DNA from: Spirochaetia bacterium
GTDB taxonomy: Bacteria > Spirochaetota > Spirochaetia > DSM-2461
Assembly (NCBI GenBank): GCA_963668315.1
Contig: OY764216.1
Span: 5,024,001 to 5,088,000, forward strand
Direction of reading: 5' to 3'
Length of the DNA: 64,000 bases
A model generated the notes under the pieces. That model ran no database searches, had not been told where the DNA came from, and saw only the letters and a list, made by a program, of their open reading frames with translations. Below, in pieces: positions 1 to 64,000 of this stretch (its first letter is position 1; every line of letters begins with the position of its first letter). The position numbers and the translations under genes are program-made.

Positions 1-55
1 TTTCCATTTATGGCTCGATGAATTGTTCTGACACCGTTCATGAATTGGCTACTGA

Positions 56-201
56 ATATAACAGCCAATATACGGCTCCGCTTCGCTCCGGCCCAAATTA
101 ACCCTTTGACCAATTCTGAAAAAAGTATGATATACTTTTCCCGAAATTGCTCAACCCCACAAGGGGCCGGGTTTACTTCGTATATTGGCGAAACGTTAGC
201 A
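56..201 (+). repeat. attC-like site, long type with internal promoter module
   Basis: ATATAAC-A-GCCAATATACG ... CGTATATTGGC-GAAAC-GTTAGCA; TTGACC(106)-19-TATACT(131) in the loop. Confidence 0.85.
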
Positions 202-269
202 AAATTTTTGTTTTCGGCTTCGTTATCGGTTTTCTGACCATCCGTGGTCAGAAAAAATGAAGGAGTAAC

Positions 270-1055
270 ATGGAAATTCAACATCTTGAGAAATACTATA
301 ATAATATTGATGAGGATGGAAGGCTCCTTTCAAAATATGGTTCAGTCGAATTTTTAACCACTATGAAATATATTCAAAAATATCTTACGCAGGATATGAA
401 GATTTTGGATATTGGGGCTGGAACAGGTATTTACAGCCTGGCTTTAGCTGATAAGTGTCATCATGTTGATGCCGTAGAGCTGATACAGAAAAATATTGAC
501 ATATTCAAATTAAAAATAGAAAAGCATAAGAATATTACAGTGCAAAAAGGAAACGCTCTAGATTTGAGTTTTCTGGAAGATAATTTCTATGATATTACGT
601 TGTTATTTGGCCCTATGTACCATCTTTATACAGAAGAGCATAAACTCAAAGCTCTTTCAGAAGCAATAAGGGTAACAAAACCAAAAGGCTATATTCTAAT
701 AGCATACTGTATGTCGGATGCAACTATTTTAAATTATGGGTTTGTAAAGAAAAATATTGTGGATCTTATTGAAAAAGAGATGTTAGATACGGAGGAATTT
801 AAGCCCCGGTCAGAACCGATAGATCTATTTGAACTTCATAGAAAGGAAGATATAGACCGCCTAAATAATAAATTTAATGTAAAAAGATTAAACTATGTAG
901 CTACAGATGGTTTTACAAATCATTTTAGAGAAACCGTGAATAATATGAGTGACAAAGAATTTGAGATTTATATGAAATACCATTTTTTCACGTGTGAACG
1001 AGAAGATATGCAAGGAATAACTCATCATAGTCTGGATATATTACAAAAACAATAA
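270..1055 (+). CDS. Class I SAM-dependent methyltransferase (cassette)
   Basis: ILDIGAGTG motif I, GNALDLS, LLFGPMYHL; RBS AAGGAG. Confidence 0.9.
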   Translation: MEIQHLEKYYNNIDEDGRLLSKYGSVEFLTTMKYIQKYLTQDMKILDIGAGTGIYSLALADKCHHVDAVELIQKNIDIFKLKIEKHKNITVQKGNALDLSFLEDNFYDITLLFGPMYHLYTEEHKLKALSEAIRVTKPKGYILIAYCMSDATILNYGFVKKNIVDLIEKEMLDTEEFKPRSEPIDLFELHRKEDIDRLNNKFNVKRLNYVATDGFTNHFRETVNNMSDKEFEIYMKYHFFTCEREDMQGITHHSLDILQKQ

Positions 1056-1125
1056 AAGAATGAGGAAATACTATACATCCCTGTATAGTATTATCTTCTA
1101 TCAGAAAATCCGAAAACAAAACTTC

Positions 1126-1326
1126 AGCTAACAGCGTTTATATGCTCCGCTACGCTCCGGGCTTCGCCAAATTTAAATCAAAAAGAATTATTTTAAAAAA
1201 AGAACAACAATTACGCTATAATAGATTCTATACAACAAGGATTTGCTACGGATTTGCCTATGTCACATTTCTTGTTTTCACAAGAAATTCGCCAATTACG
1301 GCAAACCGCAGAAATCGTCGTTCTAA
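1126..1326 (+). repeat. Composite attC-like site (left arm of long-type site + -10 element + second complete site 1230-1326)
   Basis: AGCTAAC-AGCG left arm; TATAAT 1217; ATACAAC-AAGGATTTGC...GCAGAAATCGTC-GTT; homologous to 3701-3893. Confidence 0.7.
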
Positions 1327-1346
1327 AGACAAAGAAGGGGGGGGGA

Positions 1347-1871
1347 ATGAGACTAGTTATACGATTAGCCACAAAAGAAGATTCATCAAGTATTCTTAGA
1401 GTAATTAATCAATCATATAATCCATATAAAAACTTAATACCAGCTAATTGTGGATTTGTAACTTCTATAGAAGAAATAATCAAAATTATGAAAGATGAGA
1501 GCTCCTCATGTTGGGTAGCTGAAAATAATGATAGTGTTATTGGTGTTGCTACTGGAATTACAATTGCTCCAAGAGCATATCATCTTAAGCTTTTATTTAT
1601 CGCAGAACATGCGCAACGCAAAGGTATAGCTTCGAACTTATTATCAACTTATGAAAATTCAGGCAAAAAAAAAGGGTATAAATTATTAACTACCAATTAT
1701 CAGAAATGGGCTCCATGGTCAAGAAACTTCTATCTTAAGCAAGGATATAAGGAATATATTGAGGGGGATGAATTAGATTTTCCAGATTTGCATGAAACGA
1801 TTTCTTTTTATAGAAGGATTGGTAAGTTAAATAATGATCGAAAATGTTTTATATGGAAAAAGACATGCTAA
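1347..1871 (+). CDS. GNAT family N-acetyltransferase (cassette)
   Basis: IRLATKED start, QRKGIASNLL acetyl-CoA motif, FYLKQGY. Confidence 0.85.
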   Translation: MRLVIRLATKEDSSSILRVINQSYNPYKNLIPANCGFVTSIEEIIKIMKDESSSCWVAENNDSVIGVATGITIAPRAYHLKLLFIAEHAQRKGIASNLLSTYENSGKKKGYKLLTTNYQKWAPWSRNFYLKQGYKEYIEGDELDFPDLHETISFYRRIGKLNNDRKCFIWKKTC

Positions 1872-1944
1872 GGTTACGGGTAAGGAGCACTAAATGCCAT
1901 CCGTGGCATTTACTGGACATACAGACAATAGGAATGGGCACTAA

Positions 1945-2090
1945 ACATAACAGCAAATGATGCGGTTATGGCTTTGCCTTCACCCAAATTGCCTTTGACA
2001 AATCCAAGAAAAAGCACGTATACTTTTCCTTAGATTTATCAACCCCTAAAGGGGTACCAGGCAACTTCGCATATTTGCAAAACGTTAAAT
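1945..2090 (+). repeat. attC-like site, long type with internal promoter module
   Basis: ACATAAC-A-GCAAATGATGCG ... CGCATATTTGC-AAAAC-GTTAAAT (one unpaired base); TTGACA-18-TATACT. Confidence 0.85.
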
Positions 2091-2129
2091 GAAATGTTTT
2101 GGGAGAAGATTTTTTTACAAGGAATTATT

Positions 2130-2585
2130 TTGAAACAACCAAGAATTGTAACTGTTTGCGGAGCTTTAGTTATTAACAATAATCAAGTTCTCATAATTCA
2201 GGAAGCTAATAAAAAGGCTTTTGGGAAATTTAATATTCCTGGAGGTCATGTTGATTTAGATGAAGATCTGAAGGAAACGGCTATCCGAGAAGTTAAAGAA
2301 GAGACGGGAATTCCCATCATTGTTGAAGATTTTCTTGGAGTCTATACTCATCAAGCACAAGATAAATCAACAATCATCAAAATAATATTTGTTGGAAAAC
2401 CCTGTGATTTTGAAATCAATTTTCCTAAGGATGAGATACTAAACGCTACTTGGATGAACATTGATGATTTTCTGAAAATCGAAGCTGATAAGTTACGTTC
2501 ACAAGATTTATTTTCAATAATTACAGATTATAGAAACAAGAATCAATGTAATTTATCATTAGTGAAAGATATTGTTAGAGTATAA
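2130..2585 (+). CDS. Nudix hydrolase (cassette; TTG start, alternative ATG 2094)
   Basis: Nudix box GGHVDLDEDLKETAIREVKEETG. Confidence 0.9.
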   Translation: MKQPRIVTVCGALVINNNQVLIIQEANKKAFGKFNIPGGHVDLDEDLKETAIREVKEETGIPIIVEDFLGVYTHQAQDKSTIIKIIFVGKPCDFEINFPKDEILNATWMNIDDFLKIEADKLRSQDLFSIITDYRNKNQCNLSLVKDIVRV

Positions 2586-2617
2586 TTTTATTCTGACCCA
2601 TTCTCCCAAAACACTTC

Positions 2618-2761
2618 ATCTAACAGCAAATGATGCGGTTACGCTTCGCTTCACCCAAATTGCCTTTGACAAATCCAGAAAAAAGTATGATATACTTTTC
2701 CCTGTATTTATCAACCCCTGCGGGGTACAAGGCAACTTCATATATTCGCGAAACGTTAAAT
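2618..2761 (+). repeat. attC-like site, long type with internal promoter module
   Basis: ATCTAAC-A-GCAAATGATGCG ... TATATTCGC-GAAAC-GTTAAAT; TTGACA-19-(TGa)TATACT. Confidence 0.85.
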
Positions 2762-2818
2762 ATAATTCAGGTTAGATGGATACTTGATTCAGCCATCCGT
2801 GGCCTCGAAGGAGAATGC

Positions 2819-3648
2819 ATGAGCAAAGATCACACTCCTATTTTAAGAAATTACAGGAATAATTGGTACAATGAAGATTATCTCTTGATTTAATTGCAAA
2901 AAGAATTGATCTTTATTCATGTGTAGACATTTTAGATGTTGGCTGTGGTGAATTTCATTGGACCCTATTACTTGCAAAATACTTTCCAGATAATTTTCAT
3001 TTAGTAGGTATTGATTTGAATGAGATAACTTTCTCAAAACTCACAGATATTAAAGAATTATATCCCAATTGGAATTTTATAAAAGGTGATATTAAGAGAT
3101 TGCCTTTTGAGGATAATTCATTTGATCTTGTTACATGTCAGACATTACTTATCCATCTAGACTCTCCGATTTTAGCTGTAAAAGAGATGTTCAGAGTACT
3201 AAAGCCAGGCGGAAAAGTACTCATTTCAGAACCTAATAATTTTTCTCAATCGACATTTAGAAATAGCTGGAATATAGATCATAGTACCCAGAAAAGATTG
3301 GATAGTATAACTGAAAAATTGAAAAGTGATGAGAAGAAAAAGAAAAATGGCCATGGTGATAATTCAATAGGAGAAATTGTTCCCATTCATCTCAGAAAAA
3401 ACGGTTTCTCAGAAATTAGAACCTATATGAATGATAAGGTTACCTCTCTTGTTCCTCCATATTCAACAATAGAAGAACAACAAAAAATTGATATGCTAAC
3501 TCATTTCTCAGAAAACTATCCATTTGAAATGTCAGAACAAGATAAAGAAGAATTAAATGATGAAATCCAAATGATCAGTCGAGAAGAGTATATTGCATAT
3601 AATCCAACAATGTTATTCCTGACTATGGGAGTCAAACCTCAGATATAA
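2819..3648 (+). pseudogene. Class I SAM methyltransferase cassette, frameshifted near 2883
   Basis: RBS+ATG 2819 (MSKDHT...) stops at 2893; the frame of ORF 3016-3648 is open upstream and holds motif I (ILDVGCG). Confidence 0.8.
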
Positions 3649-3700
3649 AAGTACGTCCTTGTACTTTTATTCAATCTTTTCCGTAATAACCTGGAACTAC

Positions 3701-3893
3701 ATTTAACAGCGAATGATATGCTCCACTTCGTTTCGGGCTTCGCCAAATTTCTATCAAAAAGAATTAGTTCCGAAATAGAGAATTTGTATGCTACAATGAA
3801 CAACAATATAACCAAGATTTGCTACTGTCACATTTCTTGTTTTCACAAGAAATCCGCCAGCTTCACGGTCTGCAGCAGAAATCGACGTTATCT
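3701..3893 (+). repeat. Composite attC-like site (left arm + extended -10 + second complete site 3806-3893)
   Basis: ATTTAAC-AGCGAAT left arm; TGcTACAAT 3789-3797; ATATAAC-CAAGATTTGC...GCAGAAATCGAC-GTTATCT. Confidence 0.7.
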
Positions 3894-3923
3894 TGACTAA
3901 ATATTTTTGAGGAGAAAATAAAA

Positions 3924-4319
3924 ATGTTAGGATTAACTTTATATATAGAAAATTCTAATGAAGCTTTAGATTTTTATTGTAATGCCTTCAAATTGGAATT
4001 GGGATATAATGTTAAAAATGATAATGGAACATATTTACATGCTGAACTTTTTAGACAAGGTTTTGGTGGTTTTGCAATAAGTGAATCAGATGATAAAATA
4101 ATTCAAAATGCAATGCTTGCAGCTAAACAGCCAACAATAAGTTTAGGGATGAATTTTGAAAGCAATGATGAATTAGATCATGCTTATGAAGTACTAGGAG
4201 AAGAAGGTCATATCCTACGTCCAATTGGTTCTCTTCCTTGGTCTCCATATTCAGCAGATGTTGTAGATAAGTTTGGGGTTTGTTGGTATTTATATGTAAC
4301 TCAGCATAAACCTGAATAA
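3924..4319 (+). CDS. VOC/glyoxalase family (PhnB-like) protein (cassette)
   Basis: EALDFYCNAF, HAEL, PWSPYSADVVDKFGVCW. Confidence 0.85.
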   Translation: MLGLTLYIENSNEALDFYCNAFKLELGYNVKNDNGTYLHAELFRQGFGGFAISESDDKIIQNAMLAAKQPTISLGMNFESNDELDHAYEVLGEEGHILRPIGSLPWSPYSADVVDKFGVCWYLYVTQHKPE

Positions 4320-4536
4320 TATTTGTTTCTTAACCATTCGGCTCAATGCCTCATTAAAGGCTTTTTCAGGGCGTTTACTGCCTTATAATAGCAAGTGAAT
4401 ATTTGATCCGAAATGTTCAATCCTTCAACTGTAGTCGTTCGGCATCCGTGCCTCACTACTTGGTAAATCCCGACGCATACTACTTATAACAGACGATATA
4501 TGTAATGATTTTTTGAGATTTATACAGGAGGGACAT

Positions 4537-4905
4537 ATGCCTGATTTTGATACAATTGACGATTATATCAATTCCCAACCAGAGGGTACAAAAGAAGCTC
4601 TATTTAAATTGAAGGATTGTATACTCAAAGCTGCTCCTGATGCAAAAGAATTATTCAATTATAGTATTCCTGCATTTGCTTTAGTAGAAAATGGGAAAAG
4701 AGAACAACAGATAATGATCGCAGGATACAAAAAGCATGTTGGGTTTTATCCACATCCAACAACTATTGAAAAATTCGCTAATAAATTAACTATATATAAA
4801 CAAGGTAAAGGATCTATTCAATTTCCAATAAACAAACCAATTCCTTGTGAACTGGTAATTGAAATGGTTAAGTATAGAAGAATGCGTGTTAAGGCTGGTA
4901 AATAA
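4537..4905 (+). CDS. DUF1801 / YdhG-like protein (cassette)
   Basis: TIDDYI, AGYKKHVGFYP, KGSIQFP; RBS AGGAGG. Confidence 0.85.
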   Translation: MPDFDTIDDYINSQPEGTKEALFKLKDCILKAAPDAKELFNYSIPAFALVENGKREQQIMIAGYKKHVGFYPHPTTIEKFANKLTIYKQGKGSIQFPINKPIPCELVIEMVKYRRMRVKAGK

Positions 4906-4956
4906 ATGACGCAAAAAGTCACTACATATAACACATATTAGGACCCCATCTGTCAA

Positions 4957-5390
4957 GGACAAATTTTCCCCTGTTCTATCTAGGTAGAACATTTTTATAT
5001 GAAGATGAACCGGACCGATAAAGAATGAAGCATTCTGTCTTGTTTCTCAAACGGGCTGCAGAAAAGATCTGCTCCAAACACACATAGACACTTTAACTCC
5101 GTAATTTTACGGCATTATAGAAATACATCCGTACCCAATCCTGTCATAATCAATGAAAACGGATTTCTTGGGGAATCCAGTTATTTTCGTGATCAGGCTG
5201 GTGCAGAATTCTTCCAGACTTTCTCAATCCTGGTTATTTAAAACAGGTCGAAGCAGATATCCAATCAGCGAACGCATAATTCTTCTTTCAAATGATAAAT
5301 ACGAATGATAGTCATGCTATAAAAAGCCGTATTTACGGTCATTATCTTTTTATGATTATAGTTATACGTTAGGCTTATCTGCTCCACCTG
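4957..5390 (-). ncRNA. Candidate bridge/seek RNA region of the IS1111-type element
   Basis: ~430 nt non-coding region downstream of tnp, as in IS1111; contains match to target (5266-5272) and to donor junction (5081-5086). Confidence 0.6.
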
Positions 5391-6437
5391 TTATGAACAA
5401 AAACGGTCTATATCAAAGGCTTTCCTCCTTTTGAGAACATAATATACAGCTCTGGCTAATTTATGGGCCATGATGGAATAGGCTTTCCCGTTTCCAAACT
5501 TTTGCACTAATCTCTGATGATATGATTTTATCTCCGGGCAATAGCGGATGAACATGACGGCCGCTTCGGAGAAAGCCCACTTGAGATTAGCATTGCCGAT
5601 TTTGGTATTTTTGGATGCATACTGCTTTCCTCCCGATTCCCTCTGACACTTGACTACGCGGCAATAGGAAACGAAGTTCTGTACACGAGGAAAACGGTTA
5701 ATGTCTTCAATTTCATAGAGAATAGTCAGGGCAAGCACATCACCTATCCCGGGAATAGATTTCAACAAAGAAAATGCTAGAGGATCAGAATGATTTGCTG
5801 CCTTCAAAACACGAGATTCTATCTTCCGGATCTGTTCGGTTAACGCATCAACGACGGCTATGTCGACTTCCATATTCATTTTGACCGCCGGATCATCAAA
5901 CCGTTCGAGTAATTCAGTCTTCGAAGCAATCGTAAGAGAATTGATCCCCTTCTTTATGGTATCGAAATTGTATTGGGTATTGGTATTCTGGATATGAGAA
6001 AGAAGATCTGATCTCCTGCGAACAAGATATATTCGCCGTCTGAAGAGGTCTCGAATAGCTCTGGTTTTCTGTGGGTAGACATAGGCTTGAGGGATCAGGC
6101 CACCTTTTAGCAATGCCGCTATCTTCTGGGAATCGATTTTATCGTTCTTGGTTTTTCCTCCGCTTATAGCCTTCATGTAGAGGGCGTGGCCAAGGACAAA
6201 GGGAATACTGTTTAGCTGGCAGTAATCGGCAATCCAGTACCATGTGAAAATACACTCGACACAGATGACGATATCATTAAGAAAGGGGGCGATCGCTTGT
6301 TGAAGGTGAACCGGATCAGCGATCATGTTTTTATGATAGACGATTTCGCCATCCTGGTTCATAATGCAGATATACATCTTTTTCGTGTGGAGATCGATTC
6401 CGCAGTAAAAGTTGTGTTGTTGGGTATAAAATTTCAT
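5391..6437 (-). CDS. IS110-family DEDD transposase/recombinase
   Basis: GIDLH, VE, KNDKID catalytic motifs; SIPGIG; RESGGK serine loop; GNANLKWA; RBS AAGGAG. Confidence 0.95.
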   Translation of the reverse strand: MKFYTQQHNFYCGIDLHTKKMYICIMNQDGEIVYHKNMIADPVHLQQAIAPFLNDIVICVECIFTWYWIADYCQLNSIPFVLGHALYMKAISGGKTKNDKIDSQKIAALLKGGLIPQAYVYPQKTRAIRDLFRRRIYLVRRRSDLLSHIQNTNTQYNFDTIKKGINSLTIASKTELLERFDDPAVKMNMEVDIAVVDALTEQIRKIESRVLKAANHSDPLAFSLLKSIPGIGDVLALTILYEIEDINRFPRVQNFVSYCRVVKCQRESGGKQYASKNTKIGNANLKWAFSEAAVMFIRYCPEIKSYHQRLVQKFGNGKAYSIMAHKLARAVYYVLKRRKAFDIDRFCS

Positions 6438-6503
6438 AAGGGCTCCTTTGGTTAAGGTTGTTGGAAATTTTAACATAACCACTAGGGGTCCTTATGATTA
6501 TCA

Positions 6504-6577
6504 GCGAATATGCGGTTCCGCTGCGCTTCACCAAAATTGCCCGTTGGGCAACTTCACCTATTCGCGAAACGTTATCG
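6504..6577 (+). repeat. Remainder of short-type attC (no promoter module), split from its R'' (4926-4933) by the IS
   Basis: GCGAATATGCG...TTGCC-CGTTG-GGCAA...CTATTCGC-GAAAC-GTTATCG. Confidence 0.85.
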
Positions 6578-6651
6578 GCAATAAGCGCCAAAGCATTTAT
6601 TATTCAAAGGAAAATCCGGCGTTCTGCCGGATAAAATGGAGGAAATTAAAA

Positions 6652-7071
6652 TTGGATTTACCAATATTGAAAGATAAAGATATTTTTCCTGATAGTAATG
6701 TTTTAAGAAAAGCTTTGAATGATGATTTTAAAATATTTCAAGAATTTGAAACAACAATTACAAATGGTGAACACAAGTTAGTTGGCGAATGGAGATATTA
6801 CAATGATGGTAAAGCTTGGATTTATAAAGCTCAATATAAAAAGAAAACAGTATTTTGGCTATCAGTCATATCAACCGGATTTACTGTAACATTTTATTTT
6901 AATGGAAAAAATTATGAAGGTGTTTTTGACTTGTCAATTGAAGAGTCAATTAAAGATGATTTCAAAAAAATGGAATTAGTTGGAAAATTACATCCTCTAC
7001 AAATCAGTGTAAATAATACGAATCAAATACCAGACATACTAGACATTATTGAGTATAAGAAAAAGTCATAA
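6652..7071 (+). CDS. DUF3788-like protein (cassette; TTG start)
   Basis: EWRYYNDGKAW..K...KKKTVFWLS; RBS GGAGG. Confidence 0.75.
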   Translation: MDLPILKDKDIFPDSNVLRKALNDDFKIFQEFETTITNGEHKLVGEWRYYNDGKAWIYKAQYKKKTVFWLSVISTGFTVTFYFNGKNYEGVFDLSIEESIKDDFKKMELVGKLHPLQISVNNTNQIPDILDIIEYKKKS

Positions 7072-7099
7072 TGTAAGTCGCAAGAATTTTTGGGGAAAA

Positions 7100-7582
7100 A
7101 TGAGAAAAGACAAAAAGAAAATGATATATTTTTCTGGACCTCCCTGTTCTGGTAAATCAACGATTTGTAAAGAATTGACTAAAAAAATAAGAAATGTTGA
7201 ATATGTTCTTGGTGATAAATATTGGATAAAGAATGATGATTGTGACTTTAATAGACGAAGAGTGAGAACTAATGAAGATATATTAAAATCACTTTGGAAT
7301 AAAACATCAAAGTCATTACTTTTAGAATGGGTTCCATATAATGGATCATTCATATCAGAACTAAAAAAGATCTGTGAAGAACAAAGATTGGAATTCAATC
7401 ATGTCGTTATTTATGCTCCAAAGGATATACTTGAACAAAGAAAATTACTTCGAGATAAAAATAAAGAATTGGGTCCAATAAATTTCGAGGAAATTAAAAA
7501 ACTGGAAAATGTTTTACTTTTTGACTCTAGTATTGAGTCGTTAAAATCAATTGTTCTAGAATGTGAAAAGTTATTTGATTGA
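7100..7582 (+). CDS. P-loop kinase / AAA_33-like protein
   Basis: SGPPCSGKST Walker A. Confidence 0.75.
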   Translation: MRKDKKKMIYFSGPPCSGKSTICKELTKKIRNVEYVLGDKYWIKNDDCDFNRRRVRTNEDILKSLWNKTSKSLLLEWVPYNGSFISELKKICEEQRLEFNHVVIYAPKDILEQRKLLRDKNKELGPINFEEIKKLENVLLFDSSIESLKSIVLECEKLFD

Positions 7583-7935
7583 GTTCTATTTAGTCGAAAA
7601 ATGGTATCCGGATATTTTTCTATAAATTGTGCCCGTTCGTCGTCCTGGCCATAAAAGGATACCCGTCCCCATTTCACCACGATTGCCGATTTTATCTCCT
7701 CCCGTCAGGAGGAGATTACTTCCCTCTTCACCATGATCCTGTCCGTCTGTTACAAAGGCATTCCCGCTGATATGATAGAAAAAGGCACAGGATTATTCCA
7801 TTATAGAATAATGAGCTATCGAGGAGGCGTGAGGCCATATCTCTGGAACGGGGCTCCCCTGGCCATCCGCCAATAAAAAGCCCGGGGAAACCACGGGCCG
7901 ATGTTATGTCTTGGAAATAATCTTGTTTATCCGGA

Positions 7936-10908
7936 TCAGGGATGATTATTGGTCAGATACGGAAACCCGTTGTTTTCATCAATGGACCAGACCGGCTGCC
8001 CGGAGGTAAAATCAAATCCTGAAAAATTTGATTGATGAGTCATTTCCTCTTCCGTTCGAGGGGTAACGCCGGTAACTGTTGAAACGGCCGCGCCATCCGG
8101 ATCGCAGTAGACAGCGGTTAAGCTGGATGCATCGGAATTATAGTAACAGTTTTCAATGATTGGTAAATCACTACCGTATCTGCCAAGCATTGTTCCTGAC
8201 TCTACGGAGGCGGTTATTCCGCAGGATGAATAACTGTTTGATAGGGTCAGATTAGCTCCGCTTGCTCCGATTAACCCGCCTACGCTCTCGGAACTGCTGT
8301 TTCCAAGGGTTCCGATGGAGTAGCAATCCGTAATCGTACTATCAGCGGTTAGAGCGCCCAGCAGTCCTCCAACACACGTTATTCTGCCTGCTGTGGGGGT
8401 TACAGTAATATTTGAATAACAGGATGATACGTTAAGAGAGGAACTTGTATACATGCTATGTGCGTCCCCGATTATACCGCCCAGGCATGATCCGCTTCCT
8501 GTGCATTTAATGGTCACTTCAGCAGAACTGTTGCTTATATCGGATATTGTTTCAGAGTCTCCAATATTAAGATATCCAATTAGCCCCCCAATCTTGTTGC
8601 CGTATCCGCTGAAAGTTGTTGATGAGACATGGCAGTCTGAAACAACTATGCTGCCTTTGGCTAACCCTATAAGGCCGCCCATAGCCTGCTCGCCATAGCT
8701 GTCAAAGGAACCCGAGACGGTGCATGCGTTTATTGTTCCGCTTACCATCTCGCCGACAATAGTCCCTAGATAATAACTAGAAGGACATTTCATGCTGACA
8801 TTTACAAAGTTTATATTCGTTATAGTGATATTGTCTGCATAGCCCAGGAGCCCCTGATCATAGTTATTAGATGTGATTTTCAGGTTGCTGATAGTATGGC
8901 CCTGCCCGTCTATGATACCGGTGAACTTAGACCATGCGTCAGGTCCTACGGGTGTCCATTCTTTGGTATCATCATCGATAGAAAGATCAATATCCGCGGA
9001 GATAAGGTAGAAACCGCTTCGATCATCCGACATGTCGGCCAGTTGATCCGGTGTTGCAGGATAATAAACATTTCTTGATACATCATCGTAGAGGCAAATG
9101 TTGACCCCTTCACCGTTTGCTGATTCATTGCCCGCCGCATCCACAGCTACAAGCAGTGGGAGATAAGTTCCTCCGGTCGCAAGTCCATTGAATGTATAGG
9201 TTGTTTCTCCGTTTTCCAGTTTCACCTGTGCGCTGCTGTTGTAACTTACAAGAACGTGGTCAAAACTTGGATCATCTGAAGGGGTACTCCAGTTTATCGT
9301 AATTTTTCCGCCTCCGGCTTTAGTAATTACCGGATTTATCGTTTGAGGTTTACTTGAGTCATAAATGACTGTACAGCTGGTTTCTTTGGAAGTAATACCA
9401 TAGACATCTGAAGCCGCCCCGTTCCGGACTGTAACGGTAACGTCTTTTTCTACATTTGCTTCTGCGGTTACTATGATCTCGGCAGTATACGTTTTGTCGC
9501 TTCCGGTTATTTCGGATAGTCTTCCGTTTGTTACAGCTATGTCGTCGCTGTCCAAACCTGATACATTCTTATTAAAGCTGAGATTAATCGTAAAGATCTC
9601 TGCACTAGTGTAGCCCCTGTTAACATCATCGGGCGTCATTATTAGGATTACTTCTGCAGACCACATGGCATACAGTGTTATATCTGAAGTTACGATCTGT
9701 ATGGAACTTCCGGTTCTGTAAGAGGTTCCGCTGCCGTCGGCCGCTGTGTTCCATCCGGCAAAACCGTTTCCTTCAAGGGTAAACTCACAGCTCGGCAGTG
9801 TTATCGTCGCGCCCTCTGCCACGGACCTGGACGCCATCGTCCCATCCCCTCCGTTGGCGTCAAAGCTCAGGGTATGCATAATCTGCAACCATACCGCATA
9901 TAGGGTTATGTCTGACGAGGCCATAGTAAATGTACTGCCCGCGGCGTATGTCTCTCCGCTGCCGTCGGCCGCCGTGTTCCATCCGGCAAAACTGTATCCT
10001 ACAAGAGTAAAATCACAACTAGGCAGTGTTACCGTCGCGCCCTCCGCCATGGTCCTGGACGCCATCGTCCCATCCCCGGTGTTGGCGTCAAAGCTCAGGG
10101 TATGCATATTCTGCGACCATACCGCATAGAGGGTTATGTCTGAAGCGGCCATAGTAAATGTACTGCTCGCGGCGTATGTTGTTCCGCTGCCGTCGGCCGC
10201 CGTGTTCCAGCCGGCAAAACTGTATCCTACAAGGGTAAAATCACAACTCGGCAGTATCTCAGGAGCGCCCTCAGCTACGATTCGGGACGCCATTGTCCCT
10301 TCTCCGCCGTTGGCGTCAAAGCTCAGGGTATGCACATTCTGTGACCATACCGCATAAAGGGTTATGTCTGCCGTGGCCATAGTGAATGCACTGCCCGCGG
10401 CGTATATCGCTCCGCTGCCGTCGGCCGCCGTGTTCCATCCGGCGAAACTGTATCTTTCAAGGGTAAAATCACAACTCGGCAGTGTTACCGTCGCGCCCTC
10501 TGCCACGGTCCCGGACGCCATTGTCCCTTCCCCGCCGTTGGCGTCAAAGCTCAGGGTATGCACATTCTGCGACCATACCGCATAGAGGGTTATGTCTGCC
10601 GCGGCCATAGGAAATGTACTGCCCTCGGCGTATGTCGTTCCGCTGCCGTCGGCCGCCGTGTTCCAGCCGGCGAAGGAGAAATTTGTTTTTGCCAATCCTC
10701 CCGTATTGCCCCGAACCGTAACGGAAGCCCCGCTAAGGTAAGATGTGCTGTCGACCGGTACTGTTCCGGACGTGGTGCCGTTGCCATCGTAGATGACCAT
10801 GAAGGTTCTACTAGCCGGTGAATCCATTGGGCATCCGCTAACAAGGGCCGCGAGAGTTATCATCAAGATAACCGCAAACGCCCTTAGCATATTTGTTGTC
10901 TTTTTCAA
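7936..10908 (-). CDS. Surface lipoprotein with five InlB-B (Listeria-Bacteroides) repeats, Ig/Fn3-like and GLUG-type C-terminal region
   Basis: Lipobox LVSGC; FAGWNTAADGSG...ITLYAVW repeats; FTGIIDGQGHTISNL, GGLIG repeats. Confidence 0.85.
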   Translation of the reverse strand: MKKTTNMLRAFAVILMITLAALVSGCPMDSPASRTFMVIYDGNGTTSGTVPVDSTSYLSGASVTVRGNTGGLAKTNFSFAGWNTAADGSGTTYAEGSTFPMAAADITLYAVWSQNVHTLSFDANGGEGTMASGTVAEGATVTLPSCDFTLERYSFAGWNTAADGSGAIYAAGSAFTMATADITLYAVWSQNVHTLSFDANGGEGTMASRIVAEGAPEILPSCDFTLVGYSFAGWNTAADGSGTTYAASSTFTMAASDITLYAVWSQNMHTLSFDANTGDGTMASRTMAEGATVTLPSCDFTLVGYSFAGWNTAADGSGETYAAGSTFTMASSDITLYAVWLQIMHTLSFDANGGDGTMASRSVAEGATITLPSCEFTLEGNGFAGWNTAADGSGTSYRTGSSIQIVTSDITLYAMWSAEVILIMTPDDVNRGYTSAEIFTINLSFNKNVSGLDSDDIAVTNGRLSEITGSDKTYTAEIIVTAEANVEKDVTVTVRNGAASDVYGITSKETSCTVIYDSSKPQTINPVITKAGGGKITINWSTPSDDPSFDHVLVSYNSSAQVKLENGETTYTFNGLATGGTYLPLLVAVDAAGNESANGEGVNICLYDDVSRNVYYPATPDQLADMSDDRSGFYLISADIDLSIDDDTKEWTPVGPDAWSKFTGIIDGQGHTISNLKITSNNYDQGLLGYADNITITNINFVNVSMKCPSSYYLGTIVGEMVSGTINACTVSGSFDSYGEQAMGGLIGLAKGSIVVSDCHVSSTTFSGYGNKIGGLIGYLNIGDSETISDISNSSAEVTIKCTGSGSCLGGIIGDAHSMYTSSSLNVSSCYSNITVTPTAGRITCVGGLLGALTADSTITDCYSIGTLGNSSSESVGGLIGASGANLTLSNSYSSCGITASVESGTMLGRYGSDLPIIENCYYNSDASSLTAVYCDPDGAAVSTVTGVTPRTEEEMTHQSNFSGFDFTSGQPVWSIDENNGFPYLTNNHP
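9660..10800 (-). repeat. Five intragenic tandem repeats of ~228 bp (76 aa)
   Basis: CCGCTGCCGTCGGCCGC recurs every 228 bp. Confidence 0.9.
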
Positions 10909-11583
10909 TTAGGGAATCTCTCCTTCCATATTGTATAATATAGGTGGAATATATACGAAGCAGAGTTCCCCGTCGTCCGGATATATATTTTGGGACTTTT
11001 TTGGAGAAAAAAGTTCATGTTTCTTTAATCGGTCCCGGAGGATCGGCTGTTCAATTCAAATACGGTGATACTGTAAGGCATAAGCTCATATTTAAAATTC
11101 TCAGAGGCGAGAGTCAATTCTTCTATATACTTGACCTCCGCGGAAGATGAATCAAAGTATAAACCTTCGCTTTGCCGTTATGGGGTTCATAGTCTCCCTT
11201 TGAATCAAAAGCGTCATTCAATTTTCCGTCCCGTTTATTTATCCCTATGACCACCATTCTGTCTTGATTAATCGAATCCCGACTTGCGAAGACCGAACAT
11301 AGCTCCTTATCCGTGGAATGGGCGGGGATGAAAAAACTGAACAGATTCATCCTGAGGAGCAAATCGAGAGTGAATCCCCAATGGCTTTTGTACGGCATGG
11401 TTCATAATATCGGAAAGATTCAGAGGTATGGGGGAAGATAGGAGATGATAAAATGGGAGAATGATAGGGATTTGAGACGAAGGCTTTAATGCCCGGAGGC
11501 GTGATTCTGCTGGATGCGGGTTATTCTACAGTCTCGTTATGCCTACAGAAGGTTTGATTTAATCAAGAATAGGTAGCGCGAAG

Positions 11584-11829
11584 ATGACGACTGTTAGGTT
11601 AAATGATGAAATTGAGACTAAATTATCAATGCTGACAGATATAGAAAAATCATCTAAATCAGAGGTGATTAAAAAGACAATTGCAGAATATTATGAATCC
11701 CATTACCAAGATAAAACTCCCTATGAACTGGGTGAGAGTCTATTCGGAAAATATGGAGCAGATGAGAATTTATCGCTGAATTATAAAGAAAAGCTTAAGG
11801 ATATGCTTAATGAAAAATACTCTCATTGA
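11584..11829 (+). CDS. CopG/RHH-type antitoxin
   Basis: TTVRLNDE...SKSEVIK; overlaps PIN gene. Confidence 0.75.
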   Translation: MTTVRLNDEIETKLSMLTDIEKSSKSEVIKKTIAEYYESHYQDKTPYELGESLFGKYGADENLSLNYKEKLKDMLNEKYSH

Positions 11830-12046
11830 TGCTGGTCCATTAATTGCCCTGTTTAATAAGAACGATAAATATAATCGACAAATAACAACATTCCTGAAAA
11901 ATTATACTGGCCGATTACTTAGCAGTTGGCCCGTAATTACAGAAATTTCCCATATGTTGAGCTTCAATGTACAAACTCAGATTGATTTTTTAACGTGGGT
12001 CAAACGGGGAGGAATACGCAAGCGAAAAAGACAGAATGAGATATAG
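11810..12046 (+). pseudogene. PIN-domain (VapC-like) toxin, C-terminally truncated
   Basis: LIDAGPLIAL...D.Y, WPVITE; only 78 aa, lacks distal acidic residues. Confidence 0.7.
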
Positions 12047-12317
12047 GGTTTATTTTTAAAAGTAACGGGTGTAGGGTTATGATGGTTGGAGGAGACGATT
12101 CCTACGATACTGGTGAGATTCTCTGCGATAGAATCTCATTTAGAAAGGAGGATCATTGAAACTCCATGGGACGGACGGTTTCGTCCAAATTCACCGCCTA
12201 TCTGCTCGCGCAGAGATGGACGGCTAAGAGTTATACGATATTTAAAGCAGTAACACAAAAGATGCAAAATAATGTTTCAATATAGTAGAATAAATGATTT
12301 TTATTTTGGAGAGTTAA

Positions 12318-13142
12318 ATGAAAGAGAAATTCCCGCTAAGGTTTTTCATCATTGCATTTGCATGGTCGTGGATAATTTGGTTACCTTTAATACTTGCTGG
12401 CTTTGGAATAATTCCAATAAATAAAGAATTATTAGCTTCGATTGAAACTCCAGTATCAATTGTCGCTGCATTTGGACCAGCTATTGGTGCATTTGTTTCA
12501 TTGCGAACTCTCGATGGTAAAGGAGCTGTTGCTTCTTATATTAGGTCATTTCTTAATCTTAAATTTGGATTAAAAGTCTGGATTTGGATCTTTTTTGTAT
12601 TAGGTCTAAGTACTGTTGCTTCTTGGTTTTTACCAGAATTATTTGGGGAACCCCGTCTAGCAATGCTATTACCAAATATTTATATTTTTCCAATATATTG
12701 GTTAATCATGGTATTCTTTGGGGGAGGGCAAGAAGAAATAGGATGGAGGGGTTATATTTTAACTTTTCTTGAAAGACGCTTTGGACTCTTTTGGGGTTCC
12801 TGCGTTTTAGGATTGATTTGGGCCTGTTGGCATATTCCCCTGTGGTTTATTCCTGGAACAAGTCAAACATATATGAACTTTTTCGGATTTATAATGCTAA
12901 CTACAGGTTACTCCTTTTTCTTTTCTTGGATAATGAAAGCTTCCGGGAATCGTCCGTTAGCGGGGTTGATTGCCCATGGAACAGCAAATGCATTTATTCC
13001 CCTTTTTCCGGTTTTAATAATGAAGCTTGAAGTGCCGCAAGTTAGATTCTGGATTTGGACATCATTAACTTTAATTATTGGTATTATCTTTATATTTGTA
13101 AAAATCAATAATCCTAATGGTTCTCACAAGCAAAGCACATAA
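12318..13142 (+). CDS. CPBP (CAAX/Abi) family intramembrane protease (cassette)
   Basis: EEIGWRG, WACWHIP, AHGTAN. Confidence 0.9.
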   Translation: MKEKFPLRFFIIAFAWSWIIWLPLILAGFGIIPINKELLASIETPVSIVAAFGPAIGAFVSLRTLDGKGAVASYIRSFLNLKFGLKVWIWIFFVLGLSTVASWFLPELFGEPRLAMLLPNIYIFPIYWLIMVFFGGGQEEIGWRGYILTFLERRFGLFWGSCVLGLIWACWHIPLWFIPGTSQTYMNFFGFIMLTTGYSFFFSWIMKASGNRPLAGLIAHGTANAFIPLFPVLIMKLEVPQVRFWIWTSLTLIIGIIFIFVKINNPNGSHKQST

Positions 13143-13295
13143 CAGTGGTTCCGCGGTCTGCAGATTCGCCTTCTATGCGTCATTACTTCACCCAGATGCC
13201 CTTTGACAAATCCCCGCATTAAGATGATATAATTAAACAATATTTCATCAATCTATCGGGATTGCTGACTTTACGGAAGCATAAAACAACATTTG
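13137..13295 (+). repeat. Degenerate long-type attC with promoter module
   Basis: ACATAAC overlaps stop; CTTCACCCA..GCCCTTTGACAAATCC shared with other sites; TTGACA-19-(TGa)TATAAT; right arm eroded. Confidence 0.6.
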
Positions 13296-13321
13296 TAGAT
13301 CATGTATTAGAGGAGAATCCA

Positions 13322-13687
13322 ATGAGCGAAATAATCAGAGGTGATGTTAACGAGGAATGGGCACATTCAGGCTATGTAGTAGCTGGGGATTTTGTGTTCC
13401 TGAATTACTGTGTTGGTAATGTGGGGAAATCAGTAAAAGAGCAGATTGAAGGAGCTCTTGATAATATGGAAAAACGCCTGAAAGAAGTAAATCTTACTCT
13501 GGAAAATGTAGTAAAGGTGGACGTTCTTTTCAGAGATGTTTGGAATATTCCTGTTATGGAAGAAGTATTTAAGAGGCGGTTCAAGGGAAAATATCCGGCG
13601 AGGAAAACTATTTCGACTGATTTTGCCCATGCCGGGGGCCCGGACGGCCTTGAATTCCAAATCGATGGAATTGCTTACAAAGGATGA
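13322..13687 (+). CDS. RidA/YjgF family protein
   Basis: LENVVKV, YPARK, FQIDGIAY. Confidence 0.85.
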   Translation: MSEIIRGDVNEEWAHSGYVVAGDFVFLNYCVGNVGKSVKEQIEGALDNMEKRLKEVNLTLENVVKVDVLFRDVWNIPVMEEVFKRRFKGKYPARKTISTDFAHAGGPDGLEFQIDGIAYKG

Positions 13688-14208
13688 ATGATCAACGCCA
13701 TCGATTAAGGAATATTTGCTTCGCTTCAATTCGGGCCCGAATTGGCCTGGGGTAATCGTTGTATGATTTTATTAATTCCCAACAAACAAGCCGACACCAT
13801 GTGAATTAATAATTGGAATGGTTCAATAGAAACGGAAACTTGTCAGAGAGAACAAGTAGACGACTATGATAGTCACGATAAATTACAGCAAATATACGGA
13901 TATAAAGAATGTTTTGATAAGCTGCTTCTTCAGGAACCATAGCTAAAGGACAATTTTTATGGGTTGTGGATCTGAATAAAGATAGGGATCCCCCTGACAG
14001 CTTAACAATGGCAGGCCGACAGGAAACATTCCCGGTTCTCCCCTTTCATTTCTGGGGTATGTGGTTCATGACATGTATTTTAATGCGTAAGGCAAGCATA
14101 CTTTTCAGAGAGTTATCAAACCGGATGTAAACGGCCGGTTGCAGAGAAGTAACCCCGGGTTGATTGCCTGATCTCCGGGTTAGGGTAAAATACTCGCAAG
14201 GAGTAATT

Positions 14209-14880
14209 ATGGATTTCGGAAACAGAATACATGAATTAAGAAATAATGCAGGTCTGACCCAGGAGCAGCTGGCGGAGAAACTGGATATCTCAAGACAGTC
14301 GGTAACGAAATGGGAAAAGAATCTCTCCCTCCCCGATATAGATAAACTGATAGAATTAAGCCTCATTTTCGGTGTATCCATAGATTATCTGATAAAAGGG
14401 AGAAGCAAATATTCAGATTATGATAACTCAGAAACTGAGGATTATGAAATAATAAAATCCTTTCTCTGTACGGCGAAACAAAATACATACGCCGCCCATG
14501 GCGCGGAAGTGGCATCCTCAAGATCACACTCCCATGACCTCTCTTTTCAAGATGGGATTTTTTCCTATTTGGATTCCTATTTTGGCGGTGAAAGCTTCAT
14601 AGGAGAAGAGGTCCTATATGTGGGTGGAGAGCCCTTCTGGGCTATGAATTATTCGGGACGTGTTCTTGATGGTAATTTTTCAGGTGATTTTCTCAAAGAG
14701 TGTTTATCGGCCGTAAAGATTGAGAGACCATTCAGGGGACCGGAAATCCATAAAAACGGCAATTTCACTTATCATTCCAGCGTGAGGGGGGATTTTGGTT
14801 GGTTCACCGGCGAAGAAGATATCTTTTTTCAAACAGAGAAAGTTTATGAGTGCATTTTTCACGGGGGAAGGATAAAATAG
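14209..14880 (+). CDS. XRE HTH regulator fused to DUF5680-like domain
   Basis: GLTQEQLAEKLDISRQSVTKWE; AKQNTYA, YLDSYFGG, WAMNYSG, PFRGP. Confidence 0.8.
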   Translation: MDFGNRIHELRNNAGLTQEQLAEKLDISRQSVTKWEKNLSLPDIDKLIELSLIFGVSIDYLIKGRSKYSDYDNSETEDYEIIKSFLCTAKQNTYAAHGAEVASSRSHSHDLSFQDGIFSYLDSYFGGESFIGEEVLYVGGEPFWAMNYSGRVLDGNFSGDFLKECLSAVKIERPFRGPEIHKNGNFTYHSSVRGDFGWFTGEEDIFFQTEKVYECIFHGGRIK

Positions 14881-14915
14881 ATCCTTGCTTCGGCCATGGC
14901 AAAAGGACGGGACAG

Positions 14916-15539
14916 ATGAAAGAGAAGAGCTGTAAAACACAGGCTATCCTCGAAGAGTCGGGAAATAACCATTCCAGGGCGCTCCGGATAATCGAAGAAT
15001 TGCACATAGTCGAGGCTTGGGAAAGGTATCACTCACAGGCGAACCTTGTCGGTTCGGTTGCCACCAATCTCCTTATGAATCATCTGGATATCGATTTTCA
15101 TATCTATTCAGAGAGATTCAGCATAAAAGACAGTTTTTCTGCGGTGGGCGAAATAGCGTCATCTGAGAGGGTGAAAAAAGTTACCTATAGTAATAATATT
15201 AACCGGGAAGACAGGTGTGTGGAATGGCATCTTGAATACGAAGACGAAGGGGCAGAAATCTGGCAGATTGACCTGATTCACCTTCTTAACGATTCGCCCT
15301 ATGTGGGAAAATTTGAGCGGGTTGCTGAAAAAATACAGAAAGCCCTGGATTCCGAATCAAGAAGCAGGATACTGGAAATCAAATGGGAACTTTCAAAGCA
15401 GAATAAAAAGGTCATGGGAATTGAAGTCTGCCGGGCTGTCCTCGAAGGCGGAGTTCATTCATACAGAGATTTTCTGAAATGGCAGCAGGAGAATCCCGTT
15501 ACGGGTATTGTCCTGTGGGAACCACTCCTCGGCAGCTGA
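14916..15539 (+). CDS. Hypothetical protein, nucleotidyltransferase-like
   Basis: LVGS...LDIDFH motif. Confidence 0.6.
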   Translation: MKEKSCKTQAILEESGNNHSRALRIIEELHIVEAWERYHSQANLVGSVATNLLMNHLDIDFHIYSERFSIKDSFSAVGEIASSERVKKVTYSNNINREDRCVEWHLEYEDEGAEIWQIDLIHLLNDSPYVGKFERVAEKIQKALDSESRSRILEIKWELSKQNKKVMGIEVCRAVLEGGVHSYRDFLKWQQENPVTGIVLWEPLLGS

Positions 15540-15583
15540 CCGAGTTTGCTTATTCAGATCTATCCGTTATTTTAAGGAGTTTT

Positions 15584-16036
15584 ATGAACGTATCGATTCT
15601 GCCGGAATCCCCGGAGAGCAGAGAAGCGGCCATGCTTATGGGGGAATTATCCGCCATACTTGAGTCCATAACAGGAGACAGCGGTCAATCATCCTTCAGC
15701 AATGAAGATGTCGCAAACAACAGATCGGTCTTTCTTATCGCCCGTGATCAGAGGAATTCACCCGTCGGCTGCGGAGCCATTCGCCCCTTGGATGATCATT
15801 GCGGAGAGATTAAGAGAATGTACTCAAAATTACCGGGATTAGGCTCCCGTATTTTGACCTGCCTGGAAGAGAGGGCCGGGACCTTAGGCTATCGGATTCT
15901 CAGACTGGAAACAAGAAAGATTAATGAAAGGGCGGTTAGTTTCTACTTGCGCAACGGATACGATATAATTGAGAATTATGGAAAGTACCGGGGAAACGAA
16001 AAGGCTGTCTGCTTTGAGAAAAAGCTGGTCGGATAG
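15584..16036 (+). CDS. GNAT family N-acetyltransferase
   Basis: VGCGAIRPL, EIKRMY, LRLET, AVSFYLRNGY. Confidence 0.85.
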   Translation: MNVSILPESPESREAAMLMGELSAILESITGDSGQSSFSNEDVANNRSVFLIARDQRNSPVGCGAIRPLDDHCGEIKRMYSKLPGLGSRILTCLEERAGTLGYRILRLETRKINERAVSFYLRNGYDIIENYGKYRGNEKAVCFEKKLVG

Positions 16037-16041
16037 ATAAA

Positions 16042-16584
16042 ATGGATTTCACTCTTTACCACTATTTTGAAGAGTCGGAGGGACCTCTCAGAAATTTATC
16101 GGCCCTCCCCATTGATGAGAGCGCCCATATACTCGAACAGATGAAAAAAGACTCATCCCGCCGATACGCCGCACAGAGACCTGACGGCTATATGAAGCGG
16201 AGAATCGAACTTGAAGGAATTATCCGCAATCTTTTTATAGAAAAGGGGGGAAAACCGGAAAAAACCTATCCCCACTATTTTGTCGTGGGAAAATGCCCCT
16301 GGTTCGATGAGTGGTATATCCATACATCTTCCCTTACAAAACAGATATGGGAGATTGACCCCGATACGGTCTCATTCACATACGGCGACTCCTTCCCCAC
16401 TTTCAGCGACAGGGTGAATGACGGCAGGGAATACAGAAAAAAAGTCTATACATACGATGAGATTTGCCGGCTGATTGAAAAATACGGCTATCCCCAGATA
16501 TGGAACCCCGATGGACGGCTCGGTCCGGAGCGTTATATAGAAGCCCATATCTGGAGCGATCGGGACTTATTGAATTTCCTATAA
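16042..16584 (+). CDS. Conserved hypothetical protein
   Basis: LYHYFE, GGKP..YPHY, SFTYGDSFP, YIEAHIWSD. Confidence 0.65.
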   Translation: MDFTLYHYFEESEGPLRNLSALPIDESAHILEQMKKDSSRRYAAQRPDGYMKRRIELEGIIRNLFIEKGGKPEKTYPHYFVVGKCPWFDEWYIHTSSLTKQIWEIDPDTVSFTYGDSFPTFSDRVNDGREYRKKVYTYDEICRLIEKYGYPQIWNPDGRLGPERYIEAHIWSDRDLLNFL

Positions 16585-16774
16585 ACAGCCCTGTCCCACG
16601 GAGAGATCACGGCGATGCTCCGGATCATCCGATCTCCCGGGAGATCGGGCAGGTTCCCGCAGGAACTGAGGGAGCGGCTCTTTTTTTTGTAAAAATGTTA
16701 TTTTCCCATAAAATGCATTTGACAGAGATTATGACATTATCTATTATTCTGTAATTTTTAAAAAAGGAGCATTT

Positions 16775-17776
16775 ATGCATCAATTGAAAAAGTCTGTCCT
16801 GATTCTGGCGGTTCTGTCTTTCGCGGCTGCCGGAATCTTTGCCAAAGGCTCTGCCGATCCTGTCAGTGTGAAAGTCCTCGAGATTTCCCTCTTCGAAGTG
16901 GGAGAATATGAAGGCGATTTCGCCGGAGAATTCCAGCACTGGTATGAAAAATACTTTTCCGGAACCGATTCCTATGAAATCAAGGGAATCCCCCATCCCC
17001 TGTTTGTCAACGAAGAGGGTGTAGCGGGAACCGTAGCGGGAATGGGAAAAGCCCAGGCCGCGTCGACTCTGACAGCCATTCTCTCCGACAGCCGGTTTGA
17101 TTTTTCCGAAACCTATATCGTTATATCCGGCTGCAGCGGAGCGACTCCCGACCGGGCCACTCTGGGAGATGTCATCATCGCCACCCAGCTGGTGGATTAC
17201 GAGCTGGGTCACGGCTGGACAGAATCGGACACACCCGCCGGCACCGAGGGAACCTTTCTCAAGGACGACAGCTATACCGACTCGGGTTTTATTCCCCTGA
17301 ACAGCAATCTGGTAAGCTGGGCCTTTGAGCAGACCATCGGCGTGGAACTTACCGATGATCCCAAAGCGGCGGACTACCGGGCACTTTATCCCCAGGAAGC
17401 GGCAAGAGCCCTCCCCTCCGTCAAGACCGGTGTCTCCATGACAGGAGACAATTACTGGCACGGTCCGGGATCTTCTGCCAGGGCCGATGAGGTCTGTGCC
17501 GACTACGACGCCGACAGATATATGGTCACCCAGATGGAGGATAACGGCTTCGGCGTTGTTGCCAAAAGATTTGATATGCTCGAAAGACTCCTCGTTATCC
17601 GCGACGTGGTGAACTTTGACCAGCCCCATCCCGGTCAGACGGTCCTGGAAAGCCTTGATACCAGCTCCGGCGGTTTTTCCATCGGCATGACAAACGGATT
17701 CCTCGTCGGATCCGCCATTGTCGATCAGATTCTTGCCAACTGGGAGTCCATGGAAGACTTGACTTCCGTTGAGTAA
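16775..17776 (+). CDS. Purine nucleoside permease (NUP) family secreted protein
   Basis: Signal peptide; GEFQHW, GDNYWHG, TQMEDNG, NFDQP. Confidence 0.75.
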   Translation: MHQLKKSVLILAVLSFAAAGIFAKGSADPVSVKVLEISLFEVGEYEGDFAGEFQHWYEKYFSGTDSYEIKGIPHPLFVNEEGVAGTVAGMGKAQAASTLTAILSDSRFDFSETYIVISGCSGATPDRATLGDVIIATQLVDYELGHGWTESDTPAGTEGTFLKDDSYTDSGFIPLNSNLVSWAFEQTIGVELTDDPKAADYRALYPQEAARALPSVKTGVSMTGDNYWHGPGSSARADEVCADYDADRYMVTQMEDNGFGVVAKRFDMLERLLVIRDVVNFDQPHPGQTVLESLDTSSGGFSIGMTNGFLVGSAIVDQILANWESMEDLTSVE

Positions 17777-17805
17777 AGTCTCCTTCCCGGAATCATATCT
17801 AACTT

Positions 17806-17851
17806 AAAAAAAGGCAGCTGTTGTCGAGAGACGAATTCAGCTGCCTTTTTT
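17806..17851. terminator. Rho-independent terminator
   Basis: A7-GGCAGCTG...CAGCTGCC-T6. Confidence 0.75.
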
Positions 17852-17929
17852 GCATATTTTTCCCCCGTATATTAAAATTATTATATCGCCGCTTTACCGC
17901 GATGAACTCTTGCTGGGGATGTAAAAAAA

Positions 17930-19920
17930 ATGCTGTTCCATAGGAAAGGATCAAAAAAAAAGAAACCGTCCAAGGGGGAGGCTTTTCCCGCTTCCCGGGG
18001 AGATACGGGCTTTAAAAAGGAAATGTGGCGCAATGATGAAGCTCAGAGGATTGCCCACTTCGGATATTGGGAATGGCATATAGCAAGCGGAAAAATCATC
18101 TGGTCCGATGAAATCTACCGCATATACGGACTCTCAAAAGAGGATTTCACCCTTGACCTGGATAACATATTTGACCATATCCATGAGAGAGACCGGGATA
18201 TGTGCATGGAAATTCTCAATAACACCATGGAGAACCATAAGCCGGGATGGTTTGAGATTCGTATAATCCGCCCGACCGGAGAGATACGCTGGTACGAATC
18301 GAGTGTTAAGCCTTTCTATGATGAAAAGGGAAATATCGATTACATTCTCGGGACCGGCCACGACATAACAGAGCGTAAGCGTGCCGAAAACCTGGCGGCG
18401 GAACGGGAGAGGCATCTGCGGGTTACATTGAACTCCATCGGTGACGGGGTCATCTCAACCGATGTCAATGGTGTTATAACGGATTTGAACCCTGTAGCGG
18501 AGGCACTTACCGGCTGGAACCGGTCAGAAGCCTCCGGAAAAGAGTTGAACCGGGTGTTTACGATATTCAATTCAGAAAAGGATAATAAACCGGTAGATCC
18601 CTCCCAGACCGTTCTTTCCGGGGGAAAACCGGTAAGATTCGCCCGGGGAATGACATTGAAAAAAAGGGAAGAAGGCACCCTTAAGATAGCCTGTAACGCC
18701 GCCCCGATTTTTGATGATGAAAATATACTCATCGGAACGGTGCTGGTATTCAGGGATATCAGCGAAGAGATCTCCCTCCAGGAGAAACTGCAGCAGAGCC
18801 AGAAACTGGAGGCCATCGGACAGCTTGCGGGAGGCATAGCCCATGATTTTAACAATGTCCTCGGAGGAATTATCGGAGCGGCGGATATCCTAGCCGCCCA
18901 TGTCGGGGATAAGGGGATAGTGAAAAATATATCAAACTGATTATTGAAGCCGCCGAACGCGCCTCGGAACTGACCAAGAACTTACTTCTTTTCGCACGAA
19001 AGCACCAGCAGACCCTGCAAGTTGTGGATATCCATGAAGTGATACAGGACACCTTGACGCTGCTGAAGAACACCACTGACCCCAGAGTAGAGATACGACA
19101 GAATCTTAAGTCGGAATCCTGGAAAACCGTCGGTGATTCATCCCATCTCCAGAGCGCCCTTCTTAACCTCTGCATTAATGCCGTTCATGCCATGCCCGAA
19201 GGCGGAACTCTTAGCATTGACACCCGGAACCGGGCCCTTGACGACGCTTACTGCCGGGCCAGTACCTTTGATGTGGTTCCCGGTAATTTCATTCAGATAG
19301 GGATAAGCGATACGGGATGCGGGATTTCCCCGGAGAACCTTTCCAGAATATTCGATCCTTTTTTCACCACCAAGAAAGTCGGTATGGGAAGCGGACTGGG
19401 ACTGGCCATGGTCTATGGAACAGTAAAGCAGTACGGCGGGGCGGTTACGGTTGAAAGCGAGCTATCCTCAGGAACCCGTTTCAAGATACTGCTTCCCGTG
19501 GCCGAAGAGAAGGACAATGCCGTTCGTAATCAGCCGGAAGAACCCGTGCCGGGTCAGGGAAGAATTCTCCTTATAGATGACGAACCCATGATGCGGGCGA
19601 CAGGAAGGAATATCCTGTCCGAGCTGGGCTATTCGGTAATTGAGGCGGCAGACGGGAAAGAAGGTCTTGATAAGTACCGCCGGGAATTTGAGACCCTGGA
19701 TCTCGTGATACTCGATATGATTATGCCTGTCATGAACGGGTTCGACTGTTTCCGCGGAATAAAAGAGATCAATCCCAACGCCCGCGTTCTCCTTTCGTCG
19801 GGATACACCCGTGACGAGAATGTGGAGCAGATGTTTGCAGAAGGCCTTTCGGGTTTTATCAGAAAGCCCTTCCGCATGGGGGAACTGAGTCACAAGATCA
19901 GCGATAGCCTGCACAGATAA
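17930..19920 (+). pseudogene. PAS-PAS hybrid histidine kinase/receiver, split by a frameshift near 18925
   Basis: H-box AGGIAHDFNN at end of ORF1; KYIKLIIEAAERASELT continues in the frame of ORF2 (HATPase+REC). Confidence 0.8.
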
Positions 19921-19921
19921 T

Positions 19922-21221
19922 GATAGAGCAACCCCTTTGTCTGTAAAATCAAAAAAGTTAATCAGTCTCCATATTTAAATACCGCTTACCTGTGAACCAT
20001 TGTTCATCTATTTCCATTAACAGAGCGGAAACCAATCTATCGACAGATTCCTTATTTGGAAATATCATAGCCACCTTCGTTCTTCTTTTAATTTCCCTCA
20101 TCTGACGTTCTGCCAGATTTGAAGTCCTTAACCTTCTCCAATGTGACTTTGGCATTTTAAAGATCGTGAGCGCTTCAGGAACATTCTGATCCATCCAACT
20201 GCTTAGTTCTGGCGCAGTTTTCTCATACTTCTTCACCGCCATAGAAAGAAAACGGTTAGCCTCCTCTCCATTGGGAGCGTTAAAAATGGTTCTTATATCC
20301 TCCGCGACCTCTTTATCCATACTTTTCTTTGGCACATGATGTCCCGCATTCTGTTGCAGATGGAACTGGCACCGCTGCCAGGGAACTGTTGGAAAAACCG
20401 ATTCTATTGCTGATCTCAGGCCGCTATGAGCATCGGAAGTTATCATCTTCACGCCATGGAGCCCCCGATCTACCAGACCGGAAAGAAAACCTCTCCAGTG
20501 TACATCGGCCTCACTGAGTTCTGTAGAAATACCCAATACTCGTCTCATCCCATTATTATCAACACCATAGGCAATTAGAACGGCTGCAGAAACAACAGTT
20601 CTATTCACTCGAGCCTTCTCATAAGTGGCGTCAACGACAAGATAAGGAAAAGCTCCCAGAGGACGATTACGCCATTTGGTGATCTCTTCATCAAGGAGAG
20701 CTGCCGCTTCTGAAACCTGCGATTGGGAAACTTCGAAGCCGCAGAGCTGTTCTACTATTTTGGTCACTCTGCGAGTTGATACGCCTTGGATGTACATCTG
20801 AGCTATGGCCATTTTCAGGGCTCTTTCGCTGCGGCACCCCTTTTCAATGCTGCCAGGATAGAATTCCATCCCACGGACCTGTGGGATCTCGATGGGAATT
20901 TCGCCGACTCGAGTCCGGATCTTTCTGCTCTTGTACCCATTCCTATGCCCAATACGATCATCGTTCCGTTCATAATGACTGGCTTGAATTGCCTTCTCCT
21001 GCTCTAACCGCATAGATAAATTCATTATTGAACTTATGACTTTTGTTAATCCTTCTCTATTCTCTGCCTGGAGGTCTTCAATCATTTGATCGAAAACGCT
21101 ATAGTAATCCTCGTTAGTCATGATGCCTTCTTTTGTTTTTCGTCGAACTAATCGAAGACTGATTGGCTAACTTTTTCAAGCCCCCTTTATTTCTAATTTA
21201 CAGACACTATTGTACACTATC
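19922..21221 (-). mobile_element. IS256-family insertion sequence
   Basis: Imperfect TIRs GATAG...TGTCTGTAAA; 8-bp TSD CAGATAAT at 19914-19921 and 21222-21229. Confidence 0.95.
19958..21121 (-). CDS. IS256-family transposase
   Basis: RNGYK, GVSTRRV, SDAHSGL, WQRCQFH, RTSNLAER. Confidence 0.95.
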   Translation of the reverse strand: MTNEDYYSVFDQMIEDLQAENREGLTKVISSIMNLSMRLEQEKAIQASHYERNDDRIGHRNGYKSRKIRTRVGEIPIEIPQVRGMEFYPGSIEKGCRSERALKMAIAQMYIQGVSTRRVTKIVEQLCGFEVSQSQVSEAAALLDEEITKWRNRPLGAFPYLVVDATYEKARVNRTVVSAAVLIAYGVDNNGMRRVLGISTELSEADVHWRGFLSGLVDRGLHGVKMITSDAHSGLRSAIESVFPTVPWQRCQFHLQQNAGHHVPKKSMDKEVAEDIRTIFNAPNGEEANRFLSMAVKKYEKTAPELSSWMDQNVPEALTIFKMPKSHWRRLRTSNLAERQMREIKRRTKVAMIFPNKESVDRLVSALLMEIDEQWFTGKRYLNMETD

Positions 21222-21264
21222 CAGATAATCCTTTCCATTACGTATATACCCAGGTAATACTCCC

Positions 21265-23382
21265 CTATTCCAGCGCTTCCGGTCGGGAGAAAAGAAATCC
21301 CTGAATGATTCTCAGCGAAGTGGTTTTTATTTTTTCCAGCTGCCGTTCCGTCTCCACTCCTTCCGCCACGATCTCATAGTTGTATATCCGTGCGATATTG
21401 CAGAATACTTCAAATAGCTGGAAGGCTTTGGGATCCTCCAGTATCTTGCTTATAAAGGATTTGTCAATTTTCATCTCGTCGAATCTCATTTTGGTAAGAT
21501 AGTTCAGTGAGGAGTAGCCCGTACCGAAATCATCAATCGATATCCGTATTCCCAGGTCATGAAGATTATCGATAATACGGTTTATCCTCTCCGAGTCGGA
21601 AATAAAGACATCTTCGGTGATTTCCAGAATCAGCTTTCCCGGGGGGATCTCATGACGCTCGAACTGACCTTTCAGATATTCGTAACAGCCTGTATCAATG
21701 AAATAGGCCGGGGATATATTAACCGACAGGGATATATCTCGGTTGTATTTCTTCTTCAGCTTCTCATAATCGGCCAGGACTTTTTCAATCATATAATGGC
21801 TGAACTCCGTCACCATGTTCTGGCTGTCTATGGCGGGGATAAACACGGCGGGAGAGACAAAGCCCAGCTCCTTCGAATTCCACCTGGCCAGGGCTTCCAC
21901 CCCGATAACCCGCCCGGTTCGGCAATCAACCTGGGCCTGGTAATAGGCGGTCATTTCCCTCTCCTTCAACGCCTTGGCAAGATAGCGCTTCATGGCCAAT
22001 TCGTTCTCCAGGGAGATCCGGATATCCTCATGGTACTCCTGCATTCCCATCATCTTCCCATCTTTGCCGAATTTCATGGCCATGCTGACCTTCTCGTACA
22101 GTTCCCCGAAGGAGCTGCCCTGGGAGGGATAGGATACCATGGCAAGCTGAAGATCGATAATCTGCCCGTATCCCTTGCGGTGGATGTAATCCTTGACCGA
22201 CTGCCTCAGGCCATAAACAAGGTCGATGACCTCCCCATGGCTGACATTTTCCATCCAGAGGGTGAATTCGTAGCTGCTCGTCCGGGCAATATACAAATCG
22301 GTCTCTCTCAGCTGCTGGAAGTAGGTCCCGATGATTTTCAGGAGACGGTCACCCTGCCTGTATCCCAGGGTGGAGTTGATGATTTTCAGACCCTGGATAT
22401 CTATCTGGACCATATAACCGGTGATACTCCGGCGGGAGATCCTCTTCTTGATATAGTTTTCAAGACCGTGTCTGTTGGGTAGTCCCGAAAGATCGTCATG
22501 GAAGGCAAGATAGCTGATATACTTCTCTTTCTTTTCGAGATTCTCCCTGGCCCCCTTCAGGGAACTGATCATGTGGTTGTACCCCTCGACCAGGAGGGCT
22601 ATTTCATCTTTGTGATAACTCTTCTCAACCGGTTCATAAATATCGGAGGCGACCTTCCCCATCCCCCGGGCGACGGAAACTACCGGCGCAGCCACTTTTC
22701 TTACGTAAATAATGATGACCCAGGATACAATCAGTATGAGAAGGCTTATGGTCACTCCCAGCACCAGCAGGATCATATTGGCGGCCTGATTGAAATCGAT
22801 CTCGTAGGCCGTGGCCACGACAATCCAGTCCCAGGGTTCATAATAGCGGCTGTAGGAGATTTTCCTGGCCACCCGTTCCGAATGGGGAAGCCACCATGAA
22901 TAATAGACAAAACCTCCCCCGCTCTTCCCCGTCTCTATCTGCTCCCGAACCAGAAAACGCTCGCTGTTTTCCAGGTCGGTCACATCCAGAACATTCTGAC
23001 CTTCCAGTGAGGGATGGAGGATCTCATTGCCCGAGGAATCATAGATGATGAAGTAGCCGTGGCGGCCCAGATCAATCCTGCCGTGCAATGTACGCGTACC
23101 GTCCGCTTCATTCAAGGACCCCATCAGCAGCTCTTTAATATGTTCCTGTGATAACTCCCGGCTTACGAGGCCCGAATCCACCTTGCCGTATTCCGACTCG
23201 ATCAAATCGACCGCCTGAAAGACACTGTTTTTTAATATCTGCTCTCCCCTCTTGTTCAAGCCGTTCCTGGCAATGAAGTATCCGGCGAAACCGATAATAA
23301 GGCTGGAGAGACTGAGAAGAATTATATAAATAAGAATCAGCTTTTTCGCATAATTTGAACCTTTCGGTGTAATTCTTTTCAT
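21265..23382 (-). CDS. Cache-HAMP-GGDEF(degenerate)-EAL c-di-GMP phosphodiesterase
   Basis: Two TM, HDDLSGLPNR, EALARW, IDDFGTGYSSL; GGDEF replaced by SSYEF. Confidence 0.9.
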   Translation of the reverse strand: MKRITPKGSNYAKKLILIYIILLSLSSLIIGFAGYFIARNGLNKRGEQILKNSVFQAVDLIESEYGKVDSGLVSRELSQEHIKELLMGSLNEADGTRTLHGRIDLGRHGYFIIYDSSGNEILHPSLEGQNVLDVTDLENSERFLVREQIETGKSGGGFVYYSWWLPHSERVARKISYSRYYEPWDWIVVATAYEIDFNQAANMILLVLGVTISLLILIVSWVIIIYVRKVAAPVVSVARGMGKVASDIYEPVEKSYHKDEIALLVEGYNHMISSLKGARENLEKKEKYISYLAFHDDLSGLPNRHGLENYIKKRISRRSITGYMVQIDIQGLKIINSTLGYRQGDRLLKIIGTYFQQLRETDLYIARTSSYEFTLWMENVSHGEVIDLVYGLRQSVKDYIHRKGYGQIIDLQLAMVSYPSQGSSFGELYEKVSMAMKFGKDGKMMGMQEYHEDIRISLENELAMKRYLAKALKEREMTAYYQAQVDCRTGRVIGVEALARWNSKELGFVSPAVFIPAIDSQNMVTEFSHYMIEKVLADYEKLKKKYNRDISLSVNISPAYFIDTGCYEYLKGQFERHEIPPGKLILEITEDVFISDSERINRIIDNLHDLGIRISIDDFGTGYSSLNYLTKMRFDEMKIDKSFISKILEDPKAFQLFEVFCNIARIYNYEIVAEGVETERQLEKIKTTSLRIIQGFLFSRPEALE

Positions 23383-23467
23383 ACTGAATTAATCATAATT
23401 CATGGAAGCCGGGCTATGCAAATTCTCTTTCTTTGCTATTCCTTACCAATTATATTACAATTCCACT

Positions 23468-24511
23468 ATGATGAGTTCATTTGAAAAACCCACAGTGCTC
23501 GTGGTTGACGATATGCCCGATAATATTTCCCTCCTAACCGGCATCCTTTCCAGGGATTACAGGGTAAAAGCTTCCAATAACGGCAAGTCCGCCATAAGCC
23601 TGGCCCTGAAGGCGCCTCCCCACATCATTCTGCTGGATGTGATGATGGGGGGGATGGACGGCTACGAAGTCTGCCGCCAATTGAAAGCCGATCCCAGGAC
23701 CCGGAATATCCCGGTTATATTCGTGACGGCCCTGGGAAATATGCAGGACGAACAGCGGGGATTCGAAGCGGGAGCCGTTGATTATATAACCAAGCCTTTC
23801 AGCCCCTCCATTGTTCTCGCCCGAGTAAATACCCATCTCTCCCTGCACAGGCAGAACAGTATTCTGGAAGGGGAAGTCAAAGCCAGGACACAAGAGCTGG
23901 AGCAGAGCCGTTTCGAGATTATCTACAGACTGGGCCTGGCCGCCGAATTCCGGGATAACGAGACGGGAAAGCATGTTCTCCGCATCGGGTACATAACAAG
24001 GATTCTGGCTCTGGCCATGGGGCTTGACCGCAAGGAAGCGGATATTATCCTCAACGCCGCCCCGATGCATGACGTGGGGAAAATCGGGATTCCGGACAGC
24101 ATACTCCAAAAGCCCGGCCCTCTGACGAAAATGGAACGGGACATTATGAAACGCCATGCCCGCCTGGGGGCCGATCTCATAGGCGAGCATAGGGACAGCC
24201 TTCTTTCGACGGCCGCGTCGGCTGCACTCAATCATCATGAAAGATGGGACGGAGAGGGATACCCCAGGGGATTGAAGGAGGAGGAGATTCCCCTGATTGG
24301 ACGTCTGACGGCCATAGCCGATGTGTTTGACGCTCTGACCAGCAAAAGGCCTTATAAAGACCCCTGGCCGGAAGAGAGGGCCATTGATTATATCAAGGAT
24401 GAATCGGGCAGACAGTTTGATCCGAATCTCGTCCCCCTGTTCACAGAGAATATTGAAGAGATTCTCGAGATACGAAAAGCCAACTCCGACGAAGGAGAAA
24501 TGGATTACTAG
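23468..24511 (+). CDS. REC + HD-GYP response regulator (RpfG-like)
   Basis: VLVVDD, HDVGKIG, HHERWDGEGYP. Confidence 0.9.
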   Translation: MMSSFEKPTVLVVDDMPDNISLLTGILSRDYRVKASNNGKSAISLALKAPPHIILLDVMMGGMDGYEVCRQLKADPRTRNIPVIFVTALGNMQDEQRGFEAGAVDYITKPFSPSIVLARVNTHLSLHRQNSILEGEVKARTQELEQSRFEIIYRLGLAAEFRDNETGKHVLRIGYITRILALAMGLDRKEADIILNAAPMHDVGKIGIPDSILQKPGPLTKMERDIMKRHARLGADLIGEHRDSLLSTAASAALNHHERWDGEGYPRGLKEEEIPLIGRLTAIADVFDALTSKRPYKDPWPEERAIDYIKDESGRQFDPNLVPLFTENIEEILEIRKANSDEGEMDY

Positions 24512-27500
24512 ATGAAACTCCGAACTTTCTTTACCGGGGCCCTGCTCCTCTCCCTTTCTCTCTTCTTCACGGGACAGTACTTGATAACGGACAGATTTAT
24601 GAGCAGGGGCCTCACAGAAATGGAAAATATGGATCTTGAGGAAGAGATTATTCAGATTCAGAAAGGCCTCACGGACCGGATGGTGCTGTTGGATATTCTT
24701 CTGAAGGAGTATGCCACCAGAGCGGATATCGGCCGGTTCATAGAGGGCACGAGCGGGATTTCTCCCGATGAGATCCTTGACCCGGGTAATCTGGCTCCTT
24801 CGGATATCCTGTCCGAAGTCATTCTGGACAGGGAGGGCAATACTCTATTCACCGGGGGGGAGACTCTACCGGATATTCCCCGGCAGATCTCCTCGTTTCC
24901 CCTGATGAATCGGGAGACGGGAATGCGGGGAGGAATGATCTCCCTGGGAGATAAACCGGGGCTTCTTCTGATACGGCCCGTGCCGGGGTCTTACGGAGAA
25001 GAGCCTCCCCAGGGTTCGCTGATCTTCCTTTGCTCCCTTTTCCGGGAAGGCCCCCTCTCCGGGGAAGAGAGCGGACATTCACAGGTGAAAGTTGACATGC
25101 TCACTCCTTCCGAAAGGGAAAATTATGCCGGGAAGAGGGATATTTTCTTTACCCGGGCAGGCAGTGTCATTACCGGTTCACTCCCCCTCGTTGATATCTA
25201 CGGAACGCCGATTGCTCTGATTTCCGCTGAAAAGCCCTGGCTGTATTCCCGGTACCATGACATTGTCCTCAGAAAAAGCCATATCGCCCTGGTCATCTAT
25301 CTGGTGATCATGGGGGCCGCCATCTATCTCTCCTTCAGCCGTATTCTCTTCTCACGGCTAGAGAGGTTTCTCGGGCAGATCAGGGAGATTTCCAGAACGG
25401 GCAGCCACCGCGGAAGAACCAGACTCACCGGTGACGATGAAATTGGGGAACTGAGCACCACGGTGAACGAAATGCTGGACAGCCTGGAAAGATCCGAAAA
25501 GGTTATAAGGCAGAGCGAGAATTACCTTTCCCGCCTGACCAATGCCGTCCCCACGGGTATCTATCTGATTGATCCTGAAACCCGGACTCTCGCCGAGATG
25601 AATGATTACGCCCTGAATCTGCTGGGACGGAACAGGAAAGATGTGATAGGCAAGAGATGTAAGGACGTGGTCTGTTCCCCCGAGTACTGCTGCCTCGAAA
25701 GTGAGTTTGATTCCGAGCATACCTTTATGAAGAGGTACGTCATATCAAAAGACGGCCGAAGAATTCCCGTGTTGAAATCCTATTCGAGAATTGAAAAGGA
25801 CAATAAGGAATATATTCTGGAAACGATCACCGATATCTCCGATCTCGAGAAACTGACCGGTGAATTAATGGAAGCCCGGGAAAATCTGGAGAGAAAAGTC
25901 AAGGAGAGGACAGCCCGCCTGGAGGCTGTTATCAATACGGCCATCAACGGGATCGTTGTCTTTGACAGGGAGGGGACAATAACCGACTTCAGCAGTTCCG
26001 CCGAAGAAGTCCTGCTCTACAGAGCCGACGATATCATAGGAAAGAAGATTGATATATTCATAGCTCCGCCCCACAGGGACAGAATATCCGAGGGACTGGC
26101 CAATTTCCTGGGAGCGGATCCGCTGAATTTTCTGGGGAAACGCCATCGCATCAAGGGCATAAAAGAGGGGGGAGAGATATTCCCCATGGAAATAGCCGTC
26201 AATAAAATGGTTAATGGGGATGATGTCTTTTTTGTCTCCGTTCTTAGGGATATAACGACGGAGCAGGAGTTCCAGAATTCCATAAAAAGAGAGAAGGAGC
26301 AGCTTGAGAGGATACTGGAAACAAGCCCTATTGGAGTAGGTATATATGTGGGCTATGAGGCAAAATATCTGAACACGGCCATGAAAAGGATGGGACTTTC
26401 CGAAGGTTCAATTCTGAAGGACCCCTGCATTTCCGGGGAAAGGGAAAAGGAACTGGCAGAGCTTTTTGCCCGGGATGGTTTTTTCTTCAATCAGAATGTC
26501 CATTTCCATGGGAAGGAGAAGCCCCTGGATCTGCTTCTGTCGGCCTACCGCCTGGAATATGACGGGGAAGAGGCCGTCGTCGGGTGGAATGTTGACATTA
26601 CCGACTGGAAAAGTCTGGAAGGCGAACTGAACCAGAGCAGGCAGAAGTATAAGGATCTTCTCGAAAACCTGGGCAGGAATTTCCTTATTTACAGCCATAC
26701 CGGTGAAGGGGAATTCCTGTTCATCAGCGAGGGGGTCTCCTCAGTTTTCGGCATGAAAAGCGACGATGTGATCGGCAGAAAATGGCAGGAAGTATTCGAG
26801 TGGACATCCGGTTCGGTGGAAAGGACGGAAAAGCACTTTGAAGCCTTTGCCCGGGGGGAGACGGACTTTATACAGATTGAGATGGAGTATAAACATCCCG
26901 ACGGCTCAATCCGCACCATACTGAACTCCTGCCACCCGGAAAGGGATGACAGAAACCGCATTCTCTCAATAGAAGGTCTGGTCGAAGATATCACCGAGCG
27001 GAATTTTATGGAGAGGGAGATCGAGCAGAGCCGGTTGAGATACAGGCAGCTGGTGGAGGAACTGGGAAATAAGTTTCTCATCTACAGCCATGATCTTGAA
27101 GGGATCTTTCTGTTCGGAAGCGAGGGCTTCAAAACGATCTTTGCCAGGGAGCCCGATTCGGTGGTGGGCCGGGAGTGGATGTCCTTTATAGAATGGCTCC
27201 CCGGCTCGGTGGAACGGGCGGCGGCTAATGTGCAGTCCTTCGTGGATGACAGAAATCACAACTTCAACCAGTTCGAAATGAGCTTTCTCCTTCCGGACGG
27301 ATCGGAAAAAACGATCATGGTGTCCCACCACCCCGTCAGGGATAAATGGGGAAAGGTACTGAGAGTAGACGGTCTGGCGGAAGATATCACGGACCGTAAA
27401 AAAGCCGAGGAGGAACTCGCCCAGGCCAGGGAAGCCGCCGAGAAGGCCTCCCGCATCAAATCGGAATTCCTCGCCAATATGTCCCATGAGATAAGAACCC

Positions 27501-29641
27501 CGATGAATGCCATCATCGGCCTGACCCATCTGGCCCTCCAATCGGGACTCACCGCCAGACAGTACGACTATATATCCAAAGTCAGACGATCCGCCGATAA
27601 TCTGCTCGGCATCATCAATGACATTCTGGATTTCTCAAAAATCGAAGCGGGGAAAATCATACTGGAGCATGTGGATTTTTACCTGGAGGATGTTCTCGAG
27701 CATATTTCCGTGATGGTGAAGCATCAGCTGGACGAATCGGAGCTGGAACTGCTCTTTGATATACCCGAGAACATCCAGACCGCCCTCGTGGGTGACCCTC
27801 TGAGACTGAGTCAGATCCTTCTGAATTTCAGCTCCAACGCCGTGAAGTTTACCGAAAAGGGAGAAATTATCCTGGCCGTACGCTTCGAGGAACGACGGGG
27901 GAATACAGGGCGCTATCATTTCTGGGTAAAAGACACGGGCATCGGAATATCGGAACAGCAGATGGCGGTTCTGTTCAGTGAATTCAGTCAGGCAGACAGC
28001 TCGACGACACGAAAATACGGAGGAACCGGCCTGGGACTTGCCATATCCAAAAAAATTGTGGAGCTGATGGGAGGAGAGGTCTGGGTCGAAAGCGAAGTGG
28101 GCATGGGAAGCACTTTCCATATGAGGGTCGACCTGGAACTTCAGGAGAAGGAAAACGGGCTTGTCTATAACAGGGATGAGCTCCGGAATATCCGCCTGCT
28201 GGTGGTGGATGACAACCCCGCGGCCCTTCAGATAATGGAGGAGATGCTCCGGTCCTTCGGATTTACGGCCGAACTGTGCAAAACGTCGGACGAAGCGGTC
28301 CGGAAGCTGCTGGAGCCTCCTGAGGCGGGCTGGGACCTGGTCCTCATGGACTGGAATCTTCCCGGGAAAAGCGGCATTGAAATCTGCCGGGAGATAAATA
28401 ATATGTCCGGTGCCCCCGCCCTTCCGGGGGTTATCCTGCTCACGGCCTATGCCGAGGAAGATGCCCGGAAAGCCGGAGAGGATATACCGCAGATTAAGAA
28501 GTATCTTTCCAAACCGGTTCTGCCGTCCGTTCTGCTTGACAGCATCATGACCTCCCTCGGCAAAAAGACCATGCAGAAGCCCAGAAAGATACGCCATGAC
28601 GGGAAGCTGGAAGAGATCAAACAGAAACTGGCGGGGGCAAGGATTCTTCTGGTGGAGGACAATAAAATCAACCAGGAAGTCGCCGTCGAACTGCTGGAGA
28701 GCAGCGGGATCACGGTGGCCCTTGCCGAGAACGGTCTGGAAGCCCTGGAAGCACTGGACAGGGAGGAGTTCGACGGGGTTCTTATGGATTGCCAGCTTCC
28801 CCTGATGGACGGTTACGAAGCGACGGAGAAGATCAGGGAGCAGTCCCGTTTCAGCGATCTGCCGGTTATCGCCATGACGGCGAATGTCCTCTCCGGGGAC
28901 CGGGAGAAAGCCATGAGACACGGGATGAACGACCATATAGGAAAACCGATTAATCCTGTGGATTTCTTCACGACAATAGCGAAATGGGTGACCCCGGCAA
29001 ATCCCCTTCCCTCCGCCGGAAGGCTCCCCTCCGCCTCCTTGCCTGAGAAGGAGATTCCCGAACTGGCCCATCTTGACAGGGATAGGGGACTAAAGGTCGT
29101 ACAGAACAGTAAATCGGCCTACCTGAAAATCCTCAGCCAGTTTGCCGGTCTCTACAGAGATTTCGGGAAAGCCTTTTCCGAAGCTCTCGGGAGCACTCAG
29201 CCGGAAGAAGCCGTCCGTCTGGCCCACTCCCTGAAGGGATCGGCGGGAAATATCGGAGCCGATGCCCTGCACGGGGAAGCCTCTCTCCTGGAAGCGGTCT
29301 GCCGGGAAAGCCCCGGTTCCCCCGCCGCGGAAGAGCAGTTTCATCGGGTGGCAGAGCTCCTGGAACCTCTTGTGGAAGAGATCCTCCAGAAAATTCCCTC
29401 CCCTCCCCCCGAAGGGAAGGAGACAACGCTTAAAGCTGATGTCAACCTCAGAGGAGAGCTTATGGAACGGATCAGGCAGCTCCTTAAGGAGAGCGATACG
29501 GAAGTTCTCTCCCTGGTGAACGAACTGGCCGAATCCCTTGGAAAGGACAGGTTCAATCTCCCCTTCAGGAAATTCGCCAGCTCGGTGGAAAATTACGAAT
29601 TCGAAACAGCCCTGGAGGAACTGGAGAAACTCGATCTCTAG
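24512..29641 (+). CDS. Multi-PAS hybrid sensor kinase (HAMP, PAS, HisKA, HATPase, 2 REC, Hpt)
   Basis: [31 protein letters not shown]. Confidence 0.9.
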
Positions 29642-30672
29642 TTCCGGCCGGCCATAGCCTTCCTGACGGCTTCCCGGGCATTCAGGTCGGCTTTAATCAC
29701 CTCGTCGCACCAGATGTCGAATTCCCGGTCCTCCCTCTGCAGCTCTTCATGGGCCAGGACATATTCCACGGTTCTGGCGATCCCCTGGTCGAAACGGACG
29801 GCGGCGGAGAACCCGGGGACAAGCCGCTTGAGCTTGGCGTTGTCAAAAACGACGCTGTTCGCCTTGTCTCCCATCAGTCCGCCGGTAAAGTCGTACACAC
29901 CGCCGGCAGCCAGAAACTCGCTGGAAATATGAACGGCCCTGAGCTCCCGCCCCAGCGCCCCGGCAATGGCCTTATAAATCTGATTCCAGGTCAGGCTCTC
30001 GTCACTGGTAATCTGCACCGCTTCACCCAGGGCATGAAGATTCCCCATCAATCCGATAAACGCCCGGGCGAAGTCGCTGTTATGAGTCATGGTCCAGAGA
30101 GAAGTTCCGTCGCCGTGGATAATGACTCTCTTCCCCTCAAGTATCCTCCGGGCAATCTGCCAGCTGCCGTTCCGCCCGTGTACTCCCAGGGGAATGGACC
30201 GTTCGTCATAGGTATGGCTGGGCCTGATAATGGTCACGGGAAAGCCTTTTTCCCGGTACTGTTTCATAAGATAATCTTCGCAGGCGATCTTGTTGCGGGA
30301 ATACTCCCAGTAAGGATTGGCCAGGGGCGTCCCCTCGGTGATGCGGAAGTCGGAGAGGGGCTTCTGGTAGGCCGAAGCGGAACTGATGAACATGAACTGC
30401 TTTGTCCGACCGGCGAAGAGTTCATAATCCCTCTCAAGCTGTTCAGGGGTAAAGGCGATGAAATCCGCCACCACGTCAAAATCCCTGTCACCCAGCAGCT
30501 CCCGCACCCGGGGCAGATCATTTATGTCCGCAATAAGCTGATGGAGATTCTCTCCCGAAAATACCCCGCGGGTTCCCCGGTTTATCAGATAGAGCTCATG
30601 GCCCTCCTCAAGAAGCTGCCGGGAAATGGCCGTGCTGATTGTACCGGTTCCCCCGATGAATAAAATTCGCAT
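29638..30672 (-). CDS. NAD-dependent epimerase/dehydratase family protein
   Basis: GGTGTIS, YSRNK. Confidence 0.85.
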
Positions 30673-30817
30673 GATATGCCTCCTCGCTCTCCTATCTTAA
30701 CATGGAATCCCTTTAAGGCCAAATCATCGGATAAACCCGGATAATCCCGTAAAATGCAAAACCGTTGATTATTACCGCCGTCTGTGCCATAATGGCTCAA
30801 AATATTCTCATTATTCA

Positions 30818-30906
30818 AGGCAAAGTAGAAACACAGCCCCGTAGGTAGTCCGGGCGGTCTTTCACAGAAAGATCCAGTAACCGTCTTATGATGTCCGTCT
30901 TTGCCT
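30818..30906 (+). ncRNA. yjdF (azaaromatic) riboswitch-like RNA
   Basis: P1 AGGCAAAG/CTTTGCCT; AAACAC, GGTAGTCCGG, CAGTAACC, GATGTCC blocks; directly 5' of a yjdF-family gene. Confidence 0.8.
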
Positions 30907-30934
30907 CTAGGTAAGTTATATCTGGAGGTATAAT

Positions 30935-31318
30935 ATGTCACAGGTGGTTTCTACCATTCTTTACAACGGCCAGTTCTGGATAGCTCTGGTGGAAAAGTAC
31001 GAAGATGACGGTTCCCTATATATAGGAAAGCACACATTCGGGCCGGAACCTAACAATTCGGATATTCTTGATTTTTACCGCGACAGGTATGAACGGTTGA
31101 AATTTTATCCCGTTGATATCCCGGTCCGGATTAAAAAGCAGTACTCCCGGAAAGAGCTGGAGAGAAACAGAGGAAAATCTTTTGCCGGTTTCAAGGCGGA
31201 ACAGAAAAAATACCTGATGGAAAAGAAAAGGGACCGGAAAATCCTGGAAAAAGAGTCTCAGGAAGAGAAGTACCGTAAAAAGGCGGTCAGGAAGAAGGAA
31301 AAAAAACGCGGCCGCTGA
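30935..31318 (+). CDS. yjdF: YjdF family protein (DUF2992)
   Basis: GQFWIALVE, TFGPEP, basic C-terminus KKEKKRGR. Confidence 0.8.
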   Translation: MSQVVSTILYNGQFWIALVEKYEDDGSLYIGKHTFGPEPNNSDILDFYRDRYERLKFYPVDIPVRIKKQYSRKELERNRGKSFAGFKAEQKKYLMEKKRDRKILEKESQEEKYRKKAVRKKEKKRGR

Positions 31319-31533
31319 TTATAATGGAAACATTGAAAAAAAAGGCCGGAAGCTTCCCCGGGCGGGACTGTCCCGGGACAAGTTGATTTTCAGATACTAT
31401 AGGGCACTCCTTGGTACTTTTCATCTAATTAAAGGACTTTTAACATTTTTGAACTTTTTCTTTGACAGATCAAAAAAACCGTTATAGAATACTCATAAAT
31501 AATTATAGTATAACCATAGGAGGTGCCTATTCT

Positions 31534-32640
31534 ATGGCCGAGGTAATACTCAAAAACATTTGTAAGGTGTACGACGGCGGAGTAAAAGCTGTTGATAACG
31601 CCAACATCCACATTAATGACAAAGAATTTGTTGTTCTTGTAGGACCTTCCGGATGTGGTAAATCTACCACTCTCAGAATGGTTGCCGGTCTTGAAGACAT
31701 CACGGACGGCGATCTTTTCATCGACGGCAAGAGAGTAAATGACGAAGCTCCCAAAGACAGGGACATCGCCATGGTATTCCAGAACTACGCTCTGTATCCC
31801 CACATGACCGTATACGACAACATGGCGTTCGGTCTCAAGATCAGAAAGTATGCCAAGGATGAAATCGAAACCCGTGTTAACGAGGCGGCCAGAATTCTGG
31901 ACATTGAAGAGCTTCTCGCCAGAAAGCCCAAAGCTCTCTCCGGTGGACAGAGACAGCGTGTAGCCGTAGGACGTGCTATCGTTCGTAAGCCCAAGGTATT
32001 CCTCTTTGATGAGCCCCTTTCCAACCTTGACGCTAAACTGAGAGTACAGATGAGAGCGGAAATTTCCGGTCTCCACGCCAAGCTCCAGGCTACCATGATC
32101 TACGTTACCCATGACCAGGTTGAAGCTATGACCATGGGCGATAAAATCGTTGTTATGAAAAACGGTGTTATCCAGCAGATCGGTACCCCCCTGAAGCTCT
32201 ACAACGAACCTATCAACAGATTCGTTGCCGGTTTTATCGGATCTCCTCCGATGAACATCCTCACCGCCAAGGTTGAGGAAGAAGGCGGAAACATCGTCAT
32301 CAAAGGTGCCGGTGTAAGCGTTAATCCCGGTAAAGATTACGCAGAAGGACTCAAGCCTTATGTAGGTAAGGAAATTTTCTTCGGTGTTAGACCCGAAGAT
32401 CTTGAGATAACCAAAAAATCCGATCCCACCAATAATATTACCGCTAATGTTGATGTTATTGAGCCCCTCGGTGCGGAAACTCACGTTTGGCTGAGTACTT
32501 CCGAAAGTTCTCTCATAGCCAGAACAGCTCCTGATTCTGACTTCAAAGTGGGAGATGAGGTATCCTTCACATGCGATCTCAGCAAGGTTCACTTTTTTGA
32601 AATGGAGAATGAAAGATCCATTTTCTTTAAAGAAGACTAA
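31534..32640 (+). CDS. Sugar ABC transporter ATPase (MsmX/UgpC/MalK family)
   Basis: GPSGCGKST, VFQNYALYPH, LSGGQRQR. Confidence 0.95.
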   Translation: MAEVILKNICKVYDGGVKAVDNANIHINDKEFVVLVGPSGCGKSTTLRMVAGLEDITDGDLFIDGKRVNDEAPKDRDIAMVFQNYALYPHMTVYDNMAFGLKIRKYAKDEIETRVNEAARILDIEELLARKPKALSGGQRQRVAVGRAIVRKPKVFLFDEPLSNLDAKLRVQMRAEISGLHAKLQATMIYVTHDQVEAMTMGDKIVVMKNGVIQQIGTPLKLYNEPINRFVAGFIGSPPMNILTAKVEEEGGNIVIKGAGVSVNPGKDYAEGLKPYVGKEIFFGVRPEDLEITKKSDPTNNITANVDVIEPLGAETHVWLSTSESSLIARTAPDSDFKVGDEVSFTCDLSKVHFFEMENERSIFFKED

Positions 32641-32658
32641 GCGAGTACAGGGATAAAC

Positions 32659-32688
32659 AAAAAAGGCTGCCATGGGCAGCCTTTTTTT
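32659..32688. terminator. Bidirectional terminator
   Basis: A6-GGCTGCC-ATG-GGCAGCC-T7 between convergent genes. Confidence 0.85.
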
Positions 32689-32711
32689 ATGGGGAAAATT
32701 AAGAGAAAAAA

Positions 32712-33305
32712 TCAGTCAGCCAGGTTCTGACGGGCTCTCAGGGAGCGGGCCACACTCAGACGGTCGGCATATTCCATGTCTCCCCCGACGGGAAGTCCCG
32801 TGGCAATTCTGGTGACCTTTACCGGTGTATCCTGAAAGAGACGGACCATATACAGGGCTGTGGAATCCCCTTCCAGAGTGGGGTTGGTCGCCATAATGAT
32901 CTCCTTCGTTCCTTCCTTCCTGGTGCGTTCCATAAGCCGGTCCAGGCCCAGCTCCTCCGGCCCGATCCCGTCAAGGGGAGCCAGCACGCCGTTCAGGACA
33001 TGATAAAGCCCCTTGTATTCACCGGTGGCTTCTATGGTCATCACATCCTGAGGATGCTCCACTACACAGATCAGATCCCGGTCCCTGTCATAGGCCGTAC
33101 ATATGGGGCAGGGATCTTCCTCGGTATAGTTTCCGCAGACGGAGCAGGAAACGATTTTATCCTGAAGCTCGATAATCGCCTCGCCCAGGGCCCTGTTGAA
33201 AGAGTTGTCCCCGCGCAGAAGCCAGTAAGCCATACGGGTGGCGCTCTTCTTTCCCAGTCCGGGAAGACGGGAAAGGCTGTTCACAACCAGTTCCAGCTGA
33301 TTCAT
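32712..33305 (-). CDS. recR: Recombination protein RecR
   Basis: LPGLGKKSATR, C4 zinc finger, Toprim ATNPTLEGD. Confidence 0.95.
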   Translation of the reverse strand: MNQLELVVNSLSRLPGLGKKSATRMAYWLLRGDNSFNRALGEAIIELQDKIVSCSVCGNYTEEDPCPICTAYDRDRDLICVVEHPQDVMTIEATGEYKGLYHVLNGVLAPLDGIGPEELGLDRLMERTRKEGTKEIIMATNPTLEGDSTALYMVRLFQDTPVKVTRIATGLPVGGDMEYADRLSVARSLRARQNLAD

Positions 33306-33619
33306 TGGCCGAGCCCGGAGAACATCTGCGACAGTGTATCGGTGGAGACCTCTTTCTGGATTTTCTCTTTGATGGACTGCGTCGCCCCTTCAATGGCCGA
33401 AAGAATCAGCTCTTCCAGCATGGCCACATCACGGGGATCCACGGCAATAGGATCGATCTTGATATCCTCCACCTCCATCTTCCCGTTCATGACGACCTTA
33501 ACCAGATCGCCTCCGGCGGCGCCTTCCGCCTTGACATCCTTAAGCTTCTCCTGCACATCTTTCATCTGCTCCTGCATCTGGGACAGATTTTTCATTAAAT
33601 CCATGGGATTAAAATTCAT
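33302..33619 (-). CDS. ybaB: YbaB/EbfC nucleoid-associated protein
   Basis: GAAGGDLVKV, MLEELILSA; dnaX-ybaB-recR synteny. Confidence 0.95.
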   Translation of the reverse strand: MNFNPMDLMKNLSQMQEQMKDVQEKLKDVKAEGAAGGDLVKVVMNGKMEVEDIKIDPIAVDPRDVAMLEELILSAIEGATQSIKEKIQKEVSTDTLSQMFSGLGQ

Positions 33620-35472
33620 TACTTGTCTCCCGTTCCGTTCTGAACGACCGTTCCGCCGAATATCCGTATAAAAAGGTCGACCTTCTCGTCCACTTCCTTT
33701 TTCTCTTCCCGCACCTTCGGCTTCTCAATGAGAATATTTAAATCATAAACCTTGCCCATAACCTGGGCCAGAATATCCTGTATATAGTTTTTCTCCCTCT
33801 CGATGGATTCCGCTATGTACTGAGAGGGAAAAACCAGTGTGATTCGGTCCGCTTCCAGCCGGGGTGTCCCCTTGCTCATGGAGCCCATCAGCACCACATT
33901 CCCGTCCTTCTTCATACGGTTCAGCAGATTTTCCCACCACTCCTCACCGGGCGGTACCGACTCGCCGGGAAGGGGTTCCGGTTCGGGATCGGGCTCCCGA
34001 TTCTCATTCGGGATAACCGGTTCCGGATCATCCGTATCATCCACTTCTCCCATCGGCTCATCGGGAATATGGTCGTCCGGGACATAGTCCGTTTCCGTAA
34101 TATCCTCTTCGCCGGAGGCGGCGGGGGGAGACGGTTCTCTCTTTCTATCGGAAAACATGGTAAAAAAGTCCCGTGCCGCATCGCCCGTATCCTCCGGAGA
34201 AGAGTCTTCCCCTGCGGGAGGCGTCATTACGGCCGGTCCGGAATTATTCAGGCTTTTTTTTTTATCCTCCCCCTCGGGAGTAGACGATTCCATCCCTTCC
34301 CCAGGAGAGGAATTTATCTTTATGGGTGATCCGGATATCTGATTTTTCAGATTCCTGATCTGCCCCAGCAGCTCTTCCATGCCGAAATAGCTGCGTAATT
34401 TGACCAGCCGGGACAGAAGCAGTTCCAGTTCGAATCTCTGATTAAGGGAGTAGCGCACATCCTTGTAAAGCTGAAAGATCATCCGGGAGCCTTCCAGGAG
34501 CTGATTTTCCGTGAAAGAGGCGATAACCTCCTTATCGAAGCTTTCGGCTGTGCTTCCCAGAAGCGATTCCTTTTCCACACCGCTTTTCAGAAGAAGAATA
34601 TTTCGGAAATACTCGGCCAGCTCCACAAGAAACTGCTCGATGGAAACACCGGTGGCGATAATTTGGTCGGCATTCTCGATAACGGGACCTATCTCTCCCT
34701 CGCCTATCAGACGGGCCAGTTCGTTTATCCTGTCCAGTCCCACAAGCCCCAGTTTCTCCCGGATTTTTTCCAGGGTGATATTACCGTCGGAAAAGGAGAC
34801 GACCTGGTCAAACAGGGTATAGGAGTCCCGCATGGAACCGGTTCCCTCTTTGGCTATCCACAAAAGGGCGTCGTCTTCATATTTGATGCCCAGATCGCCG
34901 CAGGCCAGAGCCAGCTGTTCCTTTACCGTATCCAGCGAAAAGAGACGAAAGTTGAACTGCTGGCAGCGGGAACGGATGGTGGCGGGCACCTTGTGGATTT
35001 CAGTGGTGGCGAAGATAAAAATGATGTAGGGTGGCGGCTCTTCTATCGTCTTCAGCAGGGCATTGAAAGCGCTGTTGGAGAGCATGTGCACCTCATCTAT
35101 GATATACACTTTATACCGGGAGTTGGTAGGGGCGAAAAGAACCTCGTCCTTGATCTCCCTTATGTCGTTTACTCCCGTATTGGACGCACCGTCTATCTCT
35201 ATGACATCCAGGGAGTTCCCCTTTGTCACTTCCAGACAGTTCTGACATTTCCCGCACGGTTCTGCGGTGGGCCCCTCCTGACAGTTTAGACTTTTCGCCA
35301 GAATCCTAGCCGAAGAGGTCTTTCCCGTTCCCCGTGGACCGGAAAAGAGGTAGGCATGGGCAATCTGCCCTTTAGAGATAGAGTTTTCTATGGTGGAGAC
35401 GACAAATTCCTGTCCCACCAGCTGCTTCAATGTCTGCGGCCTTCGCCTCGTTGCGGTAACTTCGTATGCCAT
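33619..35472 (-). CDS. dnaX: DNA polymerase III gamma/tau
   Basis: GPRGTGKT, EIDGASN, IIDEVHML, SRCQ. Confidence 0.95.
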   Translation of the reverse strand: MAYEVTATRRRPQTLKQLVGQEFVVSTIENSISKGQIAHAYLFSGPRGTGKTSSARILAKSLNCQEGPTAEPCGKCQNCLEVTKGNSLDVIEIDGASNTGVNDIREIKDEVLFAPTNSRYKVYIIDEVHMLSNSAFNALLKTIEEPPPYIIFIFATTEIHKVPATIRSRCQQFNFRLFSLDTVKEQLALACGDLGIKYEDDALLWIAKEGTGSMRDSYTLFDQVVSFSDGNITLEKIREKLGLVGLDRINELARLIGEGEIGPVIENADQIIATGVSIEQFLVELAEYFRNILLLKSGVEKESLLGSTAESFDKEVIASFTENQLLEGSRMIFQLYKDVRYSLNQRFELELLLSRLVKLRSYFGMEELLGQIRNLKNQISGSPIKINSSPGEGMESSTPEGEDKKKSLNNSGPAVMTPPAGEDSSPEDTGDAARDFFTMFSDRKREPSPPAASGEEDITETDYVPDDHIPDEPMGEVDDTDDPEPVIPNENREPDPEPEPLPGESVPPGEEWWENLLNRMKKDGNVVLMGSMSKGTPRLEADRITLVFPSQYIAESIEREKNYIQDILAQVMGKVYDLNILIEKPKVREEKKEVDEKVDLFIRIFGGTVVQNGTGDK

Positions 35473-35553
35473 TGCCAGACAGTTTACCGGAATCCGGTTC
35501 TTCTGTAAAGGATTTCCATTGCTCCCCCCTCCCCTTTTTATTATATTAGTTCT

Positions 35554-35721
35554 ATGAAGAATTATAAAGACGCCAAATTATGTAAATTGATAAAAAAGGA
35601 AGTACCCTCCACCGATCCGGACGGCTTCGCCGAACTGATAAGGGACGCCCAGTTTTTCTGCCGGAAATGCGGAGCCGTCTCCAAGGAGAAAAAGTGTCTG
35701 TGCAAGCCCTATAAGATTTGA
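35554..35721 (+). CDS. Small Cys-rich protein (55 aa), below the ORF track cutoff
   Basis: MKNYKDAKLCKLIKK...FFCRKCGAVSKEKKCLCKPYKI; promoter TTGCTC-17-TATATT 6 nt upstream. Confidence 0.7.
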   Translation: MKNYKDAKLCKLIKKEVPSTDPDGFAELIRDAQFFCRKCGAVSKEKKCLCKPYKI

Positions 35722-35884
35722 ACAGGCCCTTATCACCCTTGACCTTACCTTCTATCTTATCTATAAATATTATCATGTACATACAAGGGATCGGACAGCC
35801 ACAATTCGCCGTTCCCCTGAAAATATCAATGCCGGTTCGGTTGCCCCGCAGCCGGTCCGCCAACGCAACTTAAGGAGAATATAA

Positions 35885-37579
35885 ATGACAATCTCGGAAC
35901 TCCAGAAAGCTCGGTATGCCTATCAGCCCAAGCTTCCCTCCGTCCTTCAGAAGGACGTGAAGAATATCGTCGTGAAACTGGGCGATCCCACCGAATCGGT
36001 CGCCGACCAGGAAGACGTAAAGAAGCTTTTCGCCAACACTTACGGTCAGCCCATCGCCCGTTTTGAAGAGGGCAGCAACGAAGCGGCCGGTAAACAGATC
36101 AACGTGGGCGTCATCCTTTCCGGAGGCCAGGCTCCCGGCGGACATAACGTCATTGCCGGTCTTTATGACGGGATCAAGAAGGGTAATGCCGCTTCCAAGC
36201 TCTACGGTTTCAAAGGCGGTCCCTCCGGCATCATCGAAGGGGACTATGTGGAGTTCACCGACGAGTTCATTGATGCCTACCGCAACACCGGAGGATTCGA
36301 CATCATCGGTTCGGGCAGAACCAAACTGGAAACGGAAGAGCAGTTCAAGAAATCCCTCGCCGTCTGCAAGAAGCTCGGCATAAACGCCGTTGTTGTCATC
36401 GGCGGTGACGACTCCAATACCAACGCCGCCATGCTCGGCGAGTGGTTCAAGGCACAGGGCGAGGCCATTCAGGTTATCGGCTGTCCCAAGACTATCGACG
36501 GCGACCTCAAGAACGAGCACATCGAGACCTCTTTCGGTTTCGACACGGCCACCAAAACCTTCGCAGAGCTTATCGGTAACATCGAGAAAGACTCCAACTC
36601 AGCCAAGAAATACTGGCACTTCATCAAACTGATGGGACGGAGCGCTTCCCATATCGCTCTTGAATGCGCCCTCCAGACACAGCCCAACTTCTGCATCATC
36701 TCCGAAGAGGTGGAAGAGAAGAAAATGACCCTGGCTCAGGTTGTGGAAGACATCGTCAAGATCATCGTCAAAAGAGCCGAGAAGGGCGACAATTTCGGTG
36801 TAGGCCTCATTCCCGAGGGACTTATCGAGTTCATCCCCGAAGTGGGAACCCTCATCGGCGAGCTTAACGACCTTCTGGCCCACGAAGCCGAATACTACGC
36901 CACCCTGAAATCCTTCGAAGACCAGGCCGAGTTCATCAATAAGAAACTCAGCAAGGACTCTTCCTATGTTTACTCCTCCCTTCCCGTGACCATCCAGAAA
37001 CAGCTGATCATGGACCGCGATCCCCACGGAAACGTGCAGGTATCCCGCATCGAAACGGAAAAACTCCTGATCGAGATGGTTGAGGAAAGACTCAACGAAA
37101 TGAAGGTTAAGGGCGAATTCAACGGTAAGTTCAGCGCTCTGGCCCACTTTTTCGGCTATGAAGGACGCTGTGCGTTCCCCTCCAACTTCGACTCAGACTA
37201 CTGCTATACCCTGGGCTTCAGCGCCTTCCTGCTGATGACCGCCGGTCTCACCGGTTATATCTCCAACGTGGCCGGCCTCGAATGCCCCGCCGGCGAATGG
37301 AAAGCCGGAGGCTGCCCCCTGACCATGATGATGAACATGGAGCAGAGACACGGCTCCATGAAACCGGTTATCAAAAAAGCCCTGGTGGAACTGGACGGCA
37401 AGCCCTTCAAGGCCTTCGCCGAACAGCGTGACGTGTGGGCCGTGGAAACGGCTTTCACCTTCCCCGGCGCCATTCAGTACTACGGTCCCGACGAAGTATG
37501 CAACCAGCCCACCAAGACCCTGAGTCTTGAAAAGGGCGGCTGCTGCGGAAGCGGAAACTCCGGCTGCTGCTGCGGCTGA
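35885..37579 (+). CDS. pfp: Pyrophosphate-dependent phosphofructokinase
   Basis: GGQAPGG, GGDDSN, PKTIDGD, MGR. Confidence 0.95.
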
Positions 37580-37649
37580 TGAAAAAGCGAAAGGGAACCT
37601 GATACAAGCGGCGGGATAAACCGCTTAACGGCTCCCCCGTTAAATCAAT

Positions 37650-37676
37650 AAGCCTCCCTCTGACGGGAGGCTTTTT
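37650..37676 (+). terminator. Rho-independent terminator
   Basis: AAGCCTCCC-TCTGAC-GGGAGGCTTTTT. Confidence 0.8.
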
Positions 37677-37750
37677 CATGCCCCTAAGAGATTCCCGAAG
37701 TAAACAGTCTTCTTGACAGAGGCCGTGAAGAGAATTAGGCTTTATCTCAG

Positions 37751-38155
37751 ATGAAGACGGTTTGTATCTACGAAGCTTCGAGCCATTTCATGGCCCTCTC
37801 CGCCAAAGAACTCCTGGAAAGCGAGGGCATTATGGTAATCATGCCCACGGAATTTACCGGCGGCGTCTATCCCCAGTACTCCCTGATTTCCGGGGGAGAC
37901 CGTCTCCTGGTCAGCGAAAGCGAAGCCGACCGGGCCCGGGAGATACTCGCCGGCTTCGAAGGCCATGCCGAGCCTCTGGAAGAGCCTTTCTATACGGGGG
38001 AAAGGTCCTGCCCCCTCTGCGGCGGCTCCCGGTATACGGAATTCATCGAAAACCGGCCGGGACCGGCGGGATGGCTTCTCCTCCTTACGGGCGGCCTTCT
38101 TTCCCGGAAGAGACGCTATTTCCAGTGTCACAGATGCGGCCATATATGGAAATGA
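37751..38155 (+). CDS. DUF2007-like protein with zinc ribbon
   Basis: KELLESEGI, LLVSESEADRAREIL, CPLC/CHRC. Confidence 0.7.
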   Translation: MKTVCIYEASSHFMALSAKELLESEGIMVIMPTEFTGGVYPQYSLISGGDRLLVSESEADRAREILAGFEGHAEPLEEPFYTGERSCPLCGGSRYTEFIENRPGPAGWLLLLTGGLLSRKRRYFQCHRCGHIWK

Positions 38156-38261
38156 TCCCCGGCCCCTATCCCGACCTTTTAAAAAGTATCATAGCCAATT
38201 CATATTTGGTTCATACCTTCGGTCCATATTTACATTATCAAGAATAACACTGGAGGTTATC

Positions 38262-39131
38262 ATGAAGAAGACATTACTTTTTACCATGTTCATCACGGCA
38301 GCTGCCGGAGCGGCTATATTCGCAGGCGGCGCCAACGATCCGACCCTGCCCGGCAGAGGTTACGGGATGGGATTCATCGACAGCGACGGAGTGGAAATCA
38401 TCAGCCTTTCCGGTACGGTACAAACCGACTCCTACGGGAATCTGATGATAGACAAGGGAAAGACCAACTACCTGCTTGCAGCCGCCCCCACCCTGGGAGC
38501 CACCCTGAAAGAGGGCGATGTTGTTGATGGAGAGGGATTCGAGGGAAATACTCTCTATACAAAGGATGGGGAGAGTTATCAGAATTTCCATCTGACGAAG
38601 GCCAGCATCAACGGGAAGGATTACACAATCGACCTGAATAATTACTGCGCTCCCCTGGGAGGAGCCTACGGCGGTATGATGTACGGCGGAAGGAATTCCC
38701 GGGGCGGTATGATGGGATACGACAACTACGGCCGCGGCGGTATGATGGGTTATGGATGGAACGACCAGGCCGACACAAGGGACTGGGGCTACATGGGCCG
38801 CGGCGTCTCCCCTTACGTGAATGAGGGAGAAGAGACCACGGTTAAGGGCACTCTTTCCTTTCTTGACGGTTTTCACCCCTTCCTGCAGGCCGATGAGGGC
38901 AATTTTCTTATCAGAATGGGTCACTGGGTCATGGACGGCCTGACCGAAGGTACCGAAGTGGAAGCAACCGGTTATGCCGGACCTTCCCTTTACACGGAGA
39001 ATGGAGAGGACTATTATTCCTTTATCCCAACGTCCCTGACGGTAAACGGTGAGGAAGTCGATACCGGCTATAACAATATGCCCTACGGCGGCGGAATGGG
39101 ATTCGGCGGCGGAATGGGCCGCAGAAGATAG
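38262..39131 (+). CDS. Secreted hypothetical protein with duplicated domain and Gly/Met-rich linkers
   Basis: Signal peptide; GGMMG repeats; RBS GGAGG. Confidence 0.7.
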   Translation: MKKTLLFTMFITAAAGAAIFAGGANDPTLPGRGYGMGFIDSDGVEIISLSGTVQTDSYGNLMIDKGKTNYLLAAAPTLGATLKEGDVVDGEGFEGNTLYTKDGESYQNFHLTKASINGKDYTIDLNNYCAPLGGAYGGMMYGGRNSRGGMMGYDNYGRGGMMGYGWNDQADTRDWGYMGRGVSPYVNEGEETTVKGTLSFLDGFHPFLQADEGNFLIRMGHWVMDGLTEGTEVEATGYAGPSLYTENGEDYYSFIPTSLTVNGEEVDTGYNNMPYGGGMGFGGGMGRRR

Positions 39132-39140
39132 GAGGACCCG

Positions 39141-39854
39141 ATGGATGAGCTGATTCTCGTGGCGGAAGATGAAAAAGAGATGAACCGGATGATCTGCGAC
39201 TACCTGGAAGCGGTGGGTTACAGAACCACATCCGCCCTGGACGGAAGTCAGGCTCTGGATCTTTTCCGAAGCGATGAACCGGCTCTTGTCCTTATGGATA
39301 TCATGATGCCCAAACTGGACGGCATAGATGTCACCAGGAGGATACGGTCCCAGTCCCATGTGCCCATCATCATGCTTACCGCCATGGCGGAAGAGGGGGA
39401 CAAGCTTCTGGGACTGGAGATCGGGGCGGATGACTACATTACCAAACCTTTCAGCATGAAGGAGCTGACCGCCCGGATAAGGGCGGTTCTGCGCAGGACG
39501 GTAGACTTTCAGAGGAAGTCGTCCGGTGAGGGAGATGAAGAGGACAAGCCCCCTCTTAAAGAGGGAGACCTGGTTCTTGACCGGTTGAAAATGACCCTCT
39601 ACAAAGGGGGTAATCCCGTTGAACTGACAGCCGTCCAGTACGCCATTCTGGAAAAAATGATGGCTTCCCCCGGTCGGGTATTCAACCGGATGGATCTTCT
39701 GAAGAGTTTTCAGGAAGATCCCTGGGAAGGTTATGAAAGAACCATTGACGTTCATATAAAGAATATCAGAAAACTGACCGAATCCGATCCGGCCCACCCG
39801 GAATACATCGAGACGGTATGGGGCGTGGGTTACCGCTTCAGGGAAATCACATGA
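39141..39854 (+). CDS. OmpR/BaeR-family response regulator
   Basis: GADDYITKPF, IETVWGVGY. Confidence 0.95.
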   Translation: MDELILVAEDEKEMNRMICDYLEAVGYRTTSALDGSQALDLFRSDEPALVLMDIMMPKLDGIDVTRRIRSQSHVPIIMLTAMAEEGDKLLGLEIGADDYITKPFSMKELTARIRAVLRRTVDFQRKSSGEGDEEDKPPLKEGDLVLDRLKMTLYKGGNPVELTAVQYAILEKMMASPGRVFNRMDLLKSFQEDPWEGYERTIDVHIKNIRKLTESDPAHPEYIETVWGVGYRFREIT

Positions 39855-41275
39855 AGTTCTATCAATCCCTCCGGTTCAAAATAACCCTGGCCTTTATCGC
39901 CCTTATGATAGCGGGAAACAGTATTTCCCTCTTTCTGGCGAACCGCAGCGTTACCGAAAGATACGCATTCTATGTGAATGAGTCGGACTGGCAGCGGGCT
40001 TCCATGGCCGCCCAGTTCATAGCGCGGAGCTGGGATAAGTGGCAGGAGGACTCGTCCGAGTTTCACGGCTACGGCGAAAGAAACACCAATCCCATGGGCG
40101 GTCGCGGCATGGGGCGCAATATGATGATGGACCGGTCGGAGCCGGTTCCCTATGCCGTAACCGATCTGAAGGGAAATGTACTTTTCTTTTCCGGTACCGA
40201 GAATCAGATATCCTCCCCCCTGCCCCACTGTGATCAGGGCGTACCCGTAGTGGTGGACGGGGAGCAGAAAGCCTATGTCCTGGCGGGAAGCATGATCAAC
40301 CAGCAGATGAGCGGCTTTGACAGCTCTCTGCTCAAGGGCATAAACCGCGTGCTTATCCTTACGAACATCATCTCCACTCTGGCCATTCTGGCTCTGGGGA
40401 TTCTTCTCCTGGGGCGCATGCTGGCCCCTTTGAAAAAAATAGACCGGGCCGCGGCGGAACTGGGCCGGGGCAATTATACGGTGCGGACGGATGTATCGGG
40501 GACGAATGAAATCGGCTCCCTGGGAATCCGTTTCGACGAGATGGCCCGTTCCCTGGAAGCTTCGGAAGAGTGGAAGCGGCGGATTATAGCCGACACGGCC
40601 CATGAGCTGAGGACCCCCGTATCCCTTGTACTGAGCCGTCTGGAAATGCTTAAGGAGGGGATCTACCCCTTTGAGGAGTCCCAGCTGGACACCCTTCACA
40701 GGGAAGTGCAGAACTTCTCCCGCCTGATCAGGGATATGCAGAAACTCGCCGGGATGGAGGGGGGAACGGCCTCGCTGGAAAAATCGAAAGGACCGGTGGG
40801 GGCTTTCTGCCTGAACCAGATAAAATCCTTTCTGCCCGAAAGCCGTAAAAAGAATCAGACCCTTCTCTGGAACGGAGCGGATGTGGAGGAGAAGACTGAT
40901 CCCTACGGGACGCAGGTGCCCGGGCCTCCCCTGGAAGCGGACTGGAACCGCCTGGAACAGGTCCTGAAAAACCTTCTTTCCAATGCCCTGCGGCACACTC
41001 CCGAATACGGCCGGATAGAAGTGACGGCCGAATATAACGGGGCACAGTGGAAGATCTCCGTCTCGGACAGCGGTCCGGGAATCCCCGAGGAGGAGAGGAC
41101 ACGTATTTTCGACCGCTTCTACCGCCTGGACAAATCACGAAACAGAGCCGAGGGGGGACACGGACTGGGCCTTGCCATTTCAAAAGCCATTGTGGAAGCC
41201 CACGGAGGTCTCCTTTCGGCGGAACAGGGCCGATGGGGTGGTGCCGAATTCCGGGTGGTTCTCCCCTGCCGTTGA
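39851..41275 (+). CDS. BaeS-like sensor histidine kinase
   Basis: HAMP, AHELRTP, GHGLGLAI. Confidence 0.9.
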   Translation: MKFYQSLRFKITLAFIALMIAGNSISLFLANRSVTERYAFYVNESDWQRASMAAQFIARSWDKWQEDSSEFHGYGERNTNPMGGRGMGRNMMMDRSEPVPYAVTDLKGNVLFFSGTENQISSPLPHCDQGVPVVVDGEQKAYVLAGSMINQQMSGFDSSLLKGINRVLILTNIISTLAILALGILLLGRMLAPLKKIDRAAAELGRGNYTVRTDVSGTNEIGSLGIRFDEMARSLEASEEWKRRIIADTAHELRTPVSLVLSRLEMLKEGIYPFEESQLDTLHREVQNFSRLIRDMQKLAGMEGGTASLEKSKGPVGAFCLNQIKSFLPESRKKNQTLLWNGADVEEKTDPYGTQVPGPPLEADWNRLEQVLKNLLSNALRHTPEYGRIEVTAEYNGAQWKISVSDSGPGIPEEERTRIFDRFYRLDKSRNRAEGGHGLGLAISKAIVEAHGGLLSAEQGRWGGAEFRVVLPCR

Positions 41276-41346
41276 GTTTTTTCCCCGCTGCCGAATATCT
41301 TGCACGGAAGTTTTTTTTTCTATAACATAGCGGCAAGGAGCAAAAT

Positions 41347-41916
41347 ATGGATTTTTTCAGCCTTGTCAAAGAGACCCGTTCAATCAGACGATTCAAAGAA
41401 GCCCCCATCTCCCGGGAAACCCTGGAGCAGCTGGTGGATTATGCCCGCTACAGCCCGTCCGGAGCCAATGGGCAGCCCCTGAAATTCGGCCTTTTCAACA
41501 GCGCCGAGGATTGTGCGCGGATTTTTCCCCAGACAAAATGGGCCGGTGCTCTCCCCGACTGGGACGGACCGGAAGAGGGGCAGAGACCCTCGGCTTATAT
41601 TGTCATTTTTCTGGATAAGGACGTGTCCGGCGCTCCCGGCGTGGACCATGGAATCGCCGCCCAGAGCATGATGCTCGGGGCCCGTGCCATGGGTCTGGGA
41701 TGCTGTATGATAGGCGCCTTTGACAAACCGGGCCTCGTAAAAGAACTGGCCATTCCCGCAACCTTCTCCCCCCTGCTGATTCTGGCCCTGGGAGAACCGG
41801 GAGAAGATATATACATAGAAGATATGAAACCGGGCGATCCGGTGAAATATTACCGTGATTCCGAAGACCGCCATCACGTTCCCAAGCGGACACGGAAGGA
41901 ACTGATATGGAAGTAG
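41347..41916 (+). CDS. Nitroreductase family protein
   Basis: RSIRRF, SPSGANGQP. Confidence 0.9.
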   Translation: MDFFSLVKETRSIRRFKEAPISRETLEQLVDYARYSPSGANGQPLKFGLFNSAEDCARIFPQTKWAGALPDWDGPEEGQRPSAYIVIFLDKDVSGAPGVDHGIAAQSMMLGARAMGLGCCMIGAFDKPGLVKELAIPATFSPLLILALGEPGEDIYIEDMKPGDPVKYYRDSEDRHHVPKRTRKELIWK

Positions 41917-42500
41917 TTCTGGCCACAGGAAACGCCCATAAAGCCCAGGAACTGGAGAAGATTCTCTCTCCCCACAAGGTTCTCATACCGGCCGATCTGG
42001 GACTGGACTTTGACTGTGAGGAAACGGGGACGACCTATCTGGACAACGCCCTTCTCAAAGCGCAGACCCTGGCCGCCATGACGGACAAGCCGGTAATAGC
42101 CGACGATTCGGGAATCTCCGTTCCCGCCCTGGGAGGAGCCCCCGGTATCTATTCGGCCCGTTACGGTTCGGAAGAAGCGGGAAGAATGCTCTCTTCGGAA
42201 GAAAGAAATGCCTTTTTGCTCAAGAACATGGAGGGCCGGGAGGACTGGAGCGCCTTCTTTGTCTGCTCCATGGTTCTCATGCTCAGTCCCTACCGGGTTT
42301 TCACCGTGCAGGAGACCATGGACGGGCGCCTGACAAAGGACGGCGCCGGTTCGGGCGGCTTCGGTTACGACCCGGTCTTCTACCTGGAAGAAAAGGGCTG
42401 CACCGTGGCCGAACTGAGCGAGGAAGAGAAGAACGAAGTTTCCCACCGGGGCAAGGCGGGAGCCAGGCTTAAACTGATTCTGGACAGCCTGGAACAATGA
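41907..42500 (+). CDS. rdgB: XTP/dITP diphosphatase
   Basis: ATGNAHK, ADDSG, GFGYDPVF, SHRG. Confidence 0.95.
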   Translation: MEVVLATGNAHKAQELEKILSPHKVLIPADLGLDFDCEETGTTYLDNALLKAQTLAAMTDKPVIADDSGISVPALGGAPGIYSARYGSEEAGRMLSSEERNAFLLKNMEGREDWSAFFVCSMVLMLSPYRVFTVQETMDGRLTKDGAGSGGFGYDPVFYLEEKGCTVAELSEEEKNEVSHRGKAGARLKLILDSLEQ

Positions 42501-43375
42501 GCCCTTCCCTTTTTACTGTAATCGGCGGCGCCAACATGGATATCATCGCCGTACCGGAACGACGTATTCTGCCCGGCGACTCGGCACCGGGACGCATTCG
42601 TTTTATCCCCGGCGGCGTGGGACGCAACATAGCCCAGGCCCTGAAAATCACGGCCGGAGCGGGCAGCCGGGTCGAACTGATCACGGCGCTGGGTGATGAT
42701 GCAAGTTCCTCCCAGGTCCGAGAAATCACGGAAGAAATCGGTGTTTCCTTTGCGCACAGCCTGATTTTTCCCGGCCGGACCTGTCCGACCTACGCCGCCA
42801 TCATGGACGGCGGAGACCTTCTTTCCGCCGTAAACGATATGGGCCTTCTGAAGGAGATCACCCCGGAAAGGCTGAATTCCTGCCGGGAGATTCTCAATGA
42901 GGCCGATATGATCATTCTGGATGCGAACCTGGAAGAGGAGACGATCCTCTGGGTGGCGGAGACCTTTCCATCCAAGCCCCTCTTTGCCGAAACGGTTTCG
43001 GCCGTCAAATGCATCCGTTTTCTCCCCGTTCTTTCCCGCCTTTACGGGATAAAACCGAATAAACTGGAAGCGGAAAAACTGACCGGTATGACCATCCAAA
43101 ACGGCGATGATGCCCTGGAATGCGCGGCCCTCCTTCATAAGAAAGGAGTGGATAATGTCATAATTACCCTGGGAAGCGCCGGTTCGGTCTATTATTCATC
43201 GAAAGAATGGGGTATGATAAACGCTTCCCCTCTGGAAAATGTCCAGGATATCAACGGGGCGGGCGACTACTATCTGGCCGGAGTTCTTCCGGCTCTGAAG
43301 GAAGGGTTAAGCCTGGAGGAAGCCGCCCGATCGGGAAGCATGAACGCTTTGAGAAAACTCAAAGGAGAAGTGTAA
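42497..43375 (+). CDS. psuK: PfkB-family kinase, probable pseudouridine kinase
   Basis: GGVGRNIA, KPNKLEA, GAGD; adjacent to psuG. Confidence 0.75.
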   Translation: MSPSLFTVIGGANMDIIAVPERRILPGDSAPGRIRFIPGGVGRNIAQALKITAGAGSRVELITALGDDASSSQVREITEEIGVSFAHSLIFPGRTCPTYAAIMDGGDLLSAVNDMGLLKEITPERLNSCREILNEADMIILDANLEEETILWVAETFPSKPLFAETVSAVKCIRFLPVLSRLYGIKPNKLEAEKLTGMTIQNGDDALECAALLHKKGVDNVIITLGSAGSVYYSSKEWGMINASPLENVQDINGAGDYYLAGVLPALKEGLSLEEAARSGSMNALRKLKGEV

Positions 43376-44841
43376 TGGTGGAACTGAACGAAAAGGAAAT
43401 ACGCATCCTCGGCTGTCTGATGGAGAAGGAGAGGACGACTCCCGACGCCTATCCCCTGACGGAGAACAGCCTCTTAAACGCCTGTAATCAGAAAACCGGA
43501 AGAGATCCGGTCATGACTCTGGACAGTCAGGATGTGAAATCGGCTCTGGACGGGCTCGGCCGGAAAGGCCTCACCTCTCAAACCCAGGCCGATTCGGGTT
43601 ACGCCAAAAGATATCTGCATAATTTACACAGAGAATGGGAACTCTCCGATCGTCAGCAGGCGATCATGGCCGTTCTGATGCTCAGGGGAGCTCAGACCAT
43701 GGGAGAATTGAAGGCCCGCACTGCCAGGATTTACCATTTTTCCTCGGCGGCGGAACTGGAACAATCCCTGAACCATCTGTGCGAGCGGGCCGTCCCCCTG
43801 GCGCAGAAGCTGCCCCGCCGGCCGGGCCATAAAGAGAGCCGATACGATCATTTGCTTTACAGAATGGAGGAAAATAACGCAATGAAAAGACCCAATGTCA
43901 TAATACAGAAGAAATCCGATGTCCCCGGCGGACTGGTAAGTCTCTCCCCCGAGGTAAAGGAAGCCGTGGAATCGGGCAAGGGCGTGGTAGCCCTGGAATC
44001 GACGATTATTTCCCACGGCATGCCCTATCCCCAGAACGTGGAAACCGCCCTGGAAGTGGAGAAAATCATCCGCAACGAAGGGGCCATACCGGCGACGATC
44101 GCCCTGATGAACGGCCAGTTTAAAATCGGCCTGAGCCCCGACGAGATCGATCAGCTGGGAAAAACCGGACGGGATGTCATCAAGTGCAGCCGCCGTGACC
44201 TGCCCTTCGTACTGGCCCGGAAACTGCCCGGCGCCACCACCGTGGCAGCCACCATGATCGGCGCGGCCCTGGGCGGGGTCAAGATTTTCGCCACCGGAGG
44301 AATCGGCGGTGTCCACCGGGGCGCCCCGACCACCTTTGATATTTCCGCCGACCTGGACGAACTGGCCAAAACCGATGTGGCCGTCGTCTGCGCAGGAGCC
44401 AAGGCGATTCTGGACCTGCCCCTGACACAGGAGTACCTGGAGACCCGCGGCGTTCCCGTGGTCGGCTTCGGGACGGAAGAACTGCCCGCCTTCTACACCA
44501 GAACGAGCGGCCTTAAGGTTGATTACCGTATCGACAGCGAGAAAGAGCTGGCCCAGGCTCTGGATATCAAGTGGAAGCTGGGCCTTTCCGGCGGCGTAGT
44601 CGTGGCCAACCCCATTCCCGAAGAGTACTCCATGGACCCGGAACATATCAATGCCGTTATCGACCAGGCCCTGGAAGATATGGCCGGACAGGGAATCAAA
44701 GGCAAGGAATCCACCCCCTTCCTCCTGGCCCGCATCAGCGAGCTGACCGGAGGAGACAGCCTCAATTCCAATATCAAGCTGGTCTTCAACAACGCCGTTA
44801 TCGCTTCGCGGACGGCCTGCGAGCTGGCGAAGCTGCAGTAG
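43375..44841 (+). CDS. psuG: YceH/DUF480 domain fused in frame to pseudouridine-5'-phosphate glycosidase (internal start 43882)
   Basis: RILGCLMEKERTTPDAYPLT..ACNQKTGRDPVM; VALESTIISHGMPYP, GGIGGVHRG, DISADL. Confidence 0.9.
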   Translation: MVELNEKEIRILGCLMEKERTTPDAYPLTENSLLNACNQKTGRDPVMTLDSQDVKSALDGLGRKGLTSQTQADSGYAKRYLHNLHREWELSDRQQAIMAVLMLRGAQTMGELKARTARIYHFSSAAELEQSLNHLCERAVPLAQKLPRRPGHKESRYDHLLYRMEENNAMKRPNVIIQKKSDVPGGLVSLSPEVKEAVESGKGVVALESTIISHGMPYPQNVETALEVEKIIRNEGAIPATIALMNGQFKIGLSPDEIDQLGKTGRDVIKCSRRDLPFVLARKLPGATTVAATMIGAALGGVKIFATGGIGGVHRGAPTTFDISADLDELAKTDVAVVCAGAKAILDLPLTQEYLETRGVPVVGFGTEELPAFYTRTSGLKVDYRIDSEKELAQALDIKWKLGLSGGVVVANPIPEEYSMDPEHINAVIDQALEDMAGQGIKGKESTPFLLARISELTGGDSLNSNIKLVFNNAVIASRTACELAKLQ

Positions 44842-45018
44842 GGACAGTAAGGATGCGGAGCAGACCGGCTCCGCCGGGCCGGAGGCGAAAGCCGAAGTCC
44901 TGAATGGCCCGGGCCCCGCGCCGCAGGTGCGGGGTACTGCCCCTTTTAATGAAACAATCCCCCCGGGATCAACAGCCGTAGATCAGAGACCGGGGAGCCC
45001 GCCCGCTTTTCACCCGAT

Positions 45019-45642
45019 TCAGGATTCCTCGTAGATACCCCGGCGCAGTACGGAGAGGTAGAAATCCCAGTTTTCCATGTAGGTGCGGCGGATGGTCTCT
45101 TCCCCCTCGCCCTTATGGAAATCGCGAAGAAAATCCAGCCGTGTCTTCTGGAGAATCCAGGAGGCCAGGTCGAAAAAACGATCCCTGTCACAGGCGTAGG
45201 ACGATGTATCCACATCGCAGAACAGTTTATCGAAATGTCTTTTGAAGATATCCCTTAGCTTCTCGACCTGGTCTCCGTCGTAGACGAAAGCCGCCTTGAC
45301 GATGAGACTGAGCGCTTCCGGTTTGGCCACGTAATAACCGACCGCCTCCTCCGCCGCCGTGTACAGCCTTTCGAGCATATCCGCGGGCAGAGTTTTCCCC
45401 TTGGACCGGGCTCCCTCGGCAATATGGTCGTAAAGCTCGGTATAGATATGGTCCAGGGTGTAAAGGTAAAGGTCTTCCTTCGACTCGATGTATTCGTAGA
45501 GACCGCCCTTGGAAATTCCGGCTATTTTGATGATCCGGTCGGTGGAGCCCTTCTCGAAACCGTACCGCCCGAATTCATGGACGGCCGCTCCGATGACCCG
45601 CTCTCTTTTTTCCTGGGGCAGATGGTCGAAGGTATCTTTCAT
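45019..45642 (-). CDS. TetR-family regulator
   Basis: AGISKGGLYEY..SKEDLY. Confidence 0.85.
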   Translation of the reverse strand: MKDTFDHLPQEKRERVIGAAVHEFGRYGFEKGSTDRIIKIAGISKGGLYEYIESKEDLYLYTLDHIYTELYDHIAEGARSKGKTLPADMLERLYTAAEEAVGYYVAKPEALSLIVKAAFVYDGDQVEKLRDIFKRHFDKLFCDVDTSSYACDRDRFFDLASWILQKTRLDFLRDFHKGEGEETIRRTYMENWDFYLSVLRRGIYEES

Positions 45643-45687
45643 GGGGCCTCCCGGTCAGGTTCTTTGCGGCCGGAAGCGCCCCGGAAA

Positions 45688-47259
45688 TCAGGCGATGGCC
45701 TTCTCTACTGTAGCCTGATTCTCCACTTTCGTAAAGAGAGAAACGGTCACGGTCACCAGGGCCGAAAGGGGCAGAGCCACCACAAGGGGATCGATCACAG
45801 GCCACTTGCCCGTCCCCAGGGTGGGTTTTCCGAAGAGGGCGCTGCAGATGCCCAGCGCTTCGGCTTCCTTGCCGTGAACGAAGATGAAGAGCAGGCATGA
45901 GGCGATAAAACCGGAAAGGATTCCCCCAATCATCCCCCGGCGGGTCAGCTTTCTCCAATACAGGGCCATGGTATAGGGAGCCAGAAAGGCCGATGCCATG
46001 ATTCCGAAAAAGATGGCCGTGGCGCGGGCGATGATCCCCGGGGGGAACAGAATGCTCAGAAAAACCGATAGGAGGATGGTGAAAACGATTCCCAGACGGG
46101 TGATGAGCATGTCCTTCTCCTCGTTTTTCATGAAGGTGGAGAGGAAATCCCGGGAGATAGACGTTCCGATCGTATGGAACTGGGAACTGAGCGTACTCAG
46201 CCCGGCGGAAAGAATGACCAGGAGGAAGAGGTAGGAGAACCAGGGAGGCATGGCGTCGGCGATAAAGAGGGGGATGATCTTATCCGAATTGCCCTCGGCC
46301 GCCTGAATGGCCAGACCGCCGCTTTTCTGGAAAAAGTAAACGTTGGAGAGGCTGCCCACGATGAAGGCCGTTCCCGTACAGGCCAGAATGAAGATGGAGC
46401 CGATGCCGATGGCCCGGTTCAGTTCCTTGTCGCTTTTGACGCTCATGTAGCGGACGGCCAGCTGGGGCTGAGCCAGTACGCCGATTCCCACGCCCAGCAC
46501 GATGGAGGAGTAGATAACCCACCAGAGAACCGAGCCCGCCTCGGGAGACCGGGTCCAGCCCCTGTGCCCTATGGCCCTCAGATTTTCCGGGACCATGGAT
46601 TCCATTCCGGTCAGGGCCGAATGGGCTTTGACCACGCCCCCCAGTTTGGAATAGATGAAAATGAAGAGAAATACCATGCCGATAAACATGAGGGTTCCCT
46701 GCAGGGCATCGGTGTACATGACGCCCTTCAGACCGCCGAAGGTCACATAGGCCGCCACCAGGATGGAGAAGATGACCAGGGCGTACTCATAGGGGATGCC
46801 GATAAGCCCCTCGATAAGCCGGGAGGCGCCGATGAGCACCGCCGATGCATAAAGGGGCATGAAAAAGAAAATGACCAGTCCGGCAAAACGCTGGACGAAG
46901 AGGGAATCCACCCGCCGTCCCAGCAGCTCGGGAAAGGTATGGGCATCCAGGGCCAATCCCATTTTCCGAGTTTTCTTGCCGTAGAAGATAAAGGCGACGA
47001 CGATGCCCACTGCGATGTTGCAGAGGGTCAGCCAGAGTAGGCTCATGCCGTAGACAGCGGCCAGCCCCCCGAATCCGACAATGGCAGAGGTGGAGATAAA
47101 GGTGGCGCCGTAGGACATGGCCAGAACGTAGGGGTGGGCATTGCGCCCTCCCACCATATAATCCAGGGTATTGGAAGTTCTCTTGTATCCGAGCCAGCCC
47201 AGGTACCCGATAACACCCAGATAGATTACAACGATCGCAATCAGCCAGAACATATCCAT
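45688..47259 (-). CDS. Sodium:solute symporter family protein
   Basis: ATFISTSAIVG, GGLKGVMYTD, PQLAVRYM. Confidence 0.9.
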   Translation of the reverse strand: MDMFWLIAIVVIYLGVIGYLGWLGYKRTSNTLDYMVGGRNAHPYVLAMSYGATFISTSAIVGFGGLAAVYGMSLLWLTLCNIAVGIVVAFIFYGKKTRKMGLALDAHTFPELLGRRVDSLFVQRFAGLVIFFFMPLYASAVLIGASRLIEGLIGIPYEYALVIFSILVAAYVTFGGLKGVMYTDALQGTLMFIGMVFLFIFIYSKLGGVVKAHSALTGMESMVPENLRAIGHRGWTRSPEAGSVLWWVIYSSIVLGVGIGVLAQPQLAVRYMSVKSDKELNRAIGIGSIFILACTGTAFIVGSLSNVYFFQKSGGLAIQAAEGNSDKIIPLFIADAMPPWFSYLFLLVILSAGLSTLSSQFHTIGTSISRDFLSTFMKNEEKDMLITRLGIVFTILLSVFLSILFPPGIIARATAIFFGIMASAFLAPYTMALYWRKLTRRGMIGGILSGFIASCLLFIFVHGKEAEALGICSALFGKPTLGTGKWPVIDPLVVALPLSALVTVTVSLFTKVENQATVEKAIA

Positions 47260-47261
47260 GG

Positions 47262-47372
47262 TTATTCTCCCCTGTTCCAGTTTCTGATTCCGTAAAAAAG
47301 GCCGAATCCAGAACTGACGAAAAGGGCGATAAAACAGAAGGCGATTGTGGGGTCGGGCAGACCTAGTATCAT
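47262..47372 (-). CDS. Symporter small accessory membrane protein (36 aa)
   Basis: MILGLPDPTIAFCFIALFVSSGFGLFYGIRNWNRGE; RBS GGAG; abuts symporter. Confidence 0.75.
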   Translation of the reverse strand: MILGLPDPTIAFCFIALFVSSGFGLFYGIRNWNRGE

Positions 47373-47608
47373 GGGGAACTCCTTGGCCGACCGACTGGTC
47401 GGTTTTTAAATATTCATTCATTTTAAGAGGAGATTCAAGATCTGACAAGGGAAAAAACAGTTTTCCTCTCGGCAAGACCCGTTCTTGTACACCGGTACAA
47501 ATAGATACGCCCTCTTTCGTTCATTTTTTGTTCATGTAAACAGTGATTAAAGCTAGTATAACTGCAATAAATAGTTATTTAATTATTTATATTAGGGGTG
47601 AAACGGTT

Positions 47609-48160
47609 ATGACGGAAAGAAGGAAAATCAAATTGGTTCAGGCCGCCTATGATGCGGTATTATTAACACTGGGAATGCAGTCTATCGGAATACTGGGGTA
47701 CGGGGAGTAGAGTACATCTGGATGCTTTCTATACCGCTGCTGCTGTTCTTCGCCTTCGGCGCTGACTTCAAACTTGTCCCCTCCATATAGTATGATATCT
47801 GTGCGGTTTATTCTGGGCGATTATTAACGAAATTTTACCCGGGCTTCTGAGTTCCTTTCTCAATGCGGGACTTGTGAACATATTAACACCTGTCGTAGCC
47901 ATTTTCCTGCTGCTGACTGTGTATGAGAACTTTCTGGAAAAGACAATTTTCGGTAATCTGCCCGCCCTTTTCATGGGACTGGCGTCATCATTTTTTACCT
48001 TCTTGATCAAGCCGGCCAATGCGGCACCCATCACCCCGATTCACCTGGTCGTGTTTTTCGTATACGGGGTAATTCTGGCGCTCTTGCTGGCCGGAGGAGG
48101 GCTCATGTTCTGTTCCCTCTTTTTCGGGAAGCAAAAAGGCCATGGGAGCGTTAATTCCGG
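47609..48160 (+). pseudogene. Fragmented hydrophobic membrane-protein gene (DUF1097-like)
   Basis: ATG 47609 stops at 47710; hydrophobic sequence continues in other frames. Confidence 0.4.
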
Positions 48161-48231
48161 CTCAGGAAGAATAGGCAGAATTACCTGTAAACCCTTGCCA
48201 TTCCCCCCGTTCTTGGGCATAGTTAGAAACT

Positions 48232-49491
48232 ATGAAGATAATCACCCCCATGACGAGAAAATCGGTCACCGTCACCGCCCCTCCCGCCAAGGCCTATACG
48301 CTTAGAGCCCTGGTACTGGCTTCCCTGGCAGAGGGAACCAGCCGCATAGGCAATCCCCTTCTGGGGCAGGACCAGCTCCACCTTATCGGCTGCCTGGAAA
48401 ATCTGGGGGCCCGGATAGCGCGTGAGGGAGGGGATCTTCTCGTCACGGGCTGTTCCGGCAGGTACCACCCTCAATCGGAAGAACTGAACGCCGGAGAATC
48501 GGGAGTGACCATGAACTTTCTCTCCTCCCTCTCCGCCCTGTGCGACAAAGAAGTGACACTGACCGGCAAAGAGGGCCTCCTGCGCCGCCCCATTGAGGAA
48601 GTAATCAAAGGGATGTCTCAACTGGGCGGCAGGGCGACTTATCTTGACAAGGAAGGTTTTCCCCCTGTCCGGATTCACCCCTCTCCCCTCAAAGGGGGCC
48701 GGACGGTTATGTCCGGAAGCAAGACATCCCAGTACTTCAGCTCCCTCGTCATCGCCGGAGCCCTGACCGAGGATGATACCACAATCATCTGCTCCGATGA
48801 GATGTCCGAGAGACCCTACTTTGATATAACCACCTCCATGATGGCCCTCTTCGGGGTAAGGACGGAAAATCGGGACTATAGGGAAATCCGTATTCCCTCC
48901 GGGCAGGGCTACCGGGCCTGCGATATGGAAGTGGAGGGAGACTACTCCAGCGCGACCTTTTTCTTCCTGGCCGCCGCCGTCTGCGGTAAAGAGGTCACCG
49001 TGACCGGGCTTAACAGGAACTCCGTACAGGGAGACAGGAAAATCCTGCCCCTGTTGGAAGAAATGGGGTGTTCCGTCCAATGGACCGGAGAAAGGGTAAC
49101 TGTAACCGGCGGTGCCCTGAAGCCCCTGAGAACGGACGGAACAGACATCCCCGACATGGTGCCCTCCCTGGCGGTGGCCGCCGCTTTCGCGGAAGGGGAA
49201 TCGGTCTTTACCGGTGTGGGACGACTGCGTTACAAGGAGTGCGACCGGCTGGAAGCGATAAAAGGGAATCTGGAAGCCATGGGAGGAAAAGTCCGCTACG
49301 ACGAGGATACCCTTTATATTACCGGAACACCTCTCAAGGGAGCCCAGATAGATTCCTTCAACGACCACCGCATAGCCATGGCTTTTGCCGTAGCCGGCCT
49401 GGCCGTGGCAGGACAGGAGATCGGCGACCCGGACTGCGTGGGTAAATCTTTTCCCGATTTCTGGGAGAGGCTGGCTCTCTTCCAGGAATAG
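48232..49491 (+). CDS. aroA: EPSP synthase
   Basis: GESG, TSQYFSSL, RYKECDR, DHRIAMA, KSFPDFW. Confidence 0.9.
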   Translation: MKIITPMTRKSVTVTAPPAKAYTLRALVLASLAEGTSRIGNPLLGQDQLHLIGCLENLGARIAREGGDLLVTGCSGRYHPQSEELNAGESGVTMNFLSSLSALCDKEVTLTGKEGLLRRPIEEVIKGMSQLGGRATYLDKEGFPPVRIHPSPLKGGRTVMSGSKTSQYFSSLVIAGALTEDDTTIICSDEMSERPYFDITTSMMALFGVRTENRDYREIRIPSGQGYRACDMEVEGDYSSATFFFLAAAVCGKEVTVTGLNRNSVQGDRKILPLLEEMGCSVQWTGERVTVTGGALKPLRTDGTDIPDMVPSLAVAAAFAEGESVFTGVGRLRYKECDRLEAIKGNLEAMGGKVRYDEDTLYITGTPLKGAQIDSFNDHRIAMAFAVAGLAVAGQEIGDPDCVGKSFPDFWERLALFQE

Positions 49492-49697
49492 GTGTTCACA
49501 AAAAGCAAACAACTCTCACGAATAATAAACAAAGAAGTAATGAAAATCCGCCTGCCGAAAGTGACAGAGAGTCTTCCCGCCCAGATACAGAGTACTTAGC
49601 GCGAATCCGTCCTTATCTATTCCTAAAATCCGGCTCACGGGAATAATACCTATCCCTCCTATTTTTACTTTCATATCTCATAGAGGAGGGATTTCAA

Positions 49698-50750
49698 ATG
49701 ATTTCCAGAAAAACTCACAAACCATTTTTCACAGCGACCCTGTTAGGCCCGCTTGTTCTCACGGCTGGGCTGGCCTTGATAACAGGCTGCGACACAGGCA
49801 GTTCAACCCGGGGCGCTTCGGCTCTTTCCGCTCCCAACACGGAACTTACCCTCATAGCCCACCGGGGCGCTTCGGGCTATCTACCGGAACACACCCTGGA
49901 AGGCTACGAACTGGCCGTGGAGCTGGGGGCCGATTATATCGAGCCGGACCTTCAGTTTACCTCCGACGGAGAACTGGTGGCCATGCATGACAGCACCCTG
50001 GATAGGACAACCAACGTGAAAGTTCTCTTTCCCGATGCCGCCGATTACAATGTCTCGAGCTTTACCCTGGCGCAGATTAAAACCCTTACCGTGCAGCCCG
50101 TAAATAACGAATCGACAACCTACGCGGGCTTCACCTCAAAATACGGGGAGAATTTTACCGTTCCGACCTTCCAGGAAGTGATCACCCTCTCCCAGAAGAT
50201 GAGCCTGGAGAAGGGACGTTACATCGGCCTTTATCCCGAAGCCAAACAGGGAGATGAGGAGATGGGCAGGATGATTGTGGACACCCTGAAGAGCAACGGG
50301 CTTACCGGCGCAGAGGATTATGTCTATATCCAGTCATTCTCCAATACCATCCTCAAATACATAAAGACCTACCAGGAAAGCCTCGGAATGTCGATTCCTT
50401 TGATCGTTCTGGGGTACGCACTGCCCTCATCTGACGGCAGCGGCACCGTACTGGGAGTCGGGCAGGAGATGGAAGAATACAGTAAAACCGCAGAGTACGC
50501 CGATGGAATCGGATTCTATAAAGACGGTCTGACTTACGGAAGCATGACCATTCTCGAAGTGGACAAGGATATAGTCGACGAAGTACACAGCGAAGGGCTC
50601 CTGGTGCATATCTGGACATTCAGCCAGAGCGACGAAACCCTGGCCGCCGAGGAGTACGGAAAATTTTTCGAGACGGGTATAGACGGTTTCTTTACGAACT
50701 ACACCGATCTGGCCCTTACCGCCCGGGACAAGTTTCTGGCGGTAAAATAA
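49698..50750 (+). CDS. glpQ: Glycerophosphodiester phosphodiesterase lipoprotein
   Basis: Lipobox ITGC; IAHRGASGYLPEHT, IEPD. Confidence 0.85.
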   Translation: MISRKTHKPFFTATLLGPLVLTAGLALITGCDTGSSTRGASALSAPNTELTLIAHRGASGYLPEHTLEGYELAVELGADYIEPDLQFTSDGELVAMHDSTLDRTTNVKVLFPDAADYNVSSFTLAQIKTLTVQPVNNESTTYAGFTSKYGENFTVPTFQEVITLSQKMSLEKGRYIGLYPEAKQGDEEMGRMIVDTLKSNGLTGAEDYVYIQSFSNTILKYIKTYQESLGMSIPLIVLGYALPSSDGSGTVLGVGQEMEEYSKTAEYADGIGFYKDGLTYGSMTILEVDKDIVDEVHSEGLLVHIWTFSQSDETLAAEEYGKFFETGIDGFFTNYTDLALTARDKFLAVK

Positions 50751-50767
50751 CTCTCCGGCCCGGAGAT

Positions 50768-51862
50768 TCAGGACAACCGGCCCAGGGAAACCCCCAGGTG
50801 CTCCGCTGTTTTCACCAGGCCGTTGTCCTCGGTTATGAACTTTTTCCTGCCGACCACCTCTTCCAGGGGAACGGGGATAAACTCGTTATTCCTTACGGCG
50901 ATCATGACACCGAACTCCCCAGTGATGATCTGGGAGGCGGCTTTGGTACCCAGCCGGCTGGCCAGGATGCGGTCTCTCGCTGTTGGGACTCCTCCCCTCT
51001 GCAGATGGCCCAGAGTGGTAATGCGGGTTTCGATCCTCACCCGCTTTTCGATAATCCGGGCCAGGTTGTGGCTTAAGCTGTCGCAGTAATTCAGATCCCG
51101 CTCCTTAACCTCTTTCTTGTCCATCCCCTTTCTCAGCTCCGCTTCTTCGATGGAATGGGCGCCTTCGGCCACAACGACAATACTGAAACGCTTGCTGCGT
51201 CTTTCCCTTTCTATCAGAGCTTCCACCACCTTATCGATGGAAAAGGGAAATTCGGGTATCAGGATGACATCGGCCCCTCCGGCCAGACCGGCCCCCATGG
51301 CCAGCCATCCCGTATTATGGCCCATTACATCCACCAGCATACAGCGGTGATGGCTGGAAGCGGTCGTATGAAGCCTGTCAATTGCTTCACAGGCAATGGA
51401 CATTCCCGTATCGTACCCGAAAGTAACATCGGTGCCGAAAATATCGTTGTCGATAGTCTTGGGCAGGGTTATGATATTGGGTATGCCGTTCTGATAGAGG
51501 TGAAAGGCATTTTTCTGAGTCCCTCCCCCGCCTATGCAGACAAGAGCATCAAGACGGAGCCGCTTATAATTCTCAACGGCATCGTGGGTTCTGTCCACCT
51601 TGCTGCCGTCCCGGGTAAGGAACTTATGGGGTTTCAAACGGCTTGTCCCCAGAATGGTTCCCCCCTCTACGAGCAGGCCCGAAGTCTCTTTGGCCCCCAG
51701 AGGTATTGTCCTGTTCTCCACCAGGCCCCGGAAACCGTCCTGAATACCGATGATCTGAATTCCCCTCTCCAGAAGAGGTTTCGCCACACCGCGAATTGCC
51801 GCATTCAAGCCGGGACAGTCTCCCCCGGAAGTCAATATTCCTATTCTTCTGATGTCTGCCAT
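50768..51862 (-). CDS. pfkA: 6-phosphofructokinase (PfkA family)
   Basis: TSGGDCPGLN, PKTIDND, LGHLQRGG. Confidence 0.9.
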   Translation of the reverse strand: MADIRRIGILTSGGDCPGLNAAIRGVAKPLLERGIQIIGIQDGFRGLVENRTIPLGAKETSGLLVEGGTILGTSRLKPHKFLTRDGSKVDRTHDAVENYKRLRLDALVCIGGGGTQKNAFHLYQNGIPNIITLPKTIDNDIFGTDVTFGYDTGMSIACEAIDRLHTTASSHHRCMLVDVMGHNTGWLAMGAGLAGGADVILIPEFPFSIDKVVEALIERERRSKRFSIVVVAEGAHSIEEAELRKGMDKKEVKERDLNYCDSLSHNLARIIEKRVRIETRITTLGHLQRGGVPTARDRILASRLGTKAASQIITGEFGVMIAVRNNEFIPVPLEEVVGRKKFITEDNGLVKTAEHLGVSLGRLS

Positions 51863-52038
51863 AGGTACAATACTAGTATAAACGGGAAACCGAAACAACA
51901 GGAGTACAGCAGTTTCTTCCAAAGGGACTCTTTTTTTTTCATACCCCTTGAATCTTAATCAAAGAATGACTATATTTCACCTTAGAATGGAGTAGATTAG
52001 CCTTATTGGACCGTTGATGACAGGAGCCGGCAAATCCC

Positions 52039-53571
52039 ATGCGGATCATCAAGAACGAAGAATTTAGAGACATCATACAAATGGATTTACGGGACTTCGT
52101 ATCCCTTACCATAGGAATTTCCCATATTACAGTTAAAGAGCTTAACAGGCCGATGCTGGGGCGACTTCTCATGGAAGCGGAAAAATGCGAAGAGCTGATT
52201 GACGCCTACGGGATCAAGCAGAATGCTTACTGGTATCCCCTCAGGAAGGCGATCGGCGTTATCCGTTCCTACTCACGGGTAGCCTACAATTTTCTCCATA
52301 TGCGCTATGCCGCTCCCTACTACAATCTGATAACTCTGGATCAGGACTTTTTCGGCGCCCTCGAGGAGAGCATTTCCTGCCTCTTCGAATCCTTTCTTCT
52401 GAGACTGAACCAGTTTTCCGAATTTCTTAAAAAAGTAGGCCTGACGGAAGATCTGCGAGCCCTGGACAGCTATCCCTTCTATGAAAACCTGGTGGAGTGC
52501 CGCCTGGAAGATACCCTGGAATGGGCCCCCCTGGACTCGGGAGCGGAAACCGCCGTATATCTGGCATCCAGTTTTCTGAATCTGGCCGAAGAGAGCCGCT
52601 TCATCAAGGAAGCCTGCCAGAAAAAAACCGATGACTACAGCTCCATCATACCCGATGTGGTTAACGAGGAAAGCCTGAGGCTCATGTCCAACAGCTTCCA
52701 TAACCTGCAGTCGAAATACGATACGATCCTGTTCCATTCGACCATAACCAGGGAAGACGAAAAACTTCCCGCCCTGAGAGGACAGATTTCCGTAGTCTAC
52801 CATCTACTGGAGACATCGACTCTTCTCATACACTATTTCCAGAGACACGAAATGCAGCTGGTCGATCCCACCGAGGAGATGCAGCAGCATTTTGACCAGC
52901 TCTTCCACATCATGGTGGATTTCTGCATGTATTTCGCGCAGAAATATATCTCCGCCGCCCAGGACCTGTGCAAAAATATTCTGAAAACCTATTCCGAGGA
53001 GAGCACCATAACCGTTCCCATTCCCAATTACCGGGGATTCCACGTGCGCCCCTCTACGCTGATAGCCAAGATCGTCATCCACTACGGCAGCGAAGTGGAA
53101 ATGAAACTGGGAAACCATACCTATAACGCCGCCATGCCCCTGGAACTTTTCCGCGCCAACGAGGAGATCAACCTATCCAAGCGCTGTGCCATAGCCAAGG
53201 GAATACTGGAGCATAAGCTGATAAAGGAAGAAGCCGACGCCATCTATGACGCCAAGCTGATGAAGAAAATCCTGCGAATGGTGTTCCTGGATCTGCTTGA
53301 ACAGCAGAAAATCATCATCTACGAGAACGATTTTTCCTTTGACAATCTGACACCCTTCGAAAGCGAAACCATCGCCGACTTTGCCAAACGGGGCATAGCC
53401 CTCTACCTGGCCCTGGGGAAAATCGATATCATCAGCGATACGAAGGTAGTCTTTACCGGAGACAAACGCGTTCTGCACGATATCCAGATACTGGCTGAAA
53501 ACGGTTACGGTGAAGACAAGTTCGGAAACAACATCGTCCTTCCCAAGGAACTCTCCTACCTGAAGCGCTAA
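52039..53571 (+). CDS. Large protein with HPr-like phosphocarrier motif
   Basis: PNYRGFHVRPSTLIAKIV resembles HPr GxHxRP. Confidence 0.7.
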   Translation: MRIIKNEEFRDIIQMDLRDFVSLTIGISHITVKELNRPMLGRLLMEAEKCEELIDAYGIKQNAYWYPLRKAIGVIRSYSRVAYNFLHMRYAAPYYNLITLDQDFFGALEESISCLFESFLLRLNQFSEFLKKVGLTEDLRALDSYPFYENLVECRLEDTLEWAPLDSGAETAVYLASSFLNLAEESRFIKEACQKKTDDYSSIIPDVVNEESLRLMSNSFHNLQSKYDTILFHSTITREDEKLPALRGQISVVYHLLETSTLLIHYFQRHEMQLVDPTEEMQQHFDQLFHIMVDFCMYFAQKYISAAQDLCKNILKTYSEESTITVPIPNYRGFHVRPSTLIAKIVIHYGSEVEMKLGNHTYNAAMPLELFRANEEINLSKRCAIAKGILEHKLIKEEADAIYDAKLMKKILRMVFLDLLEQQKIIIYENDFSFDNLTPFESETIADFAKRGIALYLALGKIDIISDTKVVFTGDKRVLHDIQILAENGYGEDKFGNNIVLPKELSYLKR

Positions 53572-53701
53572 GCCTCCACCAAGCTTATATAAGCGGTATG
53601 CCTGCAAAGGCAGAAAGCCGCTTTCCATCCAGTTATTCAATGATTCACGTAGAAAATCCTGTATTAAACTGTTTTCAATATAACGCTTTCCGCTTTCCGC
53701 G

Positions 53702-54538
53702 TTAAAGCTGCTTCCCCTCGTTAATCTTGGCTTCAAACCGCATAAGATCCCGTCCGGTCAGACCGGTATCTTCACCGTTCATTTTCTTCCTGAGCGCTTC
53801 CAGCTCCGCCGCGGAGAAGGAGACCCCTCCCCTCTTATGCTGATTAAACGACTCAAAGGCCAGGGGACAGACTTTCGAAGCCAGATCATACATGGTATTG
53901 GCATAATCACGGATCTCTTTCTGGGCATGTCCGTCCATGCGAAGCCTCAGAAAATGAAAGAGGTTATGCAGATCGATCTGCCAGTACCACTCGGTATAAA
54001 GATTCAGGGGCAGATTAATGCGGGCCAGTTCCCGGGCGATGCCCTTCTCAATCAGTCCCTCATAGGCTCCGTAGGCCTCTTCACAGTTTCGGGTGATAAT
54101 ATCCAGAACTTCCTTCCTCAGCTCGGCGGGCACCTCTTCCGTTGACCGGCCCTGTTTATTGTCCTCACTCTGAAAGGAGATGTCCTCTGCGGCGGGAAGG
54201 TAAAACTCATTCTTCATTACGCTGTATCGCGCAGAGATCTCATTCAGACGAGCCGTTCTGTGCCGAACCCACTGACGGGCGATAAAGATAGGCATCTTAC
54301 AGTGAAAGGTAAATACGACCTGTTCAAAAGGAGAGGTGTGATCGTTCCTCAGAAGATAATCGATAAGACCCTTATCCTGACGGTAGCTCTTCGTTCCTTC
54401 CCCGTAAGAGACACGGGCGGACTGAACGATTCTGTCATCGCTGCCCATATAGTCGACTAAACGGACGAACCCCTTGTTAAGGACAGGGAACTCCTTATCC
54501 AGTATTTCTTCCGCTTCCGGGACGATGCAATGGGCCAT
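53702..54538 (-). CDS. thyX: FAD-dependent thymidylate synthase
   Basis: HTSPFE, RHR..NEISARY, HAQKEIR. Confidence 0.95.
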   Translation of the reverse strand: MAHCIVPEAEEILDKEFPVLNKGFVRLVDYMGSDDRIVQSARVSYGEGTKSYRQDKGLIDYLLRNDHTSPFEQVVFTFHCKMPIFIARQWVRHRTARLNEISARYSVMKNEFYLPAAEDISFQSEDNKQGRSTEEVPAELRKEVLDIITRNCEEAYGAYEGLIEKGIARELARINLPLNLYTEWYWQIDLHNLFHFLRLRMDGHAQKEIRDYANTMYDLASKVCPLAFESFNQHKRGGVSFSAAELEALRKKMNGEDTGLTGRDLMRFEAKINEGKQL

Positions 54539-54781
54539 AGCTTACCTCTTAATTTAAAAAAATGTGGAAAGAATCTTACCATGTTTTTTCCAAATCAACA
54601 AGGTACGATGGGCCTATCTCCCTTATTCTCTTATGTACAATGATTCATTTTTATACCAAAAGGAATGTTATTCCCGACCTTCTGATTCAGGCAGAAAAGA
54701 GGAAGAACAGCCTATCCTCTTTTATTGAAAATACTTACCTGTTTTTATTGTTAATCATCCATTTTTGGCACAGAAATTGTG

Positions 54782-54846
54782 TATAACGTTATATAACCAC
54801 ACTAAAAGGAGGTTTTATACAACGTTATATTACTTTATGTAACGTT
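54782..54846. promoter_or_regulatory. Palindromic operator(s), ModE-box-like
   Basis: TATAACGTTATA (54782-54793) and AACGTTATATT-ACTT-TATGTAACGTT (54821-54846). Confidence 0.55.
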
Positions 54847-54856
54847 TAATCATGTT

Positions 54857-55966
54857 ATGTACAACATCAGTCGAAGTGAATTAAGGGAATTCATCCCCTC
54901 TCATAAGAAATTATTCTCCCTTTCGCCACGAATAAAAAGCCTCAAAAAAGCCGGCAGAAAATTCCCCTTTATTGTCTTCCTTTACGTCATCCTTCCCTTT
55001 GCGGCTCTTCTTTTCTCTCTGTGCATGGGAAGATACGTCCTTCATCTTAAGGATGTCCTGTCCCTTCTTTTCCTGAAAGCCACCGGCGGTGATACAAGAG
55101 AACTGGCAGTTATCGACACCATTCTGTTCCGCGTGCGACTTCCCCGCATCATCGCCGCCATGCTCATCGGCAGTTCACTCTCCCTTTCCGGTACGGTCTA
55201 CCAGAGTACTTTCCGCAATCCCATGGTTTCCCCCGGAATTCTCGGGGTGGCAAACGGAGCCGGCTTCGGAGCAGCCCTGGGTATCCTTCTGTCCTTCTCT
55301 TTTATCGGGATTCAGCTGACCGCCTTTGCTTTCGGTATTGCGGCCGTCCTTATTACATTCGGGCTCAGTAAAATACTGACAAGAGAGGGAGACTCCCTGA
55401 TTGCCCTTGTTCTCACCGGTATGGTGATCAGCACTATCTTCTCCTCCCTCATCTCCCTGACCAAATACACAGCCGATCCCTACGACAAACTGCCGGCTAT
55501 AACCTTCTGGCTTATGGGCAGCCTGGCCTCGGTAACGAAAGATGACATCCTCTTTTCCCTTACTCCCATCATACTGGGCAGCATCCCCCTTATCCTGCTG
55601 CGCTGGAAGCTGAATCTGATGTCCTTCGGTGATAACGAAGCCCGCTCCATGGGAATAGATACGACAAAACTTCGAATTATCGTCATCCTATGCTCCACCA
55701 TCATTACAGCAGCCTCCATTGCCATAAGCGGTATTATCGGCTGGGTGGGACTCATCATTCCCCATCTCTGCCGATTCATCACCGGACCGGACCATAAAAA
55801 GCTCGTTCCCCTTTCTATGGTCATCGGTGCCGTTTACCTGACGCTGGTGGATGACTACGCCCGGACGCTGACCAATATCGAAATTCCCCTGGGAATCATC
55901 ACCTCCCTCATAGGAGCACCCTTTTTCATCTATCTCATGTTCAAAAAAAGGAAGAACTGGCAATGA
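54857..55966 (+). CDS. FecCD/BtuC-family ABC permease
   Basis: RLPRI, FRNPMVSP, IGWVGLIIPH. Confidence 0.9.
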   Translation: MYNISRSELREFIPSHKKLFSLSPRIKSLKKAGRKFPFIVFLYVILPFAALLFSLCMGRYVLHLKDVLSLLFLKATGGDTRELAVIDTILFRVRLPRIIAAMLIGSSLSLSGTVYQSTFRNPMVSPGILGVANGAGFGAALGILLSFSFIGIQLTAFAFGIAAVLITFGLSKILTREGDSLIALVLTGMVISTIFSSLISLTKYTADPYDKLPAITFWLMGSLASVTKDDILFSLTPIILGSIPLILLRWKLNLMSFGDNEARSMGIDTTKLRIIVILCSTIITAASIAISGIIGWVGLIIPHLCRFITGPDHKKLVPLSMVIGAVYLTLVDDYARTLTNIEIPLGIITSLIGAPFFIYLMFKKRKNWQ

Positions 55967-56745
55967 AAATAGAAATACGAAACCTTACCTGCGGCTATGG
56001 CAAAAAAGAAGTGATCCGCAACATCTCCTTCGCAGTAGGCACAGGAGAGATCCTCTGTCTTCTGGGACCGAACGGTGTGGGGAAAACCACCTTCTTCAAA
56101 ACCCTTCTGGGGCTGCTTCCCCCTCTCGGCGGCGAGATATCCCTTAACGGACAAGCCATAAGCAGACTGAGCCGCAAAGAATACGCCCGGAAAGTGGCTT
56201 ACGTTCCCCAGTCCCAGTCGGTCCCCTTCCCCTACACCGTGGAAGAAGTGGTCATCATGGGCAGGAACGCTCACCTGTCCTCATTCTCCTCTCCCGGCCG
56301 CAGGGACAAGGAGATCGCCGCCGAAGCTCTGGAGGAACTGGGAATCACCCGGCTCGCGAAAAGGACCTTCACCCAGTTAAGCGGGGGTGAGCGGCAGATG
56401 GTACTGATAGCCCGGGCTCTGACACAGCAGACGGAAATCCTGTTTATGGACGAGCCGACTTCCAGCCTGGATTTCGGCAACCAGGTAAGAATACTGAATA
56501 GGATAAACAGATTACGGGATAAGGGAATCAGCGTCGTTCTGACCACCCATGCCCCGGACCATGTTTTTCTCTGCGGGAGCAAGGTCATCGTTTTCAATGA
56601 GGGCCAGTTTTCCCGTATGGGAGAGCCGGATCTGGTAGTCACGGAGGAACTTCTCCAGTCTGTCTACCATGTGGATGTAAAGATTCATCAGACGGGGATT
56701 CCCGGCGGGAAAGCGCCTGTGAAAGTCTGTGTACCCTGTTTGTAA
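55963..56745 (+). CDS. ABC transporter ATPase (FepC/BtuD-like)
   Basis: GPNGVGKT, LSGGERQ, DEPTSSLD. Confidence 0.95.
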   Translation: MKIEIRNLTCGYGKKEVIRNISFAVGTGEILCLLGPNGVGKTTFFKTLLGLLPPLGGEISLNGQAISRLSRKEYARKVAYVPQSQSVPFPYTVEEVVIMGRNAHLSSFSSPGRRDKEIAAEALEELGITRLAKRTFTQLSGGERQMVLIARALTQQTEILFMDEPTSSLDFGNQVRILNRINRLRDKGISVVLTTHAPDHVFLCGSKVIVFNEGQFSRMGEPDLVVTEELLQSVYHVDVKIHQTGIPGGKAPVKVCVPCL

Positions 56746-56757
56746 AGGAGAGAAATA

Positions 56758-57861
56758 ATGAAGAAAATGTTAACAGCGGCCCTGCTGCTCATCACCACCC
56801 TGCTCTGTGCCATGGGAACGCCTCTCTGGGAGACTCCGGCACCGTCGGGAGAAACACGAACCATCGTCGATATGGCGGGCAGAACCCTGACAATCCCGAC
56901 AAAAGTGGATACGATCCTGGCAAAGTGTATGATCGGCACGACCATTGCCTACAGTCTGGAGCCCTCTCTGGTGGCCGGTCTCAACTGGTACCCGACGGAG
57001 GCGGAAAAGGAGTTTCTCGATGAGGATTACCTGAAGCTTCCCATGCTTTCGGGATGGCATGCCGGAAACGAGGGTAACGTGGAAGAGATCATTAAAACCG
57101 GTCCTTCCCTGCTCGTCGCCGCCTCCTTCAATCCTCAGAAGGACCAGGCGTCCCGGGATCTGGCCGAAAAAATCGAGGAGCTTACCAATATCCCCGTGGT
57201 AATTTTTGACTTCAGGCTGGAAAATCTTCCCGAAACCTACCGTTTCTTCGGCGAACTGACCGGAAAAAGGGGGCGGGCCGAAGAACTGGCCCTCTATGCC
57301 GAAAACCGACTGGCCGAGATAAAAGGGATGACCGATCAGCTAAGTGACGACGATAAAATCAGCCTTTACTATGCCGAAGGAAAGGGCGGACTCCAGACCG
57401 ATCCCTCCGGATCCTTCCACACCCAGGTCATAGATTATGCGGGAGCAGTCAACGTGGCCCAGGTGGAGATGAAAGGCGGAATGGGCCGCAGCCAGATATC
57501 CCCGGAACAGCTCATGATCTGGAATCCCGATGTGATTATCTGCTGCCATGACCAGGGTTTTTCCCAGATAGACAATACCCTCTCGGGGATAAAAGAAGAT
57601 CCCCGCCTGTCGGAAGTCAAAGCCATCAGGGAAAACCGGGTCTACGAAGTCCCCTACAAACCGTTTAATTTCATGGACAGGCCTCCCTCCATCAACCGCC
57701 TCATCGGCCTTGTCTGGCTGACAGACCTGATATATCCCGACCTCAGTCCCTTTGACTTAAAGAACGAGATCCGGGACTTCTATACACTATTTTACCGCAT
57801 TGATCTATCGGAAGAACAGCTCGACGACATCCTGCTGAACTCATATCCGAAGGAGGATTGA
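56758..57861 (+). CDS. Class III (BtuF/FhuD-like) substrate-binding protein
   Basis: Signal peptide, IVDMAGR, PEQLMIWNPD, DRPPS. Confidence 0.85.
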   Translation: MKKMLTAALLLITTLLCAMGTPLWETPAPSGETRTIVDMAGRTLTIPTKVDTILAKCMIGTTIAYSLEPSLVAGLNWYPTEAEKEFLDEDYLKLPMLSGWHAGNEGNVEEIIKTGPSLLVAASFNPQKDQASRDLAEKIEELTNIPVVIFDFRLENLPETYRFFGELTGKRGRAEELALYAENRLAEIKGMTDQLSDDDKISLYYAEGKGGLQTDPSGSFHTQVIDYAGAVNVAQVEMKGGMGRSQISPEQLMIWNPDVIICCHDQGFSQIDNTLSGIKEDPRLSEVKAIRENRVYEVPYKPFNFMDRPPSINRLIGLVWLTDLIYPDLSPFDLKNEIRDFYTLFYRIDLSEEQLDDILLNSYPKED

Positions 57862-57865
57862 AATA

Positions 57866-58495
57866 ATGAAAGAACAGGAAATGGCTCAGAGGATGCTGGC
57901 TATGGCATCGGGAGTTCTTAAGGACGTATATCCCTGTATCGCTAAGGATATAAAAAAAGAATCGGGAAAGGACAAAGGAGTCTTTCTGGATATCGGCGGC
58001 GGCACCGGTCATTTGTGCCTGGCAATGGCGGAAGCGGCAGGATTTGAAAAGCTATACAACCTGGACCCCTCCGGGGAGATGCTCAGATGGGCCGATGAGA
58101 ACATAGGTAATGCTTCTGCAGAAAAAAGGATCACCAATCTTCAGGGTAAGGCCGAAAAGATTCCTCTGCCCGAAAAGAGTGTGGATCTGATCATGAGCCG
58201 GGGATCATCATTTTCATGGGAAGATCCGGCGGAGGCCTTCAAAGAGATACACCGGGTACTGAACAACCGGGGGGAAGCCTACATCAGCATCGGATGCATC
58301 TTCGGTACGGAAGAGTTGCGAAAATCCATTGTAAGCCGTTTCATGGAAAAGGATCCCCTCTGGGAAGCCGGTTCGGTGGAAAGAGAAAGCAAACTGACCA
58401 TGGATGACGTGGACAGCCTCTGTGAAACGGCCGGAGTCAGGAACTATAGAAAACTCATCAAAGATCACGATAAATGGCTAGTCATAGCCAAATAG
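57866..58495 (+). CDS. Class I SAM-dependent methyltransferase
   Basis: LDIGGGTG, DLIMSRGS. Confidence 0.85.
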   Translation: MKEQEMAQRMLAMASGVLKDVYPCIAKDIKKESGKDKGVFLDIGGGTGHLCLAMAEAAGFEKLYNLDPSGEMLRWADENIGNASAEKRITNLQGKAEKIPLPEKSVDLIMSRGSSFSWEDPAEAFKEIHRVLNNRGEAYISIGCIFGTEELRKSIVSRFMEKDPLWEAGSVERESKLTMDDVDSLCETAGVRNYRKLIKDHDKWLVIAK

Positions 58496-58505
58496 GAGGA
58501 CAAAA

Positions 58506-59852
58506 ATGAAACACATGATAATCGGCACAGCCATCACTCTCCTCGTCCTGCTGCCGGGCTGGACGACAGGCCATCCGGAAACCGTCGTCTCCGAAGAAAA
58601 AGAAACGGTTACCATCACTGATATGTTTGACAGAACGGTAACGATCCCCCGGACGGTCAACAAAGTGTATGCCCAGTCCCCCGTGGGAACCTACTTCCTG
58701 TACACTCTGAACTCAAGCAAGCTCACCGGACTGATGTGGGAACCGTCGGAAGAGGAAAAGCCCTTCTTCACCGAAGAGTACTGCCGCCTGCCCGTTCTGG
58801 GCGGCTGGTTCGGACAGGGCAATACGGGAAATTTAGAGGAGATAATCAAGGCTAAGCCGGACTTTATCATTTTCGACGAGATGTCTCCCATAGGAGATAG
58901 GGCGTACTCCCGGGAGCAGGCCGACCGGCTGCAGGAGACACTTCAGATTCCCGTGGTCATAATGGACTTCAGCTTCTACCGTCTGCCCGAAACCTATCGG
59001 TTCGCCGGTTTCCTGACGGGCGATGAAGAACGGGCCGAAGAACTGGCATCCTATACCGAAAAAGTCTACGCCGATATCCGCGAAAAAACATCTGACCTTA
59101 CCGAGGAAGAAAAGGTTCGCGTCTACTATGCCGAAGGTTCCGAAGGGCTCCAGACCGACCCGGAAGGTTCGGCCCATTCGGAGCTGATCAGTTTCGCCGG
59201 TGCGGTAAACGCGGCAGAAATCGACACAACACATGGCTACGGCCGAGCCCAGATATCTCCCGAACAGCTGGCTGTCTGGAATCCCGATCTGATAGTGGCC
59301 TGTCACGACGGAGGAGCTGCCGTATCCACCTGTTCGGCGCTCCTTTCCGATCCCCGGCTCCAATCGATCCCGGCCATCTCCGAAGGCCGCGTTTACGAGA
59401 TTCCCTACCGGCCGTTCAATGTAACCGACCGCCCCCCCTCGGTCTTCCGTATTTTCGGAGTCAAGTGGCTGGCGCAGCTCTTCTATCCCGATCTGTTCCC
59501 TTACGACATACAAAAGGAGATGCAGGATTTCTACCGCCTCTTCTGGAATATAGAAATCACCGACAGCCAGGCAGAAGCCTTTCTTACACCCGGGACCGGA
59601 ATCAACGAAACCTGCCGAGTTCTCCGTCCCGGAGGAGCCGCCTGCATCGGCGGAGGATTCGGAACGGAAGATCTTCTCAACAGAATTATAGAGATCAAGG
59701 CCGTGAAAAATCCGGGCTGGAACGAATGGAGAACACGGCGGACAGGCCTCCCTCAGGAGGAAAGATTTGACTTGCTACTCAAAAAATCAGCCGTACCCCG
59801 CTATCGGATAGAACATGAGGAGGCCGGAACATGGATAAAGTTCAGAAAATAG
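58506..59852 (+). CDS. Second substrate-binding protein fused to a methyltransferase C-terminal fragment
   Basis: Paralog of 56758; tail RVLRPGGAACIGGGFGTE resembles the end of the 57866 protein. Confidence 0.8.
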   Translation: MKHMIIGTAITLLVLLPGWTTGHPETVVSEEKETVTITDMFDRTVTIPRTVNKVYAQSPVGTYFLYTLNSSKLTGLMWEPSEEEKPFFTEEYCRLPVLGGWFGQGNTGNLEEIIKAKPDFIIFDEMSPIGDRAYSREQADRLQETLQIPVVIMDFSFYRLPETYRFAGFLTGDEERAEELASYTEKVYADIREKTSDLTEEEKVRVYYAEGSEGLQTDPEGSAHSELISFAGAVNAAEIDTTHGYGRAQISPEQLAVWNPDLIVACHDGGAAVSTCSALLSDPRLQSIPAISEGRVYEIPYRPFNVTDRPPSVFRIFGVKWLAQLFYPDLFPYDIQKEMQDFYRLFWNIEITDSQAEAFLTPGTGINETCRVLRPGGAACIGGGFGTEDLLNRIIEIKAVKNPGWNEWRTRRTGLPQEERFDLLLKKSAVPRYRIEHEEAGTWIKFRK

Positions 59853-61654
59853 TGACCTGCGATATATGCGCCCGGGGATGTCTCCTCAAGGAAGGGGAAA
59901 AAGGACTTTGTAAAAACTACCTTCTCAGAGACGGGGAAATCCGGGAAATTTTCCCCCGTAGTTATCTCCTGGTATGCCCCATTTCCATAGAGACGATGCC
60001 CATGCTCCATTACCACCCCCGGGGAAAATTTCTCCAGGTAACCACGGTGGGCTGCAATTTCAGCTGCCCCGGCTGTGTTTCCGCCTCTTTCGTCAAAGGA
60101 ATGACCGAATCGCGGAACATATTGAACCACCTTGATCCGGAGGAAATAATAGACCGAGCCCGTCAGGAAGAGTGCCTGGGAATAACCTTCATGATGAATG
60201 ATCCTCTGGCTTCTTACTTCACCTTTCTGGAACTGGCCATCAAGGCGAAATCGGCCGGACTTCTAGTGGGCTGTTCCACCAATGCCTACTTCACCGAAGA
60301 GAGGGCCAAGGAACTGGCTCCCTCCCTGGACTTCATGAATATCGGCATGAAAGGCTTCTCCGACAGGGATTACCAGTTCTGCGGCGTCTCCTCCCTTCTG
60401 CCGGTACTGAATAACGTCTGCTATTTCATAAAGGAAGGAATCCACGTGGAAATATCCTGCCTTTACCGCAAGGGCAAGGAGATGAGCCTTCTGGATCTGG
60501 CCCGCTGGATTGAATCGGTGGACAGCAAAATCCCCCTGCAGCTCATGCGGTACATCCCCCTGGAAGACGCCTCTCCCGAGTGGGAACCCTCTCCTTCGGA
60601 AGGGGAAACGCTTTGCGGAGAACTGCGCCGGCTGCTGCCCTACGTGTATCTGTTCAATACACCGGGGACCGAAAGCCTCCATACCCGCTGTTCCCGCTGC
60701 GGCAACATACTCATGGAAAGGGACTTCTACGGCCCTATGGGCGCGGTGGTCAGAAAGCAGAAGTACAGCGATTCGGGTAAATGCCTTTTCTGCGACGGGA
60801 AAACCGATTTGATTTCCCCGAAAAAACGCCCTCCCTTCAGAGAAGAAGGTTTTGCCGGTGGCTACCCCTTTACCCGGGCTCTCGAAATGCTGGAATCCAT
60901 GCTGATTGCCATGGGCGTGAGGAACAGGAAGAAGCTTCTGGATTGCTGGGAGACGATTCTTGAGGGAACGGGGCTCATCGATTTCCACAGGGAAATCCAA
61001 TCGCCCCGAAGCTATCTTTCAGCCCTGCTGAAATACGGGAAAATCGCCGGAGAGGAAGAAAACGCCCGCCGCCTCGTTAGCTATCTGGAAGACAAGATAG
61101 AAGAGGTCGAAAGAAGATCAGCGGAATCCCTCTCTCATCCCCGGGTGCTCTATATCATGGGAAAGCCCCTTTTTGTCCTCAAGGGAGAAAGATTTGAAAA
61201 CCAACTGGTAAAAATGGCGGGAGCCATTCCTCTGAACGATCTGATTTCCATAGAAGGAAGGCCGGGCATGACCGTACCGGAAGAAACCCTGTCCGTACTT
61301 AACCCCGAGGTCATTTTTGTTTCTTCTTTTCTGAGCAATACCGAAGAGGCCCTTTACAGGGAATATCTGGGCAGAAACATTAGAGCGGAAGCCGTGACCA
61401 ACAGAAGAATTTACACCCACCCTTACGCCAACATCGATTTCGGTAGTCCCCGATGGATACTGGGTCTTATGCATATGGCAAACATGCTCCACCCCGAGAC
61501 ATGCCGTTTTGACCTGGAGGATGAAGCGGAATACTTCTACAGAACATTCTATCAGAGCCCCTTCGATCCCTCACAGCTCAACAGATCATTCGGGAAGCCC
61601 CTCAGAACCTGGAAGTGGAAGAGCAAACCGGAAAGGGAGCCGGTTCCTATCTAG
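59831..61654 (+). CDS. Radical SAM enzyme (PFL-activase/AmmeMemoRadiSam-like) fused to a binding-protein-like domain
   Basis: CNFSCPGC; N-terminal CDICARGC; CSRC/CLFC; C-terminal LNPEVIF, DFGSPRWILG. Confidence 0.85.
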   Translation: MDKVQKIVTCDICARGCLLKEGEKGLCKNYLLRDGEIREIFPRSYLLVCPISIETMPMLHYHPRGKFLQVTTVGCNFSCPGCVSASFVKGMTESRNILNHLDPEEIIDRARQEECLGITFMMNDPLASYFTFLELAIKAKSAGLLVGCSTNAYFTEERAKELAPSLDFMNIGMKGFSDRDYQFCGVSSLLPVLNNVCYFIKEGIHVEISCLYRKGKEMSLLDLARWIESVDSKIPLQLMRYIPLEDASPEWEPSPSEGETLCGELRRLLPYVYLFNTPGTESLHTRCSRCGNILMERDFYGPMGAVVRKQKYSDSGKCLFCDGKTDLISPKKRPPFREEGFAGGYPFTRALEMLESMLIAMGVRNRKKLLDCWETILEGTGLIDFHREIQSPRSYLSALLKYGKIAGEEENARRLVSYLEDKIEEVERRSAESLSHPRVLYIMGKPLFVLKGERFENQLVKMAGAIPLNDLISIEGRPGMTVPEETLSVLNPEVIFVSSFLSNTEEALYREYLGRNIRAEAVTNRRIYTHPYANIDFGSPRWILGLMHMANMLHPETCRFDLEDEAEYFYRTFYQSPFDPSQLNRSFGKPLRTWKWKSKPEREPVPI

Positions 61655-62598
61655 GCAGGAAAAATCTGTTTCCCCATGTGGGAGATATCATATCCCCCCA
61701 GGCCCTCTATCTCCCTCTGGAATGCCTGATCCCTCAGGATTTCCAGAACGGCCCGGAAAGAGGGCTTTTCCATATCTCTATGATAGAAAATCATATCGTA
61801 GGACTCCTCCTTCATGGGAATGAATTCGATGGAGGCAACCTGCATGGCGGTTTTTTCGCATCCCAGAGCCACATCCGCCTCTCCCCGTCCGACACGGCTG
61901 GCGCAGGCCATGTGGGAAGAACTCTCCTCCTCATAGCCGATTATCCGTCCGGGTTCCCAGCCGCGGCTCTGCAGATATTCATCCAGAAGGATTCTTGTAC
62001 CGCTTCCCCGCTCTCGATTAATCAGTCGGATGTCCTCCCTGAGAAGGTCTTCCCATCCGCTTATTCCCTTGGGGTTTCCCCTCTTTACGTAAAATCCCTG
62101 ATATCTCTTGACCAGGTGGATAACCACCGTATCCATACCGGGAAGCATATTACGCACATAGGGGATATTATAGCTGTCGGTGCGGCTGTCCCACATATGG
62201 GCCGTGGCAATCTGAACCTCTCCGAGGTACAGTGAATGAAGGGCATTATAGCTCCCCATATGGGACCGGAAAACCCGAAATCCCCGGGGATCCTCCTCCA
62301 GCCGCTGTGCCAGGATATCAAGAATCACATCCTGACCGCAAATAATCAATTCATGACCGGAAGACTCCTTACCCCTCTCTCTGGGGGCTGAATTTTCCGT
62401 GGAAGAAGCGATCTCGGCAGCCGTATTATTCCGCCGCTTCTTTTTAAGCGCCTCAACGGCCTGACACTCCACACGAATCTTCTTTCCGACCCGGTATGCC
62501 TCCAGTTCTCCCCGCTTAATAAGTTCGTAAACCGTATTCTTGGCGATTTTCAGCTGATCGGCAACTTCCGCCGGAGTCAGTACTTCTTCCTCTTTCAT
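61651..62598 (-). CDS. Excisionase-type HTH + PBP (molybdate-sensor, YvgK-like) regulator
   Basis: LTPAEVADQLKIAKNTVYELIKRGEL; INRERGSGTR; LGGYD. Confidence 0.8.
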   Translation of the reverse strand: MKEEEVLTPAEVADQLKIAKNTVYELIKRGELEAYRVGKKIRVECQAVEALKKKRRNNTAAEIASSTENSAPRERGKESSGHELIICGQDVILDILAQRLEEDPRGFRVFRSHMGSYNALHSLYLGEVQIATAHMWDSRTDSYNIPYVRNMLPGMDTVVIHLVKRYQGFYVKRGNPKGISGWEDLLREDIRLINRERGSGTRILLDEYLQSRGWEPGRIIGYEEESSSHMACASRVGRGEADVALGCEKTAMQVASIEFIPMKEESYDMIFYHRDMEKPSFRAVLEILRDQAFQREIEGLGGYDISHMGKQIFPA

Positions 62599-62738
62599 GG
62601 GGCTATTATATCCGATTCCCCGATCTTTTGCAAAAGCAATGGCGAACAGAGCCTCCCATATCGGCAGAAAATGCAATTTTTTTAAAAGAAAATTGATAAT
62701 ATTCAATTTATGTTATAAAGTATTTTGCAGAGGCTCCG

Positions 62739-63464
62739 ATGAACCGAGAATACGAACTGGATAAATCATTAATCGATGCGTATAACTACCACAGAAGCGA
62801 TATGTTTCAAGAAGCTCTTGAATGCTATATGGCGGCGGTGGAACTGGATCCCGACAATAACGAGATCTGGTTTGAAATGGGCAGCTGTCTTTATTCTCTG
62901 GGAAACTACCATAAGGCTCTGGAGTGCGGATTAACCTGTCTCAAAATAGATTCTTCCCATAAAAAAGCCTGGTTTAACTGCGGTTTAGCCTTGAGCATGA
63001 TGAATGAAGACGAAAGAGCTCTGGTTTTTTATTCGGAGGCTCTGAAGATAGATCCCGAATACGGGATAGCCTATTTTGCCAGGGGCAACGCGTCCTTTTT
63101 CCTTGAAGATTTTCCCGCCGCGATACAGGACTATACCCAGGCCCTGTCCTGTCTTCCCGATTTCTCCCCCGAGGAAGAGGAGAGCCACTACTACCGGGCA
63201 CTCTGTTACGAAAAAATCGGTTCCCTCGATTTCGCCCGGGTGGATTATAACTGGGTGCTGCGCCGTTCTCCCGACAGATATGATGTAATACGCAAGAGGG
63301 CCCTTCTTTCGTTCAGGGAAAAGAAGTACCAGTCCGCCCTTAAGGATATCCTTAAAGCACGGTCAATCTACCCCGACAGTAAAAGACTGACCCAGATCCA
63401 GAGGAAAATTGAGATACAGATTGAGAAATCATCCGGAAAAAACGAGGTTGTCTCTTTTCAATAG
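62739..63464 (+). CDS. Tetratricopeptide repeat protein
   Basis: AWFNCG, AYFARG TPR periodicity. Confidence 0.85.
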   Translation: MNREYELDKSLIDAYNYHRSDMFQEALECYMAAVELDPDNNEIWFEMGSCLYSLGNYHKALECGLTCLKIDSSHKKAWFNCGLALSMMNEDERALVFYSEALKIDPEYGIAYFARGNASFFLEDFPAAIQDYTQALSCLPDFSPEEEESHYYRALCYEKIGSLDFARVDYNWVLRRSPDRYDVIRKRALLSFREKKYQSALKDILKARSIYPDSKRLTQIQRKIEIQIEKSSGKNEVVSFQ

Positions 63465-63568
63465 GAAAATTAATGTTTCTTCCCCCACTGCCGATATTTA
63501 ATAATAGGAATTTGTACAGCCTTGTCCCTACGGGCCATCGTTCCCGTAAATAGAGTTGGGAGTTATAG

Positions 63569-64000
63569 ATGAATGACGTTATGAAGCTTGCAGAAGAAAT
63601 ATCAGAACAGGAGAAAATATCAGGAAAAGATGTTCTCCGTTTCGAAAAAATAATCAGCCCCCTCCCCAAAGCCGAGATACACATCCATGCTGAGTCCCTT
63701 ATGGCTCCGGCGGATCTTTTAAAGCTGAATGCCAAATACGGACTCTATCCCGAATGCCGCACCGAGGAAGCCCTCAAGGAAGCCCTCGGCATTAAGAAAA
63801 TAGCCGATCTTTCCGAAATGATTCAGCAGTTCCTTAACATACAGTCCTTTATCAAGGAAGAAGAAGATTTCACCCTGATAGGTGATTCCATACTCCCCTA
63901 CATGGAGCGTAATAATATTGTCTACCTGGAAGGTCATCTGGCCGTAACCTCCTTTGTCAAACGGGGTCTTGATTTCAACAGAATGATGGTTTCCCTGGAT
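63569..64000 (+). CDS. Adenosine deaminase family protein (5' part, runs off window)
   Basis: LPKAEIHIHAE metal motif; RNNIVYLE. Confidence 0.8.
   Translation, partial: MNDVMKLAEEISEQEKISGKDVLRFEKIISPLPKAEIHIHAESLMAPADLLKLNAKYGLYPECRTEEALKEALGIKKIADLSEMIQQFLNIQSFIKEEEDFTLIGDSILPYMERNNIVYLEGHLAVTSFVKRGLDFNRMMVSLD

Follow-up and report, generated by a model that had tools for sequence, protein, structure and literature searches.

A putative RNA-guided IS110-family element at a fixed position of integron attC sites, and the predicted guide map of its downstream RNA

Within the window, the 64,000-nt stretch of DNA analysed here, an IS110-family element lies at G/TT (the slash marks the junction) in the R'' box of an integron attC site. 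We propose that its recombinase is guided by an RNA from the downstream end of the element, in which loop A would address the target, loop C the donor and loop B a second target. We assign this reading a probability of roughly 0.8, and hold just as firmly that an element with a guide-bearing downstream end is real, RNA-guided and directed at attC. The original prediction was of a TG-core recombinase element of the IS110 family, guided by RNA and directed at attC, and both the covariation of guides with targets and the location of the genomic copies in attC bear this out. The element, its core, its place in the attC and its downstream non-coding region are confirmed by copies, domains and sequence, and the five short motifs that had been named all lie where they had been placed. 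The features are listed in Table 1.

Table 1. Coordinates of the element, the interrupted attC site and the predicted RNA features (window positions)
Feature	Position	Strand	Basis
Cassette gene (DUF1801), its attC interrupted by the element	4513..4905	+	domain match, sequence
attC R'' box; its minus strand gives the right target (G/TTATAT)	4926..4932	+	motif, copy comparison
Rest of attC: left target 6504-6510 (minus strand), inner stem, R' box 6571-6577	6504..6577	+	sequence
IS110-family recombinase, 348 aa	5391..6437	-	domains, IS621 residue alignment
Element interior, 1568 nt	4934..6501	-	identical in 5/5 genomic copies
TG core, right junction	4932..4933	-	copy comparison
TG core, left junction	6502..6503	-	copy comparison
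Right sub-terminal inverted repeat, 10/11 match to left repeat, 3 nt inside core	4937..4947	-	sequence
Left sub-terminal inverted repeat, 6 nt inside core	6485..6495	-	sequence
-35 hexamer TTGACA; predicted partner is an extended -10 formed only on end joining in the circle	4951..4956	-	sequence
Loop A hairpin, predicted main target-binding module, outer stem 5390-5372/5262-5244	5244..5390	-	consensus fold
Right target guide ACGTATAAC	5361..5369	-	alignment, covariation
Left target guide TTCGCTG	5266..5272	-	covariation
Predicted multi-branch RNA domain, loops B and C, ~180 nt	5030..5211	-	closing stem 5211-5203/5039-5030, compensatory pairs
Loop B right guide-like segment ATAAC	5180..5184	-	alignment, covariation test
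Loop B left guide-like segment TTCATTG, weak target covariation	5151..5157	-	covariation test
Right donor guide, 6/9 match here	5120..5128	-	alignment, covariation
Left donor guide ATGTGTG, 6/7 identical to left donor plus core, one G:T wobble	5079..5085	-	covariation
Conserved consensus hairpin 3' of donor loop; this copy breaks several of its pairs	5054..5075	-	consensus fold

The element and the attC site it interrupts

The recombinase matches PF01548, PF02371 and NF033542, the last with 200 bits against a cut-off of 140 in the profile search. It carries the DEDD_Tnp_IS110 and Transposase_20 domains with the DEDD residues and the catalytic serine; D15, E61, D99, D102 and S268 align with D11, E60, D102, D105 and S241 of IS621. 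The non-coding stretch downstream of the gene measures about 460 nt, compared with about 65 nt upstream. The sub-terminal inverted repeats are 11 bp long with one mismatch, and their distances to the cores, 6 (left) and 3 (right) nt, become 8 and 3 if the left TG is counted once; the rule given for the IS1111 group in the accessible part of PMC11187229 is repeats of 11-13 bp located 7 (or 6) and 3 bp from the ends.

Joined to each other, the two ends would read TTGACA, 18 nt and TGn-GATAAT, which are promoter elements as far as the sequence goes. By analogy with IS621 and ISEc11, such a junction in a circular form would create a promoter transcribing both the gene and the RNA. In the relatives TTGAC is present by construction, since it belonged to the right-end search pattern (90 of 163 loci found). 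The assembly does not contain the 16-nt motif of the end-to-end junction, and neither a circle junction nor an empty-site joint appears in the contigs of four runs, contigs being prone to drop rare forms.

Removal of the element restores an 82-nt palindrome bounded by AAC...GTT, of a family found after each cassette gene of the array. We regard it as an attC on the grounds that this imperfect, AAC...GTT-bounded palindrome follows a cassette gene within an array; taken by itself, its fold energy is modest, with 19 of 300 shuffles as stable. The start of the cassette (4495-4503) is complementary to 4924-4932 at 8 of 9 positions. The insertion places 1.57 kb between R'' and the rest of the site, which would likely block its use by the integrase for as long as the site stays interrupted. 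Where the element end stands in for R'', folding of the inner stem is retained (-13.2 vs -12.8 kcal/mol), but GTT becomes GAT. The earlier suggestion that the element "freezes" the cassette is a reasonable one.

Across the whole genome, five copies of the element have identical interiors. In each case the insertion point is the same base of an attC, following the G of the GTT on the bottom strand of R'', and all five lie at the 5' end of the attC, antisense to the cassette gene; the expectation that other copies would be found in the same kind of site is therefore confirmed. They represent four independent insertions, because the middle copy of a tandem trio is a hybrid produced by a 729-nt duplication: its left flank is that of one neighbour and its right flank that of the other, and the 729-nt unit is duplicated around it without a mismatch. 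The three tandem copies (G000:C1:5015398-5021559) flank two identical 729-nt cassette units. The duplication probably arose through recombination between element copies, with an assembly artefact as the alternative. In sequencing runs X1 and X2, the depth of the element contig is about 5x that of its flanks; the two runs derive from one sample, possibly the source of the assembly, and are therefore not independent evidence. In run X4, from a second sample, the element is joined to other flanks. At two junctions, one belonging to a copy in this genome (G000:C1:3442633-3442660, 28 bp) and one to the relative L164 (15 bp), the right end of the element is tandemly repeated.

Predicted guide RNA and covariation with targets

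Alignment of 90 downstream regions reveals three homologous modules. In each, U-G/A-G comes after a right guide, and farther along (A/U)UUGG-like bases come after a left guide. Modules were counted by alignment anchors, since a count by motif alone missed this very element; the loop anchors are present across the 90 aligned ends. In the consensus fold of 68 non-redundant sequences, positions 5390-5244 form a long hairpin, A, and positions 5211-5030 another domain, with loops B and C. A second consensus fold, from 29 chosen sequences, has the same layout, with a compensatory (double) change in 26 of 29 pairs. Rfam gave no matches in positions 1-16000 of the window.

Burial of the guides in stems had been named as an observation that would speak against the guide reading. 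The consensus leaves the guides unpaired, except for the 3' end of the right donor guide, whose UUUC is predicted to pair with a conserved GAAA (5047-5044) in relatives. When the RNA of this copy is folded alone, the right target guide is buried by pairing with bases upstream of the left guide, and the left one is partly buried, which counts against our reading; the unpaired probability is 0.11 for the right target guide and 0.33 for the left one.

The relatives comprise 163 loci obtained from two scans and a search of 401 genomes. A left end was located in 124 of them, a right end in 90 and both in 76; as the core G and some donor bases were set in the search patterns for the ends, divergent ends are missed and these columns are invariant by construction. 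Among 8,000 scored candidate relatives, 7,963 lie at E<=1e-50. The covariation set consists of 66 elements with both ends and 12 nt of flank on each side (L088 was dropped for a false end call), with 52-73% protein identity to this recombinase. A Vibrio campbellii plasmid element, at 49% identity, has by eye the same ends and three modules. Orientation, judged by flanking reading frames in 56 relatives, is antisense only in 25, sense only in 6, both in 2 and neither in 23. These figures replace an earlier count (31/61 vs 2/51 controls), which was discarded as biased because TAAC itself supplies a stop codon.

Covariation was assessed by shuffling targets among one element per cluster, with 44 clusters at 85% identity and a floor of p 0.0005; clustering lessens the relatedness among elements without removing it. 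All four guides reach this floor. Out of 9 positions, the left target guide matches at 5.28 on average (4.32 when permuted), the right target guide at 6.45 (5.57), the left donor guide at 6.71 (6.23) and the right donor guide at 5.67 (5.24). With 24 clusters at 75% identity, p is <=0.0015 for the left target, right target and left donor guides and <=0.01 for the right donor guide. The covariation persists under GC stratification, the six cross-pairings of guides are not significant by permutation, and in register shifts from -2 to +3 the signal appears at offset 0 only, all shifted registers being null. The mean guide-target match in the relatives is just 5-6 of 9. At left donor position 4, guide and donor carry the same base in 61 of 66 elements. 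The predicted covariation of guides with targets across homologous elements is thus found for four guide segments in the 66 relatives.

Individual base changes follow the same pattern. In L103 the core has naturally switched from TG to CG, and the change is present at either junction as well as in each of the three left guides. Four elements with GTA targets carry the matching base change in both right target guides (loops A and B), and three of the four also mismatch the core G in loop A. Six relatives (L013, L014, L019, L044, L077 and L153) lack attC-like pairing upstream, and four of them have GTA targets and changed guides; their sequences suggest sub-lineages retargeted away from attC. 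The first core base deviates in 10 of the 66 elements (7 G, 3 A; L013, L022, L024, L044, L055, L094, L095, L137, L150 and L156). The deviation is confined to the right junction, the left one being unaffected in all ten, and pairing of this purine with the conserved U that follows the right target guide would be possible. In close relatives from runs X5, X9, X14 and X15, guide position 5365 is changed in 4/4 and position 5270 in 2/4; these changes are left uncounted because the targets are not readable.

The guide map differs in several respects from that of the original prediction. The left target guide at 5266-5272 stands, as it covaries with targets in the relatives. The caution that the short matches are individually weak applies to the other four motifs (P 0.10-0.53 in Markov-1 random sequence) and not to this one (P=0.014). 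The right target guide had been placed at 5233-5237, after the left one and within an IS621-like order of left target, right target, left donor and right donor. Every loop in fact runs from right guide to left guide, as in IS1111 seekRNAs, and the actual right target guide at 5361-5369, upstream of 5266-5272, had been missed together with the second target-like loop. Positions 5233-5237 belong to the A-B linker, with 64% occupancy and 9% identity to relatives; a segment ending in AAC aligns there in 1 of 66 elements, compared with 59 of 66 at 5361-5369. Permutation does give this stretch a nominal signal, with 1.3 of 5 matches against 1.04-1.08 (p 0.003 without stratification, median 0.01-0.02 with GC stratification), which is only partly explained, yet its match is far below guide level. 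The candidate for the left donor guide, 5081-5086, is 2 nt out of register (p 0.06) relative to the homologous guide at 5079-5085. Neither candidate for the right donor guide covaries: 5017-5021 gives p 0.16, and 5146-5152, which is the end of loop B plus scaffold, gives p 0.17.

Proposed mechanism and competing explanations

The steps we propose are modelled on IS621, ISEc11 and CazIS110-1, from which circle, junction promoter, dual-strand pairing, cutting and strand transfer are taken over. Loop A is predicted to read the target and loop C the joined element ends, with loop B likely acting as a second, looser target-reading loop. The right guide, first in each loop, would pair with the top strand 3' of the core, and the left guide with the bottom strand 5' of the core. 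Cleavage after the core G, and the joining of element to target, would be the work of the composite DEDD/serine site. For related systems it is disputed, in the accessible parts of PMC11208158 and bioRxiv 10.1101/2025.10.25.684509, whether transfer is two-stranded or involves the top strand only.

Loop B covaries only weakly with targets. Its left segment does so at p 0.0025 (44 clusters), 0.03 (24 clusters) and 0.011 (GC-stratified), and its right segment at p 0.02, 0.08 and 0.12, respectively. Loop B may instead be a structural or vestigial duplicate that binds the recombinase without reading DNA, leaving loops A and C as the only guides; we consider this a genuine possibility, though a doubtful one. 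The weak covariation and the pyrimidine-rich left segment are in its favor, as is the best-of-two test, where loop B adds nothing to loop A (p 0.30 and 0.89). Furthermore, loop B resembles loop A within elements more than between elements (p 0.001), so its signal could be borrowed. Against it, the core change in L103 is mirrored in loop B, as is the GTA change in 4/4 elements that have it, and the anchors of loop B persist in all 90 aligned ends. The idea that loop B reads the donor halves was rejected, the pairings of its left segment with the left donor and of its right segment with the right donor not being significant.

Another arrangement, which we think unlikely, would split the RNA in two: loop A would be released as a stand-alone target RNA and loops B and C would form a complete bridge RNA, hard-wiring the direct-transfer route proposed for CazIS110-1. 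The layout fits, since A is a separate hairpin on a variable linker while B and C share a closing stem and have approximately the size of the IS621 bridge RNA. In CazIS110-1, a truncated target-loop RNA and a full bridge RNA cooperate, according to the available text of bioRxiv 10.1101/2025.10.25.684509. As the main target loop, however, B should covary at least as strongly as A, and among the 66 elements loop A matches the target better in 50, equally in 10 and worse in 6.

Target choice in this genome bears on whether RNA pairing or some other property directs insertion. We scored 33,120 genomic TGTT sites against loop A (maximum 13). The two best matches in the genome are both occupied, and three of the four independent targets rank in the top 9; the fourth matches at 10/13, which 691 sites in the genome attain. 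Match scores are higher at occupied attC ends than at 15 empty ones (p 0.025), of which one is weak and probably truncated; one empty attC reaches 12/13. The 9-nt motif CGC-TG-TTAT, picked after seeing the data, occurs at 4/4 occupied attC ends and 0/15 empty ones. The empty site proposed earlier at 3705-3713 does exist, but it mismatches the right target guide (TTAA instead of TTAT). Guide match appears to decide which attC sites are hit. Since 41 of the 46 genomic CGC-TG-TTAT sites, lying outside the attC set, are empty, attC context or selection probably contributes in addition to base pairing.

It is improbable that the folded attC structure, or counter-selection elsewhere, is the main determinant with RNA pairing secondary. 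These unoccupied motif sites and the mediocre match of one target would fit such a view. So would the attC-like pairing found upstream in 63 of 88 testable relatives, compared with 34 of 219 control positions, and the target stem-loop gate reported for ISPpu10 in the part of bioRxiv 10.64898/2026.03.19.712850 available to us. Register-specific covariation and the core change in L103, in contrast, need base pairing, and local hairpin energy over the 30 nt upstream fails to single out the occupied sites.

Relation to known elements and the surrounding arrays

The published IS1111-attC group (ISKpn4, ISPst6, ISPa21 and ISPa25), as far as the accessible text of PMC11187229, PMC3001079 and PMC13604230 describes it, shares several features with the present element: insertion near the attC 5' end and antisense to the array, a downstream non-coding region, sub-terminal repeats, and a top-strand guide preceding the bottom-strand guide, the seekRNA order reported by Siddiquee et al. 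(PMC11187229). That group inserts at AA/CG, 6 nt before GTT (PMC13604230, Table 1), whereas this clade inserts after the G of GTT, which puts the two insertion points about 7 nt apart. The IS1111 seekRNA, in the description available in PMC11187229, has one target loop; here we predict two target-type loops and a donor loop. The IS1111 clade motif GL-P----S(t)G given there is replaced by CRVVKCQRESG in this protein. The designation "IS1111-type" used in the original prediction is thus apt for the layout (downstream RNA, guide order) and does not extend to the protein lineage (motif, identities).

In the supplement of PMC11208160, as far as it could be consulted, the IS1111-attC group forms one cluster and ISGsu4, ISGsu5, ISShfr7 and ISShwo5 belong to another that carries the motifs of this protein, CGIDLH, W-Y-W and C-R-x-V-K-C (see also PMC11187229). 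By eye, 66 of the first 122 residues of ISGsu4 and this recombinase are identical. ISGsu4 is listed as IS110 in the consulted supplement of PMC11187229, with 21% identity to IS1111A and 17-18% to ISPst6, ISKpn4 and ISPa21. On these sequence grounds the transposase groups with ISGsu4-type elements, outside the published IS1111-attC group, a separation drawn indirectly, through the ISGsu4 identities, cluster rows and motifs. That the element is an ordinary member of the IS1111-attC group is highly improbable: the attC end, antisense orientation, downstream RNA and guide order agree, but the transposase cluster, the motifs and the insertion point differ, and so do the identities of ISGsu4, its nearest named relative. 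No record named ISKpn4, ISPa21 or ISPst6 was among the matches listed in plasmid searches.

With IS621 and ISCro4 (PMC11208160 and PMC11208158 in their accessible parts; PDB 8wt6, 9t56) the element shares the DEDD plus serine active site and a 2-nt core with a stricter second base; a junction promoter and separate target and donor loops are predicted for it as well. Their upstream RNA, left-guide-first order, CT core and two loops are unlike what is predicted here, and the protein is only distantly related to this recombinase (E about 1e-9). CazIS110-1 (bioRxiv 10.1101/2025.10.25.684509) offers a precedent for a separate target-loop RNA beside a bridge RNA, but in the available text its short RNA is a truncation of its one bridge RNA and not a second encoded loop as here. 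ISPpu10 (bioRxiv 10.64898/2026.03.19.712850, same restriction) is a precedent for a target hairpin that adds specificity; its targets are REP-type repeats.

In the literature open to search, the names ISGsu4, ISGsu5, ISShfr7 and ISShwo5 led to no description of targets or RNA. Searches for three-loop or two-target-loop bridge RNAs and for IS110 with attC and integron, covering sources other than subscription journals, the Science ISCro4 papers, ISfinder comments and preprint supplements, likewise found no account of this clade's target or RNA. The element likely works like known RNA-guided recombinases, judging by analogy. By sequence comparison, it differs from the known bridge RNA and seekRNA recombinases in its separate lineage, its insertion point and its predicted three-loop RNA. 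A far-reaching version of this reading strikes us as rather unlikely in its entirety: a large, widespread IS110 lineage would have evolved attC targeting independently of the IS1111-attC group, with a cut at G/TT mirroring the integrase crossover. It would encode a donor loop and a pair of functional target loops, so that a single recombinase would run a natural system of two RNAs or two addresses, its core naturally switchable from TG to CG.

The element is of significance as it provides a legible guide map, backed by covariation, for a branch of RNA-guided recombinases that is uncharacterised and includes thousands of relatives. The TG core and its natural CG variant widen the address space beyond the CT core of IS621 and ISCro4. 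If functional, the third loop bears on the dispute over target-only RNAs, full bridge RNAs or both. Integron cassettes would also have, in this clade, a second lineage of parasites, one that likely freezes parts of arrays.

The one integron integrase above the family cut-off in this genome (L001, G000:C1:3134145-3135380) lies at 3.13 Mb, 1.9 Mb away and far from both arrays, and the profile hits in its vicinity include no attC of this array's family. At the usual place of intI, and divergent from the array's first cassette, is a gene for a 266-aa tyrosine recombinase (L003, G000:C1:5010731-5011531), which scores 183.5 bits on TIGR02249 against a cut-off of 265 and skips profile positions 175-239. 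It is possibly a short integron integrase; a literature search found no match for one of this kind. A similar gene lies at 4.638 Mb.

Several further observations concern the arrays. At 4484-4503 of the window, an apparently truncated attC ends in TAAC, followed after 4 nt by the next cassette start with GAT for GTT. One methyltransferase cassette, together with its neighbouring attC, is present in each of the two arrays, which lie 1.6 Mb apart (window 270-1055 and G000:C1:3439437-3440171), and the reading frame is shorter in the second array (244 vs 261 aa). Just past the array, the minus strand of 7936-10908 in the window encodes a 990-aa protein with about five tandem repeats and a lipoprotein-like start.
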